Shown: positions 1 to 64,000 of the stretch, in pieces
Layout of the letters: every line of letters begins with the position of its first letter
How positions within the stretch are numbered: the first letter of the stretch is position 1
NCBI GenBank assembly: GCA_963809405.1
Contig: CAWEJN010000002.1
Span: 795,175 to 859,174, forward strand
Length of the DNA stretch: 64,000 bases
Origin: an uncultured Actinomycetes bacterium
GTDB taxonomy: Bacteria; Actinomycetota; Thermoleophilia; Gaiellales; Gaiellaceae
Reading direction: 5' to 3'
Notes under the pieces: model-generated
Told to the model about the DNA's origin: nothing
The model's database searches: none
What the model saw: the letters and a program-made list of their open reading frames with translations, nothing else
Made by a program: the position numbers and the translations under genes

Positions 1-73
1 TGACAGACGCCGCGCGCAGCGCACGCGGCCGGCTCCTGTCACCCGTCGCTCCGACGTCGTAATCGAGGACACC

Positions 74-817
74 ATGTTCTTCCCGCGGCTGCGGCGGCAC
101 GCGCGGTGGATGTTCCTCCTGCTCGCGCTCGTCTTCGCGCTCGGCTTCGTCGGCTTCGGTGTCGGCGCCGGCGGAATCGGCTTCGGCGACATCCTCAAGG
201 GGAGCGGCGGATCGTCGGGCGCGCCGTCCGTCTCCGACGCGCAGAAGAAGGTGAACGAGAACCCGAAGGACCCGCAGGCGTTCCGCGACCTCGCGACCGC
301 GCTCGAGACGGAGGGCAACACGACCGACGCGATCGACGCGCTCCAGAACTACTCCCTGCTCAAGCCGAAGGATGCGGACGCGCTGCGCGAGCTCGCCGGC
401 CTCTACCTCCAGCAGGCGACCGCCGCGAACACGCGCGCGCGGAATGCGCAGATCCGCGAGGCGTACATGGCGAGCGCGGGAACGGTCGACGCGAGCATCG
501 TCCTCGGCGGGAGCCCGCTCATCCCCGACCCGATCACGAACGCGGTCTCGAGCCAGATCGAGCAGGAGCTCCAGGCGGCGCTCAGCGACCAGCAGCAGGC
601 GGCGGCGGGCGCGGTGTCGACGTACCAGAGGGTCGTCAAGCTCAGCCCGAACGATCCGAACGTCCAGCTCGAGCTCGCGAACGCGGCCGCGCAGGGGAAC
701 GACGCGAAGACCGAGATCGCCGCGTACGAGAAGTTCCTGAAGCTCGCCCCGAACGACCCTTCGGCGCCGTTCGTCCGCAGTCAGCTCAAGAGTCTGAAGG
801 CGTCGAAACAAGGCTAG
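74..817 (+). CDS. membrane-anchored TPR-like repeat protein (hypothetical)
   Basis: 247-aa ORF. N-terminal hydrophobic helix (WMFLLLALVFALGFVGFGVGAGG), then helical A/L/Y/P-rich repeats (AIDALQNYSLLKPKDADALRELAGLY; EIAAYEKFLKLAPNDP) resembling TPR. Function not inferable. Confidence 0.6.
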   Translation: MFFPRLRRHARWMFLLLALVFALGFVGFGVGAGGIGFGDILKGSGGSSGAPSVSDAQKKVNENPKDPQAFRDLATALETEGNTTDAIDALQNYSLLKPKDADALRELAGLYLQQATAANTRARNAQIREAYMASAGTVDASIVLGGSPLIPDPITNAVSSQIEQELQAALSDQQQAAAGAVSTYQRVVKLSPNDPNVQLELANAAAQGNDAKTEIAAYEKFLKLAPNDPSAPFVRSQLKSLKASKQG

Positions 818-828
818 ACTCGCGCTCG

Positions 829-1518
829 GTGACGACCGCGACCCTCGTTCGAACGGCGTGCACGGCCGCGGTAGCAATCGCGCTCGCGGGGTGCGGCACC
901 GCCGGATACGTGTCGAGCGGGAACCAGGGCGCGGGGAAGAAGCTCTTCGTGCAGGCGTGCGGCAGTTGCCACACGCTCGCGGACGCGGGCACCGCGGGGA
1001 CGATCGGCCCGAACCTGGACGACGCGTTCGCCCAGGCGCGTGACTCGGGGATGACGACGGACACGTTCATCCAGGTCGTCCACGACCAGATCTACGACGC
1101 CCTCGAGAAGCCCTCGACGGGTACCCCAGGGATGCCGCGAATCGACACGACCCTCCCGCTCTGCTCGAACGTGCCGAAGGGCTCGTTCTGCGTCGACGAC
1201 CAGAAGCAGGCGTCGGCGGACATCGCGACCTACGTCGGGTCGGTCGCGGGCACCGGCGTGGTCACTTCGCAGAAGCCGAAGACGGGCAAGGACATCTTCC
1301 TGACCGTCGGCTGCGCCGGCTGTCACACGCTGGCGGACGCGGGGAGCACGGGCAACGTCGGCCCGAATCTCGACGACGCCATGCCGCCGAAGTCCCTCGT
1401 CGTCGATCGCGTGACGAACGGCAAGGGCGTAATGCCGTCCTTCAAGTCGTCGCTCGACGAGAAGCAGATCCAGACCGTCGCCGACTACGTCTCGTCGGTC
1501 GCGGGCAAAGGCAAGTAG
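829..1518 (+). CDS. diheme c-type cytochrome, probable lipoprotein
   Basis: GTG at 829 in frame with the long ORF 106..1518. Lipobox-like AIALAGCG. Two CXXCH haem motifs (CGSCH, CAGCH), each followed by GPNLDDA and a GMP/GVMP Met-ligand region. The upstream part of the 470-aa ORF is Arg-rich shadow sequence overlapping the preceding gene. Confidence 0.85.
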   Translation: MTTATLVRTACTAAVAIALAGCGTAGYVSSGNQGAGKKLFVQACGSCHTLADAGTAGTIGPNLDDAFAQARDSGMTTDTFIQVVHDQIYDALEKPSTGTPGMPRIDTTLPLCSNVPKGSFCVDDQKQASADIATYVGSVAGTGVVTSQKPKTGKDIFLTVGCAGCHTLADAGSTGNVGPNLDDAMPPKSLVVDRVTNGKGVMPSFKSSLDEKQIQTVADYVSSVAGKGK

Positions 1519-1522
1519 CGCG

Positions 1523-2167
1523 TCAGGTCTCGGCGCGCTGCGCCGAGAGGTCCACGACCACGTGCGTGATGGGGACGTCGAAGCGCTCCCGGGCCGCGGC
1601 GACGACACCGCGCTCGAGCCAGTTCGACTTTCCCGCCGGATGCGTCGAGACGACGATCTCGTCGGGATGGAAGCCGCGCACCGCGTCCTCGATCGCCACG
1701 AGCGGGTCGAGATCACCGACTTCGCCGTTTGCGTCGACGCCGACGGAGCGAAGGCGCTCGAGCGTCGAGTCGAGCCGCTCCTGTGCCGCCAGGCGCGCGC
1801 CGTCCTCGTCGGAGGTCCACGTCTTCAGGCGCGAGTTCAGCGCCGGACAGACGACGAGGAAACGCGCCTCGGTCGCGATCGCACGCTCGCCGATCGCGGC
1901 GATGAGCTCTTTGCCGCCGACGGTCTCGTTCGCGACGACGAGGACGCGACGCTCGTCGGGCGAGCCGACGTGGTCGACGTGCACCTGCTCTGGGCGAGGC
2001 GGGCGCTGCCGGAGATAGAGCCAGACCGCGAGCCCGGTCACCGCCAGGAAGACGACGAAGCCGAGGACGTCGTTTATCCACGAGGCGACGACGATGAGCG
2101 CGAACGCCCCGATCGTGAGCAGCAGGAAGCGAAACGCCGCCTCCTCGCTCCGGAACGGGCTTTCCAT
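1523..2167 (-). CDS. two-TM membrane protein with C-terminal uncharacterised alpha/beta (USP/HUP-like) domain; oxidase-linked paralog copy A
   Basis: ATG at 2167 preceded by GGTGAGGTGA (SD-like). Two hydrophobic helices (FLLLTIGAFALIVVASW, LGFVVFLAVTGLAVWLYL). The soluble domain carries VLVVANETVGGKEL, FLVVCPA, DPLVAIEDA, DEIIVSTHPAGKSNWL and THVVVD. These motifs are shared with both halves of ORF 2844..3692. Confidence 0.7.
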   Translation of the reverse strand: MESPFRSEEAAFRFLLLTIGAFALIVVASWINDVLGFVVFLAVTGLAVWLYLRQRPPRPEQVHVDHVGSPDERRVLVVANETVGGKELIAAIGERAIATEARFLVVCPALNSRLKTWTSDEDGARLAAQERLDSTLERLRSVGVDANGEVGDLDPLVAIEDAVRGFHPDEIVVSTHPAGKSNWLERGVVAAARERFDVPITHVVVDLSAQRAET

Positions 2168-2235
2168 TCACCTCACCCCGTGAAGGCGTCCGCTTTGCGG
2201 CCGCTGCGGTCGCGTTGTCGCCCACCGCGATCGCA

Positions 2236-2847
2236 CTAGATGAGGTAGACGGTCGAGTACACGACGATCCACATGACGTCGACGAAGTGCCAGTAGATCC
2301 CGGGGAGCTCGACGCCGTGGTGGTGCTCCGGCGAGTAGTGCCCGCGGAAACCGCGAATGGTCACGACTCCGAGCAGGGTGAGACCGACCGCAACGTGCGC
2401 TCCATGGAGCCCGGTGAGCCCGAAGAAGACCGATGCGAAGGCGCCGTCGCTCGTGTTGAACCCGACGTGCAGGTACTCGACGACCTGCGTGCAGAGGAAC
2501 GCGAGGCCCATCGTGAAGGTGAGGACCATGCCCGCAAGGAACGCCGGACGATTCCCGCGCTTGATCGACTGGAGCGCCCAGTGCATCGTGAAGCTCGAGG
2601 TGACGAGGATCGCCGTGTTGATGCCGGCGACGAAGACCGGGAAGTGGAAGGGTGGCGGCGGCCAGGTCTCGGGCGCCCCCGGGTTGACGACGCGGACGAA
2701 GAAGTACGCCGTGAAGAACGACCCGAAGAGCATGATCTCCGAGCCGATGAAGAGGAGCATCCCGAGGACGCGCGCGTCGACACGGGAGCTCTTGTTCGCC
2801 GTCGGCGGGCCGTGATGCTCGTGCAGCGACTCCGCGTGGCTCGTCAT
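2236..2847 (-). CDS. ctaE: cytochrome c oxidase subunit III
   Basis: 203 aa from ATG 2847. Multi-TM protein with typical subunit III segments (FGSFFTAYFF, GLHGAHVAVG, YWHFVDVMWIVVY). The ATG overlaps the upstream stop as ATGA. Confidence 0.9.
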   Translation of the reverse strand: MTSHAESLHEHHGPPTANKSSRVDARVLGMLLFIGSEIMLFGSFFTAYFFVRVVNPGAPETWPPPPFHFPVFVAGINTAILVTSSFTMHWALQSIKRGNRPAFLAGMVLTFTMGLAFLCTQVVEYLHVGFNTSDGAFASVFFGLTGLHGAHVAVGLTLLGVVTIRGFRGHYSPEHHHGVELPGIYWHFVDVMWIVVYSTVYLI

Positions 2848-3692
2848 GCGGGCACCGCCGCGGAGACGGGATCGACGACGACGTGGTCGACCGGGAGGCG
2901 GCTCTCCGAGCGGAGACGTCCGACGAGGTCGCGCCGGAGCCAGCCCGAGCGCTCGCCGGGATAGGTCGAGACGATGATCTCGTCCGTCCGGTCGTCGGCG
3001 ATTGCGTGCATCGCCGCCGTGAACGGGTCCGGATGGGCGATCTGGCCGTGCACGTCGACACCCTCCGACCGAAGCGTGGCGAGCGCAGCGCGAAGCCGGC
3101 GCTCTGCCTCCGGATGGTCGGCCTTCGTCGGGTCGCTCTGCGGGCACACGATCAGGAAGCTCGCGGACCCCTCGCTTGCGCGAGCGCGAATGCGTTCGAG
3201 CAGGGCGTCGCCGAGCACGGTCTCGTTCGCCACGACGAGCACGTTGACGCCGGCGCGCGCGGCGACATCCGATACGACATGCTCGACGGGGCGGCCCGCC
3301 GCCGCACGCCGGACCTCCTCGACGAGGTCCTTCCGCAGCCAGCCGGACTTCGTCGCAGGGTGGGTCGACACGATGATCTCGTCCACCTGCTCCGACGCGA
3401 GGACGTCCTTGACGGCTGCGAGCGGATCGTCGTCGTAGACGGCGCCGTGCGCGGGAATGCCGGCGACGCGGAGCGCCTCGAGCGTCCGCTCCAGCCGGCG
3501 GCCGGCGGCGGCGCGCCGCGAGTCGGTGTAGACGACGTAGCCTTGTCTCGGCCGGCTCACCGGAACGAGCACGAGCACACGCACCGGCGCGCTCTCGGCA
3601 TGACGCTTGACCGCGTCGACGAGCTCCTGGCCGACGAGAGTCTCGTTCGCCACGACGAGCAGCGCGGTGGGTTGCTCGGCAGACGGGCTCAC
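2844..3692 (-). CDS. tandem (2x) uncharacterised alpha/beta (USP/HUP-like) domain protein embedded between ctaD and ctaE
   Basis: C-terminal 282 codons of the artefactual 877-aa ORF 2844..5477. GTG at 3692 overlaps the ctaD stop (GTGA) and its own stop overlaps the ctaE ATG (ATGA). Two repeats each carry L(L/V)VANET, DP(L/F)xA, DEIIVST(H/Y)P..SGWLR and (E/D)HVV. Confidence 0.75.
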   Translation of the reverse strand: MSPSAEQPTALLVVANETLVGQELVDAVKRHAESAPVRVLVLVPVSRPRQGYVVYTDSRRAAAGRRLERTLEALRVAGIPAHGAVYDDDPLAAVKDVLASEQVDEIIVSTHPATKSGWLRKDLVEEVRRAAAGRPVEHVVSDVAARAGVNVLVVANETVLGDALLERIRARASEGSASFLIVCPQSDPTKADHPEAERRLRAALATLRSEGVDVHGQIAHPDPFTAAMHAIADDRTDEIIVSTYPGERSGWLRRDLVGRLRSESRLPVDHVVVDPVSAAVPA

Positions 3693-5650
3693 ACGTGGAC
3701 CTCCTCGAGCTCCTCCTCGCGCGTCTCCGCGGTCCGCAGCACGGCATGGCGGGCGCCGGGAACGCCGTACTCGTACGGCCCTCCCACGACCTGCGGAATC
3801 TCGTCGAAGTTGAAGACCGGCGGCGGCGAGGACACCTGCCACTCGAGCGTGTTCGCGTGCCACGGGTTCGCAGGCGCGATCTCGCCGTGGACCCAGCTCT
3901 GGCTCATGTTGTAGATGAAGACGACGACCGAGGCGCCGAGCACGAAGGAGGCGACCGTGATGGCGAAGTTCAGGTCCCCGAAGGCCTTGTCGTAGTCGAA
4001 CACACGACGCGGCATCCCGCGCAGTCCGATGTAGTGCATCGGGAAGAACGTCGCGTTGAAGCTGACGAACGTGAGCCAGAAGTGGAGCTTCCCGAGCCGC
4101 TCGTCGTACATGCGGCCCGTCATCTTCGGATACCAGAAGTAGATCCCGGCGAAGATCGTGAACACCGAGCCGCCGAAGAGCACGTAGTGGATGTGCGCGA
4201 CGATGAAGTACGTGTCGGAGGAGGCGATGTCGATCGGGACGGAGGCGAGGTAGACCCCCGAGAGGCCACCGATCACGAACATCGTCACGAAGCCGAGCGC
4301 GAACAGCATCGGGGTCGTCAGGTGGATGCGTCCTCGCCATAAGGTCGCAGTCCAGGAGAACACTTTGATCCCCGTCGGCACCGCGATCAGGAGCGTCGTG
4401 ATCATCATCGGGACGCGTAGCCAGTCGGCCATACCGGCGACGAACATGTGGTGCGCCCACACCGAGAAGCCGAGGACGACGATGCCGACGAGCGAGAGGG
4501 CCATCAGCCGGTAACCGAAGATCGGCTTGCGGGCATTCGCGGAGATCACCTCGGAGACGATCCCGAAGCCGGGCAGCATCATGATGTAGACGGCCGGGTG
4601 GCTGTAGAACCAGAAGATGTGCTGGTAGCCCAGCACGTACCCGCCTCCCGACGGGATGAAGAAGTCGGTGTGCATGATCCGGTCGAAGAGGACGAAGAAC
4701 TGCGAGCCGGCGATGAACGGCGTCGCGATCACGACGAGGAGCGACGTCGTGAAGTTCGCCCACACGAGGAGCGGCATGCGCCAGAACGTCATGCCCGGCG
4801 CGCGCATCGTGATGATCGTGACCAGGAAGTTCAGCGCCGTCATCACCGACGACGCGCCCGCCCACTGCACGCCCATGTTGAAGAACGTCTGGCCCATCGG
4901 CTGGCCCTCGGCGAGCGGGGCGTAGCCGGTCCAGCCGGTCGCGAACGAGCCTCCAGGCGCGAGGAAGCTCGTCAGGAACATGACGCCGGCGATCGGAAGC
5001 AGCCAGTACGAGAGCGCGTTCAGCCGCGGGAACGCCATGTCCGGCGCGCCGAGCATCAGCGGAACGACGAAGTTCGCGATCCCCGCGAACGCCGGGATGA
5101 TGAAGAGGAAGATCATCAGCGTCGCGTGTGCCGACACGAGCCCGTTGAAGGTCTGCGAGTCGAGGAACTGAAGGCCCGGCCGTGCGAGCTCGGCCCGGAA
5201 GAACATCGCCATCAGGCCGCCGATGACGAAGAAGACGAACGTCGTGACCAGGTACTGGATCCCGATCACCTTGTGGTCCGTGTTGACCCGGAAGTAGTCC
5301 TTCCAGCTGAAGGCGCCGTGGCCGGAGTGGTCCTCGGGCCGCGTCGGACGTCCGGAGATGTAGTAGAGCCAGTAGTCGAATGCGCCGATTCCCGCTAGGA
5401 ACCCGATCGGCGCGACCACCATCCCGGCGAGCGTGACGATGAGCTCCCAGTTCCAGATCGGGTCCCAGTTCCACCACCAGCGCAGGCCGGCGACGAGGAG
5501 CATTCCGCCGAGGAAGAAGAGCGCGGCGAACCAGAGACCGCGGAAGATCCCCGGGCCGAAGACGGCGCGCCAGGTCGGCCCGTGCGGTGGCTCGAAGTGC
5601 TCGGGGTAGAGCTCCGCGTGCTCGGGCTCGTGCTGCGCGGTCGTCGTCAC
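3689..5650 (-). CDS. ctaD: cytochrome c oxidase subunit I (haem-copper oxidase)
   Basis: 12-TM haem-copper oxidase sequence (WFYSHPAVYIMMLPGFG, VWAHHMFV, VAHIHYVLFGG). Start placed at GTG 5650 (VTTTAQHEPEH...), which overlaps the ctaC stop as GTGA. The 62 upstream codons of the ORF lie inside ctaC. Confidence 0.95.
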   Translation of the reverse strand: MTTTAQHEPEHAELYPEHFEPPHGPTWRAVFGPGIFRGLWFAALFFLGGMLLVAGLRWWWNWDPIWNWELIVTLAGMVVAPIGFLAGIGAFDYWLYYISGRPTRPEDHSGHGAFSWKDYFRVNTDHKVIGIQYLVTTFVFFVIGGLMAMFFRAELARPGLQFLDSQTFNGLVSAHATLMIFLFIIPAFAGIANFVVPLMLGAPDMAFPRLNALSYWLLPIAGVMFLTSFLAPGGSFATGWTGYAPLAEGQPMGQTFFNMGVQWAGASSVMTALNFLVTIITMRAPGMTFWRMPLLVWANFTTSLLVVIATPFIAGSQFFVLFDRIMHTDFFIPSGGGYVLGYQHIFWFYSHPAVYIMMLPGFGIVSEVISANARKPIFGYRLMALSLVGIVVLGFSVWAHHMFVAGMADWLRVPMMITTLLIAVPTGIKVFSWTATLWRGRIHLTTPMLFALGFVTMFVIGGLSGVYLASVPIDIASSDTYFIVAHIHYVLFGGSVFTIFAGIYFWYPKMTGRMYDERLGKLHFWLTFVSFNATFFPMHYIGLRGMPRRVFDYDKAFGDLNFAITVASFVLGASVVVFIYNMSQSWVHGEIAPANPWHANTLEWQVSSPPPVFNFDEIPQVVGGPYEYGVPGARHAVLRTAETREEELEEVHV

Positions 5651-6354
5651 GTCTTCCGTTGCTCCTTCACCCAGGCGGCGAACTGCGCAGGCGTCACGAC
5701 CCGCGCCTTGGCGCGCATCGTCGCATGCCCGAGCCCGCAGAGCTCGGTGCAGATGACCGCGAACTGGCCGGGATGCTTCGGCGTCACGTACAGCGACGTC
5801 GTGATCCCCGGTACCGCGTCCTGCTTCTGACCCCACTGCGGGACCCAGAACGAATGGATCACGTCGACGGACGTGAGCGACATGTGGACCTGCTGCCCGG
5901 CCGGCAGGACGAGCTCGCCGGTGGTGAGGTTCCCGTACTCGGGATAGCTGAACTTCCAGGCGAACTGCTGGCCGATCACGTTGAGCTGGAGCGGCTTGTT
6001 GCCCGCCTCACCGTTCCGCGCGAGCACGACCGCGCTCACGACCCCGATCGCGATGACGAGGAGCGCGGGGATCGCCGTCCAGAAGATCTCGAGCCCCGTG
6101 TGGCCGTGGATGGGCGGCCCGTCGGCGTCGTCGTCGAGTGGGACCCGGAATTTCCAGACTGAGAAGACGACCACGGACGAGACGAGCGTGAAGATCGCGA
6201 TGGAGACGATCGTCACGAACCAGAAGACGTCGTGGATGCGGTCGAACTCGACCGAGTCGGAGTCGGGGAGCCACTTGAACAGGACAGCCACCAGCGAGAC
6301 GCAAACGCCGATGACGATCCCGATCGCAACGAGCTGCACGATCCCCTTGCGCAC
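5647..6354 (-). CDS. ctaC: cytochrome c oxidase subunit II (CuA)
   Basis: Two N-terminal TM helices, then a cupredoxin domain with CuA ligands (DVIHSFWVPQ ... CTELCGLGHATM). Start chosen at GTG 6354 (VRKGIVQLV...). The longer 579-aa ORF would overlap the divergent capA-like gene. Exact start uncertain. Confidence 0.85.
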   Translation of the reverse strand: MRKGIVQLVAIGIVIGVCVSLVAVLFKWLPDSDSVEFDRIHDVFWFVTIVSIAIFTLVSSVVVFSVWKFRVPLDDDADGPPIHGHTGLEIFWTAIPALLVIAIGVVSAVVLARNGEAGNKPLQLNVIGQQFAWKFSYPEYGNLTTGELVLPAGQQVHMSLTSVDVIHSFWVPQWGQKQDAVPGITTSLYVTPKHPGQFAVICTELCGLGHATMRAKARVVTPAQFAAWVKEQRKT

Positions 6355-6435
6355 CGCGGTCCGAGCGTACTGGAACCGCCCGCTATCGTGCTGTCGAACC
6401 GACCGGCCCCACCAGAGCCCTCTTTCGACCTCTCC

Positions 6436-7500
6436 GTGACTCGCCCGCGCACGCTCCTGCTCGCACTCGCGACGCTCGTCCTCGTGGTCGCCGCGTCTGC
6501 CGCAGGCCGCCCGGATTCCGCCCATGTGGCGGCTCGCGTGGCGACGGCGCCGCCCGCCCGCGGCCCGCTCGGGAGCGGAAAGCCGGTCGTCCTCGCGTTC
6601 GCCGGGGACGTGCACTTCGAGGGCTCGCTCCGTTCGAAGCTCGACGCCTCGCCGTCGACGACGCTCGCGCCGGTCGCACCGCTCCTCGGCCGTGCGGACA
6701 TCGCGATGGTCAATCTCGAGACCGCCGTGACCACACGCGGCACGCCGCAGGCGAAGGAGTTCGTGTTCCGGGCCCCCTCGACGGCCTTCGCCGCCCTTCA
6801 GGGTGCGTCGGTCGACGTCGCGACGATGGCGAACAACCACGGGCTCGACTATGGCCGCGTCGGCCTGACCGACTCGCTCGCCGCGGCTCGCCGTTACCAC
6901 TTTCCGGTCGTCGGGATCGGACGGGACGCAGCGCAGGCGTACGCCCCGTATCGCGTGACCGTCAACGGCCAGCGTATCGCGATCATCGGCGCGACCCAGG
7001 TGATCGACGACCAGCTCATCCGCTCCTGGACGGCGGAGCCGAACGACCCTGGTCTCGCGTCCGCCAAGGACGTGCCCCGTCTCCTGGCGGCCGTACGCCA
7101 GGCGCGGCGGACGGCCGACACGGTCGTCGTGTACGTCCACTGGGGCGTCGAGCTGGAGTCGTGCCCCAGTGCCGTCCAGCGCAAGCTCGCGCACCAGCTC
7201 GTGGCGGCCGGCGCCGACGTGATCGTCGGCAGCCATGCCCACGTGCTCCTCGGCGGCGGCCGGCTGGGTAAGGCGGTCGTCGACTACGGCCTCGGCAACT
7301 TCGCCTTCTACGCGACGAGCGAGGAGACGACGCGATCGGGCGTCCTTTTCGTGACCATGACCGGCCGCCGTGTGGATGCCTATCACTGGGCACCCGCGCG
7401 CATCAACGACGGCGTGCCGAACCCCCTGAACGGCGCCGAGGCGAGCTCGGCACTCGCCTCGTGGCGCTCGCTGCGAGGGTGCACCGGACTCGGCCGGTAG
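6436..7500 (+). CDS. CapA/PgsA-family metallophosphatase-like protein with signal peptide
   Basis: GTG 6436 (VTRPRTLLLALATLVLVVAASAAG). Motifs AFAGDVHFE, MVNLETAV, ATMANNHGLDYG, VVVYVHWGVE, GSHAHVLLGG and GLGNFAFY are typical of the CapA family. Confidence 0.8.
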   Translation: MTRPRTLLLALATLVLVVAASAAGRPDSAHVAARVATAPPARGPLGSGKPVVLAFAGDVHFEGSLRSKLDASPSTTLAPVAPLLGRADIAMVNLETAVTTRGTPQAKEFVFRAPSTAFAALQGASVDVATMANNHGLDYGRVGLTDSLAAARRYHFPVVGIGRDAAQAYAPYRVTVNGQRIAIIGATQVIDDQLIRSWTAEPNDPGLASAKDVPRLLAAVRQARRTADTVVVYVHWGVELESCPSAVQRKLAHQLVAAGADVIVGSHAHVLLGGGRLGKAVVDYGLGNFAFYATSEETTRSGVLFVTMTGRRVDAYHWAPARINDGVPNPLNGAEASSALASWRSLRGCTGLGR

Positions 7501-7531
7501 CCCCAGTAACGGGGCTACACTGGGCCGTCGC

Positions 7532-7604
7532 GGGCCGTTAGCTCAGCTGGTAGAGCAGGGGACTCTTAATCCCAAGGTCGAAGGTTCGAATCCTTCACGG
7601 CCCA
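7532..7604 (+). tRNA. tRNA-Lys (anticodon CTT)
   Basis: Manual cloverleaf. Acceptor GGGCCGT/ACGGCCC. D arm GCTC-AGCTGGTA-GAGC. Anticodon stem-loop GGGGA-CTCTTAA-TCCCA (one G.A mismatch at the stem base). T arm GAAGG-TTCGAAT-CCTTC. Discriminator A. CCA not encoded. Confidence 0.9.
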
Positions 7605-8467
7605 CTCTGCCCGTCGCCTTCACGCGGGGACAGACGACTCCGGTGCGCGGCGGCTTCCTCGATCGACCGGCGGACCGCATCCGCATCTTCCGCACGCAAG
7701 GCTTTCTCGAGCTCCTCGATCCGCCCGCGGTACTCGCCGAGCGCGGCGGCGAGAAGCTCGTGGTTCTCGAGGAAGATGTCGGTCCAGACCCGCGGATTGG
7801 CGCCGGCGACCCGGGTCATGTCCCGGAACGACGCGCCGGATTGCGCCATTGGAGCGAGCCCTTCGAACTGCGCGCCGCCGGCCTGCGTGACGAGCGCGTT
7901 GGCCAGCGCGTGAGGGAGATGGCTGACGAGGGCGACAAGGCCGTCGTGCGTTTCCGCCTCGATCTCGAGCGGAGACGCGCCGAGCTCCGTAGCGAAGGCG
8001 GTGGCGACGTCGCGATGTGTCGCATCCCCGTTGGGAAGCGGCGTCACGAACCACGTCGCCCCGTCGAAGAGATCCGCTCTCGCAGCCTCGGGGCCGGCGG
8101 CCTCCGACCCGCACAGCGGATGACCGCCGACGAAGTTGCGCACATCGGCCAACTCCGCACAGATGCGGCCTTTCGTCGAGCCGACGTCCGTGATCGTGCG
8201 CTGCTCGTCCGCGAGCCCGGAGACGGCGGCAACGATCTTCGGAATGGTGCGTACGGGAGTCGCGACGACGACGAGATCGGCTCCTTCGGCAGCATCGGCG
8301 AGCCCCTCGGCGGCCACGTCGATCGCATCGCGCTCGCGCGCGGCGGCGAGCGTCTCGCGATCGGCGTCGAAGCCCGCCACGCGCTCGACCCCCGCGCGCT
8401 TGGCTGCAAGGCCGACCGAGGCCCCCATCAGCCCCGTTCCGACCACGGCCAGTCGCCGAACCGTCAC
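7595..8467 (-). CDS. tyrA: prephenate/arogenate dehydrogenase
   Basis: 290 aa. N-terminal Rossmann motif [25 protein letters not shown] and [10 protein letters not shown] are typical of TyrA-family dehydrogenases. The last 10 nt overlap the 3' end of tRNA-Lys on the opposite strand. Confidence 0.85.
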
Positions 8468-8483
8468 GCCGTCGCTCCCGCGC

Positions 8484-8513
8484 TTGACCGTTCTTCGGGC
8501 ATCCGGCTATCCT
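8484..8513 (+). promoter_or_regulatory. candidate sigma-70-type promoter (TTGACC - 18 nt - TATCCT) for the aro leader
   Basis: TTGACC at 8484-8489 and TATCCT at 8508-8513 in the tyrA/aro divergent spacer. The predicted TSS lies only a few nt before the leader ATG at 8525. Confidence 0.45.
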
Positions 8514-8524
8514 GGCTCAACTCG

Positions 8525-8593
8525 ATGTTCACCGCCTCGAACAGCCCGGCGTTCTACTACTACATGCGCGAGCGGGGCGGGAGCGTCGCCTGA
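8525..8593 (+). CDS. 22-aa Phe/Tyr-rich leader peptide ([22 protein letters not shown])
   Basis: Short ORF directly upstream of the DAHP synthase/chorismate mutase gene. It contains an FYYY run plus an earlier F, and is followed 35 nt later by an intrinsic-terminator hairpin. Confidence 0.6.
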
Positions 8594-8627
8594 TCTGATC
8601 CAGGCCGCACAGCCCGTTCCGCCCCAG

Positions 8628-8655
8628 AGACCTTCCGAGAGGAAGGTCTTTTCGT
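8628..8655 (+). terminator. attenuator-type intrinsic terminator
   Basis: Perfect 9-bp stem AGACCTTCC / GGAAGGTCT with GAGA loop, followed by TTTTCGT. It ends 6 nt before the aro ATG at 8661. The 3' arm contains the only SD-like purine run (GAGAGGAAGG). Confidence 0.65.
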
Positions 8656-8660
8656 ATCCC

Positions 8661-9803
8661 ATGACGCAAACCGAGCACCCCCACACCGAGACGAGCAGCC
8701 CGTTCCCACTCGCGGAACGACGAGGCCGCGCCACGGTCGTCGAGATCGGCGGCGTGCCGATCGGAGGTCCCGACCTCGCGCTCGTCGCAGGGCCGTGCTC
8801 CGTGGAGTCGGAGGTGCAGCTCCGTGAGACGGCGCTCGCAGCCAGGGCGGCCGGGGCGACCATCCTGCGCGGCGGCGCGTTCAAGCCACGCACGTCGCCG
8901 TACGCGTTCCAGGGCCTCGGCGAGCAAGGGCTCGCACTTCTTCGTCGCATCGGCGACGAGACGGGGATGCCCGTCGTGACGGAGGCGCTCGACCCGACTC
9001 AGGTCCCCCTCGTTGCGACCTACGCGGACGCGATCCAGATCGGCTCGCGGAACATGCACGTCGCTCCGCTCCTCCGCGCCGCCGGCGCCTCGGGCCTTCC
9101 CGTCCTCCTGAAGCGCGGGATGTCGGCGACGCTCGAGGAGTTCCTGCTCGCCGCCGAGACGGTCCTGCTCGAGGACAACGAGCGCGTCGTCCTCTGCGAG
9201 CGCGGGATCCGAACCTTCGACACGTACACGCGCAACTGCCTGGATGTCGGCGGCATCGCGTCGCTCAAGCGCCTGACGCACCTTCCCGTGCTCGCGGATC
9301 CGAGCCACGCCACCGGGCGTCGCGAGCTCGTCGCCGACACGGCTCTCGCGGCGGTTGCGGCGGGCGCCGACGGCCTTGTCGTCGAGGCGCACGTGGACCC
9401 GGCGTCGGCGCTCTCCGATCCGGACCAGCAGCTCCCTCCGGCCGAGCTCGCCGAGCTCGCCGAGCGCGTCCGGCGAGTGGCGCTCGCCGTCGGCCGCTCC
9501 CTCGGCAACCCGCACCCGGGAAGACGAGCCGACGAGCGCCCACCCGACGGCTTCGTCGGCCGGCTCCGCGAGGAGATCTCGGAAAACGACCGTGGGATCG
9601 TCGAGGCGATCAACACGCGGCTCGAGCTCGTCGCGCAGATGCAGAGGTACAAGGCCGCGAACGGGATCGAATTCCACGATCCGCGGCGCGAGCGGTCGCT
9701 CCTGCGATCGCTCCAGGAGACGAACCACGGGCCGCTCTCGCCCGAGGGGCTCGAGGAGATCCTGCTCACGCTCCTCGATCTCACGAAGCGCGAGGTCGCT
9801 TGA
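8661..9803 (+). CDS. 3-deoxy-7-phosphoheptulonate (DAHP) synthase, type I-beta, fused to a C-terminal chorismate mutase (AroQ-like) domain
   Basis: ATG 8661 (MTQTEHPH...). DAHPS/KDO8PS-type core ([53 protein letters not shown]). A C-terminal ~90 aa helical segment ([30 protein letters not shown]...[11 protein letters not shown]) resembles an AroQ chorismate mutase. Confidence 0.88.
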
Positions 9804-10034
9804 ACGTGACTCGAATCGAGGATTCGACGCGCGCAAAGCGGGGTACCGCAGTCACATGGTTCCCGCATTCGAGCTCGACTGCGAACCGCAGCTCGGCCCG
9901 ACGAGCGTCGCGCCGCCGCGTTTGCGGCTCGTAGAGGCCGGAGAAACCGCCACTCCGGGCGCTCGTCTCCCTATCGGGGAACCGGGGCGGGCGCCCACCT
10001 CGTTGACGAGACGCGTTTCACCGGAGCCCGCCGG

Positions 10035-10737
10035 TCACACGTCTCCGCGGGCAGCCCTCCGGAACCTCACCAGGCGGTTGATAGTGCGGGCGGGCACCCC
10101 GAGGTAGAGCGCGATCAGGAGGTAGAGGGCGACTCCGACGGTCGGAAACACGAACCCGACCGCGATCGCCGTCCCGTAGAAGACGTAGCTCGGCCGATGC
10201 TCGAACATCGCTTTCACGAACTCCTCCTCGACGTGATCCCGGACGAGACGGCGTCGCTCGAACGCGTAGCGCATGAAGAGGGTGAGCGAGACGACGAGCG
10301 CGAGCAGGGTGAGCCCGTAGAAGACGACGGCGACCCGCTCCGCGCTCTCCTCGCGGATGAACTCGCCCACGAGCTTCGTCGGAAAGGGCAGGAACGAGAC
10401 GAGTAGCAGCACGAGAAGGTTCAGCCGGTAGAGCGTCGCGTCTGCGCTGCGCTCCCGTGATCCCCGAGTGAGCGAGCCAGACGACCCCGATCGTCATGAA
10501 GCTCGTGACGTACGCGAGGTACTGCGGCCACTGGTGGAGGATCGCGTGCGCCAGGTGGCGGCTCGACCCCAGCGGGACGGCCAGCTCGAGCACGAGGAGC
10601 GTGATCGCAATCGCGAACACGCCGTCGCTGAACGCTTCGAGTCGTCCGAGCGGAAGCTCGTCCGGCCGGTGTGTCTCGTCCGCGTTCACGACACTCCCTT
10701 CGAGTCCTCGACTGTCCTCCCGCGCGCTCGGTGGCAC
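10035..10737 (-). pseudogene. TMEM175/DUF1211-family K+ channel-like gene with an apparent 1-nt frameshift
   Basis: The N-terminal half (RLEAFSDGVFAIAITLLVLE ... TIGVVWLAHS) is in the frame of ORF 10018..10737. The C-terminal half (DATLYRLNLLVLLLVSFLPFPTKL...) continues in the frame of ORF 10035..10412. The switch must lie within about 10433-10466. May be a sequencing error. Confidence 0.6.
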
Positions 10738-10851
10738 GAGCCGGACGGAAACGAAGCCGAGGTGTCACGCGAGCAAGTCTAGGACGCGTCCTGCTGGTCG
10801 ATCCGATCCGCGCCCCGGCTCCCGTCTTGGCCCACGACGAGAGCCTGGCCG

Positions 10852-11913
10852 ATGCTTAGGGTTCGACGCGTGAAGGTCCTGTCGGTGGTCGGGAACCGGC
10901 CGCAGTTCGTCAAGTCCGCGCCGCTTTCCGTCGCCCTTCGTGCCGCGGGCATCGACGAGGTCGTCGTCCACACGGGTCAGCACTACGACCGGGAGCTGTC
11001 GGAGGTCTTCCTCGAGGAGCTCGAGCTGCCGGAGCCGCGATACCGACTCGATCTCCACACCGCCGACCCGGACGCGATGGAGCCCAGCATCGCGCGGGCG
11101 CTCGTCCGGGAGCGCCCACACCTCGTCCTCGTCTACGGGGACACGAACTCCACACTCGCTGCGTCGCGGGCGGCCGTGGACGCAGGGGTTCGGACCGCGC
11201 ACGTGGAGGCGGGGCTGCGGAGCGGCGACCTCTCGATGCCGGAGGAGAACACGCGCATCGAGGTCGATCACGTCTCCTCGATCCTCTTCTGCCCGGATCA
11301 GCGGGCGCGCGCGACCCTCATCGAGGAGAACACGCCGGGTCAGATCCACGTCGTCGGCGACGTCATGGCCGACGCGTGCTTCAAGTTCGCGCCGATCGCC
11401 AGGCAGCGCTGCCCGATCCCATTCGAGCCGCAGACCTACGTCGTCGCGACCGTGCACCGGCAGGCGAACGTCTTCCAACCGAGGCTCGGGCGGATCGTCG
11501 ACGGGCTCAACCGGATCCAGGACCGGGTCGTGTTCCCCGCCCATCCGCGAACGCGAGAGCAGATCGAGCGGGAGGAGATCGCTCTCGCGCCGAACGTGCG
11601 GCTGACCGATCCGCTCTCCTACTTCGAGCTCGCCTCCCTCGCCTCGCAGGCGCGCGTCATCGTGACCGACTCGGGCGGGCTGCAGAAGGAGGCGTACTGG
11701 TACGGCGTCCCGTGCGTGACCGTACGTCCGTCTACGGAATGGGTCGACACCGTCGAGGCGGGCGCGAACGTGCTCGTCGACGACGATCCCGAGTTGATGG
11801 AGGAGGCGGTGACGAGGGCGACGATGCCCGGCGGGCGTCCCGTCCTGTACGGCGACGGGCACGCGTCCGAGCGGATCGCGGAGGTGCTCCACGCTACGAT
11901 GCCCGGCCCATGA
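10852..11913 (+). CDS. UDP-N-acetylglucosamine 2-epimerase family (WecB/WbpI-like)
   Basis: 353 aa. Contains GNRPQFVK, HTGQHYD, VYGDTNSTLA, HVEAGLRS, PEENTR and TDSGGLQKEAY. The start could instead be GTG 10870. Confidence 0.85.
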   Translation: MLRVRRVKVLSVVGNRPQFVKSAPLSVALRAAGIDEVVVHTGQHYDRELSEVFLEELELPEPRYRLDLHTADPDAMEPSIARALVRERPHLVLVYGDTNSTLAASRAAVDAGVRTAHVEAGLRSGDLSMPEENTRIEVDHVSSILFCPDQRARATLIEENTPGQIHVVGDVMADACFKFAPIARQRCPIPFEPQTYVVATVHRQANVFQPRLGRIVDGLNRIQDRVVFPAHPRTREQIEREEIALAPNVRLTDPLSYFELASLASQARVIVTDSGGLQKEAYWYGVPCVTVRPSTEWVDTVEAGANVLVDDDPELMEEAVTRATMPGGRPVLYGDGHASERIAEVLHATMPGP

Positions 11914-13181
11914 AGCGCGACGTCGCCATCGTCGGCGCCGGCTACGTCGGCGTTCCGCTCGCCCGCGTCTTCGCCGACGCGGGCCGGAAGGTCGTCCTCG
12001 TGGACATCCAGCGGTCGCGGGTCGACCAGCTCAACCGCGGAGAGAGCTACATCGAAGACGTCACCTCGGAGGAGCTCCAGGCCATCGTCGGCGACGGACG
12101 GCTCGTCGCGACGACCGACTACGACGAGCTCCGGGAGGCCGCTGCCATCCTCATCGCGCTGCCGACGCCGCTCTCGCGCCAGCGCGAGCCGGACCTGTCG
12201 ATCCTCCTCTCGGCGACGGAGGAGGTCGCGAAGCGTCTTCGCCCGGGCCACGTCGTCGTCCTCGAGTCGACAACGTATCCGGGGACCACGCGGGAGAAGC
12301 TCCAGCCGCTCCTCGAGGCGGGCAGCGGGCTCCAGGCGGGGACGGACTTTCACCTCGCGTTCTCGCCGGAGCGGGTCGATCCCGGCCGTGGCGACTGGAC
12401 GACGAAGAACGTGCCGAAGGTCGTCGGAGGGATCGACGAGGCGTCGACCGAGGCAGCCGCGGCCGTGTATGCCGTGGCCGTCGACGACGTGTACCGGGTC
12501 TCCTCGCCGGAAGCGGCAGAGCTGACGAAGCTGCTCGAGAACATCTTCCGCTCGGTCAACATCGCGCTCGTCAACGAGCTCGCTCAGCTCTGCGACCGGA
12601 TGAACATCGACGTCTGGGAGGTGATCGAGGCCGCCTCGACGAAGCCGTTCGGCTTCATGACGTTCAAGCCGGGGCCGGGCCTCGGAGGTCACTGCATCCC
12701 GATCGACCCGTTCTACCTCACGTGGAAGGCGCGGGAGTACGGCTTCTACACCGAGTTCATCGAGCTCGCCGGGAAGGTGAACGAGTCGATGCCCTACTTC
12801 TGCCGCTCGCTCGTCTCGCAGGCGCTGAACCACGCGCGGCAGCGCTCGCTCTCCGGCTCCGAGATCCTCGTGCTCGGCGTCGCGTACAAGCCGAACATCT
12901 CGGACACCCGCGAGTCGCCCGCCGTGAAGCTGATCGCGCTCCTGCAGAACGCGGGGGCGAAGGTCTCCTACCACGACCCGCACGTCCCGTCGCTCACGGA
13001 GAACGGGATCACGTTGGAGTCGGTCGCGCTCGACCCCGGTGCCTACGACTGCGTCGTCGTCGTCACCGACCACGCGGACGTCGACTACGACCAGCTGGTC
13101 GAGGACGCCGCGCTCGTCGTCGACCTCCGCAACGCGACGGGCTCGAACGGGAAGCACTCCGACAAGGTCTGGAAGCTGTGA
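11910..13181 (+). CDS. UDP-sugar 6-dehydrogenase (UDP-GlcNAc/ManNAc dehydrogenase family, WbpA/WecC-like)
   Basis: ATG 11910 overlaps the upstream stop (ATGA). Contains VGAGYVGVPLA, ESTTYPGTT, FSPERVDPG, NELA, GPGLGGHCIPIDP and GVAYKPN. Confidence 0.85.
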   Translation: MKRDVAIVGAGYVGVPLARVFADAGRKVVLVDIQRSRVDQLNRGESYIEDVTSEELQAIVGDGRLVATTDYDELREAAAILIALPTPLSRQREPDLSILLSATEEVAKRLRPGHVVVLESTTYPGTTREKLQPLLEAGSGLQAGTDFHLAFSPERVDPGRGDWTTKNVPKVVGGIDEASTEAAAAVYAVAVDDVYRVSSPEAAELTKLLENIFRSVNIALVNELAQLCDRMNIDVWEVIEAASTKPFGFMTFKPGPGLGGHCIPIDPFYLTWKAREYGFYTEFIELAGKVNESMPYFCRSLVSQALNHARQRSLSGSEILVLGVAYKPNISDTRESPAVKLIALLQNAGAKVSYHDPHVPSLTENGITLESVALDPGAYDCVVVVTDHADVDYDQLVEDAALVVDLRNATGSNGKHSDKVWKL

Positions 13182-14152
13182 CCGCGAGAGTCGGGGTCGC
13201 AGGCCTCGGTCACTGGGGGCCGAACCTCGCGCGCAACTTCGCGGAGCTCGCCGAGCTCACGTGGCTCTGCGACTCAGACGACTCGAAACGGGAGCCGAGC
13301 GCCGCCCGCTACCCAGGCGCGCGCTGGACCGACAGCTTCGACGAGATGCTCGCGGACGAGAAGCTCGACGCGGTGGTCGTCGCCACTCCCGTGCCGACCC
13401 ACTTCGACCTCGCGCGTCGCGCGCTCGCCGCCGGGAAGCACGTCCTCGTCGAGAAACCTCCCGCGATGAAGGGCCACGAGATGGACGACCTCGTCTCGCT
13501 CGCCGACGAGCGCGGCCTCACCCTCATGCCGGGACACCTCCTCCTCTACCACCCGGCCGTGCAGAAGCTCAAGGAGATGATCGACGCCGGCGAGCTCGGC
13601 GACGTCCTGTGCGTGTACGGGAACCGGCAGAACCTCGGGATCATCCGCTCGAACGAGAACGCGCTCTGGTCGCTCGGTGTGCACGACCTGTCGGTGATCC
13701 TCCACCTCCTCGACGAGGAGCCCGAGCGCTGCGTCGCATTCGGGCGGGACTTTCTGACCCAGGGCGTCGAGGACGTCGTCTTCTGCTACCTGCGCTTCCC
13801 GTCGGGGAAGATCGCGCACATGCACCTGTCCTGGCTCGACCCGCACAAGATGCGGAAGATGACCGTCGTCGGCACCGAGAAGATGGTCGTCTTCGACGAC
13901 ATGGAGCTCGAGCGCAAGGTCACGGTCTACGAGAAGGGCCCGTGGAAGCCGGCCGAGCGCTACGGCGAATGGCAGACGAGGACCGGCGACATCTTCAGCC
14001 CGCGACTCCCGAACGACGAGCCCTTGAAGCTCGAGTGTCGGCACTTCCTCTCTCTCGTCGCCGGGGAAGGCGACAGGAGCAGGGTCGCGCATGACGGCGC
14101 CCGCGTCGTCCGGACGCTGGACATCCTCACCGCCTCGCTCGATGGCAGCTGA
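13178..14152 (+). CDS. Gfo/Idh/MocA-family NAD-dependent oxidoreductase (WbpB-like)
   Basis: GTG 13178 overlaps the upstream stop (GTGA). Contains VGVAGLGHWGPN, VVVATPVPTHFDLARRALAAGKHVLVEKP and a C-terminal alpha/beta domain. Confidence 0.8.
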   Translation: MTARVGVAGLGHWGPNLARNFAELAELTWLCDSDDSKREPSAARYPGARWTDSFDEMLADEKLDAVVVATPVPTHFDLARRALAAGKHVLVEKPPAMKGHEMDDLVSLADERGLTLMPGHLLLYHPAVQKLKEMIDAGELGDVLCVYGNRQNLGIIRSNENALWSLGVHDLSVILHLLDEEPERCVAFGRDFLTQGVEDVVFCYLRFPSGKIAHMHLSWLDPHKMRKMTVVGTEKMVVFDDMELERKVTVYEKGPWKPAERYGEWQTRTGDIFSPRLPNDEPLKLECRHFLSLVAGEGDRSRVAHDGARVVRTLDILTASLDGS

Positions 14153-14789
14153 GGTCCACCCGAGCGCGACCGTCTACCCCGGCACCGTCCTCGGCGAGGG
14201 TGTCAGGGTCCTCGAGAACGCGGTCATCGGCAAGCAGCCCGCGCTCTCACCCCGCTCGACGGCCAAGAAGGAGCCGCTCCCGCCGACCGTGGTCGGCTCG
14301 GGCACCGTCGTCTCGACCGGGGCGATCGTGTTCGCCGGTTCGGTCATCGGCGAGCGCGTCATCCTCGGCGACCAGTCCTGCGTGCGCGAGCGGGTCACGA
14401 TCGGGGACGACGTCGTCCTCGGACGAGGCTCGCTCGTCGAGAACGATACGACGATCGGCGCGATGACCCGCATCCAGGCGGATGCGTACGTCACCGCGTA
14501 CTCGACGATCGAGGAGCACGTCTTCATCGCTCCCTGCGTCGTCACGACGAACGACAACTTCATGGGCCGCACCGAGCGACGGCACGAGCTGATGAAGGGC
14601 CCGACGATCCGGCGTGGAGCGCGCGTCGGCGGCGGAGCGATCCTCTGTCCCGGGATCGAGGTGGGCGAGGAAGCGTTCGTCGGCGCGGGCGCGGTCGTGA
14701 CGAAGGACGTGCCGCCGCGTGTGGTCGTCGTCGGGAATCCGGCGCGCGTGCTCCGCGACGTCCCCGAGGACGAGCTGCTCCTGCCGTAG
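14142..14789 (+). CDS. left-handed beta-helix (hexapeptide-repeat) acyl/acetyltransferase (WbpD-like)
   Basis: Start taken at ATG 14142 (MAAEVHPSATV). Imperfect hexapeptide repeats run throughout (VIGERVILGDQSCV, VTIGDDVVLGRGSLV, ARVGGGAILCPGIEVG). Confidence 0.75.
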   Translation: MAAEVHPSATVYPGTVLGEGVRVLENAVIGKQPALSPRSTAKKEPLPPTVVGSGTVVSTGAIVFAGSVIGERVILGDQSCVRERVTIGDDVVLGRGSLVENDTTIGAMTRIQADAYVTAYSTIEEHVFIAPCVVTTNDNFMGRTERRHELMKGPTIRRGARVGGGAILCPGIEVGEEAFVGAGAVVTKDVPPRVVVVGNPARVLRDVPEDELLLP

Positions 14790-14817
14790 TCGGCGGTCGC
14801 TGCGCGTCCGGCGGGCG

Positions 14818-16494
14818 CTACGGAAGTGCCGGCGGCGTGCCCTTGACGATCGTCAACCGGTACCGCGTCGTCCCGGGGCTCGACATGCGGACCTGAATGT
14901 AGAACGTGCCCGCCTTCCTCGCCTGGTAGGCGAAGTACTGACGTCCGCCCGGGCGTGCGGAGGTCCGGACACGCAGGCGCGACCTCCGGAGATCCGCGAT
15001 CGACTTCGTCGCCGGCGACCACAGGGCGAGACCGAGGTCGCCGGACGGGAACGTGTCCGGCGTCAGCCCGACGTACACGCGCTGCTCGGCCTTGAGGGAG
15101 ATCGCGTAGACGTCGTCCTGGTCGTCCCAGAAGTCCACGGAAGCGCTGAGACGCCGCTCGGCGCCCTTCACGCTGTGCAGGACATATGAGCGCGAGCCGG
15201 CGTCGTCGTTCGGCTCGTACCGGTCCGCGACGGGCACATGGCCGGAGAGCGCCCCGATCGCGGCCGCGACGTCGAGCTTCCCCCAGCCCGTCAGCGGATC
15301 GCGTCCCGGAGCGCAGTTGGCGCACCCGTTCGCAGCCGACATGTCGACGGCGGTGCGTTCGAGGATCGACGTCACCTGATCCGACGTCAAGAGTGGCCGC
15401 AGGCTCAGGAGAACCGCCGCCGCCGCGGTCACCTGAGGTGCCGCGAACGAGGTGCCCTGTGCCTCCCGGTAGTCGTCGGGGCCGCAGCTCGAGTAGCCCT
15501 GATCCGAGCAGGACGGGAAGCGCGCGGTCAGCGGGCGGGGGAACACGGAGAAGATCTGGACTCCCGGGGCGGCGATGTCGTCGAAGATCCGGTCGCGGTT
15601 GGAGAACGTGGGAACAACGCCGCCAGGCCCGTAGGCGCTGACTCCGAGCACGTGCGGCAGTGCCGCGGGGTAGCTCGCGTAGTTCCAGGGGCTCGTGGGC
15701 GCGCTGTCGCTGTTCCCGGCGGCCGCCACGACGACGACGCCGTTCCTCACTGCGTACGAGACCGCATCCGCCTCGAGCCGCGAGTAGCCGTCGAGGTTCG
15801 GGTCGAGCGGGTCTCGGAGCCCGCCGAGGCTCATGTTGATGACGCGTGCGCCGTTGTCGACGGCCCAGCGGATCGCGCGCGCCTCCGCATCGATCGGGAT
15901 GTTGCGCGACGGCGTGACGACCTTCGCGACGAGGAGCTGCGCCGAGGGCGCGAGCCCGGCGATCCCGATCCCGTTGTCGACGCCGGCCGCGATCAGTCCT
16001 GCGACGAACGTTCCGTGGCCCAGCGGGTCGACCGTCGCCGAGCCGCCCACGAAGCTCTTCGCTGCGAGGATGCGACCGGCGAGCTCCGGATGCCCCGCGT
16101 CGACGCCCGAGTCGATGACGGCGACCGGGATCCGCTCGAAGGCGGGGAACGTGAGCCACGGCTGGTAGAAGTGGCTCTCCGTGAGGTACCACTGCCTGGA
16201 GACGAACGGATCGGTCGGCGTCAGCGTCAGGCGCCGGGTGCCGACAGGCTCGACGTAGCGGACGCCACGGATCCCCGCGAACGACGTTCCAACCGGCGCG
16301 TTCACGACCAGCGCCCGGATCGGCGCGAGGCTCTCGGGCTTCGTCCCGGTCCGTCGCTCGACGGCCTTCGCCATCGCCGCCGGGCGGAAGCCCGGTGCGA
16401 TTCCGATCGCGATCCGTGCGGCATCGGCACTCGGCGGGCCTGCGAGCCAGACCGCAGCCGCGATGCCGAGTACGAGAAAGCTCCGCACTCTCAT
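14818..16494 (-). CDS. secreted subtilisin-like (S8) serine protease with C-terminal pre-peptidase-like beta domain
   Basis: ATG 16494 (MRVRSFLVLGIAAAVWLAGPPSADA) overlaps the SpoIID stop (ATGA). Catalytic triad contexts VAVIDSGVD, GHGTFVAG and GTSFAAPQV. Confidence 0.85.
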   Translation of the reverse strand: MRVRSFLVLGIAAAVWLAGPPSADAARIAIGIAPGFRPAAMAKAVERRTGTKPESLAPIRALVVNAPVGTSFAGIRGVRYVEPVGTRRLTLTPTDPFVSRQWYLTESHFYQPWLTFPAFERIPVAVIDSGVDAGHPELAGRILAAKSFVGGSATVDPLGHGTFVAGLIAAGVDNGIGIAGLAPSAQLLVAKVVTPSRNIPIDAEARAIRWAVDNGARVINMSLGGLRDPLDPNLDGYSRLEADAVSYAVRNGVVVVAAAGNSDSAPTSPWNYASYPAALPHVLGVSAYGPGGVVPTFSNRDRIFDDIAAPGVQIFSVFPRPLTARFPSCSDQGYSSCGPDDYREAQGTSFAAPQVTAAAAVLLSLRPLLTSDQVTSILERTAVDMSAANGCANCAPGRDPLTGWGKLDVAAAIGALSGHVPVADRYEPNDDAGSRSYVLHSVKGAERRLSASVDFWDDQDDVYAISLKAEQRVYVGLTPDTFPSGDLGLALWSPATKSIADLRRSRLRVRTSARPGGRQYFAYQARKAGTFYIQVRMSSPGTTRYRLTIVKGTPPALP

Positions 16495-18131
16495 CCCTTG
16501 ACCTCGAGCACCGGCGTCGTCCCCTCCGCGAATCCCCCCGTTGCCGGAACGCGGGCACGATAGCTCCCGGGCGTCAGGGCGAGCGAGACGTGGAAGGCCC
16601 CGGTCGCGTCGACGGGCGTACGGCCGACCTGGACCCAGCCGGTCGACCCGAGGCGTTCCACGATCGCCGTTGCACCCGTCAGACGGGGCTTGACCGTGCC
16701 GGCGAGCTCGCCGAGGTCTGCCGGGACCGAGATCCGCACCCGCGGCGAGACGCGGATGAGGAGCGCAGGCGAGCTGGCGCCCTTCACCTCGATGCGGTAG
16801 CGCATCGTCTTGACCGGACGCGCGACCACGTCGAGCGCTCCGCTCGAGTCCGGCTGCACGGCTCCGACACGCGTCCACGCGACACCGTTCGCCGACGAGC
16901 TCAGGGCCGGCGAGACGAGCCCGCGAGCGATTCCCGTCAGGTGGACGGCGGAGCCGTAGACGACGGGCGCGGTCGGACGATCGAGCCGGAGCACGCCGAT
17001 CGTGACCCAGGTCGAGCGCAGCCCGAGCCCGGTGCGCAGGAGCGCGGACGGGATGGTCGTCGGACCGGTCGCCGTCGTCAGAGAGAGCGAGCGCAGGCGG
17101 CCGGACGGCGTCGGGACGCCGACGGCGTCGACGATGTGGCCCTTCACGCCGAGCTTCGACTGGAGCGTGCGAGAGCCGAAGAGGATCGGTCCCCACGAGT
17201 GGTACGGCGAGGCCGAGTCCCACGGGTCCGGGCGCGAGACGAGATACGGGACGGCGATCCCGAACACGTCCTGCGCGCTCGCGGTCTTCCCACCGGACGA
17301 GGAGAAGTAGAGCGTCGATGCGACCTTGCCGCCGTAGGTGACGATCCGACCGGCGGTCGCGCTCACCGCCGCGGAGGTGCGCGGCTTCTCGCCGGCGACG
17401 CCGAGGTAGACCTGGCTGCGCTGGTCTGCATACAGGTCGAAGGGCTTGTTCCTCACGAGGTTCGCGAGCGCGTACGATCGAGCGGCGACCGCCTGTGCCT
17501 CGAGCGCCGCGGACGGCCAGGCCTGCGGCATCTCGCCCGGGACCACGCCCTGGATATAGAGCTCGAGCCCAACGATGTCGACGGCCCGGAGGAACGCGCT
17601 CTGGACGGCGACCTCGAGCTTGCCGCGGTACGCGCGCCCGTCGAGCGAGAGCGGCGCCCCCTTGCCGGGCCGCACGACGAGCGGGCCGGTCGCCGGGATC
17701 GGCCCCGCCGGGTCGGGAAGCGTGAGGTCGGTACGGAGGATGAGAGGGCCTGCGGGGATGCGGTAGGCCGTCCCGGTCGCGTCGACTACGGAGTACGGGA
17801 CCGTGGACGAGATCGTCAGCGCCTTCCGCCCTTCCTCGAGGAGGACACGCACGCTCGCCTTCGTCGTCCGCCCGAGTTGCGTCCCCGCGTAGTAGTAGGC
17901 GAGGATCTTGTCGTACGTGTAGCCGGCGTTCGCCATGCCGTAGGCGCCGAACTGGCTCATGCCCACGCCGTGCCCGTAACCGCGTCCGGAGACGACGAAG
18001 AGCGGGTCGCCCGGCTCGGTCGTCGGAGCCGCCTGCGCTGCCGTGCTGGCTGGAGATGCATCCGCAGACGCCCCGACGAGCGAGGCGCAGAGCAGAGCGA
18101 AAGCGGAGAGGAAAGCGATGCGAGGGCGCAC
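16491..18131 (-). CDS. SpoIID/LytB-domain protein (amidase enhancer / lytic transglycosylase-like) with C-terminal Ig-like repeats
   Basis: 546 aa with a signal peptide. Contains GRGYGHGVGMSQFGAYGMA, LELYIQGVVPGEMP, ALEAQAVAARSYA and YFSSSGGKTA. Confidence 0.8.
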   Translation of the reverse strand: MRPRIAFLSAFALLCASLVGASADASPASTAAQAAPTTEPGDPLFVVSGRGYGHGVGMSQFGAYGMANAGYTYDKILAYYYAGTQLGRTTKASVRVLLEEGRKALTISSTVPYSVVDATGTAYRIPAGPLILRTDLTLPDPAGPIPATGPLVVRPGKGAPLSLDGRAYRGKLEVAVQSAFLRAVDIVGLELYIQGVVPGEMPQAWPSAALEAQAVAARSYALANLVRNKPFDLYADQRSQVYLGVAGEKPRTSAAVSATAGRIVTYGGKVASTLYFSSSGGKTASAQDVFGIAVPYLVSRPDPWDSASPYHSWGPILFGSRTLQSKLGVKGHIVDAVGVPTPSGRLRSLSLTTATGPTTIPSALLRTGLGLRSTWVTIGVLRLDRPTAPVVYGSAVHLTGIARGLVSPALSSSANGVAWTRVGAVQPDSSGALDVVARPVKTMRYRIEVKGASSPALLIRVSPRVRISVPADLGELAGTVKPRLTGATAIVERLGSTGWVQVGRTPVDATGAFHVSLALTPGSYRARVPATGGFAEGTTPVLEVKG

Positions 18132-18208
18132 GGAAACCGTCCAGGCTAGCTGGGAGGGGTTAACGACTTATGTTCTCGACAGAAGATGACAGCCCTTGAG
18201 TTGCCGCA

Positions 18209-18244
18209 ATGGCAGCGATCCCGCACCTGCGGAATCGCTGCCAT
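18209..18244. repeat. 36-nt near-perfect palindrome / hairpin
   Basis: ATGGCAGCGATCCCGCA-CC-TGCGGAATCGCTGCCAT. 17-bp arms with one mismatch, in the rfbB-to-spoIID spacer. Confidence 0.7.
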
Positions 18245-18260
18245 GCGAAATCCCTGAAAT

Positions 18261-18280
18261 GCGACCGCTGTCGCGGTCGC
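18261..18280. repeat. 8-bp stem hairpin GCGACCGC-TGTC-GCGGTCGC (possible rfbB terminator on the minus strand)
   Basis: Perfect inverted repeat. On the minus strand it is followed by ATTTCAGGGATTTCG (weak U tract). Confidence 0.45.
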
Positions 18281-18368
18281 GACGCCTATGTCGTCTCGGA
18301 GCGAAACGCACGTCGGCAGCGCCTGGTGCCCCGAGTCTCTCGACCCCGGCGCTACAGCCGGAGCGAGC

Positions 18369-19367
18369 CTACTTCCAAGCGGTCTCCTCGACCGGGGCGC
18401 GCTCCTTGAGCGGCTCCCACCAGCCTCGATTGGAGGCGTACCAGTCGATCGTCTCGGCAAGCCCCTCGCGCCAGCCGTGCGCCGGCTCCCAGCCGAGCTC
18501 GCGACGGATCTTGCCCGCGTCGAGCAGGTACCGGCGATCGTGGCCGGGACGGTCGGGGACGATCGTCTTGAGCGACGCCGGCTTTCCGGTCAGCTCGAGG
18601 ACGAGATCCGCGATCTCCTCGATCGAGGCCTCGAGCCCCGACCCGACGTTGTAGGTCTCCCCCTCACGGCCTTCCCGCAGGACGAGGTCGATCGCCGCGC
18701 AGTGGTCCAGGACGTGGAGCCACTCGCGCTTGTTGGCCGTCGACGCGTACAGCGGGAGCTGCTCGTCGTCGAGAGCGTTGGTCGTGAAGAGGGGGATCAC
18801 CTTCTCCGGGAACTGGTACGCGCCGTAGTTGTTCGAGCAGTTCGTGATCGTGACCGGCAGCCCGAACGTCTCGGAGTAGGCGCGGACTGCGTGGTCGGCG
18901 CCCGCCTTCGACGCGTTGTACGGCGTCCGCGGGCGATACGGCGAGTCCTCGGTGAAGACCTCGTCCGAGTCGAGCGCGAGGTCGCCGTACACCTCGCACG
19001 TCGACACGTGGTGGAAGCGGCTCACGCCGGCTGCGCGTGACGCCTCGAGGAGGATCTGCGTCCCGAGCACGTTCGTGCGGAAGAACCGCGTCGGATCGAC
19101 GACCGCCAGGCTGTTGTGCGACTCGGCCGCGAAGTTGACGACGACGTCGACCTTCTCTCGCCCCAGCACGGCTCTGACGAGCTCGTTGTCGCCGATGTCG
19201 CCCTGGACGAACACGATCCGGTCCTCGACGTCCGCGAGGTTCGCCCGGTTCCCTGCATACGTGAGCAGGTCGTAGGCGACGACGTGGTCGTCCGGGTAGC
19301 GCTCGAGCCAGTAGTGGACGAAGTTGGAGCCGATGAACCCGGCTCCGCCGGTGACGAGCAGCCTCAT
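18369..19367 (-). CDS. rfbB: dTDP-glucose 4,6-dehydratase
   Basis: 332 aa. Contains LVTGGAGFIGSNF, the YNASKAGADH (YxxxK) motif and PLYASTANKREWLHV. Confidence 0.92.
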   Translation of the reverse strand: MRLLVTGGAGFIGSNFVHYWLERYPDDHVVAYDLLTYAGNRANLADVEDRIVFVQGDIGDNELVRAVLGREKVDVVVNFAAESHNSLAVVDPTRFFRTNVLGTQILLEASRAAGVSRFHHVSTCEVYGDLALDSDEVFTEDSPYRPRTPYNASKAGADHAVRAYSETFGLPVTITNCSNNYGAYQFPEKVIPLFTTNALDDEQLPLYASTANKREWLHVLDHCAAIDLVLREGREGETYNVGSGLEASIEEIADLVLELTGKPASLKTIVPDRPGHDRRYLLDAGKIRRELGWEPAHGWREGLAETIDWYASNRGWWEPLKERAPVEETAWK

Positions 19368-19380
19368 TGCGGCAGGAAGG

Positions 19381-20226
19381 CTAGCGGCCCGTCTCGGCGA
19401 GGCACGCGACCAGGCCGTCGCGCCAGTGGGGGAGGACGGGCGCGCCCTCCCGTTCGCTCCGGAGCACGGCGTACGCCGGCCGTGGTGCGGGTCGCCCGAG
19501 CTCGTCGGTCGTGATGCGGCGCACCTGGCACTCGATCCCCGCCTCCTCGTAGATGGCCTCCGCGAAATCGGCCCAGGTGCAGTCTCCGTCCGCGGCCAGA
19601 TGCCAGGGCCCCCGCGGAAGGTCCTCGTCTACGAGCTCGCGCACCGCCGCGGAGAGATGGCCAACGAAGGTGGGGCACCCTCGCTGGTCGTCGACGACTG
19701 CAACCTCGTCCCGCTCCTGTCCGACTCGGAGCATCGTCCGGACGAAGTTGTGGCCTGTCGGTCCGAAGAGCCAGGATGTGCGCACGATCCAGGCGTCGCC
19801 GGCGACCGCCTCTCCGTGGAGCTTCGAGCGGCCGTAGGCGGAGAGCGGGTTCGGCCCGTCCGACTCGACGTACGGGGTGTGCTTGCTGCCGTCGAACACG
19901 TAGTCGGTGGAGAAGACGACGAGCGGGACGCCGAGCGCGGCGACGTTCGCCGTCCCGCCCACGTTCACGGCCGTCGCGCCCTGCGGATCCGCCTCGGCGC
20001 CGTCGACGTCGGTCCAGGCGGCCGCGTGCAGCACGAGGTCGAAGTCGCGCTCCCGGAGAGCGTCGCTCGCCGGGTACGCGACGTCCCAGTCCTCGTGGCC
20101 GAGGGCGACGACGTCCTCGGTCGCGAAGGTCGCCGCCAGCGCCTGCCCGAGCTGGCCCCCCGCGCCGGTGATCAGGACGCGGCGCCGGCGTCCCGTGTCG
20201 ACAGGATCGGGGTGGTCGTCTTCCAC
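19381..20226 (-). CDS. rfbD: dTDP-4-dehydrorhamnose reductase
   Basis: Contains VLITGAGGQLG, STDYVFDG and YGRSKLHGE. The GTG start at 20226 would overlap rfbC by 55 nt, so the exact start is uncertain. Confidence 0.85.
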   Translation of the reverse strand: MEDDHPDPVDTGRRRRVLITGAGGQLGQALAATFATEDVVALGHEDWDVAYPASDALRERDFDLVLHAAAWTDVDGAEADPQGATAVNVGGTANVAALGVPLVVFSTDYVFDGSKHTPYVESDGPNPLSAYGRSKLHGEAVAGDAWIVRTSWLFGPTGHNFVRTMLRVGQERDEVAVVDDQRGCPTFVGHLSAAVRELVDEDLPRGPWHLAADGDCTWADFAEAIYEEAGIECQVRRITTDELGRPAPRPAYAVLRSEREGAPVLPHWRDGLVACLAETGR

Positions 20227-20639
20227 AGGTGCGCGACGCGCGGGTCGTTCCAGGGGATCGTCTGCTCGTCCGGGTCAGCCGGGTCGTACTCGTGCGTGAC
20301 GTGGTAACAGAAGAGGACGTCCGTCAGCGCCTCGTAGCCGTGCGCGTGGTGGCCGGGGATGAAGATCGCGACGGGGTTCTCATCCCCGATGTCCTCCGTG
20401 AACGTCTCGCCCGTCCCACGGTCGAGGACGACGACACGCGCGGAGCCTCGCAGGCACGCAAACAGGTCGGACTGGCCGCGCTCGTGGTAGTGAAGACCGC
20501 GAACCACTCCCGCCTTCGAGAAGGACAGGTTCGTCTGCGTCATCCGCTGAGGAAGTGCGCTGTCGCGGCGCAGCTCGCTGAACCAGCCGCGCTCGTCCTC
20601 GTACTTCTGGAACGGGAGCCGGAAGACGCCCTCGATCAC
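20172..20639 (-). CDS. rfbC: dTDP-4-dehydrorhamnose 3,5-epimerase
   Basis: GTG 20639 overlaps the rfbA stop (GTGA). Cupin with DERGWFSE, RGLHYH and PGHHAHGYEAL. Confidence 0.88.
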   Translation of the reverse strand: MIEGVFRLPFQKYEDERGWFSELRRDSALPQRMTQTNLSFSKAGVVRGLHYHERGQSDLFACLRGSARVVVLDRGTGETFTEDIGDENPVAIFIPGHHAHGYEALTDVLFCYHVTHEYDPADPDEQTIPWNDPRVAHLWKTTTPILSTRDAGAAS

Positions 20640-21430
20640 GGCAGCTCGACCTTGTTGACGCCGGTCTCGTCGATGCGGCGCCCGATGTCGCCGAGGTGCT
20701 GCCAGTGCTTCCCGGCGTCCTCCCACCAACCCTCCACCCGGTACGCGTCGAGCCGGCCGTGGAGCGCGTAGTAGCGGTTGACGTCCGAGATCTCGAGCTC
20801 CCCACGGCTCGAGGGCTCGAGCATGCCGATCACCGAGAAGACGTCCGGCGGGTAGCAGTAGAGGCCGACGACCGCGTGGGCGGACGGCGGCTCCGAGAAG
20901 CGGTTGTCGACGACTCCGGCCTTCTCGACGATGTCGACGACGCGAGCGTTCTCGTCGTACACGACGACGCCGAAGTTCTCGGGGTCCGGGACCTCCTTGA
21001 CGAAGATGCGCGCCCCCGAGGGCCGGTTTGCCCACTCCGCGATCGCGTCGGTCTGCGAGAACTCGAAGATGTTGTCGCCGAGGACCACGACGAGCGGCGC
21101 GCCCCCGGCGAAGTCCTGGGCCATGCCCACGACCTGCGCGATGCCGCCCGGCTCGGTCTGCACCTTGTAGGTGAGATCGAGCTCCAGGATCGGGTCGCCT
21201 CCGCCACGCGGAGCGAGCCAGCCGTCGCCGAGCAGGTCGATCATCTGCCCTGCGTGGCCCTTCCCCGTGACGAGCAGTACGTCCCGGATCCCCGCCAGCT
21301 GGAGGAGCTGGAGCGGGTAGTAGATCATCGGCCAGTGGCCGACCGGCAGCAGGTGCTTGTTCGCGACGCGGGTGAGCTCGCCGAGACGCGTCGCTTCCCC
21401 TCCGGCGCAGATCAGGCCCTTCGGCTTCAC
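20636..21430 (-). CDS. rfbA: glucose-1-phosphate thymidylyl/nucleotidyltransferase
   Basis: 264 aa. Contains GLICAGGEATRLGELT, KHLLPV, EPGGIAQ and LGDNIF. First gene of an rfbA-C-D-B arrangement. Confidence 0.85.
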   Translation of the reverse strand: MKPKGLICAGGEATRLGELTRVANKHLLPVGHWPMIYYPLQLLQLAGIRDVLLVTGKGHAGQMIDLLGDGWLAPRGGGDPILELDLTYKVQTEPGGIAQVVGMAQDFAGGAPLVVVLGDNIFEFSQTDAIAEWANRPSGARIFVKEVPDPENFGVVVYDENARVVDIVEKAGVVDNRFSEPPSAHAVVGLYCYPPDVFSVIGMLEPSSRGELEISDVNRYYALHGRLDAYRVEGWWEDAGKHWQHLGDIGRRIDETGVNKVELP

Positions 21431-21455
21431 GTGCCGGATGCTAAACGCAGAGCGG

Positions 21456-21647
21456 TCAGGCGCCCGAGCGGCGAGGGCGCGACGCCCGGAAGGCGGCCTT
21501 GCGCCTCTTCACGCCGGGCACCGCGCGTACGGCGGCAAACCAGACGTACACGAACGCCCCGATCGCAGACACGAGGATCGCGAGCAAGCGCTTCGGATTC
21601 GTGACGAGGAACAGTGCCGCACGCACCCGACGGACAGTAGCCGACAT
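21456..21647 (-). CDS. possible small single-TM protein (63 aa)
   Basis: ATG 21647. Hydrophobic core LLAILVSAIGAFVYVWFAAV flanked by basic tails. G/C-rich third codon positions. Lies 25 nt upstream of rfbA. No recognisable family. Confidence 0.3.
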   Translation of the reverse strand: MSATVRRVRAALFLVTNPKRLLAILVSAIGAFVYVWFAAVRAVPGVKRRKAAFRASRPRRSGA

Positions 21648-21684
21648 ACTTCCGAGTAGTCGAAGCAAAAAGGGTGGTGAAGGC

Positions 21685-22173
21685 ATGGCGAAGACCAAGG
21701 GCAACGAGCTCGTCGCACTGGAGACGTTGCGCCCGTACGTCACGAGGGCGATGACGGATCCCGAGCTGCGCGACGACCTCCTCGCCGCGTTCGTCGCGGC
21801 GCGCAGCCTCTACGGCCAGGTCGCGAAGCGGCAGGGGATGAAGGCGAAGGCCGCCAAGGTCTCCGAGAAGGACTTCCAGGAGCAGATCGCCGATCTCGTC
21901 TCCGAGCTCTCGACCGCGTCGGAGCGCCTGCAGGGCAAGGCGCAGAAGAAGTCGCACAAGGCCCGCAACCGCGTGATCCTCCTCACCGGGGTGACGCTCG
22001 GCGTCCTCTACAACCCGTGGACGGGCGAGGCGACCCGTGAGTGGATCATGGAGCGGGTCGCGGGCGGCAACGGCGACGGGCTCGACATGCTCGCCGACGA
22101 GCTCGCGGCCGAGGGCGTCGCGCCGGGGAACGGCAGCGCGCCGGCCGACGCGCCGATCAGCGACACGGAGTAG
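21685..22173 (+). CDS. hypothetical protein with one C-terminal-half TM segment
   Basis: ATG 21685 preceded by AGGGTGGTGAAGG. Helical, K/E-rich N-terminal part, then VILLTGVTLGVLY. No family recognised. Confidence 0.55.
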   Translation: MAKTKGNELVALETLRPYVTRAMTDPELRDDLLAAFVAARSLYGQVAKRQGMKAKAAKVSEKDFQEQIADLVSELSTASERLQGKAQKKSHKARNRVILLTGVTLGVLYNPWTGEATREWIMERVAGGNGDGLDMLADELAAEGVAPGNGSAPADAPISDTE

Positions 22174-22179
22174 ACCGAA

Positions 22180-23595
22180 TCAGGGCGTGGTGTGCCGGGA
22201 GAGCGCCTTCTCGAGCGCTCCCGGCACCAGCCCGCTCGTGGACGCGATGTCGTCCGCCTCGAGGAGCACGGCTCCCGGCGGAGGCAGCGAGGGCAGGCCG
22301 GTCCCGCCCGACGGGACGTAGACGCGCCCGGACGCAAAGGAGATGTCCTTCGCCCGGTGCCAGGCGACGAGGAACGGGTACGGGGCGACGACGCCGTTGT
22401 AGCCGAGCCCGATCATCGCGGCGGGGTGGATCTCGAAGTGGAGATGCGGCGGACCGCCGTCCGCGTCCCCCGTCGCGCCGACGAAACCGATGACGTCGCC
22501 CGCCTTGACGCTCTGGCCCTCGACGGCGAGCGGCGAGTACGCGGAGAGGTGCGCGTAGTAGAACTGGTTCCCGGACCTGTCCCGGAGCCAGAGCCGGTAG
22601 CCGCCGATGCGGTTCCAGCCGATCGAGTAGAGCGTCCCGTCGGCGACCGCGAGGATGGGAGCCCCGAACGGCGCGAAGATGTCCTCACCGTGGTGCCAGC
22701 CGCCCTGGACGTCGGGCCGCGGCGCTCCGAAGCTGTCGCCGAAGGAGACGGTCCCGAAGATGGGAAACACGTAGCCGCCGACGGTGAGCGGGGCGGTCAC
22801 TGCGGGTGAGACGTGCACCGGCCCGCCAGGGATCGTCCCGCCCGGGCTCTCGAGCTCCGGGGGCCGCGGACTGTTGATCCCCCCGGACGCGTTCGGCGTG
22901 GAGCCCCCGACCTGGGCGCCGTGCGGGGTCGCGACGGGGCCGGCCGACGGCACCGCAACGGCCGTCGCGTCTGCGCTCCCGATGACGATCTCGCTACCCG
23001 CCGGGAGGCCGCCGTGCGCAACCGAGAGCCTGACCCGCAGGGCAACGACGTTGCCGTGTGCGGCAGGCGAGCGGCCTCGCCTGCTCTCGGTGGAGCGCGA
23101 GAGCACCTGGAGCGATCCCCAGTCGGCGAGCGACGCTGTCGTCCCGGGCGTCGTCGAGACGTCCTGGCCGAGTGCCCGAAGCCCCTGGACGCTCGAGCCG
23201 GACACGTCCACGCCCGCGGAACGCGGACTCGCTCCCGCACTCACCTGAGCCGTGATCTGCCCGGCCACGACCTCTCCACCGAAGAGCGAGACGACGCTCG
23301 CCTGGGAGACCGACTGCGCCGCGGCAGCGCGACCCGTCTGCGCCGAGACGTTCGTCTGCGAGCCCGAGATGCTGACGATCGAGCCGTCGTTGGGGTAGAC
23401 GAAGGACTGGACGTTCGCGCTCACCTTCGACGGCCACTCGACGTCGCCGAGCGAGACGGTGCTCTGATCGGGGACGTCGATCTCGACGATCGTCGCCGAG
23501 GCGCCCGTGCTGGCGTCCCTCGGCGGAGCCGCGGCCGCTGCGAGGGTGGCCGACACGGCGAGAGCCGCGCAGGCGAGCGCGACGAGACGTGTCAC
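22180..23595 (-). CDS. secreted M23-family (LytM-type) metallopeptidase
   Basis: GTG 23595 overlaps the upstream stop (GTGA). Signal peptide present. C-terminal HHGEDIFA ... GATGDADGGPPHLHFEI (HxxxD / HxH zinc motifs). Confidence 0.85.
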   Translation of the reverse strand: MTRLVALACAALAVSATLAAAAAPPRDASTGASATIVEIDVPDQSTVSLGDVEWPSKVSANVQSFVYPNDGSIVSISGSQTNVSAQTGRAAAAQSVSQASVVSLFGGEVVAGQITAQVSAGASPRSAGVDVSGSSVQGLRALGQDVSTTPGTTASLADWGSLQVLSRSTESRRGRSPAAHGNVVALRVRLSVAHGGLPAGSEIVIGSADATAVAVPSAGPVATPHGAQVGGSTPNASGGINSPRPPELESPGGTIPGGPVHVSPAVTAPLTVGGYVFPIFGTVSFGDSFGAPRPDVQGGWHHGEDIFAPFGAPILAVADGTLYSIGWNRIGGYRLWLRDRSGNQFYYAHLSAYSPLAVEGQSVKAGDVIGFVGATGDADGGPPHLHFEIHPAAMIGLGYNGVVAPYPFLVAWHRAKDISFASGRVYVPSGGTGLPSLPPPGAVLLEADDIASTSGLVPGALEKALSRHTTP

Positions 23596-23981
23596 GGCGA
23601 ATCAGGGTAGCGCCTGCTCTTCGAGTACGCCCGGAACGCGAGCTGCGCGGCGACGAGGAAGAGCAGGACGCCGAAGAGATGCCTCAAGAGACTCTCGGAG
23701 ATCCCGGTGGCGATCCTGGCCCCCACCTCGACCCCCACGACCGAGGCCAGACCCATGACGAGAGCGATGCGGGGGCGGAGATGACCATACCGATGCTGGT
23801 TCCAGGCCCCCGCTGCGACCGTCGGGATGATCGCGAGGAGCGAGGTCGCCTGCGCCTCGAGCTGGCCCAGCCCGAGCACGAGAAGTGTGGGCACGAACAG
23901 GATCCCGCCCCCCACGCCGAACAGCCCCGAGAGAACGCCTGCGGCAAGGCCGAGGGCGAGTGCGAGCACGATCGTCGTCAC
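23592..23981 (-). CDS. half-size TauE/SafE (DUF81) family membrane protein, second half
   Basis: 129 aa, about 4 TM, with the GLFGVGGGILFVP signature. GTG start lies 1 nt after the stop of the preceding half-size gene. Confidence 0.7.
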   Translation of the reverse strand: MTTIVLALALGLAAGVLSGLFGVGGGILFVPTLLVLGLGQLEAQATSLLAIIPTVAAGAWNQHRYGHLRPRIALVMGLASVVGVEVGARIATGISESLLRHLFGVLLFLVAAQLAFRAYSKSRRYPDSP

Positions 23982-23982
23982 G

Positions 23983-24327
23983 TCAGGGCCAGACCAGCCA
24001 GGTCCCGATGCCGAGGAGGAGCGCGGCGAAGCCGTAGGTCAGCGTCGTCGTCGTGACGCGCTGCTGGAGCGTCGTCCCGAACAGCGCCCCGCACACTGCC
24101 GGGATCCCCACGAGCGCCGCATAGCCGACGTCCACCTCGCCGCGGAGCGAGTACACGGTGACGCCGGCGAGCGCGGTGATCCCGATTGCTCCCAGCGAGG
24201 TCGCTGTCGCAGCCCGCTCCGGGACGTGCGCGATCAGGATCAGCATCGGGACGGCGACGATCCCGCCGCCGACCCCGAAGAGCGCCGAGAACAGCCCGGC
24301 GACGAGGCCGATGACGACGACGCGCAC
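23983..24327 (-). CDS. half-size TauE/SafE (DUF81) family membrane protein, first half
   Basis: 114 aa, about 4 TM, with the ALFGVGGGIVAVP signature. Confidence 0.7.
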   Translation of the reverse strand: MRVVVIGLVAGLFSALFGVGGGIVAVPMLILIAHVPERAATATSLGAIGITALAGVTVYSLRGEVDVGYAALVGIPAVCGALFGTTLQQRVTTTTLTYGFAALLLGIGTWLVWP

Positions 24328-24344
24328 CGTCCTATCCTACGAAG

Positions 24345-25040
24345 GTGACCCGTCGGGTCTGGATCGCCGGGCTTGTTGTCGCGGCCGCACTGCCCTCGGT
24401 CGCGACGGCCGGCGCAGGTGCGCCGTCGCTCCCCGTCTCGCCCTACTATCTCGCCCGCGGTGATCCCCGCGCGTGCCCGTCGCCGGCGTGCGGCGGGCTC
24501 TTTCTCCACCTCGTGAACCGCTCGCGGACGGTCTGCAGAGACGGGATGCGGCGACCTGCCTGCTACGTCGCGTCGGCCGACCTGAGCAAGCTCGGCGTGT
24601 CCGACTCGAGGCGCTCGCAGCTCGTGGCAGCGATCTCCGCGGGCCGGGCGCTCGTCCGTGGCATGGTCGTTCGCGGACGCGTACCCGGCTTCCCGCAGCT
24701 CGACACGCTCGTCGTGACCGAGGTGTGGCCGGCGTCACGCTCCACTCAGGACCCGACCGGAACCTTTCGCCGGCTGCGCGACAACGGGATCCGCTGTATC
24801 GCCGCCCCGTGCTTCTCGACGGACGCGCTGACGCTCAACCCGAGGCGCGCCGGAACGAGGGTGACGGTCTCCGCCGTGCAGGCCAGTGGGTCGGTCGAAC
24901 CCGAGTTGCAGCGTGCAGCGAAGCTGATCGCTGCGGGCGGCGTGATCGCCGCGGGGAGGATCGTGGCCGTCCCGCGCGCCGGTCCGGCCGGCACCGGTCG
25001 AGCCTTCGTCATCTCTCAGCTCTACACGCGGACGGCGTAG
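24345..25040 (+). CDS. secreted Cys-containing hypothetical protein
   Basis: GTG 24345. Signal peptide (VWIAGLVVAAALPSVATAGA). Six Cys in CPSPACGG / CRDG..RPACY / CIAAPC contexts. No family recognised with confidence. Confidence 0.6.
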   Translation: MTRRVWIAGLVVAAALPSVATAGAGAPSLPVSPYYLARGDPRACPSPACGGLFLHLVNRSRTVCRDGMRRPACYVASADLSKLGVSDSRRSQLVAAISAGRALVRGMVVRGRVPGFPQLDTLVVTEVWPASRSTQDPTGTFRRLRDNGIRCIAAPCFSTDALTLNPRRAGTRVTVSAVQASGSVEPELQRAAKLIAAGGVIAAGRIVAVPRAGPAGTGRAFVISQLYTRTA

Positions 25041-26344
25041 AGCGAGGCCGCCTCGCGGCGGAGCACATCCCACGCCAGCCGCACGTCGTCCTCGGTCGTG
25101 CGGAAGTTGCCGATCGCGAGCCGCAGCGCGTAGCGGCCACCGAGGCGTGCGTGCGAGAGGAAGACCTCACCCGATGCGTTGATGCGCTCCAGGAGCGCCT
25201 CGTTCTCCTCGTCCGAGCCCTCCAGCCGGAAGCAGACGAGTGAGAAGTGACGTGGCGCGAGCACCTCCCAGCCCGGCTCCTGGCGCACCCACTCCTCGAA
25301 CAGCGCCGCGAGCCTCATATGCTCGCGGAGCTTCTCCTGCAGCCCCGTGCGACCGAAGCAGCGGAGCACCGCCCAGAGCTTGAGCGCCCTGAACCGCCGC
25401 CCGAGCGCCTGCGTGTACTCGCTCAGGCTGACGACGTCCTCGTCGACGCGAAGGTACTCGGGCACGAGGCTGAATGCGTTGCGGTAGACGTCCGGCCGCC
25501 GCGTCCAGAGCACCGAGCTGTCGATCGGCGTGCCCAGCCACTTGTGCGGATTGACGACGATCGAGTCGGCGCGCTCCCACCCTTCGAAGTGATGCCGGAG
25601 CTCCGGGCAGATCGCCGCCGACCCGGCGTACGCAGCGTCGACGTGGAGCCAGACATCGCGCTCGGCACACGCATCCGCGATCCGAGACACGGGGTCGATC
25701 GCGGTGGACGCGGTCGTCCCGATCGTCGCCACGACCGCGCAGGCGCCGTCGAGATCGAGGAGCTCCGGTCGCATCCGGAAGTCGTCGTCGACCGGAACCT
25801 TGCGCACCTCGAGCTCGAGGAGCTTCGCGGCCTTGTCCACCGACGAGTGAGCCTGCTCCGAGATCACGACGGCGCGGTCGGACGGGCGAAGCGAGCGGGC
25901 GACTGCGAGCGAGACGAGCGTGCTCGTCGAGGCGGTGTCCTCGAGGTGCCCGTGCAAGCCGGCCGGAAGGCCGAGGAGCTGCGCGAGCCAGTCGAGCGTG
26001 ACCTCCTCGAGCTCCTGCAGGGCCGGTGAGGTCCGCCACAGGATCCCGAGCTGGTTGAGCCCCGCGATGAGGAGCTCCGCGAGGATGCCCGGCTCCGAGC
26101 CGGTGATCGCGAAGTACGCGAACCAGCGCGGGCTCTGCGAGTGCGTGAGCCCCGACATGAGCACCGTGTCGAGGTCGTCGAGGATCGCGGAGAACGGCTC
26201 GGGCTCTTCGGGCGGCGACGCGGGGAGCGCGGCGCGGATCGCGCCCGGCTCGACCTGCGAGAGCACCGGGAGCTCTGGCACGCGCTCGAGGTACGACGCG
26301 ACCCAGTCGAGCGTCGCCGCCCCGTCCTCGCGGAAGCTGCTCAT
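25022..26344 (-). CDS. PLP-dependent group II decarboxylase (aromatic-L-amino-acid / tyrosine decarboxylase-like)
   Basis: ATG 26344 overlaps the polX stop (ATGA). Contains SPRWFAYF, HVDAAYAGSA and the PLP-lysine motif VVNPHKWLGTP. Confidence 0.85.
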   Translation of the reverse strand: MSSFREDGAATLDWVASYLERVPELPVLSQVEPGAIRAALPASPPEEPEPFSAILDDLDTVLMSGLTHSQSPRWFAYFAITGSEPGILAELLIAGLNQLGILWRTSPALQELEEVTLDWLAQLLGLPAGLHGHLEDTASTSTLVSLAVARSLRPSDRAVVISEQAHSSVDKAAKLLELEVRKVPVDDDFRMRPELLDLDGACAVVATIGTTASTAIDPVSRIADACAERDVWLHVDAAYAGSAAICPELRHHFEGWERADSIVVNPHKWLGTPIDSSVLWTRRPDVYRNAFSLVPEYLRVDEDVVSLSEYTQALGRRFRALKLWAVLRCFGRTGLQEKLREHMRLAALFEEWVRQEPGWEVLAPRHFSLVCFRLEGSDEENEALLERINASGEVFLSHARLGGRYALRLAIGNFRTTEDDVRLAWDVLRREAASLYAVRV

Positions 26345-28053
26345 CGCTTCAGCGCCCGCTGAAGGTCGCGCCACGAGCGCGTGTTCAGCACCTGATCCTT
26401 CGTCAGCCACGCGCGCCGTGCCTGACCGATTCCGAGCTCGGCGTACCCGAGCGCGCCCACGGAGTGGGCATCGGTCGTCACCGGCACGAGGACCCCCGCC
26501 TCGCCGGCGAGGCGGGCGTGCGTGTCCCGCATGTCGAGCCGATCGGGCTGGGAGTTGATCTCGAGCACGGTCCGGGTCTCGGCGGCCCGCTCCACGATCT
26601 GCTCGATGTCGACGTCCGCGCCCTCGCGCCTGGTCAACCGGCGTCCCGTGAGATGGCCGATCGAGTCCACGTGCGGGTTGTCGATCGCCGCGAGGATCCG
26701 CTCGGTCGGCGAGCGCTCGAAGGAGGTGTGGAGCGAAGCGACGACCCAGTCGAGCTCGGCGAGCACCTCGTCCGGGACGTCGAGTCTTCCGTCCGCGCGG
26801 ATGTTCGCCTCGATCCCGCGGAGCACGCGGAACGGCTTCAGCCGCTCGTTGACCTCCTCGATCTCCTTCCACTGCCGCTCGAGCCGGCCGTCGCGGAGGT
26901 AGTGCGAGTGGTCGGTCAGACAGAGGTAGCGATAGCCGCGCCCGGCCGCAGCGGTCGCCATCTCCTCGATCGTGCCCTTCCCGTCCTGAGACCAGGTCGA
27001 GTGGCAGTGGAGCTCACCGCGAATGTCCGAGAGCTCGACGAGCTCCGGAAGCTCTCCGGCGCGGGCGGCAGCCAGCTCCCCGCTCGCCTCGCGAAGCTCC
27101 GGTGGCACGTATCCGTAGCCGAGGTATGCGTACAGCTCGTCCTCGCTCGGGTGCGTCACCACCTCTCCGCTCTCGACGGTCGAGACGCCGTACTCCGAGA
27201 TCGAGAGCCCCCGCCGCTGCGCGTCCTCGCGCAGGGCGATGTTGTGATCCTTCGAGCCGGTGAAGTGCTGGAGGACGTTGCCAAAGCACTCCGGCGCGAC
27301 CACGCGAAGGTCGAAGCGCAGGCTGTCGTGGCTCACGACCGTCGCCTTCGTGTCCCCGCGAGCGACGACCTCGGACACCCAGGCTGCTTCACAGAACGAG
27401 GCGATGAGCGCAGGGGCGTCGCTCGAGGTCGCGATCAGGTCGAGATCGCGGACGGTCTCCCGCCGCCGGCGCACGCTGCCTGCCTCGGACACCTGGATCG
27501 CCGCTGGATGCGCTTGCAGCTCGGCGACCACGCGGTGCACTGCGGGAAGCGCGCGTCCGAGGAGGCCGCGCTTCTCCTTCTGCTGGCCCGCGCCCGCCTC
27601 GAGCGCTCGGAGGATCTTCTCCTCGCTCGTCGCACCGAGGCCCGACAGCTCGCGAAGCCGCTGCTCCTCGGCCGCCGCCCGCAGAGCGTCGAGCGTGGTG
27701 ATCCCGAGCTCGGTCCAGATGCGGGCCGCGGTCTTCGGGCCGACGCCCGGGAGCCGGAGGAAATCGACGACGCCCTCCGGGACGCGCTCACGGCGTCGCT
27801 TGAGCGCCTGGATCTCGCCCTCCTCGATGATCTCGACGACCTTCCCCTCGATCGTCCGGCCCACTCCGGGCAGTTCCTTCGCCTTCCCCTCGAGCGCGAG
27901 CTCGGCGACCGGCGCGGGCGTGTCGCGGATCCGCGTCGCCGCCCGGCGGTACGCGATGATCTTGAAGGACTCCTCGCCGAGGATCTCGGAAAGGTCGGCG
28001 AGGAGGTCGAGCTGGTCGGCGACGTCCGCGTTCCGGGGCAGCGTCGTCGCCAT
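26341..28053 (-). CDS. polX: family X DNA polymerase with C-terminal PHP phosphoesterase domain
   Basis: ATG 28053. HhH motifs (LPGVGRT, LPGVGPKTAARI). Pol-beta-type catalytic segment GSVRRRRETVRDLDLIAT. PHP domain (ELHCHSTWSQDG, LCLTDHS, ASLHTS). Confidence 0.9.
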   Translation of the reverse strand: MATTLPRNADVADQLDLLADLSEILGEESFKIIAYRRAATRIRDTPAPVAELALEGKAKELPGVGRTIEGKVVEIIEEGEIQALKRRRERVPEGVVDFLRLPGVGPKTAARIWTELGITTLDALRAAAEEQRLRELSGLGATSEEKILRALEAGAGQQKEKRGLLGRALPAVHRVVAELQAHPAAIQVSEAGSVRRRRETVRDLDLIATSSDAPALIASFCEAAWVSEVVARGDTKATVVSHDSLRFDLRVVAPECFGNVLQHFTGSKDHNIALREDAQRRGLSISEYGVSTVESGEVVTHPSEDELYAYLGYGYVPPELREASGELAAARAGELPELVELSDIRGELHCHSTWSQDGKGTIEEMATAAAGRGYRYLCLTDHSHYLRDGRLERQWKEIEEVNERLKPFRVLRGIEANIRADGRLDVPDEVLAELDWVVASLHTSFERSPTERILAAIDNPHVDSIGHLTGRRLTRREGADVDIEQIVERAAETRTVLEINSQPDRLDMRDTHARLAGEAGVLVPVTTDAHSVGALGYAELGIGQARRAWLTKDQVLNTRSWRDLQRALKR

Positions 28054-28116
28054 GGGCGCGATGATAGGGAGATCGAGGTGGGGGAACCCCGGGTTCCACC
28101 GCGAACCTCCCCGAGG

Positions 28117-28869
28117 ATGCCCGAGGACACGCCCACGACCCGCCCGCGCGCAGTCGTCTGTCTCCCGACCTACAACGAGCGGGACAACCTCGAGCCGATG
28201 GTGCAAGCGCTCGCACAGGTGCTGGACACCTCGCGGGACCGCGTGCTCGTCATCGACGACTCCTCACCCGACGGCACCGGCGAGATCGCGGACCGGTTGG
28301 CGGCCGAGCTCGACTGGGTCGAGGTCCTCCACCGGCCCGTGAAGGAGGGTCTCGGACCTGCGTACATCGCCGGCTTCCGGCGCGCCCTCGGGGACGGAGC
28401 GGAGCTCGTGCTGGAGATGGACTGCGACTTCTCGCACGACCCGGCCGACGTGCCGCGGCTGATCGCAGCCGCGACGACCGGCGGGGCGGATCTCGCGCTT
28501 GGCTCGCGCTACGTCGAGGGCGGTGGCACGGGGAACTGGGGGCTCGGCCGCCGGTTCGTCTCGAAGGGCGGCTCGTTCTACGCTCGCGTCATTCTCGGCG
28601 TGCGCATACGCGACCTCACCGGCGGGTTCAAGTGCTTCCGGCGCACGGTGCTCGAGACGATCGATCTCGACAAGCTCTCGGCGCGCGGCTACGCATTCCA
28701 GATCGAGACGACCTATCGCGTGATCCGGGCGGGCTTCGGCGTCGTCGAGGTGCCCATCCAGTTCGTCGACCGGCGCGTCGGCGAGTCGAAGATGACGCGC
28801 GCGATCGTCGCCGAGGCGATGTGGAAGGTCCCCGGGCTCAGGTTCCGCGCGCTCACCGGACGCCTGTAG
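28117..28869 (+). CDS. polyprenol-phosphate mannosyltransferase (GT2, Ppm1/DPM1-like)
   Basis: ATG 28117. Contains VCLPTYNERDNL, VIDDSSPDGTG, EMDCDFSHDP and GFKCFRR. Confidence 0.85.
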   Translation: MPEDTPTTRPRAVVCLPTYNERDNLEPMVQALAQVLDTSRDRVLVIDDSSPDGTGEIADRLAAELDWVEVLHRPVKEGLGPAYIAGFRRALGDGAELVLEMDCDFSHDPADVPRLIAAATTGGADLALGSRYVEGGGTGNWGLGRRFVSKGGSFYARVILGVRIRDLTGGFKCFRRTVLETIDLDKLSARGYAFQIETTYRVIRAGFGVVEVPIQFVDRRVGESKMTRAIVAEAMWKVPGLRFRALTGRL

Positions 28870-29183
28870 TGGACGAGGTCACCGACGCGACGTTCGCGGA
28901 CGAGGTGCTCGCCTCGCCGGTGCCCGTGATCGTCGACTTCTGGGCGCCGTGGTGCGGGCCGTGCGAGGCGATCGAGCCGCACCTCCGGGCGATCGCCGCG
29001 GAGCACGAGGGGCGGGTCCGCCTCGTCCGCCTCGACGTCGACGTCAACCTCGCCGTCCCGAGCCAGTACGGCGTCCTCTCGCTGCCGACGGTCATCCTCT
29101 TCTCGGGCGGCGAAGCGCGCGCGACCGTCTACGGCGCCCAGCCGCGTAAGCGGTTCGAGCGCGCATTCTCACCATTCGTCTGA
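28869..29183 (+). CDS. trxA: thioredoxin
   Basis: 104 aa with the DFWAPWCGPC active site. GTG overlaps the upstream TAG by 1 nt. Confidence 0.9.
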   Translation: MDEVTDATFADEVLASPVPVIVDFWAPWCGPCEAIEPHLRAIAAEHEGRVRLVRLDVDVNLAVPSQYGVLSLPTVILFSGGEARATVYGAQPRKRFERAFSPFV

Positions 29184-29201
29184 CCGTGCTACCTTCGCCG
29201 T

Positions 29202-29570
29202 GTGAGCACCGCGCAGGCGAGCGATGTCGCGAGCCGGTTCCTCGACGCACTCACTCGACACGACTTCGATGCCGTCGCTGGCGCGTTCCTGCGAGACGCA
29301 CGGCTCCGAGGGCTCGTCCCGGCTGCCCTGCGGGAGCTCGAGGGGCCTGAAGCGATCGCCGAGCGGCTCCGCATGTGGACGGGAGACGGAGAGGTCGTCG
29401 AGTCCGGCTGCGAGGACTTCGCGGATGTCGTGAAGCTGCGGTGGCGCGTGCGCGAGACGGACGACGACGGGCGACTCGTCGTCTTCGAGCAGACGGCGTA
29501 TGCCGAGATCGGCGACGACGGGTTCGCCTGGATGAACCTCGTCTGCTCCGGCCAGCGACCGGCCGACTGA
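29202..29570 (+). CDS. NTF2/SnoaL-like fold small protein (hypothetical)
   Basis: 122 aa. The N-terminal pattern (VASRFLDALTRHDFDAVAGAF) resembles SnoaL-like/NTF2 domains. Weak assignment. Confidence 0.5.
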   Translation: MSTAQASDVASRFLDALTRHDFDAVAGAFLRDARLRGLVPAALRELEGPEAIAERLRMWTGDGEVVESGCEDFADVVKLRWRVRETDDDGRLVVFEQTAYAEIGDDGFAWMNLVCSGQRPAD

Positions 29571-31841
29571 AGACGCTCGCTGGCAGCTGGGCTGACCTGC
29601 TCGAGGGCGAGGAGATCGCCTACCGGGGGCTGGAGCCAGCCCGCGCTGCGCGGACGGAGCCCCTGCCGGACGACCTCGATCCGCGCCTCGCCTCGGCGCT
29701 CGTCGCGAACGGCGTCACCGCGCTCTACCGCCATCAGGCCGAGGCGTGGGAGGCGGCACGGCGCGGCGAGAACGTCGTCGTCACGACGGGCACGGCGTCG
29801 GGGAAGTCGCTCGCCTTCAACCTTCCCGTGCTCGACGCCGATCGCGCGCGATCCGAAGACGCGCGCGCTCTACCTGTACCCGACGAAGGCGCTCGCGCAG
29901 GATCAGCTCCGAGCGCTCTCGGAGCTCCGCCTGAAAGGGCTCAAGCCGGCGATCTACGACGGCGACACGCCAGGCGAGCGCCGCTGGCAGATCAGGAAGT
30001 GGTCGAATCTCGTCCTCACGAACCCGGACATGCTCCACGTCGGCGTCCTCCCGCATCACGACCGCTGGGGCGACGTCCTCTCGAACCTCCGCTTCGTCGT
30101 CGTCGACGAGGCGCACGTGTACCGGGGAGTCTTCGGCTCGCACGTCGGGAACGTCCTCCGCCGCCTCCGCCGCCTCGCGCGGATCTACGACGCCGATCCG
30201 CAGCTCCTGCTGGCGACCGCGACGATCGCGAACGCGGGCGAACTCGCGCTCACGCTGACAGGAGAGCCGGCTACCACGATCGAGCGGGACACGTCGCCGA
30301 GCGCGGAGCGCGAGATCGCGATCTGGAACCCGCCGCTCCTCGACGCCGATCTCGGCCAGCGCGCGAGCGCGCTCGGCGACGCGGCCCGGATCATGTCCGG
30401 ACTCACCTCGCGCGGGCTGCGGACGATCTGCTTCGCGAAGAGCCGGAAGGCTGCGGAGCTCATCCACCGCTTCACCGTCGAGCGGGTCGATACCGAGACG
30501 GCCCGCCGCCTCGCCCCGTACCGGGCGGGCTACACGGCAGAGCAACGGCGCGACATCGAGCGTCGCCTGGTCGCGGGCGAGCTCCTCGGCGTGACGGCGA
30601 CCGACGCGCTCGAGCTCGGCATCGACATCGGCCTCCTCGACTGTGCGATCTCGGTCGGGTTCCCGGGAACGATCGCTTCGCTGCGCCAGCAGTGGGGTCG
30701 TGCGGGCCGCCGCGAGCGCGGGCTCGCCGTCCTCGTCGCGAGCGAGGACGCGCTCGACCAGTTCTTCGCGCGCGAGCCGGACGCACTCCTCTCGCGTCGC
30801 GTCGAGGCCGCGATCCTCGACCACACGAACCCGCGGATCCTCGACCCACACGTGTACGCGGCCGCCTACGAGGCGCCGCTCGACGACACCGACGCGGCCG
30901 AGCTCGGGCCGGAGGCGCTCGAGCGCGCCGCCCAGCTCCCGGAGCTCGAGCGCACCTCAGCGGGATACGTCTGGAAGGGACGTGACTATCCAGCCGCGCG
31001 CATCTCGCTCCGCTCCGGCGACGCAGACGCGTTCACGGTCGTCGAGCGGGAGAGCGGAGCGCTCCTCGGCCTCGTCGAGCGGGAGCGCGCGTACTCGACG
31101 GTCCACGAGGGGGCGGTGTATCTCCACCTCGGCGAGCAGTACCTCGTCGAGGAGCTCGACCACGAGGGCCGCGTGGCGCTCGTCGTCTCCGCCGGTGTCG
31201 ACTGGTACACGCAGGTGAAGAAGGAGTCCGAGACGACGATCGAGAGGGCCGAGCGAGTCGAGCCCAGGCTCGGCGTCGATCTCCACTTCGGGCGCGTCTC
31301 CGTCTCCGAGCAGGTCGTCGCATACGCGCGCAAGACGATTCGCGACGGATCGACGATCGACGTCGTGCCGCTCCTCATGCCGGAGACGACGTTCGAGACG
31401 GAGGCGATCTGGTTCTCCCCGACGGACGCGCACCTGGCCGGGCTCGAGCAGATGCCGAAGCTCCTCGGGACGCTCCACGCAGCGGAGCACGCGCTCATCG
31501 CCCTCCTGCCACTGCAGGCGATGTGCGACCGCTGGGACATCGGCGGCCTCTCGACCAACGTCCACTACCAGACCGGCCGCCCGACGATCTTCGTCTACGA
31601 CGGCCACGCGGGCGGCGTCGGGATCACCGCCCGTGGCTTCGATCGGTTCGACGGCTGGGTCGAGGACACCTTCCGGCTGCTCGAGTCCTGCCCGTGCTCG
31701 AGCGGCTGCCCATCGTGCGTGCAGAGCCCGAAGTGCGGCAACCTCAACGAGCCGCTCGACAAGAGCGGCGCGCGGAAGCTCCTCGGACGGATGCTGGGCG
31801 CAGGTGCCGATTCTCGGGCACGCCGGTCGTCGTCAGGATGA
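29567..31841 (+). pseudogene. DEAD/DEAH-box helicase with C-terminal DUF1998/MrfA-type Zn-binding domain; apparent frameshift near 29840-29853
   Basis: N-terminal part (LYRHQAEAWEAARRGENVVVTTGTASGKSLAFNLPVLDA, Walker A) is in frame 2. Continuation (IARDPKTRALYLYPTKALAQDQ ... VVVDEAH ... C-terminal CPCSSGCPSCV..PKCGN) is in frame 0. No ATG/GTG is available for the N-terminus, so CTG 29567 overlapping the upstream stop is the best candidate. May be intact if the indel is a sequencing error. Confidence 0.7.
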
Positions 31842-31860
31842 ACCGGCGAAAGGAGGATCG

Positions 31861-32226
31861 ATGAAGTTCATCGCACTGATCTACGGCGACGAGGCAGGCT
31901 GGGAGGCGGCGTCGGGCGAGGAGCGCTCGGAGCTCATCGGGCGATACCTGTCTGTCTCCGACGAAATGCGAGCGGCAGGCGTCTACGTCGACGCCAACCA
32001 GCTCACGCCCACGGGCGACGCGACGAGCGTCAGGGTTCGCGATGCAGAGGCGCTCGTGATCGACGGCCCCTATGCGGAGGTGAAGGAAGCGCTCGGCGGC
32101 TACTACATCCTCGAGTGCGACTCGATGGACGATGCGCTCGACTGGGCGGCACGGATCCCCGCAGCCGAGGACGGCGCCGTCGAGGTCCGGCCCGTCTACG
32201 TCGACCAGGACGAGGAGCAGCTGTGA
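31861..32226 (+). CDS. YciI/DGPF-family protein 1
   Basis: ATG 31861 preceded by AAAGGAGGA. 121 aa with DGPYAEVKEALGGYYILEC. Confidence 0.8.
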   Translation: MKFIALIYGDEAGWEAASGEERSELIGRYLSVSDEMRAAGVYVDANQLTPTGDATSVRVRDAEALVIDGPYAEVKEALGGYYILECDSMDDALDWAARIPAAEDGAVEVRPVYVDQDEEQL

Positions 32227-32579
32227 AGTACGCACTCCTCATCTACGGAACGGACACCGGCTGGGCGGACCTGTCCGACGAGCAGAAGGTCGAGCTCCGC
32301 GCGGACGTGATGCCGCGCTGGCTCGGGCTCTTCGACGAGCTTCGGCGAGTCGATCCGGGCGTCGCGGGTCAGGAGCTCGACGAGCGGAGGACGGCGAAGG
32401 TCGTCCGCGTCCGGGACGGCGAGCGGGTCGTGACAGACGGACCGTTCGCGGAGACCAAGGAGTACATCGGCGGGCTGTTCGTCATCGACCTGCCCGACCT
32501 CGACGAGGCGATCAGGCTTGCGTCGCTCATCCCGACCGCGGAGACGGGGGCGATCGAGATCCGGCCCCTGGTCGTCTGA
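32223..32579 (+). CDS. YciI/DGPF-family protein 2
   Basis: GTG 32223 overlaps the upstream stop (GTGA). 118 aa with DGPFAETKEYIGGLFVIDL. Confidence 0.8.
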   Translation: MKYALLIYGTDTGWADLSDEQKVELRADVMPRWLGLFDELRRVDPGVAGQELDERRTAKVVRVRDGERVVTDGPFAETKEYIGGLFVIDLPDLDEAIRLASLIPTAETGAIEIRPLVV

Positions 32580-32594
32580 GGGAGCCGCCGGCGA

Positions 32595-33800
32595 GTGGCA
32601 GATGTCGTCGAGAAGGCCTTCCGGGAGGAGTGGGGCCGTGCGGTCGCGATCCTCACGAAAGCGCTTGGAGATCTGGAGCTCGCCGAGGATGCCGTCCAGG
32701 ACGCATTCGCGACCGCGCTCGAGCGCTGGCCGCACGACGGTCTGCCGCGGAACCCCGGGGCGTGGATCGTCACGACCGCGCGGAATCGCGCGATCGACCG
32801 CATCCGGCGTGACCGCGTCTTCCAGCAGAAGGCAGAGCAACTCGCACGCGTCGAGGCACTCCCGGCGGAGGAGGACGAGGTGAGCGCAATCCCGGACGAG
32901 CGCCTCGCGCTCATCTTCACTTGCTGCCATCCCGCCCTCGCCCCCGAGAGCCGGATCGCCCTCACGCTCCGCGAGGTCGGAGGTCTGGCCACGCCGGAGA
33001 TCGCCCGCGCCTTCTTGGTTCCCGAGCCGACGATGGCTCAGCGGCTGGTCCGCGCGAAGCGCAAGATCCGTGCGGCGGGGATCCCGTTCCGCGTCCCACC
33101 GGACCACCTTCTGCCGGAGCGCCTGCGACCGGTGCTCGCCGTCCTCTACCTCGTGTTCAACGAGGGGTACGCAGCCACCGCGGGCGCCGACCACGTCCGC
33201 GACGACCTGTGCGACGAGGCGATCAGGCTCGGGAAGCTGCTCGCGGTGCTGATGCCCGACGAGCCGGAGGCACTCGGGCTTCTCGCGCTCATGCTCTTCC
33301 AGGACTCGCGGCGGCGGGCACGAGTCGACGCCGCCGGTGAGCTCGTCCTGCTCGAGGACCAGGACCGCTCGCTCTGGGACACCAAGCGCATCGACGAGGG
33401 CCTGCGCGTCCTCCAGCGCGCCGCGATGCTTCGTCGGGTCGGCCCGTACCAGCTCCAGGCGGCGATCGCCGGCGCGCACTCGGAGAGTCGGCCCTGGCGC
33501 GAGATCGTCGAGCTCTACGACCGCCTCGCGCAACTTGATCCATCGCCGATCGTCTCGTTGAACCGAGCCGTCGCGGTCGCGCTCTCGGGCAATCTCGAGG
33601 AAGGTCTCGCGCTCGTCGACGAGCTCGATGAGCTCGATGAGCTGGACGGCTACCACTTGCTGCACGCGGCTCGTGCCGATCTCTTGAGGCGGCTCGGTCG
33701 CGACGAGGACGCGGCGACGGAGTACCGTCGCGCGATCGAGATGACCGCGAACGAGCCCGAGCGCCGCTATCTCGAGCGGCGGCTAGCCGAGGTGGCGTAG
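32595..33800 (+). CDS. ECF sigma factor with C-terminal TPR-like extension (ECF42-type)
   Basis: 401 aa. Sigma-2 region ([33 protein letters not shown]). Sigma-4 region ([37 protein letters not shown]). Long helical C-terminal extension. The genomic link to DGPF genes is the known ECF42 context. Confidence 0.85.
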
Positions 33801-34241
33801 GACGAGCTCGACCGCCTCGGCGGGTGAGGACGCTCGTTCGACACCGTCGACCTCGGGCGCCCCCGGAAGCCCGACCACGGGACGGCCGAGCCGGAGCGCG
33901 AACCCGATCTCCGCGAGCGTCCCGTAGCTCCCGCCGACCGCGACGACGGCGTCACCGGACGCTGCGACCGCGAGGTTCCGTGCGTGCCCGATGCCGGTGA
34001 CGACGACGTAGTCGGCCCAGGGATTCGCGTCCTCCCGGCGCTCGCCCGGGAGGATCGCAATCGTCGTCCCGCCGGCGGCCTTCGCTCCGCGATGTGCCGC
34101 GGCCATCACCTCCCCCAGACCGCCCGTCACCACCGTGCAGCCGCGCTCGGCGAGAAGGCGCCCGACCTCCTCGGCGGCTGCCTCGTGCTCCTGCCCGCTG
34201 CCGATAACCGAGACCTGCACCGCCACGACCGTGCTAAGCAT
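33783..34241 (-). CDS. TIGR00725/LOG-like Rossmann-fold protein
   Basis: Contains [24 protein letters not shown] and [14 protein letters not shown] (PGGxGTxxE-like). Start at ATG 34241 or GTG 34220. The 3' end overlaps the sigma gene by 18 nt (convergent). Confidence 0.7.
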
Positions 34242-34246
34242 GACGC

Positions 34247-35512
34247 GTGGAGGTTCGCGAGGCACGCGGCGGCACCCTCGTCCTCGGCGGCGGGTTCGCC
34301 GGGAGCTATGTCGCGCGGCTGCTCGGCAAGCGGGGGTCGACGATCCTCTCGACCGAGAACTACATGCTCTACACGCCGCTGCTCGTGGAGGCAGGGTCGG
34401 GCACCCTCGAGCCGAGGCATGTCGTCGTCCCGCTCCGCCAGATGTGCCCGCACGCCGACCTCCTGCTCGGGGGAGCGACCGGCCTCGACGAGGAGCGGCG
34501 CCTGGTCCGGGCCGACACGCTCGCCGGCGCGCTCGAGATCCACTACGAGCAGCTCGTGCTCGCTCTCGGCTCCATCGCGCGCGTCTTCCCCGTGCCGGGA
34601 CTGCGCGAGCACGGCGTCGGCTTCAAGGACCTCGCCGACGCCATCGCCCTCCGCAATCGCGTGCTCCAGCAGCTCGAGCGGGCCGCGATCCAGCCCGACC
34701 TTCCGGAGGAACTCGGCTTCGTCTTCGTCGGCGCCGGCTACGCGGGCGTCGAGGCGCTCGGAGAGCTGAACGACCTGGCGCACGCCGCCCTCCGCTTCTA
34801 CCCGAACCTCCGGAACGTGCCCCAGCGCTGGGTGCTCGTGGACGCCGCGCCAAAGATCCTCCCGGAGATCCCGCGGCGCCTCGGCGAGTACGCGGCGCGC
34901 CACCTCGAGAAACGCGGGGTCGAGATCCACGTCGAGACGACGCTCTCCTCCTACGACGGACGCGAGGCCGTCCTCTCGAACGGCGCCACCATCCCCGCTC
35001 GGACGGTCGTCTGGACGGCCGGCGTTCGCGCGAACCCGCTCCTCGGCGAGCTCGGTCTCCCGCTCGACGAGCGAGGGCGAGTGCGCGTCGACCCGTTCCT
35101 ACACGTCGAGAGCCGCGAGAACGTGTGGGCGCTCGGGGACTGCGCAGCGGTACCGAATACGCGCACTCCCGGTGCGGTCGACCCGCCGACGTCCCAGCAC
35201 GCGCTCCGCCAGGCTCGGCGGCTGACGAAGAACCTGACTCGTGCCCAACCGGAGCCGTACGGCTACCGCATGCTCGGCCAGGTGGCGACCCTCGGCCGCT
35301 ACAAGGGGATCGCGGAGATCCCCGGGGTGCGGCTGCGCGGCTTCCCCGGCTGGTTCGTCGCGCGGACGTACCACCTGTACCAGCTTCCGCTGCTCTCCCG
35401 GAAGCTGCGCGTCGTCCTCGACTGGACGGTGGCGCTCCTCTTCCGCCGGGACGTCGTGGAGCTCTCGGTACTCGGACACCCGCGCGGGCTCGAGGAGCCT
35501 CCCGGCGACTAG
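34247..35512 (+). CDS. ndh: type II NADH dehydrogenase (NDH-2)
   Basis: 421 aa. Two dinucleotide-binding motifs (VLGGGFAGSY, FVGAGYAGVE), plus TVVWTAGV and ALGDCA. Confidence 0.85.
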   Translation: MEVREARGGTLVLGGGFAGSYVARLLGKRGSTILSTENYMLYTPLLVEAGSGTLEPRHVVVPLRQMCPHADLLLGGATGLDEERRLVRADTLAGALEIHYEQLVLALGSIARVFPVPGLREHGVGFKDLADAIALRNRVLQQLERAAIQPDLPEELGFVFVGAGYAGVEALGELNDLAHAALRFYPNLRNVPQRWVLVDAAPKILPEIPRRLGEYAARHLEKRGVEIHVETTLSSYDGREAVLSNGATIPARTVVWTAGVRANPLLGELGLPLDERGRVRVDPFLHVESRENVWALGDCAAVPNTRTPGAVDPPTSQHALRQARRLTKNLTRAQPEPYGYRMLGQVATLGRYKGIAEIPGVRLRGFPGWFVARTYHLYQLPLLSRKLRVVLDWTVALLFRRDVVELSVLGHPRGLEEPPGD

Positions 35513-37812
35513 CGTACCGCCTTCAGCGCCTTCGAGAGCGACTGCCCGCCCGCGAGAACGGGCGCGAAGAGGTCTCCGTCGCGCGCGACGCGGTCGAGGA
35601 CCGCGTCCATCGTGAACGCCGTGGGATCGAGGCCGGGAACAAGCTCCTCCCAGCGGATGGGCGTGGACACGGAGGCTCCAGCGCGCGGGCGAACGGAGTA
35701 CACCGACGCGTTCGTCGCGCCCTGCCGGTTCTGATTCGCGTCGACGAGCACGCCACGGCGCTTCTGCTTCGACCACTCCGTCGTCACGAGGTCCGGGTGA
35801 GCGCGCTCGAGCGCGCCCGCGACGATCGACGCGAACTCTCGCGCTGCCGGAAACGTCGACCGGCGCGCGATCGGGACGAGGACGTGGATCCCCCGCGAGC
35901 CGGAGGTCTTCGGATAGCCCTCGAGGTCGAGCAGCTCGAGCGTCTCTCTCACCAGCCGCGCGACCTTCACGACGTCTTCGAACGTCGCCCCCTCGGACGG
36001 GTCGAGGTCGAACATGACCCAGTCCGGGCGGTCGGCGTTGTCCACCCGCGACGACCAGGCGTGCAGGTCGATGCAGCCCATGTTCACCATCCACAGGAGC
36101 GCGAGCTCGTCGTCGACGAGCGCGTAGTCGATGATCTTCTTCTCCCCCTCGCGGGTGGACGCCGGGAACGGCGCCCGCTCGATCCACTCGGGCATGTGGG
36201 ACGGCGCCTGCTTCTGGAAGAAGTGCTTTCCCTGCCAGCCGTCGGGATAGCGCTTCATGGTGAACGGTCGTCTGCGCAGATGCGGCACGAGCACCTCCGC
36301 GATCTCGCGGTAGTACGCGACGAGGTCGCCCTTCGTGATGCCCTCGTCGGGCCAGAACGGCTTGTCGAGGTTGCTCAGGCGCAGCTCACGGCGGCCCCTC
36401 TTCACGACGTCGGGGACGGCCGGCCGCTCGCGGCGGACCTCCTCCGCAGGCTTGTCGTCGCGCAGGCCCACGTAGACGGGCGCGCGCAGCCTGCCCTCGC
36501 GCGTCCACTCGACGAACTCGACCTCGGCCACGAGGGTCGGCTCGACCCACACGACGTCGCCGCGGCGGACCCGGGGCATCTTCGGCACCTGTGCGAACGG
36601 CGAGTCCTTGCGCTGGAGCGGGCGCATGAGCTTGAGCAGGCGGTCGATCTCCCTGTCCGAGAAGCCGGAGCCGACGTTTCCCGCCCAGCGGAGCCCGCCC
36701 GCCTCGTGAACGCCCACGACCAGCGCGCCGAAGCCGTAGCTCCGCCGTCCCTGCCCGCGGGTATAGCCGGCGACGACGACCTCCTGGCGAGCGCGCACCT
36801 TGACCTTCCGCCACTCGGTCCCGCGCCTTCCGGAGAGGTACTTCGAGTCCTTGCGCTTCGCGACCACGCCCTCGAGCCCCTCCTCGCTGGCCGCCTCGAG
36901 CAGCGCTTGCCCGTCGTCGAAGCGAGGCGAGACGACGACGCCTCCGACCGACGGGTCGACGACGTCCTCGAGCCGGCGACGGCGCTCCACGAGCGAGAGG
37001 TCGACGAGCGACTCGGAATCGATCTCGAGCACGTCGAAAAGGACGAGCACGAGGGTTCCCGAGCCGTGCTGGAGGAGCCCGAAGCGCGAGTTCCCCCTGG
37101 CGTCGAGTGCGCAGATCTCGCCATCGAGGACAGCATCCGCCGTGCGGAGGGCGAGCTTTGCCGCCCGCGCTGCCGGCGCGAAGCGCTCGGTGAGGTCGTT
37201 CCCGTTGCGGCTCATGAGGGTGACCTCCGCGCCCGCGACGGTGACGAGCGCCCGGAAGCCGTCCCACTTCGGCTCGTACACCCAGTCCGGCCCGACCGGC
37301 AGTGACTCGGCCGCGGACGCGAACATCGGCGCATAGGGACGACCGTCGCCTCCCGCGGCGTCCTTGCGCAGAAGGAGCCAGTTCTTCGGATCGCCGTCGA
37401 GCCGCGCCGGCACGAGCGTCCAGGTGCCGTCGAGCCGCTCCCCGTAGAGCCGCACCGTGAGACCGCCGTTTCGCTTCTCCTCGAGGAGGTCGTACGTGCC
37501 GCGATCCCAGATCTCGACCGTCCCCGCCCCGTACTCGCCCGCAGGGATCGTCCCCTCGAAGTCGGCGTAGTCGAGCGGATGGTCCTCGACGTGCACCGCC
37601 AGGTGTCGCTCGCCACGGCGCAATGGCACGCCCTTCGGCACCGCCCAGCTCGCGAGCGCACCGTTCCGCTCGAGGCGGAAGTCGTAGTGGAGCCGCCGTG
37701 CAGCGTGGCGCTGGATCACGAACCGCGGGCGCGCGTCACCAGTGGCCGCGTCGCCGAAAGGCTCCGGCGTGCGGCCGCGTCGCCGCTTCCGTTCGTACTC
37801 GCCGAGGCTCAC
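35509..37812 (-). CDS. ligD: multidomain ATP-dependent DNA ligase LigD (phosphoesterase - ligase - polymerase/primase)
   Basis: 767 aa. N-terminal PE domain (FVIQRHAARRLHYDFRLE, WAVPKG). Ligase adenylation motif YEPKWDGFRA. C-terminal LigD-Pol domain (TKGDLVAYY, FTMKRYPDG, FFQK, MVNMGCIDLH, FDLDP, KTSGSRGIHV). Confidence 0.9.
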   Translation of the reverse strand: MSLGEYERKRRRGRTPEPFGDAATGDARPRFVIQRHAARRLHYDFRLERNGALASWAVPKGVPLRRGERHLAVHVEDHPLDYADFEGTIPAGEYGAGTVEIWDRGTYDLLEEKRNGGLTVRLYGERLDGTWTLVPARLDGDPKNWLLLRKDAAGGDGRPYAPMFASAAESLPVGPDWVYEPKWDGFRALVTVAGAEVTLMSRNGNDLTERFAPAARAAKLALRTADAVLDGEICALDARGNSRFGLLQHGSGTLVLVLFDVLEIDSESLVDLSLVERRRRLEDVVDPSVGGVVVSPRFDDGQALLEAASEEGLEGVVAKRKDSKYLSGRRGTEWRKVKVRARQEVVVAGYTRGQGRRSYGFGALVVGVHEAGGLRWAGNVGSGFSDREIDRLLKLMRPLQRKDSPFAQVPKMPRVRRGDVVWVEPTLVAEVEFVEWTREGRLRAPVYVGLRDDKPAEEVRRERPAVPDVVKRGRRELRLSNLDKPFWPDEGITKGDLVAYYREIAEVLVPHLRRRPFTMKRYPDGWQGKHFFQKQAPSHMPEWIERAPFPASTREGEKKIIDYALVDDELALLWMVNMGCIDLHAWSSRVDNADRPDWVMFDLDPSEGATFEDVVKVARLVRETLELLDLEGYPKTSGSRGIHVLVPIARRSTFPAAREFASIVAGALERAHPDLVTTEWSKQKRRGVLVDANQNRQGATNASVYSVRPRAGASVSTPIRWEELVPGLDPTAFTMDAVLDRVARDGDLFAPVLAGGQSLSKALKAVR

Positions 37813-37929
37813 CTGTGGATTGTCGCCAGCATCGCAACGCTTTCTTTACCAACTGGCTGCAGATTCGAAAATCTCCCTGCTCAGACCCGGTTCCGGGGCA
37901 GGGGATAAGCCTGTGGAACCTGTGGATAG
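37813..37929. promoter_or_regulatory. three co-oriented DnaA-box-like CCTGTGGA(T/A) repeats in the accA-ligD spacer
   Basis: Plus strand CCTGTGGATTG (37813-37823, abutting the ligD GTG) and the adjacent pair CCTGTGGAACCTGTGGATAG (37910-37929). The reverse complements read AATCCACAGG, GTTCCACAGG and TATCCACAGG. Compare TTATCCACA and the boxes next to dnaA in this window. Confidence 0.45.
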
Positions 37930-37942
37930 CTGCGTTCGACCC

Positions 37943-38881
37943 TCAGGCGTGCGCGAGGACGCCCATCGCGCGGTACTTCGCCCGCCGTGCGCGCCGGCGC
38001 TCCTCCGGCTCGAGCGAGTCGATCTCCGCGAGGGCAGCGAGAATCGACTCCTCGAGGAGCCGCGCCGCCTCGTCGGGATCGGTATGTGCTCCCTCCTCGG
38101 GCTCGGGAACGACCACGTCCACGACCCCCAGCTCCAGGCAGTGCGCGGCATCGGGCTTGAACGCGGCTGCAGCCTTGCGCGCCTCTCCCGCATCGCGCCA
38201 GAGGATCGCAGCACAGCCCTCGGGGGAGATGACGGAGTAGATCGCGTGCTCCTGCATCAGCACGCGATCGGCTACCGCGATGGCGACCGCGCCGCCCGAT
38301 CCGCCCTCGCCGATCACGCAGGCGACGGTGGGGATCGAGAGCCGCACCATCGCTGCCTGCGACCGGGCGATCGCGCCGCCCTGACCGTGCTGCTCTGCGG
38401 CCACCCCGGGGTAGGCACCGGGCGTGTCGATCATCGTCACGAGCGGGAAGCCGTGGCGGTCGGCGAGCGTCATCGCGCGGATGGCCTTCCGGTACCCCTC
38501 CGGAAAGGCCATGCCGAAGTTGCGCGCGGTCCGTTCCTTGAGATCCCGGCCCTTCTGGTGCCCGACGAGGACGACGCTCCGCCCGTCGAGCTTCCCGATG
38601 CCCGTCACGAGGGCGTGGTCGTCGGCGCGACCGCGATCGCCGTGGAGCTCGAAGAAGTCGTCGAAGATCCGGTCGACGTAGTCGAGGGTGTACGGCCGGT
38701 CCTGGTGGCGGGCGAGCTCGACCGAGCGCCAGATCTCCTCGGCCGTCGGCTCCTCCCGGATCCGGTCGAGTTGCTCCTGGAGGCGCCCGAGCTCACCGGT
38801 CACCTTGGTGCCGCGCAGGAGCTTCATGCCGCCGAGCTTACTAAGCCGCTCGCGCAGCCGAATCTCCGCGTCGCTCGCCAC
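37943..38881 (-). CDS. accA: acetyl-CoA carboxylase carboxyltransferase subunit alpha
   Basis: 312 aa. Contains RPYTLDY, MIDTPGAYPG, AEQHGQGGAIA, IGEGGSGGA and SVISPEGCAAILW. Confidence 0.9.
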   Translation of the reverse strand: MASDAEIRLRERLSKLGGMKLLRGTKVTGELGRLQEQLDRIREEPTAEEIWRSVELARHQDRPYTLDYVDRIFDDFFELHGDRGRADDHALVTGIGKLDGRSVVLVGHQKGRDLKERTARNFGMAFPEGYRKAIRAMTLADRHGFPLVTMIDTPGAYPGVAAEQHGQGGAIARSQAAMVRLSIPTVACVIGEGGSGGAVAIAVADRVLMQEHAIYSVISPEGCAAILWRDAGEARKAAAAFKPDAAHCLELGVVDVVVPEPEEGAHTDPDEAARLLEESILAALAEIDSLEPEERRRARRAKYRAMGVLAHA

Positions 38882-39733
38882 CTACGCCGGCCCGAAGAGA
38901 CGCAGGAGCTTCGCGAGGGTGGCCCGGAGCTCCCCCCGCGGCACGATCGCGTCGAGGTGGCCAAACCTGAAGTTCGACTCGGCGAGGCCGAAGTCGTCCG
39001 GAAGCTTCTCGCGCGTCGTCTGCGCGACGACCCGGGGCCCGGCGAACGACATGAGCGCTCCGGGCTCCGCGAGCACGACGTCGCCGAGGCTGGCGAAGCT
39101 CGCGAGGACTCCGCCCGTCGTCGGATGGGTGAGGACGGAGACCAGCGAACCACCGGCCTCGTGCAGCTCCTCGATGGCGCAGACCGTCTTCGGGAGCTGC
39201 ATGAGCGCGAGGATCCCCTCCTGCATGCGGGCGCCGCCCGAGGCGGAGATCGACACCAGCGGAACTCCCGCCTCCGCCGCGCTGTCGCACGCGAGCCCGA
39301 ACTTCTCGCCGACGACGCTCCCCATCGATCCGCCCATGAACGAGAAGTCCATGACCGCGAGGCGGCACTCCTGGCCCTCGATCTCCGCGCTGCCGATCAC
39401 CATCGCGTCGCCGAGCCCCGTCGCGATCTCGGCCTCGGCGAGCCGCTCCGTGTACGGGCGGAGATCGAAGAACTCGAGGATGTCCGCCGACCGCAACTCG
39501 GTGCCGTCCTCGGAGAACGAGCCTGGATCGGCGACCTGCTCGATGCGCTCGCGCGCACGGACCGGGAAGTGGTGGCCACACTGCGGGCACACGCGCAAAG
39601 TCGCGGACAGCTCGTCGTCCCGGTAATGGGAGCCGCACCCGGGACAGGTGTTCGGATGGGATTCGTTCGTCGACACGTCCGCTGCCTGCTTGCTCTCGAT
39701 CTCGACGTCGACGCGACCCGGGCCGGAGGACAT
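38882..39733 (-). CDS. accD: acetyl-CoA carboxylase carboxyltransferase subunit beta
   Basis: 283 aa. N-terminal Zn ribbon CPGCGSH...CPQCGHH. Contains FSFMGGSMGSVVGEK and SGGARMQEG. The stop directly abuts the accA GTG. Confidence 0.9.
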   Translation of the reverse strand: MSSGPGRVDVEIESKQAADVSTNESHPNTCPGCGSHYRDDELSATLRVCPQCGHHFPVRARERIEQVADPGSFSEDGTELRSADILEFFDLRPYTERLAEAEIATGLGDAMVIGSAEIEGQECRLAVMDFSFMGGSMGSVVGEKFGLACDSAAEAGVPLVSISASGGARMQEGILALMQLPKTVCAIEELHEAGGSLVSVLTHPTTGGVLASFASLGDVVLAEPGALMSFAGPRVVAQTTREKLPDDFGLAESNFRFGHLDAIVPRGELRATLAKLLRLFGPA

Positions 39734-39757
39734 GGCTGGGATCTTAGAGCCCGCGCT

Positions 39758-40525
39758 TCAGAGACCTGCGGCGGCGAGCAGCCGGGTCACGACCGCTGCG
39801 TTCCCTGGGTCCGGGACGAGAGTCGTGACGCCGATGCCCGCGAGCGGAGCTCGCCTGGCGATGTCGTCGAGAACACCCTCGACGTCGGCGACCCCCGGAC
39901 CGCCCGGCTCCGGCATGAAGCACGCGATCTCCCCCGGCGCGAGCACGTCCACGTCGAGCGCGACGTAGACGGCGTCGACATCGACGAGAGCGCGCTCGAC
40001 GGAGTCGTCGATGCCGGTCTCGGACAGGTATTCGACCTCGCTTAGATCGAGGTTCCGCGCACCGACGAGCGCGACGTCGGCCGGCTGCACCAGCCCGGCG
40101 TCGAGGAGCATCCGCAGCGGCATTCCCCAGAGATTCCCCGACGGCGAAGTCTCCGGCGTATTGAGATCGCCGTGCGCGTCGAGCCAGATCACGGCAAGCC
40201 GTCCTCCACGCGCCGCCAGGCCGGTGACGGCGCCGACGTGCGCGCAGCAGCACCCGCCCAGGACGAGGGGGCGCTCCGGCAGCACCGCGGCGAGCTTCGC
40301 GGTCTGCTCGTCCAGGCTCTCCTCCTCGACAACCGCCGTCTCCGGGTACGGCAGCTCGAGCGCCGCCGCCTCGGCCATCGCATCGCCGCCATCACCCCAC
40401 GCACGCGGGACACGAACGAGCCCCGCGGCGAACGACCTCCCGCAGCGATGGCACTCGTACCCGGAGCCGAGCGCGACAGCGGTGAAGGTCCGGCAGTCGG
40501 GACAGCGCGCGCGGAGCGAGCTCAC
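39758..40525 (-). CDS. divergent arginase/ureohydrolase-fold protein with N-terminal CxxC...CxxC zinc-ribbon
   Basis: 255 aa. N-terminus CPDCRT..(11)..CHRCGR. Fold motifs WLDAHGDLNTPETSPSGNLWG and ALDVDVLAP are present. GGDHS is replaced by GGCCCAH, and GNLHG by GNLWG. GTG overlaps the upstream stop (GTGA). Confidence 0.7.
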   Translation of the reverse strand: MSSLRARCPDCRTFTAVALGSGYECHRCGRSFAAGLVRVPRAWGDGGDAMAEAAALELPYPETAVVEEESLDEQTAKLAAVLPERPLVLGGCCCAHVGAVTGLAARGGRLAVIWLDAHGDLNTPETSPSGNLWGMPLRMLLDAGLVQPADVALVGARNLDLSEVEYLSETGIDDSVERALVDVDAVYVALDVDVLAPGEIACFMPEPGGPGVADVEGVLDDIARRAPLAGIGVTTLVPDPGNAAVVTRLLAAAGL

Positions 40526-41187
40526 GCGACGAGCTCGTCGAGCGCATCCGCGAGCCCGGCCAGATCGGGGAGCGTCCGCGCAGGACGCGGGTCGTCCGGC
40601 TCGTCTCGCCGGTTGATCCAGATCGAGGGGAGCCCGAGCTCCGAGGCCGGCACGATGTCGTGATAGACGCTCTGCGCGACGTGGACGTGTCTCTCCGGGT
40701 CGGCGCCGGTCGTCTCGCGGAACACCTCCCAGTGCCGGTGCGCCGGCTTGTACGAGCCGATCTCACCGGCGACGACCGCGAGCTCGAACGGCACGCCGAT
40801 CGAGGACATCGAGGCATCGATGAGGTCGCGGTCGGTGTTCGAGAGGATCGCGAGCTTCCACCCCCGGTTCCTTGCCTCCTCGAGCCCGGGCGGCACGTCC
40901 GGGAAGACCGGCCAGTCCGGCAGCGAGCGGGCGAGCGCGCGGGACTCGCCCTCCGGGAGAGCGACGCCCTCCTCCTGCGAGAGCCGCTCGAGAGCAAGCG
41001 TGAGCACTTCTCTGTACGACGTCTCGGGGGTTTCCGCCTGGATCTCGGGTTCGAGCTCGTGGTAGCGCTCGAGGAGCCGGTCACGGTGCTCGACGCCGAA
41101 GAGACTCTCGAGCTCGGCGCCGATCCCGCCGTTCCAGTCGACGAGCGTCCCGTAGCAGTCGAACGTCGCCCAGCGCTCGCTCATCAC
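40522..41187 (-). CDS. HAD-superfamily hydrolase (haloacid dehalogenase type II-like)
   Basis: Motif I FDCYGTLVD, motif II SNTD, and KP ... later acidic motif. Start at GTG 41187 or ATG 41184. Confidence 0.8.
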   Translation of the reverse strand: MMSERWATFDCYGTLVDWNGGIGAELESLFGVEHRDRLLERYHELEPEIQAETPETSYREVLTLALERLSQEEGVALPEGESRALARSLPDWPVFPDVPPGLEEARNRGWKLAILSNTDRDLIDASMSSIGVPFELAVVAGEIGSYKPAHRHWEVFRETTGADPERHVHVAQSVYHDIVPASELGLPSIWINRRDEPDDPRPARTLPDLAGLADALDELVA

Positions 41188-41206
41188 GGCAGCCTAGTCT
41201 CTCGCG

Positions 41207-41683
41207 ATGGCGCTGATCAGACCGCTCATGCCGAGCGATTGGCCGGCGGTCGAGGCGATCTACACGGAGGGGATCGCGTCCGGCCTCGCGACGTTCGAGA
41301 CCGAGCCGCCGACCTGGGAGTCCTTCGACGCCGACCATTTCGACGGCCACCGCCTCGTGGCCGAGGACGACGGCGACATTGTCGGCTGGGTGGTCCTGTC
41401 CGCCACCTCACAGCGCCCGTGCTATGCGGGCGTCGTCGAAAGCTCCGTCTACGTGGCCACCCGCGCCCACGGCCGCGGCGTCGGGCGCGCGTTGATGGAC
41501 GAGCTGATCGAGACCGCGAGACGCGACGGGATCTGGACGATCCAGGCCGCGATGTTCCCGGAGAACGAAGCGAGCCTCGCGCTCCACGAGCGCCTCGGCT
41601 TCCGCCTCGTCGGGCGCCGGGAGCGGATCGCGCAGCTCGACGGCGTCTGGCGGGACACCGTGCTGCTCGAGCTCAGGCTCTGA
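41207..41683 (+). CDS. GNAT N-acetyltransferase (phosphinothricin-acetyltransferase-like)
   Basis: 158 aa. Contains ATFETEPP, VESSVYV, RGRGVGRALM and NEASLALHERLGF. Confidence 0.8.
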   Translation: MALIRPLMPSDWPAVEAIYTEGIASGLATFETEPPTWESFDADHFDGHRLVAEDDGDIVGWVVLSATSQRPCYAGVVESSVYVATRAHGRGVGRALMDELIETARRDGIWTIQAAMFPENEASLALHERLGFRLVGRRERIAQLDGVWRDTVLLELRL

Positions 41684-41695
41684 GCCCTCGCGGCG

Positions 41696-42961
41696 TCAGT
41701 CGTGGTTCCAGCGCCGGAAGACCACGCATGCGTTGTGACCACCGAAGCCGAACGAGTTGGACACCGCCACCTCGACCTGCTGCGGCCGCGCCTCGTTCGG
41801 GATGTAGTCGAGGTCGCACAGCGGGTCGCGCGTCTCGTAATTGATCGTCGGCGGCAACACACCGCGCTCGAGCGCGAGCACGGAGAAGATCGCCTCGACG
41901 GCGCCCGCTGCGCCGAGGCAATGCCCCGTTGCTCCTTTCGTCGAGGAGACGGGCGTGCGGGCCGCGTGCTCCTCTCCGAGCGCGATCTTGAGCACCCGAG
42001 TCTCCGCTGGGTCGCCGACGGGCGTCGAGGTTCCGTGCGCGTTGACGTAGCCGACCGCCTCCGGCTCGACGCCCGCGTCCGCCAACGCCATCCGCATCGC
42101 GCGTGCAGGGTTGACTCCCGACGGGTCAGGCTCGGTGACGTGAGCGGCGTCCGACGAGGTGCCGTAGCCGAGAACCTCGGCGTAGATCTTTGCGCCGCGC
42201 CGCTCGGCATGCTCGAGCTCCTCGAGCACGAGCATCGCCCCGGCCTCACCCATGACGAAGCCGTCGCGATCGGCGTCGAACGGCCGGGAGCCACGCTTCG
42301 GATCGTCGTTTCGTTGCGAGAGCGCGCGCATCGCGCTGAACCCGGCGATGCCGACCCTGGTGACCGGCGCCTCGGTGCCGCCGCAGAGCATCACGTCCGC
42401 GCGGTCGAGCCGGATCGCGTCGAGACCGTCTCCGATCGCCATGTTCGAGGCGGCGCAGGCCGTCGTCTCGGTCGCGAGCGGGCCCTGCGTCCCGAGCTCC
42501 ATCGACACCCAGGCGGCGGCCATGTTCGGGATGATCTGGATGATCGAGAACGGGCTCGTCCGGTCCGGGCCGCGCTCGAGCAGACTCTGGAAGCAGTCCT
42601 CGAAGGCACCGAGGCCGCCGATGCCGGTGGCAACGGCCGCGCCGACCCGGTCCGACTCCTCCGCGATCGCGAGGCCGCTATCCCGCTCGGCCATGCGCGC
42701 CGCGGAGAGGGCCATCTGCGAGAAACGGTCCATGCGCCGCGCCTGCTTGCGCTCGATCCAGGTCGTCGGGTCGAAGTCCTTCAGCTCGCAGGCGAACCGC
42801 ACGGAGTAGCCGGTCGTGTCGAACTGCGTGATCGGCCCGGCGCCCGACTCTCCCGCGACGAGGTTCTCCCAGCTCGTGTCGACGTCGTTGCCGAGGGGCG
42901 TGACCATGCCGACGCCGGTGATCACCACCCGCCGCTTCCCGTTGAGTGTCGCGTCGCTCAT
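41696..42961 (-). CDS. fabF: 3-oxoacyl-ACP synthase II
   Basis: 421 aa. Contains VVITGVGMVTPLG, active-site TACAAS, NAHGTSTPVGD and NSFGFGGHN. Confidence 0.93.
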   Translation of the reverse strand: MSDATLNGKRRVVITGVGMVTPLGNDVDTSWENLVAGESGAGPITQFDTTGYSVRFACELKDFDPTTWIERKQARRMDRFSQMALSAARMAERDSGLAIAEESDRVGAAVATGIGGLGAFEDCFQSLLERGPDRTSPFSIIQIIPNMAAAWVSMELGTQGPLATETTACAASNMAIGDGLDAIRLDRADVMLCGGTEAPVTRVGIAGFSAMRALSQRNDDPKRGSRPFDADRDGFVMGEAGAMLVLEELEHAERRGAKIYAEVLGYGTSSDAAHVTEPDPSGVNPARAMRMALADAGVEPEAVGYVNAHGTSTPVGDPAETRVLKIALGEEHAARTPVSSTKGATGHCLGAAGAVEAIFSVLALERGVLPPTINYETRDPLCDLDYIPNEARPQQVEVAVSNSFGFGGHNACVVFRRWNHD

Positions 42962-42967
42962 TCTCTT

Positions 42968-43702
42968 CTACATCCCGAGCCCGCCGTCGACGAGAAGCAC
43001 CGCGCCCGTCACGAACGAGGCCTCCTCGGAGCACAGGAACCGTACCGCCCCCGCGACGTCCTCCGGATCGCCGAGCCTCCCCAGCGGCGTGTTGTCCAGC
43101 ATCGTGGCGGTTGCGTCCTCCGGGAGCACGTCCGTGAGCCGGGACTTGACGTACCCGGGCACGACGACGTTCGCGCGGACGCTTCGACTCCCGAGCTCGC
43201 GAGCGAGCGCCTTCGTGAAGCCGATGATCCCCGCCTTCGACGCGGCGTAGTTCGTCTGACCCCAGTTTCCGTGGATGCCGACGATCGAGGAGATGTTCAC
43301 GATCGCTCCTGCGCGACGCTTCATCATCCCGCGCACCGCCGCACGACACGTGAAGAAGCACGACGCGAGGTTGGTGTCGATCACGGTCTGCCAGTCGTCG
43401 TCGGACATCCGCACCAGGAGGCCGTCACGCGTGACACCCGCGTTGTTGACGAGGATCTCGACGTCGCCCGCCTCCTCGACCAGCGCTTGTGCCGAAGCCG
43501 CGTCCGACACGTCCGCCTGGATCGCACGGCCGCCGATCTCCCCGACGAGCACGTTCGCCTCGTCGGCGCCGGTGTTGTACGAGAAGACGACCGAAGCGCC
43601 GGCCGACGCGAGCTCGACCGCGATCGCGCGGCCGATGCCGCGCGAAGCTCCGGTAACGAGTGCCGTCTTCCCTTCGAGGGAGCAGAAGGCGGCGGAGCTC
43701 AC
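42968..43702 (-). CDS. fabG: 3-oxoacyl-ACP reductase
   Basis: GTG 43702 overlaps the fabD stop (GTGA). Contains ALVTGASRGIGRAIA, NNAG and YAASKAG. Confidence 0.9.
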   Translation of the reverse strand: MSSAAFCSLEGKTALVTGASRGIGRAIAVELASAGASVVFSYNTGADEANVLVGEIGGRAIQADVSDAASAQALVEEAGDVEILVNNAGVTRDGLLVRMSDDDWQTVIDTNLASCFFTCRAAVRGMMKRRAGAIVNISSIVGIHGNWGQTNYAASKAGIIGFTKALARELGSRSVRANVVVPGYVKSRLTDVLPEDATATMLDNTPLGRLGDPEDVAGAVRFLCSEEASFVTGAVLLVDGGLGM

Positions 43703-44622
43703 TGCGTGAGTGACTCCTGGGCCCGCTCCAGGCTCTCCAACGTGTTGACCGAGATCGTCTTCACGCCGCGGTCGATCCGCTTGACGAGACCGGACAGCAC
43801 GCTCCCAGGGCCGACCTCGACGAACGTCGTCGCGCCGCTCCGGATGAGCTCGGTGGCGGCCTGGGTGAAGCGAACGGGCGCGGTGAGCTGGTCGACGAGC
43901 AGCGTGGCGAGCTCCTTCGCGGGCTCCACCTTGGCGGTGACCGTGGACATGAACGGCGACAGCGGCTCGCCGAAGCGCACCCGCTCGATCGCCGGCCGAA
44001 GCCGGTCGGCCGCCTTCGCGACGAGCGGGCTGTGGAACGCGCCCGAGACCTTGAGCCGCACGGCTCGTCGAGCGCCGAGGCTTTCCGCCTCGGCGCAACA
44101 CTCCTCCACAGCGTCGTGCTCACCGGAGATCACGATCTGACCGGGGCAGTTGTAGTTCGCCGGCCACACGCCGACGATCTTGCGGCAGAGCTTTTCGACC
44201 TCCTCGTCGGCGAGACCGAGGATCGCAGCCATCGTGCCGGGGCGCTGCCGCGCCGCCTCCGCCATCGCGAGCCCGCGCTCGCGGACGAGGCCAATCGCCT
44301 CACCCGTGCCGATCGCGCCGGCGGCAGCCAGAGCGGCGAACTCCCCGACCGAGTGCCCGACCACGATGTCCGGCTCCAGACCGCGCTCACGGAGCGCGGC
44401 GAGGATCGCAAGGCTCGTGGCGACGAGCGCCGGCTGCTGCACCTCGGTGTCGACGAGCTCCTCGAGTGGGGTGTCGAAGCACAGACGCTCGAGATCGAGG
44501 CCGGACGCCTCCGAGCCCACGCGGTACACCTCGCGCGCGGACGCGAACGCTCCGGCGATCTCCTTTCCCATCCCGGCCTCGAGCGACCCCTGGCCGGGAA
44601 AGCAGAAAGCAACCTTGGTCAT
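43699..44622 (-). CDS. fabD: malonyl-CoA:ACP transacylase
   Basis: ATG 44622 overlaps the fabH stop (ATGA). Contains FPGQGS and GHSVGEFAA. Confidence 0.9.
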   Translation of the reverse strand: MTKVAFCFPGQGSLEAGMGKEIAGAFASAREVYRVGSEASGLDLERLCFDTPLEELVDTEVQQPALVATSLAILAALRERGLEPDIVVGHSVGEFAALAAAGAIGTGEAIGLVRERGLAMAEAARQRPGTMAAILGLADEEVEKLCRKIVGVWPANYNCPGQIVISGEHDAVEECCAEAESLGARRAVRLKVSGAFHSPLVAKAADRLRPAIERVRFGEPLSPFMSTVTAKVEPAKELATLLVDQLTAPVRFTQAATELIRSGATTFVEVGPGSVLSGLVKRIDRGVKTISVNTLESLERAQESLTQ

Positions 44623-45614
44623 GTGGGTCTCCCGTTCGTCCATTCGATCAGTGCTGAGCCCCAGGTGAGGCCGGCGCCCATGCCCGTCATGAGCACCAGC
44701 GCCCCGTCGTGCAAGCGCCCCTCGGCCCGCGCATCCGTGAGCGCGAGCGGGATCGAGCCAGATGAGGTGTTTCCATACCGGTCCACGTTGACGACGGTCC
44801 TCTCCGAGGGGATCCGGAGCTTACCGAGCGCGTAGTCGATGATTCGCTTGTTCGCCTGGTGCGGGATGTACACGTCGACGTCCTCGACAGTCTTGCCGCA
44901 CTCGGCCAGGATCTGCTCGGCCGAGTAGACCATGATTCTCGTCGCGAACTTGAAAACCTCGGGTCCGTTCATCTTCACGTAGCTCGAGGGATTCTCGAAC
45001 TTCCGCGAGCCGGACCCCGGATACCAGAGGTTCTCGCCGCCGCCGCCGTCCGCGCCGAGCTCGAAGCCGAGAAAACCGCCGTGGTCCACGGGCTCCATCA
45101 CGACCGCGCCCGCCCCGTCCCCGAACAGGACGAGCGTGGACCGGTCCTCCCAGTCCAGGATCTTGGAGAGCACGTCGCCTCCCACCACGAGCGCTCGCCG
45201 GGCGAGGCCGGACGCGAGCATCGCGTACGCCTGGGCGATCGCGTAGACGAAGCCGGTGCACCCCGCCAGCAGGTCGTACGCCGCGGCTCGAGGCATCCCG
45301 AGCGTGTCCGCGAGGAGCGCGGACGAGGTCGGGAACATCATGTCGGGGGTCACCGTGGCGCAAATGAGGAGGTCGACGTCCGCAGGCTCTACGCCGGCGT
45401 CCGCGAGCGCGGCACGGGCAGCGGGGAGCGCGATGTCCGTGAGCGCTTCGTCCTCCCTCGCGATCCGGCGCTCCCGGATCCCGGTCCGCTCCCGGATCCA
45501 CTCGTCGGAGGTGTCGACGATGGTCGCGAGCTCGTCGTTCGTCATGACCCGCTCGGGGACATGCGTCCCGAGTCCCGTGATACCGATGCGGACGCCGTTC
45601 GCGGAGCCGATCAT
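44619..45614 (-). CDS. fabH: 3-oxoacyl-ACP synthase III
   Basis: ATG 45614 overlaps the fabZ stop (ATGA). Contains AGCTGFVYA, PHQAN and GNTSSGS. Confidence 0.9.
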   Translation of the reverse strand: MIGSANGVRIGITGLGTHVPERVMTNDELATIVDTSDEWIRERTGIRERRIAREDEALTDIALPAARAALADAGVEPADVDLLICATVTPDMMFPTSSALLADTLGMPRAAAYDLLAGCTGFVYAIAQAYAMLASGLARRALVVGGDVLSKILDWEDRSTLVLFGDGAGAVVMEPVDHGGFLGFELGADGGGGENLWYPGSGSRKFENPSSYVKMNGPEVFKFATRIMVYSAEQILAECGKTVEDVDVYIPHQANKRIIDYALGKLRIPSERTVVNVDRYGNTSSGSIPLALTDARAEGRLHDGALVLMTGMGAGLTWGSALIEWTNGRPT

Positions 45615-46060
45615 CGCTCCACCGCGAAGGTCAGCGTGCCGCGCGCGGCGAGCTCGTCTCCGACGTGCGCGGTCGCCTTGCCACGGCCGATCGGACCGCG
45701 GACGGTGTCGATCTCGCACGTGAGCGTGAGCGTGTCGCCCGGCGAGACGATGCGCTTGAACCGGCAGTCGTCGATTCCGGCGAAGAAGGCGATCTTGCCG
45801 CGGTTCTCCTCCTCGACCAGGACGGCGACCGCACCCGCCTGCGCCATCGCCTCGACGATGAGCACGCCCGGCATGACCGCTCGGTCGGGGAAGTGCCCGG
45901 GAAACCACCAGTCGTCAGCGCGAACGTCTCTCTTCGCGACGACGCGCTTTCCCGGCTCGAGCTCGACGACCTCGTCGAGGAGGAGAAAAGGCGGCCGGTG
46001 CGGCAGGATCGCTTCGATTTCGTCCTGCCCGAACGGCGGCACGGGCAGCGGGGTGCTCAC
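45611..46060 (-). CDS. fabZ: 3-hydroxyacyl-ACP dehydratase
   Basis: GTG 46060. Contains LPHRPPFLLLD, FPGHFP, PGVLIVEAMAQ. Confidence 0.9.
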   Translation of the reverse strand: MSTPLPVPPFGQDEIEAILPHRPPFLLLDEVVELEPGKRVVAKRDVRADDWWFPGHFPDRAVMPGVLIVEAMAQAGAVAVLVEEENRGKIAFFAGIDDCRFKRIVSPGDTLTLTCEIDTVRGPIGRGKATAHVGDELAARGTLTFAVER

Positions 46061-46070
46061 GAGCGCGAGT

Positions 46071-48242
46071 CTACTGGCCGGATCTGCGCGAGCCGTTTTT
46101 CGCAACCCGCAGCACGGGCGAGCTCTTGTTTCCGGCCGCGTCCCAGGCGACGACCCGCACACGCTTCGCCGGTCCCGACCATGGGATTCGAACGGTACCG
46201 GCCTTCTCCACCTCGCGCCGCAGCGCCCGTCCGTCGATCAGCATCGTCAGGACCGCCGGCTCGCTGACGGCGATCTGCAACGGGCTCCCGGGCAGGATGC
46301 GGACGACCGGCGCGGTTGTGTCGGAGACGAACGGCATCGCGAGCGAGACGGTGCCGACGGCGTCCGTGACGTCGACGACCGCCTCGTACGAGCCGTCGCG
46401 GATGGCTCCGCCGGCGAGCCGGGAGCCGTCCCAGGTGAACCGCTGGGGCCCGATCGGAAGGCTCTCCGTGACGACCGGCGTCGCGACCCACGTGCCGTCG
46501 TCGCGAAGGATCCGGAGCCGAACGTCAGCGGGATTCGCGAGCGTGAAGTCGATCGTCAGGCGGTCGAGGCGGCCGTCGCCGTTCGGCGAGAACGCGGCCG
46601 GAGCCAGCGCGACCGTGCCGAGCGTGCGGCTGACCGCGAGCGGGATCTCCGTCTCGACCGACGCCCCGGCAGCCGTCCGCGCCGACACGAGCACCGTGTA
46701 CTCGCCGTCGGGGAGCGCCGAGCCGTCGACGACCACCTGGTGGAGGCCCGCACCCATGAATACGCGGTCGACCACCGTCGCGACGACGGAGCCCTGCGCC
46801 GACACCACGTCGACGCTGACGTTCGCGGGGATCGAGAGGGTGAACGAGACGAGCGACGTGTCTGCCTGCAGGTCGCCGTTCGGGCTGATCGCGGGCGGGC
46901 TCGCAGACGGCTCCTGAATCGCGAGCGCAGGTGCGGTCCCTCCGGCCTTGAGCTTCCCCGTCGCAGGCCTCGCGGTCCCAGCGCGGATCGACCACGAGTA
47001 GGTCGCCGCGGGCACGCCGTTCGCGCCCCACGTCCAGTCGACGCTCTTGCCCGTGCCCGTCCCGCGGGCCACCTCGGCCCCGCTCGTGTCCGTGATCGAG
47101 ACCGTCCACGAGAGTGACGTCGAGAGCGTCGCCCGGAAGCGGGCGCCGACTTCGTTCACGTCCGCTCGCGGCGCGTAGATCTTGGGACCTCCGATGGAGG
47201 CGGCCGCGGCGGCAATAGCGTCGAGCCGTGCGTAGAGCGCGTTGCCGGGGCACTCGGTGAAACCCGTGTCCCGGTGTCCCGAGATCGTGCGCAACGTCAC
47301 GGGGATCCCCTTCGCGTAGCGCTCGCTCCCGCCGGAGATGACCGTGAGCAGGCCGAGCGGGTTCACGTGGGCGACGTCGAGACGCCAGGAGAGCAAACGG
47401 GCGAGCGCATCCTGCGCGACCTGCAGCGGTGCCTTCGAGTCAAACGTGCCGATCACGGCCACCCCGGCGGACCCCGTATTGAAGCCGAGGGCGTGAGCAC
47501 CGACGACGTTCTTGTCGATCCCCCCGTACCGACCCTCGTAGATCGTGCCGAAGCGGTCGACGAGGAAGTTGTAGCCGATGTCGTTCCAGCCGTTGCCCTG
47601 CACGTGGTACAGCTCGATGCCTCTCACGATCGCCGGCGCCTGAGCTCGGGTGTAGTCGTTCTGCCCTGCCGTGTGGTGGACGATCGCGAACCGCACCGAC
47701 GACGCGTACGAGGGCGGCGCCCGTCGGATGGACTCGTCCGCCCCCCAGGCTGCGCGCATGACGATCGGTGGCATGCCCGCTTGCGCCGGAGCGCGAGAGG
47801 GAACCTCGAAGGGCGGGCTCCAGACGAGGAATGCGCGTACGCGTGAGACCCGGCCGACGGTCTTGGTCTCGATCCGGTCGGAGGCCCCGACCCAGGCCGG
47901 GTTGCCGAGCCGCCAGCCGGCCGTAACTCGGCGTTCGGGTGAGCCACGGTCGGGAGCGTTGTCGGCCTCGGAGTCGACGGCTCTCCACGAGCTCCACCTG
48001 CCGGAGACCGAACGCGTCCGGAACTGCACCGACCCGGAGCCCCGCCAGTGGATTCCGGCGAGCGTGAACCGGTGCGTGCCGGGCGCCGCAGCGACTGTCC
48101 GCTGTCCCGCGAGCGGCATGTCGACGGCGGTGATGCTCGCGGGTGGGACCGTCTCGACCCCGAGCTCTGCGGCGGGAACGGCAGCCCCAGGGGTCGCAAC
48201 GACGACGAGAGCAGGGGCGAGGACGAGGAGCAGGCGACGCAT
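46071..48242 (-). CDS. secreted N-acetylmuramoyl-L-alanine amidase (PGRP/amidase_2) with C-terminal Ig/FlgD-like repeats
   Basis: Start taken at ATG 48242 (MRRLLLVLAPALVVVA). Amidase_2 core (AIVHHTAG, YHVQGNGWNDIGYNFLVD, HRDTGFTECPG). Repeats with ISPNGD / FSPNGDG. The stop lies 10 nt upstream of the fabZ start. Confidence 0.8.
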   Translation of the reverse strand: MRRLLLVLAPALVVVATPGAAVPAAELGVETVPPASITAVDMPLAGQRTVAAAPGTHRFTLAGIHWRGSGSVQFRTRSVSGRWSSWRAVDSEADNAPDRGSPERRVTAGWRLGNPAWVGASDRIETKTVGRVSRVRAFLVWSPPFEVPSRAPAQAGMPPIVMRAAWGADESIRRAPPSYASSVRFAIVHHTAGQNDYTRAQAPAIVRGIELYHVQGNGWNDIGYNFLVDRFGTIYEGRYGGIDKNVVGAHALGFNTGSAGVAVIGTFDSKAPLQVAQDALARLLSWRLDVAHVNPLGLLTVISGGSERYAKGIPVTLRTISGHRDTGFTECPGNALYARLDAIAAAAASIGGPKIYAPRADVNEVGARFRATLSTSLSWTVSITDTSGAEVARGTGTGKSVDWTWGANGVPAATYSWSIRAGTARPATGKLKAGGTAPALAIQEPSASPPAISPNGDLQADTSLVSFTLSIPANVSVDVVSAQGSVVATVVDRVFMGAGLHQVVVDGSALPDGEYTVLVSARTAAGASVETEIPLAVSRTLGTVALAPAAFSPNGDGRLDRLTIDFTLANPADVRLRILRDDGTWVATPVVTESLPIGPQRFTWDGSRLAGGAIRDGSYEAVVDVTDAVGTVSLAMPFVSDTTAPVVRILPGSPLQIAVSEPAVLTMLIDGRALRREVEKAGTVRIPWSGPAKRVRVVAWDAAGNKSSPVLRVAKNGSRRSGQ

Positions 48243-48310
48243 GGGAGCCAGGGTGGCGCGATCGCAGTTCGCGCGCAAGACCCGGAACCCTGCGCTGATG
48301 CAATCCTTAC

Positions 48311-49639
48311 ATGGTGAGGGAGCGGGATCTGCGAGCGGTGCTCTTCGTGTCGACAGCGCTCCTTGCGCTCGGGTTGGCGGTCTCCGTCGCCCACGCTGCC
48401 TCGAGCGAGCGCCCCCACGTGCTCGCGGTCCACTTCGACAACGACATCAACCCCGTGACGCAGGAGTACCTGGACAACGCCATCGACCGCGGGGAACGCG
48501 CCCACGATGCCGCCGTCGTGATCGTCCTCGACACGCCCGGCGGGCTGAGCTCCTCGATGCGCGGGATCGTGAAGCGCTTCCTGGCTGCAACGGTTCCGGT
48601 GATCGTCTACGTGGCACCGCCGGGATCGAGCGCCGACTCCGCAGGCGCCGTCATCACGATGGCGTCCGACCTCGCCGCGATGGCGCCGCAGACGAACATC
48701 GGCTCATCGACGCCCATCGACCTCGGCGGACAGAACATCGGCAGTGATCTCCGTCGCAAGGTCGTCAACGACGCAGCCGCCTATGTCGGAGAGCTTGCGC
48801 GCGAGCACGACCGGAACGTCGCCGCGGCGCGGCTCATGGTCACGAAGGCGACGAACTACGGCGCTCGAGACGCGAAAAAGATCGGGCTCGTCGAGGTCGT
48901 GGCACCGACCTTGCCCGCGCTCCTGAGGGAGGTCGACGGCACGAAGACCGTCCCCAAGGGAGACGTCCTCCACACGGCGAACGCCGAGATCGAGGACGTT
49001 CACATGACCTTCTTCGAGCGGGCACGGGACTTCCTCGTCGACCCCAACTTGATCACGCTCTTCCTCTCGATCGGGCTGATCGGGATCGTCGTCGAGCTCT
49101 GGCACCCCGGATTGATCTTCCCGGGGACGGTCGGAGCGATCTCCCTGATCCTGGGTCTCTACGGCCTGCAGATCCTGCCGGTCTCGGCCGCGGGCGTTTT
49201 CCTGCTCCTGCTCTCGGCCGCCTTCCTCGTCGCCGAGGCATTCGTCCCCACGCACGGCGCACTTGCGGTCGCGGGAGGAGTGACGTTCGTGCTCGGGGCG
49301 CTGATGCTCTTCGACCCGGCAGGGTCTGAGTACCAGGTGTCGCTTCCGGTCGCGCTCTCGATCGCTGGCACGCTCGCGCTGCTTCTCGGCTTCGCGGTGA
49401 CGAGGGTGGTCAGAGCCCGCCGGAATCCCGTTCTCGTCGGGACCGACCGTCTCGTCGGCGAGGAGGGCGTCGTGCGACACGGCGGGATGGTGTCGCTGCA
49501 CGGCGAGCTCTGGCGGGCGCGTACGGTCGACGACGCCCCGCTCGTCCCTGGGAGCCGCGTCCTTGTGGAGGAGGTCGATCCCGACCTCCGCCTACTCGTA
49601 GGATCCACTGCAGCACCAAGCGAGGAGGAGGGGCTCTGA
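48311..49639 (+). CDS. NfeD-family membrane-bound ClpP-class serine protease
   Basis: 442 aa. Signal/anchor, ClpP-like domain ([16 protein letters not shown]), several TM helices and a C-terminal OB-like NfeD domain. Confidence 0.8.
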
Positions 49640-50415
49640 TGGATGTCGCCTTGATCGTGATCGCAGCCGTCGTCGTGATCGTCGTGCTGCTGCTGTTCCT
49701 GGCAGTGAAGATCGCACGGGAGTACGAGCGAGGAGTGGTTTTCCGCCTGGGGAGGCTCCTGCCGGTGCCGAAGGGCCCCGGTCTCTTCCTGATCATCCCG
49801 TTCGTCGACCAGGTCACGAAGGTCGACCTGCGCACGGTCACGCTCAACGTGCCCCCGCAGGAGGTGATCACGAAGGACAACGTCCCCGTCCGCGTGAACG
49901 CCGTCGCCTACTTCCGGATCGTCGACGCGAACGCGTCCCAGGTCCAGGTCGAGAACTTCATGGTCGCGACCTCCCAGATCGCCCAGACGACATTGCGGTC
50001 GGTGCTCGGACAGCACGTGCTCGACGAGCTGCTCTCCGAGCGCGACAAGATCAATGAGATCCTGCAGGCGATCATCGACCAGGCGACCTCGCCCTGGGGG
50101 ATCAAGGTCACCATTGTCGAGGTGAAGGACGTGGAGATCCCGTCCGACATGCAGCGTGCGATGGCGCGCCAGGCGGAAGCCGAGCGTGAGCGCCGCGCCA
50201 AGGTGATCTCGGCCGAGGGCGAGTTCCAGGCGTCCGAGCGCCTGAAGGACGCCGCGGCCGTGATGGCGCAGGAGCCGATCACCGTCCAGCTCCGCTACCT
50301 GCAGACGCTCCTCGAGATCGGCTCGGCGAACAACTCGACGATCGTCTTCCCAATCCCGATCGACATCCTCACGGCTCTCTCGAAGCTGGCGGAGCTGCCC
50401 GAGCCCAAGAAGTAG
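49639..50415 (+). CDS. SPFH/stomatin (band 7) family protein
   Basis: 258 aa. N-terminal TM. Contains [22 protein letters not shown] and [19 protein letters not shown] overlaps the nfeD stop (TGATG). Confidence 0.88.
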
Positions 50416-50505
50416 CCACAGGTCCCCCGTCAGCTCACGAGGGCGCCTCCGTCCGGGAGTCCGCGGCGGGCGACCAAGAGCCCTGCCAGAAGCCGTGCGC
50501 GAGGC

Positions 50506-55913
<5,408 letters not shown>

Positions 55914-55914
<1 letters not shown>

Positions 55915-56975
55915 CAGACGCTCCGGACCGCTCCGGGCGTGACGACGAGCGCCAGCGCGGGCTCCGCGGGAAGAGCGACTGTGGACGTGGCGGTGATCAC
56001 TGTCTGCCCGGCGGTCGCAATCAGCTCGGCGAGGGCGCGGCGCCGGTCGTCGTCCAGCTCGGAGAGGACGTCGTCGAGGAGCACGAGCGGACGCACGCCT
56101 TCGCGCTCTGCGATGGCACGCGCCTCCGCGAGGACGAGCGCGAGCACGGCTACACGCTGCTCCCCCTGCGACCCGAAGCTCCGGAGATCGCGGCCGGCCG
56201 CCTCGATACGGGCGTCGTGAAGGTGCGGGCCGATGCCGGTGGCGCACCGGTCGAGGTCGCGCTGGAGCCGCACTTCGTAGTCGTCGAGCGTGGCGGGTTC
56301 TCCTTCGTAGACGATCGTGGCCGCAGCGAGCAGGAGCCTCTCTGCTACCTTCGCGAAATACGGCGCCAGGACGCCGACCGTCGCCCGACGAGCCTCGACC
56401 AGTTCGCCGCCGAGTCTCGAAACCGTCTCCGTCCAAGGGGCGAGCGCATCGGGCGACGACGCGCCTGCGGCCACCCTGCGAAGAGCCGCGTTCCGCTGCC
56501 CCACCGCCCCCGCATACTCGACGGGGAGCGAAGAGCGGCTCGGGAAGAGGCGACCGAGGCTCCGGTCGAGATACGCCCGCCTCGTCGCGGGCGCTCCTTT
56601 GACGACCGCGAGGCGGTCCGGCGTGAAGACGAGCGTCCGGAGGTCCTGGCGAAGCTGCTCGGCGGAGCGGAGAGCGTCGCCGTTCAGCCGCGCGCGTCGT
56701 GCGCCGTGCGTGCTCAGCACGACATCGCTCTCGTAAGGAGTAGCGGCGGTGATCCCGCGGAGGCCGACTCTTCCGCCCTCCGCACCGAATCGCACCATCT
56801 GTGCGTCGCTCCTCGCGCGCGGGGAGAAGCCCTGCGTACCGACGTGAAGCGCTTCGAGCAGGTTCGTCTTCCCTGCTCCGTTCGCGCCGGTGACGAGCAC
56901 GACGCCGGCCTCGAGCGCAAGCTCGAGCCGGGCGTACGAGCGGAAGTCGCGAAGCGTGACCTCGCGGACGATCAG
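55914..56975 (-). CDS. recF: DNA replication/repair protein RecF (apparent non-canonical CTG start)
   Basis: Walker A GANGAGKTNLLEA and signature LSGGEQ-like SQGEQR. The conserved N-terminus (L)IVREVTLRDFRSY lies upstream of the first ATG/GTG (56900) in an open frame. CTG 56975 overlaps the dnaN stop as CTGA. Confidence 0.85.
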
Positions 56976-58096
56976 CCCGGAAGCCGGATCGGCATGATCA
57001 GGTACCAGAAGCGCTCGTCCGGAGACGCGAGGACCGCCGGTCGCAAGGGGTTGATCAGCTTGAGCTCGACCGTGTCGCCCGCGACCGCCTCGAGCCCGTC
57101 GCGCAGAAAGTCCGGGTTGAACCCGATCTCGAGCAGCTCACCCGTATAGCCGACCGGCAGGGACTCGCGCGCTTCGCCGACGTCCTGAGTCTGCGCGGAC
57201 ACGGTGAGCTCGCCCTCGGCGAAGCCGAGCCGAAGCGGCTGGTTCCGCTGCGCGAGCACGGACGCGCGCCGCACGACCTCGAGCAGCGGCTCTCGCTCGA
57301 CGGTCAGCTCCGCCTCGAACGTCTCGGGCAGAAGCTGCTTGTAGTTCGGGAACTGGCCGTCGATACGACGGCTCGTCAGCCAGACGGCGCCGGTCGAGAA
57401 CACGACGTGGTTCTCGTGGACTCCGAGCTCCACGGTGTCGTTTCCGGCAGCCAGACGCGCGAGCTCCTGGAGTGCCCGAGCCGGGATGATCGCCTCGAGC
57501 TCGGGGCCTGATTCCGACAGCTCCGTCTCCTTCACCGACAGGCGGTAGGAGTCCGTCGCCGCCATCACGAGCTGCGAGCCCTCGAAGTGCACGAGGATGC
57601 CGGTCAGGACGGGTCGCGACTCGTCCCGCGACGCCGCTCTTGCGACCTTCTCGATCGTGCCGAGAAGCGCGCCCGCGTCGATGGTGTGGAGCGGGATGTC
57701 GAGCGCCGGGAGGCGCGGGAAGTCCTCGGCACTGAACACGTTCACTCGCGACGAGTAGCTCCCGGAGGAGACGACGAGGACGCCGTCTCCTGCTTCATAG
57801 GCGAGGGATACGCGGTCGTCGGGGAGGAGCCGGATCAGGTCGGCCAGCAGGCGTCCCGGCACGACCACCTTGCCCTGTCCCGTGACGTCCCCCGCGACCG
57901 TCGCGCGCAGCGACACCTCCATGTCCGTGGCCGCGAGCGTCAGCCGGCCGTCCTCGACCTCGATCAGGATTCCGGTGAGGACCTGCACCGCGCTCCGGCT
58001 CGAGAGACCCCTCGCGACGACGGCCGCAGCAGCCGAGAGATCGTCTCGCGAGATCGAGACGCTCAGGTCTGCGGCGGTGGCGAGATCGGTGTCCAT
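56972..58096 (-). CDS. dnaN: DNA polymerase III beta sliding clamp
   Basis: 374 aa with three-domain clamp pattern. Contains LTGILIEV, LTLAATD, ATDSYRL and the C-terminus YLIMPIRL. Confidence 0.93.
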   Translation of the reverse strand: MDTDLATAADLSVSISRDDLSAAAAVVARGLSSRSAVQVLTGILIEVEDGRLTLAATDMEVSLRATVAGDVTGQGKVVVPGRLLADLIRLLPDDRVSLAYEAGDGVLVVSSGSYSSRVNVFSAEDFPRLPALDIPLHTIDAGALLGTIEKVARAASRDESRPVLTGILVHFEGSQLVMAATDSYRLSVKETELSESGPELEAIIPARALQELARLAAGNDTVELGVHENHVVFSTGAVWLTSRRIDGQFPNYKQLLPETFEAELTVEREPLLEVVRRASVLAQRNQPLRLGFAEGELTVSAQTQDVGEARESLPVGYTGELLEIGFNPDFLRDGLEAVAGDTVELKLINPLRPAVLASPDERFWYLIMPIRLPG

Positions 58097-58266
58097 GACT
58101 GAGAAGAAGTTAAAGAAAGAACCTCGTAGTCGTAGTAGGAGTGTGAATCACGGGGAAGACGGGGCGATTGTCACGGAAAAGCGGCGAAAACGCATGTCGG
58201 TCCGACTGGGGAGAACCGGAGCAGCTTCCACACCCGAGCTCGAGGCGGTGTGCTGGACCCCCAACG
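58097..58266. other. candidate oriC segment (AT-rich polypurine tract, TAG-trio-like array, DnaA-box-like sites) in the dnaA-dnaN spacer
   Basis: GAGAAGAAGTTAAAGAAAGAA (58101-58121) is far below the window GC content. TAG-TCG-TAG-TAG-GAG sits at 58127-58141. Box-like TGTGAATCA lies at 58142-58150, GATTGTCAC at 58167-58175 and CTTCCACA at 58225-58232. Confidence 0.5.
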
Positions 58267-59712
58267 TCACCGGGCCTGCTTGATGCGCGCGGTCAGTTCT
58301 TGCACGAGGTTGTACACAGAGCGATCTTCGCGGATACGGCGCGTGATCTTGTCCTTCGCGTGGATCACGGTCGTATGGTCGCGGCCCCCGAACTCCCGTC
58401 CGATCGCCGGAAGCGAGGAGTCCGTGAGCTCGCGTGAGAGATACATCGCGACCTGGCGCGGATAGGCGACGGCCTGCGAGCGACGGGGGCTGATGAGCTC
58501 GTCGATCGTCACGCCGAACCTCTGGGACACGATCTCCTGGATCCGCGTGATCGTCACCTCGGGCGCCGCTTCTCCCTGCGGAAACACGTCCTTCAGCACG
58601 TGCTCGGCGAGGTCGACTGTCATCGGCCGGTTCGTGAGCGAGGAGAAGGCGACCACTCGCGTGAGCGCCCCCTCGAGCTCGCGGATGTTCGACGAGACAC
58701 GCCCCGCGATGAAGGTGAGCACCTCCGGGTCGTCGACGGCGATTCCTTCTGTGTTGACCTTCTTCAGCAGGATCGCGATGCGCGTCTCGAGATCCGGTTT
58801 CTGGATGTCGGTGATGAGGCCCCACTCGAACCGCGACCGCAGGCGCTCCTCGAGCGTCGCGATCTCCCGCGGCGGACGGTCGGACGAGATGATGATCTGC
58901 GCCCCCGCTTCGTAGAGCGAGTTGAAGGTGTGGAAGAACTCCTCCTGGATCCGCTCCTTGCCCTCGAGGAACTGGATGTCGTCGATGAGGAGGACGTCGT
59001 AGTTCCGGTAGCGGCGCTTGAATCCCTCGATCCTGGCTCCGCGGTCGCGCACCGCCTCGATGAAGTCGTTCATGAACGTCTCGCACGTGACGTACCGGTT
59101 CGTGAGCCGGCGCGAGTGCTGGCGGACGTAGTGCGCGATCGCCTGGAGGAGGTGCGTCTTCCCGAGGCCGGTGTCGCCGTAGATGAAGAGCGGGTTGTAC
59201 GCCTGTGCCGGCGCCTCCGCGACCGCCAGTGCTGCCGCGTGCGCGAACCGGTTGGACGAGCCGATGACGAAGAAGTCGAACGTGTACTTCCGATTCAGCT
59301 CCTCCGACGCATCGCGATAAGGACGGCCACTCTCGACGGTTCGCTCGGCAGTGTGCTCGGGCGGTATCGGCCCGGTTGACGTCGGGCCCGCTGCGGTGCC
59401 CGCGCCCCGGTCCGAGACCTCGAACGAGACGGAGAGCTCGCGGCCGAGCGAGTCACGCGCTGCACTCGCCACCGCGCTCCGGAAATGGCCCTCGACCCAC
59501 TCTCGCGTGAAGTCGTTCGGGAGGGAGACGTGGAGCGCACCGTTCGACACCGACTGCGGTTCCGCATACGCGAACCACCGCTCGAACGACTCCTCGCCGA
59601 GGGTCTCTCGCAGCCGCTGCGTGAGCGCGGCCCAGATCCCATCGGCGGTCGGTGCTGTCGTCTGCTCCACCCTCTCGTCGAGGTCGAAGGTCGTCGCGAA
59701 GGGGCCGAGCAT
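58267..59712 (-). CDS. dnaA: chromosomal replication initiator protein DnaA
   Basis: Start at ATG 59712 (MLGPFATTF...). AAA+ domain ([23 protein letters not shown]). Domain IV ([29 protein letters not shown]). Confidence 0.96.
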
Positions 59713-59806
59713 AGCAACGTTCCCGCTCCGGCTCAATGGGGTGACCGACCCCTCTTCTGGGTGAAAAAACACGCCGTTTTGCAGGGCTTTCCAGGATGCC
59801 CACACG

Positions 59807-59914
59807 TCTTTCCACAGGTGTGGAAGACATGCAGAGCGTTCTCTTTCGCGACAACACACTCTTCGCGTGAGCAGCGAATTCGACCCCACGCCGCCGACGG
59901 GTCACTGTGGAAAA
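59807..59914. promoter_or_regulatory. DnaA boxes upstream of dnaA / rpmH
   Basis: Convergent pair TCTTTCCACA-GG-TGTGGAAGAC (59807-59828) and TGTGGAAAA (59906-59914, reverse complement TTTTCCACA). A TATACT -10-like hexamer at 59937-59942 precedes rpmH. Confidence 0.6.
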
Positions 59915-59987
59915 CCGAGGTCGCAGACGAGTCATCTATACTGCCCGCTCGGCTCGCCCGACCCCTGGTCGAGAGCCACGACCCGAC

Positions 59988-60122
59988 GTGAAACGCACCT
60001 ACCAGCCCAACGTTCGGCGGCGGAAGCGTCGCCACGGATTCCGCGCCCGGATGTCGACGCGCGGGGGTCGCGCGATCCTCAAGCGCCGCCGGGCGAGAGG
60101 CCGCAAGCGCCTCTCTGCCTGA
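59988..60122 (+). CDS. rpmH: 50S ribosomal protein L34
   Basis: GTG 59988. 44 aa: [44 protein letters not shown]. Confidence 0.95.
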
Positions 60123-60134
60123 AGGCTCGACCCC

Positions 60135-60485
60135 GTGCAGCGGCGTCACCGGCTCTCCCGTTCACGGGACTTCGATGCCGTCTATCGCCGCGGCACCTCT
60201 GCTTCGACCAGGTACCTGGTGCTGCACTGGTTCGCTCGAGAGGACGATCCCGACGACACACCGCGGCTCGGTCTCGCGGTCCCGCGCACGGTCGGCACGG
60301 CTGTCGTGCGGAACCGGATGAAGCGGCTTCTGCGCGAGGCGTGGCGCGAGCTCCTGCCGGAGGTCCCGCCCGGTCGCGACTACGTCCTCGTCGCACGTCC
60401 CGGACTCGCGGAGCCCGCCGAGGCCCGGGGGCGGGAGTGGCTGCTCACGGAGATCGGCGAGGTCCTCGGGAGGGCGCGGCGGTGA
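60135..60485 (+). CDS. rnpA: ribonuclease P protein component
   Basis: 116 aa, basic. Contains the RNR-type motif [12 protein letters not shown]. Canonical position after rpmH. Confidence 0.9.
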
Positions 60486-60745
60486 AGTACGTCGGCATCG
60501 CGCTCGTGCACGCCTGGCGCTGGACGTTCGGGCTCCTCCTCACGCCGCCCGGGACCTGCAAGTACCACCCGAGCTGCTCGCAGTACGCACTCGACGCGCT
60601 CGACGAGTTCGGGCTCGCGCGCGGGACCGTTCTCGCCGGCTGGCGTCTTCTCCGCTGCAACCCCTGGAGCCACGGCGGCGTCGACTACGCGCACGACCAG
60701 ACGCTCTTCCCGCTCTTCCGCCGCTCGCCGAGGACGCGTACGTGA
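60482..60745 (+). CDS. yidD: membrane protein insertion efficiency factor YidD
   Basis: GTG 60482 overlaps the rnpA stop (GTGA). Contains [15 protein letters not shown] and RLLRCNPW. Confidence 0.88.
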
Positions 60746-61566
60746 TCGTCGCCGGGATCCTCACTCCGATCGAGAACGTCCTCGCCGACGTTCTGACCTG
60801 GCTGCACGGGACGGCGGGCCTCTCGTGGGCGTGGTCGATCGTCGCGCTCACGGTGATGGTGCGGATCCTGCTCGTCCCGGTCGCCATGCGGCAGATCCAC
60901 TCCATGCAGAGCCTGCAGCTGCACGCGCCCGAGATGAAGGCGATCCAGCAGCGCTACAAGAGCGACCGGCAGAAGCAGTCGGAAGAGCTCATGAAGTTCT
61001 ACAAGGAGAACAAGATCAATCCGTACGCGCCGTGCCTGCCGATCGTCTTCCAGCTCCCGATCTTCTTCTCGCTGTACTTCGTCTTGAAGAACGCCGAGAA
61101 GCACATCTTCAAGGGTTCGCCGCCTTCGGACCTCCACTGGATCCATCTCGTCAACATCACGGATCCGGTCAGGGACGGCTGGGGGCCAGTGCTCGTCGTC
61201 ATCTACGCAGGGAGCCAGCTCCTCTCGACGTACCTCATGTCGACGCAGATGCAGAGCGCCGCGCAGAAGTGGATGATCATGGTCCTCCCGATCGCCTTCA
61301 TCCCGTTCATCATCAGGTTCCCGGCAGGCCTCGTCCTCTACTGGGTGACGACGAACCTGTGGACGACGGGCCAGGGGATCGTGACGCGACGTCTCATGCC
61401 GAGGCCGGTGGTGCCGCCCAAACGCTCGAGCAGGACGGCGGCGAAGGAGCCTTCGGCTGCGGACGCGCCGCAAGCTGCGGCTGCGACGCAGCCGTCCGGC
61501 TCGGGCGGTGGCTCCGGAGCGCCGCGGAGGGTGAAGAAGAAGCGCGGCGGGAGACCGAAGCGGTGA
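60742..61566 (+). CDS. yidC: YidC/Oxa1-family membrane insertase
   Basis: GTG 60742 overlaps the yidD stop (GTGA). Contains [46 protein letters not shown] and [12 protein letters not shown]. Basic C-terminal tail. Confidence 0.92.
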
Positions 61567-62246
61567 GCGACGAGCCGGGCGTGCAGGTCGAGGCGACCGG
61601 CGAGACCGTCGGCGAGGCCAAGTGGGCGGCGCTCCGCGATCTGGAGCAGCTCCTGCCCGGCCTCGATCGGGACTCGGTCCAGTTCGAGGTGCTCTCCGAG
61701 GGAGAGCGCGGCCTGCTCGGGGTCGGCTACACGCCGGCACGCGTCGTCGCCTACGCCCCGGCCGTGGAAGGCTCGAGCGCAAACGGCGAGCGAAGCGAAG
61801 CTGCCGACGACGCCCGTGAGTTCGTGCGCCGCATCGCCGACGCCATCGGAGCAGGCGTGACACCGACCGCAGTCGAGCGCGAGGGAGTCATCGTGGTCAC
61901 GTGCACCGGCGAAGATCTCGGGCTCTTGATCGGCAAGCACGGGCAGACGATCGACGCGATCCAGTACCTCGCGAACGCGGTCGTGAGGGCCGAGGGCCGC
62001 GAGCACGCGATCGTCGTGGACGCAGCGGGTTACCGCGCGCGCCGAGCTGCCTCGCTCGAGGCGGTCGCCCGTCGCTCGGCGCAACGGGCGGCGGCACTGA
62101 ACGACCGGGTCGAGCTGGAGCCCATGACGGCCATCGAGCGGAAGATCGTCCACGAGGCGCTGAAGGACGATCCGGACGTTCAGACGGCGAGCGAGGGCTC
62201 GGAGCCGAACCGCTACGTCGTCGTCCTTCCGCGCGACGACGACTGA
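61563..62246 (+). CDS. jag: Jag/KhpB-like RNA-binding protein (KH + R3H domains)
   Basis: GTG 61563 overlaps the yidC stop (GTGA). KH-like LGLLIGKHGQTIDAIQYL. R3H-like ELEPMTAIERKIVHEAL. Confidence 0.82.
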   Translation: MSDEPGVQVEATGETVGEAKWAALRDLEQLLPGLDRDSVQFEVLSEGERGLLGVGYTPARVVAYAPAVEGSSANGERSEAADDAREFVRRIADAIGAGVTPTAVEREGVIVVTCTGEDLGLLIGKHGQTIDAIQYLANAVVRAEGREHAIVVDAAGYRARRAASLEAVARRSAQRAAALNDRVELEPMTAIERKIVHEALKDDPDVQTASEGSEPNRYVVVLPRDDD

Positions 62247-62247
62247 G

Positions 62248-62841
62248 GTGGCGACCGACGTCCTCGAGCGCTGGCTCGAGGAGCTCCTCGCGACGCCGGG
62301 GATCACCGCGATTCGCGACGCCGACGAGGCACGACGGATGCTCGTCGCCGACGCGCTGCGTGCCGGAGATCTGGTCTCCTCGGCTCCGCCGGGCGCGGTG
62401 ATCGACGTCGGCTCGGGTGGCGGGTCACCGGGTCTCCCGCTCGCCGTGACGATCCCCGACCGCGAGTTCGTTCTCCTCGACTCCCAGCGCCGCCGCTGCG
62501 ACTTCCTCCGTGCGGTGACCGGCTCGCTCCGGAACGTCGAGGTCGTCTGGGGTCGCGCCGAGACGCAACCGACCGACGCCTTCGCCGTGGCACTTGCCAA
62601 GGCGCTCGCGAAGCCACCGGTCGCGGCGGAGCTCTGTCTCCCGCTCGTCCGTCCTGGCGGGATCGCGATCCTGTGGACGGGAGAGGGCGCGAACCTGGAG
62701 CCGGCGAGCACCGCCGCAGAACGTGTCGGAGGCGTGGTCCAGTCGGAGGAGGACGGGTTGCTCGTGCTGCGCAAGGTGCGCGCGACACCCGAGGGCTTCC
62801 CTCGTCGCCCGGGGATCGCGAAGAAGCGCCCCCTCGCCTAG
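62248..62841 (+). CDS. rsmG: 16S rRNA (guanine527-N7)-methyltransferase
   Basis: 197 aa. SAM motif VIDVGSGGGSPGLPLA. Canonical position after jag. Confidence 0.88.
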   Translation: MATDVLERWLEELLATPGITAIRDADEARRMLVADALRAGDLVSSAPPGAVIDVGSGGGSPGLPLAVTIPDREFVLLDSQRRRCDFLRAVTGSLRNVEVVWGRAETQPTDAFAVALAKALAKPPVAAELCLPLVRPGGIAILWTGEGANLEPASTAAERVGGVVQSEEDGLLVLRKVRATPEGFPRRPGIAKKRPLA

Positions 62842-63389
62842 GCCACCTGCGCCGGCGCTGCATTCCGGAGCCGGATCCCGCTGAACTCGAGCGTCGAGCC
62901 GCAAACGAGATTCCAGAGCGGCCACAGGTTCTCGACCAGGCGGAGCTCGATGCGGGCATCGGCGTGGAGCGAGAGCAGGTCCCCGAGCTCGGCCATCCCG
63001 GCCGGCGCGACCGGCTCGCGGCTGATCCAGTAGCCGCCGACCTCGGGGTGGGGCGCGAAGGTCTCCTCCGGCAGACGGTAGGCGACGACCCGCGCCGACC
63101 GGATCCGCTCGAACCACCTGCCTTCGGCCGCGTGCACGCGCGTCGCGCCGGCGAGGAGCTCCGCGTCCGCGGCCGTCGTTTCGCGCGTCGCCCAGAACGT
63201 TCCTCGCGGGCAGTCGCGAGGGAACCAGAAGAGCGGGAGGTGCCGCGTGTCGACGGCCCAGACGAGCGGCTCCGAACTCTCGGCGGCTCGGCTGACGTGA
63301 GGCTCGAAGCGCGCGATCGAGACGTCTTCGCTGACGTGCCAGAGCGCGTGCTGGCCCTCGCCGACGTAGGGCGGCGCCGGATCTCGCAT
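62838..63389 (-). CDS. conserved-looking hypothetical protein on the opposite strand between rsmG and parA
   Basis: 183 aa, no TM or signal peptide. Distinctive LPLFWFPRDCPRGTFW segment. The stop overlaps the rsmG stop in a CTAG palindrome. Confidence 0.6.
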   Translation of the reverse strand: MRDPAPPYVGEGQHALWHVSEDVSIARFEPHVSRAAESSEPLVWAVDTRHLPLFWFPRDCPRGTFWATRETTAADAELLAGATRVHAAEGRWFERIRSARVVAYRLPEETFAPHPEVGGYWISREPVAPAGMAELGDLLSLHADARIELRLVENLWPLWNLVCGSTLEFSGIRLRNAAPAQVA

Positions 63390-63429
63390 CGCCTCCGACT
63401 CTAGCCGCCCCCCTCTCTAGTCTTGGTGG

Positions 63430-64000
63430 ATGCCCGCGCGGGTGTACGCCGTCGCTAACCAGAAGGGCGGTGTCGGCAAGACGACGACGGCCGTCAACAT
63501 CAGCGCCTGCCTCGCGGAGGCGGGCGAGCGGGTGCTCCTCATCGATCTCGACCCGCAGGCGAATGCGACCTCGGGTCTCGGCGTCAGTGTCAACGGAACG
63601 TCGACGCTCGATCTCCTCGACGGTGCGCAGCTCTCGTCTCTGACGCGGCCGTCGGGGTTCCCGAATCTCGATCTCGTCGCCGCGAAGAGCGATCTTGCGG
63701 CCGCCGCTGTTGAGCTGGCGTCGCGTGCAGGGGGCGAGCGCTACCTGGCGGAGGCGCTCGAGGCGAGCCTCGAGCCGTACTCCTTCGTCTTCCTCGACTG
63801 CCCGCCCTCGTTCGGCCCGCTGACGGTGAACGCGCTCGCGGCGGCGAGCCGCGCGATCGTGCCCGTGCAGGCGGAGTACTACGCGCTCGAGGGGCTGTCC
63901 CAGCTCCTCGGCACCGTGAACCTCGTCAAGGCGCGGCTCAACCCCGATCTCGCGGTCGCCGGGATCCTGCTCACGATGGCCGACGGGCGCACACGTCTCG
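63430..64000 (+). CDS. parA: chromosome partitioning ATPase ParA/Soj (3' truncated by window end)
   Basis: My own translation from ATG 63430 (not in the ORF track because no stop lies in the window): MPARVYAVANQKGGVGKTTTAVNISACLAEAG...LIDLDPQANATSGLG...FLDCPPSFGPLTVNAL. Confidence 0.9.
   Translation, partial: MPARVYAVANQKGGVGKTTTAVNISACLAEAGERVLLIDLDPQANATSGLGVSVNGTSTLDLLDGAQLSSLTRPSGFPNLDLVAAKSDLAAAAVELASRAGGERYLAEALEASLEPYSFVFLDCPPSFGPLTVNALAAASRAIVPVQAEYYALEGLSQLLGTVNLVKARLNPDLAVAGILLTMADGRTRL

Follow-up and report, generated by a model that had tools for sequence, protein, structure and literature searches.

A2-type caa3 and aa3 oxidases have subunits II, I and III, a CuA site and a YSHPAVY motif. 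The Thermus caa3 enzyme has fused subunits I and III together with a subunit IV that is a two-helix protein, and the actinobacterial type is CtaCDEF. In mitochondrial cytochrome c oxidase, the non-catalytic N-side subunits IV, Va/Vb and VIa have been proposed to exert allosteric control. To our knowledge, no bacterial oxidase with a soluble cytoplasmic subunit or domain has been described.

Domains of the universal stress protein (USP) fold are known from other settings. TeaD (3HGM), encoded in the Halomonas TRAP transporter operon teaABCD, binds ATP and acts on the transporter, regulating the membrane complex with which it is co-encoded. The tandem USPs, with two USP-fold domains per chain, include E. 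coli UspE, Salmonella YdaA, M. tuberculosis Rv2623 and Thermus TTHA0350, none of which is encoded in an oxidase operon; Rv2623 and TTHA0350 bind ATP via the motif G-x2-G-x9-G(S/T). A tandem USP-like domain also forms the cytoplasmic C-terminus of the cation-chloride cotransporters (CCC) KCC1-4 and NCC, polytopic eukaryotic APC-fold transporters regulated by phosphorylation and dimerisation. Thermus thermophilus "hypothetical protein TT0030" (PDB 2IEL), a single soluble domain, is a structural-genomics entry for which a literature search found no paper.

The window, that is, the whole 64-kb stretch of DNA analysed here, contains an oxidase operon, from a group of soil actinobacteria, with the core subunits, CuA site and YSHPAVY motif of A2-type enzymes. 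It differs from them in carrying a USP-like tandem (ORF B) between subunits I and III, an anchored third copy (ORF A) after subunit III, two extra N-terminal helices in subunit I and no nearby CtaF. ORF B and ORF A are probably lineage-specific cytoplasmic accessory subunits of the A2-type aa3 oxidase of Thermoleophilia, built on the USP fold of TT0030/2IEL. The features are:

5647 to 6354, minus strand: ctaC, oxidase subunit II, 235 aa (Pfam COX2_TM and COX2; NCBIfam CoxB, 1.3e-54)
3689 to 5650, minus strand: ctaD, oxidase subunit I, 653 aa (Pfam COX1, 1.6e-151 over aa 129-569)
2844 to 3692, minus strand: ORF B, 282 aa, soluble, GTG start, two TT0030/USP-like modules in tandem
3255 to 3668, minus strand: module B1, about aa 9-146 of ORF B (HMM domain; DSSP strands E9-15 to E136-140)
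2856 to 3248, minus strand: module B2, about aa 149-279 of ORF B (HMM domain; DSSP strands E149-154 to E268-272)
2236 to 2847, minus strand: ctaE, oxidase subunit III, 203 aa (Pfam COX3, 1.2e-41)
2168 to 2177, minus strand: Shine-Dalgarno-like GGTGAGGTGA, at the end of the ctaE-ORF A spacer and abutting the ATG of ORF A (sequence)
1523 to 2167, minus strand: ORF A, 214 aa, TM hairpin plus one TT0030/USP-like module
2009 to 2146, minus strand: TM hairpin of ORF A, helices aa 8-31 and 33-53 (DSSP on the model; hydropathy)
1532 to 1951, minus strand: module A, aa 73-212 of ORF A (HMM domain, i-Evalue 3.7e-57)
829 to 1518, plus strand: dihaem cytochrome c, 229 aa (Pfam Cytochrome_CBB3/Cytochrom_C, two stretches)

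All five ORFs of the minus-strand order ctaC-ctaD-ORF B-ctaE-ORF A translate cleanly, bearing out the coordinates and overlaps of a first-pass annotation of this DNA: stop and start codons share GTGA at the ctaC/ctaD and ctaD/ORF B junctions and ATGA at ORF B/ctaE, while ORF A follows a 68-nt spacer and has, as had been claimed, its own Shine-Dalgarno sequence immediately before the ATG. Pfam and NCBIfam place subunits II (CuA), I and III contiguously, as in A-type haem-copper oxidase operons. CtaC contains the CuA site CTELCGLGHATM, in which the ligands read C-x3-C-x3-H-x2-M, and has no fused cytochrome c domain. CtaD has the A2-type helix-VI motif YSHPAVY, a C-terminal tail ending in ...VVGGPYEYGVPGARHAV and an N-terminal extension of about 120 aa with two extra TM helices predicted from hydropathy (aa 29 and 67); the length of CtaE suggests the short 5-TM form. 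The dihaem cytochrome c gene is convergent with ORF A, the two stops lying 4 nt apart, and its product, with an N-terminus (...LAGCG) that resembles a lipoprotein, is a candidate electron donor. This neighbour recurs at loci L001 and L088, and also at L091, there two genes past A.

The repeat of the module, about 135 aa long, is far beyond chance. Pairwise comparison gives 39% identity for B1 and B2 (E 3e-26), and 43% for A with either B1 (E 5e-24) or B2 (E 6e-21), so that ORF B is indeed the tandem duplication, and ORF A the two-TM hairpin with a third copy, that had been read from the translations. The alignment of A, B1 and B2 has 40 invariant columns, including LVVANET, DP, DEI.VST.P, S.WL and HVV; of the shared motifs listed at first sight, DEIIVSTHP needs a minor correction, copy A having DEIVVSTHP. 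In a six-frame HMM scan, the 64-kb window contained no module beyond these three. The N-terminus of ORF A also carries a conserved motif, M-x-(S/N)-P-F-R-S-E-x-x-A-F-R-F.

No Pfam or NCBIfam model matches the module, in agreement with the earlier statement that it belongs to no named family, but it does have a structurally characterised homologue: a profile built from the three window modules only matches TT0030 (2IEL) with E 7.1e-16, profile positions 2-133 covering chain residues 3-136. The similarity to TT0030 therefore runs over the full module length, with a shared P after strand 2, an aromatic-acidic loop and S-T-x-P...S-x-W-L after strand 4, although TT0030 has VVAHRT where the modules have VVANET. 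It extends to the fold at high TM-score, the Foldseek superposition giving TM 0.74-0.80 normalised to 2IEL and an rmsd of 2.8-3.5 angstroms.

The AlphaFold models (pLDDT 84.3 for ORF B, which forms two beta-alpha domains, and 91.6 for ORF A) have five strands per module in beta-alpha-beta order, the five-stranded parallel sheet of the USP superfamily. Foldseek returned 40-49 PDB matches for ORF A and ORF B at E<=1e-3, mostly USPs, with target-normalised TM of 0.55-0.72, supporting the HUP/USP-type Rossmann-like fold first proposed from the strand pattern. The best matches of ORF A were 2IEL (TM 0.79-0.80), TeaD in third place, the KdpD USP domain (7JI4) and many other USPs. Those of ORF B were the tandem USPs UspE (5CB0), YdaA (4R2K), Rv2623 (3CIS) and TTHA0350 (3AB7), at E 4e-08 to 1e-05, followed by 2IEL and many KCC1-4/NCC C-terminal domains, the latter a fold-only resemblance at 8-17% identity. 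ORF B shares just 12-18% identity with the tandem USPs, and the whole chains superpose poorly (TM ~0.33, rmsd ~19 angstroms), so domain packing differs or is uncertain. In profile searches neither ORF reached the gathering threshold of Pfam PF00582 (Usp) or matched it at E<=1, and 5 of 30 diverse modules matched below threshold (best E 0.004). Judged from the models, the modules are a divergent branch of the USP fold within the TT0030/2IEL family.

The USP ATP-binding motif G-x2-G-x9-G(S/T) has been lost from the modules, the aligned positions reading S-T-H-P...(R/K)(D/G). In the profile alignment with MJ0577 (1MJH), MGSHG...LLGSV pairs with vSThp...rrdl, the glycines being replaced by S, P and R/K-D, and the modules thus fall outside the ATP-binding, MJ0577-type subclass by motif. 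The nucleotide-sensing role raised in the first-pass annotation is therefore without support, and any ligand need not be canonically bound ATP. A conserved crevice of the modules comprises N-E-T, P, D-P, and S-T-H-P with S-x-W, which follow strands 1, 2, 3 and 4 respectively.

Synteny was followed in 80 Gaiellaceae/Thermoleophilia genome loci, which are the nearest relatives of the query rather than a random draw from the ~4,900 family clusters (identity 63-96% in the A module and as low as 53% over all of ORF A). The linkage of module and cta genes, set beforehand as a test, held: ctaE lies immediately upstream of A in 78 loci, and B lies between ctaD and ctaE, with gene order retained, in 75. 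Mean identities over the 50 complete loci are 62.8% for CtaC, 79.9% for CtaD, 68.1% for B, 78.2% for CtaE and 65.4% for A, so B and A are conserved to the same degree as CtaC, and their divergence follows that of CtaD (r 0.91). All of seven further, more divergent relatives lie in COX2-COX1-module(s)-COX3 operons; some of these are of caa3 type, in one B has a single module, and in four an A-type gene follows COX3. B is missing from L024, L041 and L047 and A from L084 and L090, and A occurs alone in L069; each can exist independently of the other. Neighbour-joining clusters the modules by position (B1, B2, A) across lineages, and the triplication is therefore old. The Gaiella occulta genome paper names the oxidase genes Gocc_0001, 0002 and 0004 (PMC6741124); the skipped Gocc_0003 fits the gene between subunits I and III. 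A literature search found no publication on USP-like modules of an oxidase operon.

Hypoxia often induces USP genes together with respiratory genes, and B and A could be ordinary stress-protein paralogues, co-transcribed under oxygen or energy stress without binding the oxidase. The weak Usp matches of the 5 modules would suit such a reading, as would the homologues in Thermus and Chloroflexi, which are solitary in unrelated neighbourhoods. These members and two other architectures do not adjoin cox genes, which indicates that the fold itself is not oxidase-specific. We nevertheless consider mere co-transcription very unlikely, given the intra-operon position retained in 75 to 78 of 80 genomes, divergence in step with CtaD, the membrane anchor and conserved N-terminal motif of A, and the existence of CtaD fusions.

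In Miltoncostaeaceae, a sister lineage, the tandem module is joined in frame to the C-terminus of CtaD. COX1 and the tandem module share one frame in P0217 (921 aa, three contigs), in P0440 and P0451, which come from NCBI MAGs labelled Thermoleophilia and Miltoncostaeaceae, and in at least 15 further clusters. Such natural fusions argue for physical association with the oxidase, and resemble KCC1-4/NCC in placing a tandem USP-like domain at the C-terminus of a polytopic membrane protein. The second fused module lacks the NET, STxP and SxW motifs, all three of which the first retains, suggesting that these motifs are functional rather than required by the fold. The modules are thus found in the same operon as, or fused to, a membrane protein, as in systems of the TeaD, KdpD-USP and CCC type. 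By analogy, TeaD would be the closest functional counterpart of ORF A and ORF B, although it has no membrane anchor, tandem form or partner fusion.

The same fusions bear on whether B and A are transient factors of oxidase biogenesis or assembly, active in haem or copper insertion or subunit chaperoning and absent from the mature enzyme. Cox clusters also contain accessory genes, ctaG, surf1 and ctaA/B for example; Caa3_CtaG, COX15-CtaA and UbiA occur close to the operons of L088 and L090; B and A are co-encoded with structural genes; and a cofactor could in principle be bound by the conserved His of HVV and by further polar residues. A family-wide in-frame fusion, however, implies permanent 1:1 attachment, unusual for an assembly factor; the overlapping codons and the location between the genes of subunits I and III point to stoichiometric synthesis; and we know of no USP-fold protein that acts as a haem or copper chaperone. 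We therefore regard an assembly role as distinctly unlikely.

A further possibility, compatible with the accessory-subunit reading, is that ORF A is mainly structural, its hairpin replacing the small subunit IV (CtaF), as the first-pass annotation suggested, and its soluble domain being secondary. The absence of a ctaF-like gene, stated from the outset, was corroborated by Pfam, which detected no Cyt_c_ox_IV-type family among genes within ~10 kb of the operon, nor in ORF A itself; A follows ctaE in nearly all loci, and its two helices recall those of Thermus subunit IV. Yet conservation within A is lowest in the hairpin and lies in the N-terminal motif and the module; the two extra N-terminal TM helices of CtaD could equally fill the role; some B-bearing cox operons lack A; and ORF A matches no subunit IV in sequence or fold, with neither a Pfam/NCBIfam match nor an oxidase subunit among the top 50 Foldseek matches listed. 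A chiefly structural ORF A is on balance unlikely.

Of the earlier proposal that these proteins are accessory or regulatory partners of the oxidase, the link to the enzyme is supported by operon synteny and the CtaD fusions, and the nucleotide-sensing part has no positive evidence. As accessory subunits, the three modules would be located at the cytoplasmic face of the oxidase, the face on which the D and K proton-uptake pathways open: the C-terminus of subunit I is expected on the cytoplasmic (N) side, ORF B lacks both a signal peptide and a TM segment and is presumably cytoplasmic, and the hairpin of ORF A would leave both protein ends in the cytoplasm. ORF B may dock onto CtaD/CtaE, and the hairpin and conserved N-terminal motif of ORF A may keep it beside the complex, with the crevice binding a ligand or a partner surface and thereby tuning oxidase activity or stability. 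The modules would most likely act as a regulatory or stabilising cap, as analogies with TeaD, the USP domain of KdpD and the cation-chloride cotransporter C-terminal domains suggest.

More tentatively, and with rather low confidence, the three modules may cap the proton-uptake side of this haem-copper oxidase in the cytoplasm and respond to a ligand, bound at a non-canonical site that does not use the ATP motif. A functional parallel is possible with the matrix-side nucleotide-binding subunits IV, Va/Vb and VIa of the mitochondrial enzyme, which differ from the modules in fold and origin. If true, Thermoleophilia would possess an allosteric device for "respiratory control", equivalent in function to those mitochondrial subunits but built from an unrelated fold, and their oxidase would be the first among bacterial terminal oxidases to have regulatory subunits that are soluble and cytoplasmic.

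The cytochrome c oxidase genes of the window form a minus-strand series of five open reading frames, in which ORF B, a soluble protein of two tandem modules (B1 and B2), stands between the genes for subunits I and III, and ORF A, a transmembrane hairpin joined to a third copy of the module, follows subunit III.

Genes of the oxidase operon (cta genes assigned by Pfam/NCBIfam)
5647-6354, minus strand: ctaC, subunit II, 235 aa
3689-5650, minus strand: ctaD, subunit I, 653 aa
2844-3692, minus strand: ORF B, 282 aa
2236-2847, minus strand: ctaE, subunit III, 203 aa
1523-2167, minus strand: ORF A, 214 aa

On translation, all five frames are free of internal stops. Successive genes overlap at ctaC/ctaD (GTGA), ctaD/ORF B (GTGA), and ORF B/ctaE (ATGA), and the ATG of ORF A is preceded by a 68-nt spacer with GGTGAGGTGA at its end. 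The operon described in the first-pass annotation, with its junctions and repeat copies, is confirmed. CtaC has the CuA ligands and lacks a cytochrome c domain, and helix VI of CtaD reads FWFYSHPAVY, which we take to be the mark of an A2-type oxidase in the Pereira classification. The N-terminal ~120 aa of CtaD (window 5290-5650, minus strand) constitute an extension, the Pfam COX1 match beginning at aa 129, and contain two extra predicted transmembrane helices with hydropathy peaks at aa 29 and 67, so that subunit I would have 14 helices. Except for the inserted genes, these two extra helices, and the lack of a nearby CtaF, of which a Pfam scan of the neighbouring genes found none, the arrangement is that of a normal A-type oxidase operon. 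A promoter and terminator scan of window 1300-6700 gave nothing above shuffle expectation. An 877-aa frame running from ORF B across ctaD (2844-5477, minus strand) was rejected as a fusion and is a shadow frame, with equivalents at two related loci, L089 and L091; such shadow frames are typical of DNA of ~68% G+C and could mislead gene callers.

The three modules are clearly related: B1 and B2 are 39% identical (E 3e-26), and the ORF A module, located after two hydrophobic helices, shares 43% identity with each half of ORF B (E 5e-24 and 6e-21). A six-frame HMM scan detected no fourth copy in the 64-kb window. Neither ORF A nor ORF B reached any Pfam or NCBIfam model, and weak matches to CCB1, PilB3_N, DotU, and others were discarded as far under threshold. 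A profile built from the three window modules alone retrieved a single solved structure, matched along its entire length: PDB 2IEL (E 7e-16), the “hypothetical protein TT0030” of Thermus thermophilus. The module belongs to this TT0030/2IEL family. With clusters defined at 50% identity, an exhaustive profile search counted 4,930 of them for a cutoff of E<=1e-3 and 2,540 for E<=1e-10; the family is sizeable and has no curated model. The names given to homologues by automatic JGI annotation, “phosphopantetheine adenylyltransferase,” “GABA permease,” and “UspA family,” were set aside as weak echoes of the HUP class rather than statements of function.

Confident AlphaFold models of representative proteins of both types (B, pLDDT 84.3 and pTM 0.71; A, pLDDT 91.6) show each module as a beta-alpha domain of five strands. 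A Foldseek search of the PDB returned 2IEL at TM 0.74-0.80 and thereafter almost only universal stress proteins (USPs): for B, the tandem USPs UspE, YdaA, Rv2623, and TTHA0350, along with the tandem USP-like C-terminal domains of KCC/NCC transporters, and for A, TeaD, the KdpD USP domain, MJ0577, and others. Since these matches are dominated by USPs and sub-threshold Pfam Usp matches occur in 5 of 30 diverse modules, the HUP/USP-type fold guessed at first from the sequence proves right. The module thus falls within the USP fold class and outside the Pfam Usp family, as a divergent branch of the USP superfamily. In a profile alignment to MJ0577, the USP ATP motif G-x2-G-x9-G(S/T) is lost, its place being taken by S-T-H-P...(R/K)(D/G), and the module does not belong to the ATP-binding USP subclass. 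The conserved residues of the family cluster where the strands end C-terminally: N-E-T after strand 1, P after strand 2, D-P after strand 3, S-T-x-P and S-x-W after strand 4, and H in strand 5. Folds of this kind usually have their ligand crevice here, although the chemistry of these residues is different.

The association of these genes with the oxidase is widely kept. ORF B has a 100% identical copy on a 3.1-Mb metagenome contig, and related proteins are labelled Gaiellaceae. A scan with one genome per species yielded 80 loci, the relatives nearest the query, all from Gaiellaceae, Gaiellales, or Thermoleophilia-type MAGs, labels that depend on the quality of binning; A-module identity was 63-96%, and that of the whole ORF A went down to 53%. 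By tblastn with the window proteins, 78 of the 80 have ctaE as the immediate upstream neighbour of the A homologue, one exception being truncated by a contig end and the other, L069, having A alone. In 75 of the 80, B stands between ctaD and ctaE; it is absent from L024, L041, and L047. Across the 50 complete five-gene loci, mean identity to the window was 62.8% for CtaC, 79.9% for CtaD, 68.1% for B, 78.2% for CtaE, and 65.4% for A, and the divergence of B and A follows that of CtaD (r 0.91), so both are constrained to a degree similar to that of a core subunit. For Gaiella occulta, whose type strain is in culture, the oxidase genes are given as Gocc_0001, 0002, and 0004 (PMC6741124); the omission of Gocc_0003 is as expected if a B-type gene lies between subunits I and III.

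Wider breadth came from individual look-ups of eleven further relatives, seven of them in cox operons and four elsewhere.

Gene context of eleven further relatives
L087: COX2(+cyt c)-COX1-tandem-COX3-A
L088: COX2-COX1-tandem-COX3-A
L089: as L088, with one intervening gene
L090: COX2(+cyt c)-DUF4389::COX1-tandem-COX3, no A
L091: COX1-single module-COX3-A
P0217 and L084: CtaD fusion loci, in cox operons
L085: Thermus orthologue of TT0030, outside a cox operon
L086: Chloroflexi-like single-domain protein, outside a cox operon
P0150: hairpin plus two-module protein, outside a cox operon
L092: module with C-terminal transmembrane segments beside an ABC transporter, outside a cox operon

The module fold is therefore general, and the oxidase link goes with a Thermoleophilia-centred subset. 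Since A and B each occur without the other, they are not obligate partners. At L090, the DUF4389 domain stands where the window CtaD has its N-terminal extension. Three module-bearing operons have small CBS-pair proteins of 133-139 aa nearby (L088 7535-7954, L089 7815-8216, L090 1467-1886), putatively another adenine-nucleotide-binding fold close to oxidase genes. L088 (8379-12672) and L089 (8648-12428) have another COX2-COX1 cluster within a few kb of the module operon. It includes UbiA (haem O synthase-like) at both loci and COX15/CtaA only in L088, and it has neither COX3 nor USP-like modules, so that of the two oxidases in these genomes only one is accompanied by the modules.

In a sister family, the tandem is joined to subunit I itself. 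P0217 (921 aa), found on three contigs and following a COX2 gene, is COX1 with the tandem module in frame, and it also has the two-helix N-terminal extension of CtaD. Its C-terminal 331 residues as query recovered 55 proteins, many with PF00115 and covering the entire tandem; among them are clean fusions (P0440, P0451, and P0459) in NCBI MAGs with Thermoleophilia and Miltoncostaeaceae labels. The order at the fusion point matches that of the window: the conserved CtaD tail VVGGPY.YGVPGARHAV, ~17 residues, then strand 1 of module one. For P0440, P0451, and P0217, NET, STxP, and SxW are kept in the first module and lost in the second (for example, VVVADAG...ILVIAARGGRLES), which suggests that the fused second module is now a purely structural pseudo-domain. 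In a rough neighbour-joining tree without bootstrap, modules from different lineages cluster according to their position (B1, B2, A, fused 1, or fused 2), with the A type nearest the stand-alone forms; the duplications are therefore older than the split of these lineages.

Apparent module::CtaE or triple fusions from long-read MAGs (P0470, P0487, and P0491) were rejected for their obvious frameshift stretches, and P0132, P0134, and P0191 were set aside on the same ground. P0487 and P0470 (ENA long-read MAGs) resemble CtaD-tail::module::CtaE, with frameshift-like stretches in both; if real, they would mirror the Thermus caa3 subunit I/III fusion, with a USP-like linker. P0135 (205 aa) combines an A-type N-terminal hairpin with a B2-type module, the product either of recombination or of a chimeric assembly of metagenome reads.

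Subunit I of A-type oxidases is established to have its C-terminus in the cytoplasm. ORF B has no transmembrane segment, and arginines follow helix 2 of the ORF A hairpin, a pattern predicted to put the ORF A module in the cytoplasm; on these grounds, we infer that the three modules would be accessory subunits at the cytoplasmic face of the oxidase. The USP-like fold, the overlapping codons, the long co-conservation, and, in a sister family, the fusion to the C-terminus of subunit I are shown, and with them physical association with the oxidase is probable. A role of B and A as an assembly factor is unlikely, and mere co-regulation with the oxidase is very unlikely. In the A family, the N-terminal motif M-x-(S/N)-P-F-R-S-E-x-x-A-F-R-F is strikingly conserved ahead of a variable hairpin and would fit a docking peptide; a mainly structural, subunit-IV-like hairpin, which is compatible with modules at the cytoplasmic face, is rather unlikely. 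As such accessory subunits, the modules would most likely form a cap that regulates or stabilises the enzyme, with a ligand or a partner bound in the conserved crevice, by analogy with TeaD, KdpD, and the CCC transporters, likewise USP-fold modules tied to membrane machines. Binding of any specific ligand is considerably less probable than the association.

Convergent with ORF A, their stop codons 4 nt apart, is a gene for a 229-aa dihaem cytochrome c (829-1518, plus strand) with a lipoprotein-like N-terminus, ...LAGCG. L001 and L088 have a similar cytochrome c after A, and in L091 one is located two genes past A. It is a likely electron donor, an arrangement that differs from the bcc-aa3 supercomplex of other actinobacteria. 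About 4 kb from the operon, a 125-aa frame (10035-10412, minus strand) has three predicted transmembrane segments and no Pfam match, and the idea of a small oxidase subunit was unsupported. The window adjoins the chromosomal replication origin region, as indicated by four genes.

Origin-region genes (Pfam)
50506-53019, minus strand: gyrA
53012-55393, minus strand: gyrB
56972-58096, minus strand: dnaN
58267-59889, minus strand: dnaA

Descriptions of bacterial haem-copper oxidases present them as enzymes embedded purely in the membrane, whose accessory subunits are small and hydrophobic, and how their activity is controlled once they are assembled is poorly understood. To our knowledge, none with soluble cytoplasmic subunits or domains has been described; full-text literature searches turned up nothing about these proteins or their oxidase association, and no relevant paper on 2IEL/TT0030. 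The finding is directly testable because Gaiella occulta is in culture with what, from its gene list, appears to be a matching gene order (PMC6741124). It provides a first functional context for the orphan structural-genomics fold 2IEL, whose family of ~4,900 clusters has no Pfam model. A soluble USP-like tandem is kept in the oxidase operon, or fused to subunit I, across a whole actinobacterial class abundant in soils, and if the domain lies on the cytoplasmic face, this would suggest that the oxidase is regulated or stabilised directly, on the side where protons enter.

Follow-up and report, generated by a model that had tools for sequence, protein, structure and literature searches.

A probable tyrosine-codon leader-peptide attenuator upstream of a DAHP synthase–chorismate mutase gene in Gaiellales-like Thermoleophilia

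The stretch of DNA analysed here (64,000 nt, hereafter the window) carries on its forward strand, at 8661–9803, a gene for a type I-beta DAHP synthase with a C-terminal chorismate mutase fusion (aroG-CM). This identity, already proposed in a preliminary description of the locus, is borne out by the Pfam domains DAHP_synth_1 (2.4e-71) and CM_2 (2.4e-15) of the 380-aa product, whose homologs are annotated as bifunctional DAHPS/CM in a Gaiellaceae MAG, the closest named homolog, so that the window probably derives from Gaiellales-like Thermoleophilia. On the reverse strand lies the divergent gene tyrA (7595–8467, GTG start at 8467), encoding a prephenate dehydrogenase with the Pfam domains PDH_N and PDH_C; it is part of the context only, not being downstream of the attenuator discussed below, and the 57-nt spacer attributed to it earlier is correct (8468–8524). 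A search of genome contigs with the whole DAHPS-CM protein was uninformative on the leader, since the matches listed, 50–59% identical, came from other phyla and followed the pan-bacterial DAHPS motif.

Upstream of aroG-CM, the forward strand presents the near-consensus promoter that had been described, with the -35 box TTGACC (8484–8489), an 18-nt spacer and the -10 box TATCCT (8508–8513), and this arrangement (8484–8513) is the only promoter-like match found by a consensus scan of 7400–10000, in which shuffled sequences gave a mean of 0.0. A short translatable ORF of 22 codons plus TGA (8525–8593) is placed between the promoter and the biosynthetic gene, and its ATG (8525) follows the end of the -10 box by only 11 nt, which leaves no space for a Shine-Dalgarno sequence and makes the ORF near-leaderless. 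Codons for the amino acid of the pathway are clustered in it as three consecutive Tyr codons (TAC TAC TAC, 8555–8563), the last of which begins 10 nt ahead of the motif AGCGGGG. Both the aromatic leader ORF and its Tyr triplet are therefore present as first described, as judged by reading of the sequence and by the ORF listing, and the coordinates of the ATG, the ORF and the triplet, which had been correct to within one base, are mended in those given here.

Two adjacent helices make up the minimum-free-energy fold of the region (-58.4 kcal/mol, z = -2.7). The first, named P_A, has its 5' strand GCGGGGCGGGA (8572–8582) inside the leader ORF and its 3' strand CCCGUUCCGCCCC at 8612–8625, the two pairing in two registers; in the fold, the full helix joins 8572–8585 with 8606–8625 and encloses a small apical hairpin (GCCUG/CAGGC, 8588–8605). 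The apical loop contains the leader stop codon TGA (8591–8593) as well as a second-frame TGA (8596–8598). The second helix is that of an intrinsic terminator (8626–8652), located after the leader ORF and ahead of aroG-CM. Its core, AGACCTTCC-GAGA-GGAAGGTCT (8628–8649), is the perfect hairpin reported before and even extends to an 11-bp stem (8626–8636 with 8641–8651, loop GAGA at 8637–8640) with a folding energy of -17.4 kcal/mol. The T-run of the window is short, with four T (8649–8652) of which the first is the last stem base, and a simple terminator scan missed the hairpin because it demanded five; the distance from this run to the ATG of aroG-CM (8661) is 8 nt rather than the 6 nt previously stated. 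By reading of the sequences, no complementarity was found that would extend P_A into the terminator or the terminator stem into the P_A 3' strand. An Rfam covariance-model search of 8300–8800 returned no match at E<=10, and a search of four related loci returned chance snoRNA matches only, all below threshold.

The G-rich pairing GGGGCGG (8574–8580)/CCGCCCC (8619–8625), previously suggested as a possible alternative structure, does form in the minimum-free-energy fold, where it belongs to P_A. It was rejected as an antiterminator because P_A adjoins the terminator without overlapping it and both form together; on the modelled folds, this helix is more likely an anti-antiterminator or a pause helix than an alternative to the terminator.

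The least biased comparison is provided by six distinct orthologous tyrA<>aroG-CM spacers, which were fetched by means of the protein (76–88% identity) and not of the RNA. They measure 194–248 nt, all of them lie between divergent tyrA and aroG-CM, and all keep the promoter, the short ORF in the same place, the core and the terminator. The core is conserved as AGCGGGGCGGGA(G/A)(C/T)GTCGCCTG, the strand CCCGTTCCGC is found in every spacer, and the terminator hairpin is kept as GACCTTCC-loop-GGAAGGTC-T4-6. All six leaders retain YYY, YY or YTY while the remainder of the peptide diverges, as seen in the N-terminal sequences MTSPSPRPSYYY.., MTFASHQRGSYYY.. and MTFTSHERTSYY.. and in the further leaders MTSPSPRPSYYYAGPAGRERRLD, MTFASHQRGSYYYASPAGRERRLD and MTFTSHERTSYYACPAGRERRLD. 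The Phe codons are not conserved, and for this reason, of the Phe/Tyr-rich signal originally put forward, only the Tyr half stands and the signal is best regarded as Tyr. The orthologs read the core as ..AGRERRLI/D*, in a frame other than that of the window (..ERGGSVA*), and their ORFs end at the second TGA of CCTGAnCTGA. Because the core is read in different frames, the constraint downstream of the Tyr codons must act on the RNA and not on the peptide. Thus, the conservation of leader and hairpin upstream of orthologous genes, on which the original idea depended, holds for Tyr codons, helix and terminator alike. No leader of their own was found for the paralogs examined (P0007, P0020, P0034 and P0013), which lie inside trp operons, and no Tyr-type leader was found in a sub-lineage with divergent DAHPS-tyrA and a stand-alone chorismate mutase, where the spacer is too short.

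A scan of metagenomes with the 20–22-nt core pattern AGCGGGGCGGGANNGTCGCCTG matched at least 120 stretches. After chance matches were removed and the window and the protein-retrieved orthologs were added, at least 114 loci (99 unique) remained, each combining a leader ORF with the core and a terminator, so that the scan contributed over 100 more copies of the helix and terminator module. Among the loci listed, 10 unique leaders are Tyr-type, and all of these carry YYY, YY or YTY; the other 89 unique leaders are Trp-type, with the consensus M-T-x5-W-x-W-x-W-R-H-E-R-G-G-S-V-A*, in which the core is read in the same frame as in the window. The W-x-W-x-W platform stems from uncultured relatives of Gaiellaceae living in soil. 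Codon type and downstream gene agree throughout the matches listed: trpE (Chorismate_bind and Anth_synt_I_N domains) follows 92/92 Trp-type loci with downstream sequence, and aroG-CM follows 12/12 Tyr-type loci. In one Trp-type locus (L158), trpE was seen by eye to be followed by trpD, a trpC/F fusion and trpA. An identical RNA cannot distinguish Tyr from Trp, and only the codons differ, which points to the ribosome as the sensor; this codon swap is the strongest in silico evidence available for such a role. A fuzzy search of 1.26 Mb of collected sequence and of the window revealed neither diverged extra copies nor other amino-acid types. Since most members were found by an exact 20-base pattern, the core appears more conserved than it is; in the Trp-type set, the constancy of the G-rich strand follows in part from the search itself, and unbiased evidence on this point comes from the Tyr-type orthologs retrieved through the protein.

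The spacing of the parts is uniform. A -35-like box (TTGACG in 76 unique members, TTTGAC in 10 and TTGACC in 6) at a distance of 17–19 nt from a TAnnnT -10 box was identified in 95/99 unique members, and the end of the -10 box lies only 7–8 nt from the leader ATG in 79/98, from which it follows that most leader ORFs are leaderless. Three sensor codons are present in 83/89 Trp-type and 7/10 Tyr-type unique members. The last of them lies 10–11 nt from the core in 97/99: its first base is 10 nt from AGCGGGG in 87 of the 89 Trp-type leaders and in the window, and 11 nt in the other Tyr-type ones. The leader stop codon always falls within the apical loop, which contains stops in two to three frames in 83/89 Trp-type members and in all three frames in 60/89, and the linker between P_A and the terminator measures 0–4 nt.

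Conservation of the structure was evaluated on an alignment of 97 sequences, from which RNAalifold recovered the P_A core and part of the terminator. Over P_A (13 bp) and the terminator (10 bp), 95.2% of the cells can pair, falling to 36–60% when the partners are slid by 1–3 columns, and P_A alone is 96% paired among 94 distinct sequences. Two-sided changes occur in 14 cells of the two helices, a number reached by none of 500 shuffles. Changes in the P_A 3' strand are one-sided, nearly all of them GC<->GU with the pairing kept, the 5' strand being invariant by ascertainment. In the terminator, compensatory changes include AU for GC in two loci (L105 and L167) and UA, UG or CG at one pair. A hairpin with a U-run is present in 96/97 aligned members, one detection being spurious. 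When regional identity was computed among pairs whose TrpE proteins are 65–75% identical, the P_A 3' strand together with the terminator 5' arm reached 81%, compared with 57% for the apical loop, 51% for the N-terminal part of the leader and 31% for the terminator loop. The 5' arm is CCUUCC in 73/97, while its 3' partner varies (GGAGGG, GGGAGG, GGAAGG or GGGGGG). A fixed arm facing a variable partner implies an additional constraint on the former, which fits a second pairing role.

What that second partner might be was approached by duplex prediction. Among upstream segments, RNAduplex consistently pairs the terminator 5' arm best with the 3' portion of the G-rich strand, G(G)GCGGGAGCGUCG. In the window, this candidate antiterminator strand, CGGGAG-C-GUC (8578–8587), would pair with 8629–8637 (GAC-CUUCCG) in a duplex of -13.3 kcal/mol, through the pairs C8578-G8637, G8579-C8636, G8580-C8635, G8581-U8634, A8582-U8633 and G8583-C8632 and, past a bulged C8584, G8585-C8631, U8586-A8630 and C8587-G8629. 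Family-wide, the predicted duplex energies lie between -11 and -17 kcal/mol and those of the terminator between -14 and -17 kcal/mol, and the candidate is pairable in 97.2% of the cells, compared with 32–61% when slid; the alignment contains no covariation for it, its 5' strand being fixed by the search pattern. Terminator loops are modestly enriched for bases that would extend this pairing (51% of 55 distinct combinations of arm and loop fall in the top quartile of all loops possible). An aberrant terminator was read in one locus (L162), with CCCGCCC in its arm and loop, a perfect complement of GGGCGGG. The candidate overlaps P_A by CGGGA (8578–8582), and since these bases are common to both pairings, P_A would act as an anti-antiterminator.

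Folding with ribosome constraints at the Tyr codons and at the stop, as suggested when the element was first described, was also carried out. P_A and the terminator form together in every full-length fold, whether without a ribosome or with one at the first sensor codon, the last sensor codon or the stop, and in none of these was the terminator abolished, a result that counts against the switch proposed below. The candidate antiterminator becomes the minimum-free-energy structure only in transcripts ending before the terminator 3' arm, with a ribosome covering the A-site plus 15–17 nt, a generous footprint; even so, it is favored in truncated RNAs of 6/9 Tyr-type and approximately 40% of Trp-type members, by 1–2 kcal/mol. 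CGGGAG-GUC is the best antiterminator candidate, albeit a weak one, and the switch it would provide is putative. Were so weak an antiterminator to pre-empt a stronger terminator kinetically, it would resemble that of the E. coli trp operon.

Taken together, the conservation of the Tyr codons, helix and terminator in the orthologs and the complete agreement of codon and gene strongly support the leader-peptide attenuation first proposed for this locus, and we consider it very likely, from sequence comparison, that a ribosome-mediated transcription attenuator couples the transcription of aroG-CM to the supply of charged tRNA-Tyr. The promoter, ORF, sensor codons, P_A and terminator, with their conservation and spacing, are the observed parts of the system. 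Transcription would start a few nucleotides before the ATG of the near-leaderless ORF. When Tyr is ample, the ribosome would pass the Tyr triplet and the P_A 5' strand and halt at the TGA of the apical loop, where it would cover 8578–8587; the terminator (8626–8651 and the U-run) would then form, and transcription would end before aroG-CM. When Tyr is scarce, the ribosome would stall at the Tyr codons, and, once held at the last of them, its leading edge would touch the base of P_A, 10 nt downstream. Weakening of P_A would leave CGGGAG-GUC free to pair with the terminator 5' arm GAC-CUUCCG, and this pairing would block the terminator and allow RNA polymerase to read into aroG-CM. If the leader were not translated at all, both P_A and the terminator would be expected to form, making termination the default. 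The invariant 10-nt ruler fits the need for a ribosome at the last sensor codon with its edge at the base of P_A. Were the ribosome to stall at the first sensor codons, P_A would not be disturbed, and the model by itself provides no explanation for there being three of them; purely by inference, P_A may pause RNA polymerase until the ribosome arrives, which would give the first two a role. What we infer is the way in which regulation runs, the pairing that serves as antiterminator and this pausing function.

The difficulty of the three codons would disappear if the leader peptide were the same sensor but worked without a classical antiterminator, the intact P_A itself blocking termination by abutting the terminator stem in the RNA exit channel, by serving as a polymerase pause or antitermination signal, or through a protein factor, until a ribosome at the stop codon melted it and thereby licensed termination. 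P_A would then survive a stall at whichever sensor codon, and it would be clear why all three spaced W codons count; P_A does adjoin the terminator directly, with a linker of 0–4 nt, its sequence is conserved far beyond the needs of a helix, including in the protein-retrieved orthologs down to 76% identity, and no robust antiterminator emerges from the folds. Nevertheless, the invariant 10-nt ruler suggests that the ribosome must contact the base of the helix, a second pairing accounts better for the added constraint on the terminator 5' arm, and untranslated transcripts would be predicted to be read through constitutively. No case in which a neighboring helix causes antitermination by steric means is known to us, and we regard this variant as improbable. 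Still less probable is control at the level of translation, in which the hairpin 8626–8651 would sequester the purine run GAGAGGAAGG as the Shine-Dalgarno sequence of aroG-CM and translation of, or stalling on, the leader would open it. The purine run does occupy the hairpin loop together with the 3' arm and is the only Shine-Dalgarno-like sequence before the ATG at 8661, as the preliminary description had it, but the translational control derived from this observation is unlikely: 14 nt separate the end of the run from the ATG, a poor spacing, and the distance from the T-run to the start codon varies from 8 to 66 nt in the orthologs and from 0 to 31 nt in the Trp-type loci, so that occlusion of a Shine-Dalgarno sequence at a functional, conserved distance from the start codon was not found. 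Moreover, one Trp-type locus (L095) has its own Shine-Dalgarno-like AGGAG downstream of the hairpin, and a U-run behind the stem, such as 96 of the 97 aligned members have, is characteristic of intrinsic terminators.

The high conservation of the core, for which no Rfam family accounts, could also be taken to mean that the ORF is fortuitous and that the RNA is a riboswitch-like element binding a ligand or protein, or else a constitutive partial terminator or insulator separating the divergent genes. Such a reading seems the least credible of all, because the sensor codon matches the pathway at every locus compared (92/92 for W and trpE, 12/12 for Y and aroG-CM), the ORF starts at a position tied to the promoter and stops at one tied to the apical loop, it is retained while its N-terminal sequence drifts, and an identical core could not by itself tell Tyr from Trp.

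Returning to the ribosome-mediated attenuator, a more extensive interpretation can be offered only tentatively, and we hold it to be rather doubtful as a whole. According to it, the locus would belong to a hitherto undescribed, widespread family of Gaiellales-like Thermoleophilia in which a cassette of ~80 nt (G-rich strand, stop-rich apical loop, C-rich strand and terminator), of nested topology and nearly invariant in sequence, is re-targeted by exchange of its sensor codons, which read W-x-W-x-W ahead of trpE and YYY ahead of DAHPS-CM. The stalled ribosome would wedge the base of the anti-antiterminator helix at a point set by the 10-nt ruler, and ribosomes slipping out of frame at hungry codons would be intercepted by the three-frame stops in the apical loop. 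Should the Tyr attenuator itself be real, the mechanism would be extended to a deep, mostly uncultured class of Actinobacteria that is abundant in soil, and a clean example of Tyr-specific attenuation would be provided. With its natural codon swap on an otherwise identical RNA platform, evolution has come close to performing the classic codon-replacement experiment. Besides being, on account of its elusive antiterminator, a good test case for how the position of a ribosome is converted into a termination decision, so compact and modular a platform (promoter, leaderless ORF and RNA of ~80 nt) would make a handy chassis on which to engineer amino-acid sensors in high-GC bacteria.

Leader-peptide attenuation is a textbook mechanism for trp, pheA, his and other genes. 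With the enterobacterial trpL, pheL, hisL and thrL, the present element shares a short ORF, codons for the end product and an intrinsic terminator before a biosynthetic operon, and the proposed model has in common with them that the position of the ribosome selects between RNA pairings and that termination is the default without translation. It differs from them by a leaderless or near-leaderless ORF and by strands that would be nested (A:B, A':C, C:D) instead of linear (1:2, 2:3, 3:4); moreover, the antiterminator candidate is short and bulged, no Rfam leader family is matched, and the platform is almost invariant and common to Trp and Tyr sensors. Leaderless short ORFs that sense an amino acid are also familiar among Actinobacteria from the cysteine-rich uORFs of mycobacteria, whose codon content senses the amino acid and controls downstream genes; their effects downstream are mainly translation-dependent, and they lack a conserved intrinsic terminator platform. 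For the first committed step of the aromatic pathway, attenuation by a leader peptide is, to our knowledge, experimentally documented only for aroF of Corynebacterium.

That precedent, mentioned in the preliminary description, is real: in C. glutamicum, RNA-seq drew attention to a Phe-Tyr-Phe leader, aroR, ahead of aroF (PMC4046766), and this leader was shown to be responsive to Phe and not to Tyr by Neshat et al. (2014), as cited in PMC11802643. Both are actinobacterial leaders with aromatic codons, located upstream of a DAHP synthase gene and associated with transcription attenuation. Compared by description only, aroR belongs to aroF of Corynebacteriales, whereas the present leader precedes an I-beta DAHPS-CM fusion of Gaiellales-like Thermoleophilia, and, unlike the Phe-responsive aroR, it conserves only Tyr codons. 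Attenuators of trp, with a Trp-rich leader ORF and a terminator/antiterminator upstream of trpE as in our Trp-type loci, were predicted in Streptomyces and Corynebacterium in an early comparative survey by Seliverstov et al. (2005; PMC1262725), who found no conserved RNA element upstream of the Tyr and Phe genes of Actinobacteria, Rubrobacter included. A full-text literature search combining leader peptides or attenuation with genera of Thermoleophilia gave nothing relevant among the papers listed, and we found no description of either the W-x-W-x-W platform or the Tyr sensor for this lineage. The element is therefore of a known kind, and it is the invariant platform shared by two sensors, the nested topology and the three-frame stops that may be new as features of the family.

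The apical loop of the small hairpin inside helix P_A (8588-8605), which lies upstream of the terminator (8626-8652), carries stop codons in two frames in the window (TGA at 8591 and TGA at 8596), and the second-frame stop is the one actually used by the Tyr-type orthologs, whose leaders place Tyr codons before the DAHPS-CM fusion gene aroG-CM. Among the Trp-type members, whose W-x-W-x-W leaders precede trpE, 60 of 89 have stops in all three frames (CCUGAnCUGAnCUAG) in the leader-stop apical loop (columns 80-100 of the alignment of 97 family sequences). Such multi-frame stops may act as a safeguard, halting any ribosome that reaches the loop, including one that has frameshifted at a hungry codon.

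Orthologs 76-78% identical to aroG-CM have an extra ORF of 17-18 codons that starts approximately 20 nt past the terminator (L085, 795-860; L091, 1441-1510; L094, 1379-1440). Because its stop codon overlaps the GTG start of aroG-CM in these three loci (GTGA), the arrangement suggests translational coupling of the two reading frames. In the window, the counterpart of these codons is fused in-frame to the N-terminus of the aroG-CM enzyme.

On the other side of the leader, a Shine-Dalgarno-like GGGAG was read from the reverse complement 7 nt before the GTG of the divergent tyrA (8468-8482, minus strand), and no sigma-70-like promoter for this gene was found by a promoter scan of window positions 7400-10000. 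If a tyrA promoter exists, it must sit within the leader ORF (8525-8593), on the opposite strand, and for that reason the divergent transcription units may interfere with each other. At its other end, the tyrA ORF (7595-8467, minus strand) is overlapped along its final 10 nt by a tRNA gene (7532-7604, plus strand; Rfam, 72 bits).

Another sub-lineage (loci L095, L096, L107, L136, L149, L157, L174, and L196) has a stand-alone chorismate mutase gene whose 3' end immediately precedes the Trp leader and its trpE gene, and the opposite strand bears a DAHPS-tyrA operon whose DAHPS has an N-terminal extension. The divergent spacer of these loci, only about 40 nt long and with TAGTCTAG/AGTGTAG-like motifs, has no leader ORF. 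In L149 (1745-1920) and L174 (3474-3643; both in oriented coordinates), tyrA is separated from DAHPS by an insert of about 170 nt, absent from sister loci, which is flanked by a long inverted repeat (GTGCCCC...GGGGCAC), contains internal palindromes, and resembles a small element that is either mobile or structured.

DAHPS-CM fusion paralogs, 65-75% identical, were also observed in the last position of operons whose genes overlap at their stop and start codons, in the order trpE-trpG-aroGCM or trpB-trpA-aroGCM (L086, L088, and L089, and the gene table for the homologous protein P0013). Since these paralogs end trp operons, some relatives seem to hold two differently placed DAHPS-CM copies, one under Trp-operon control and another adjoining tyrA.
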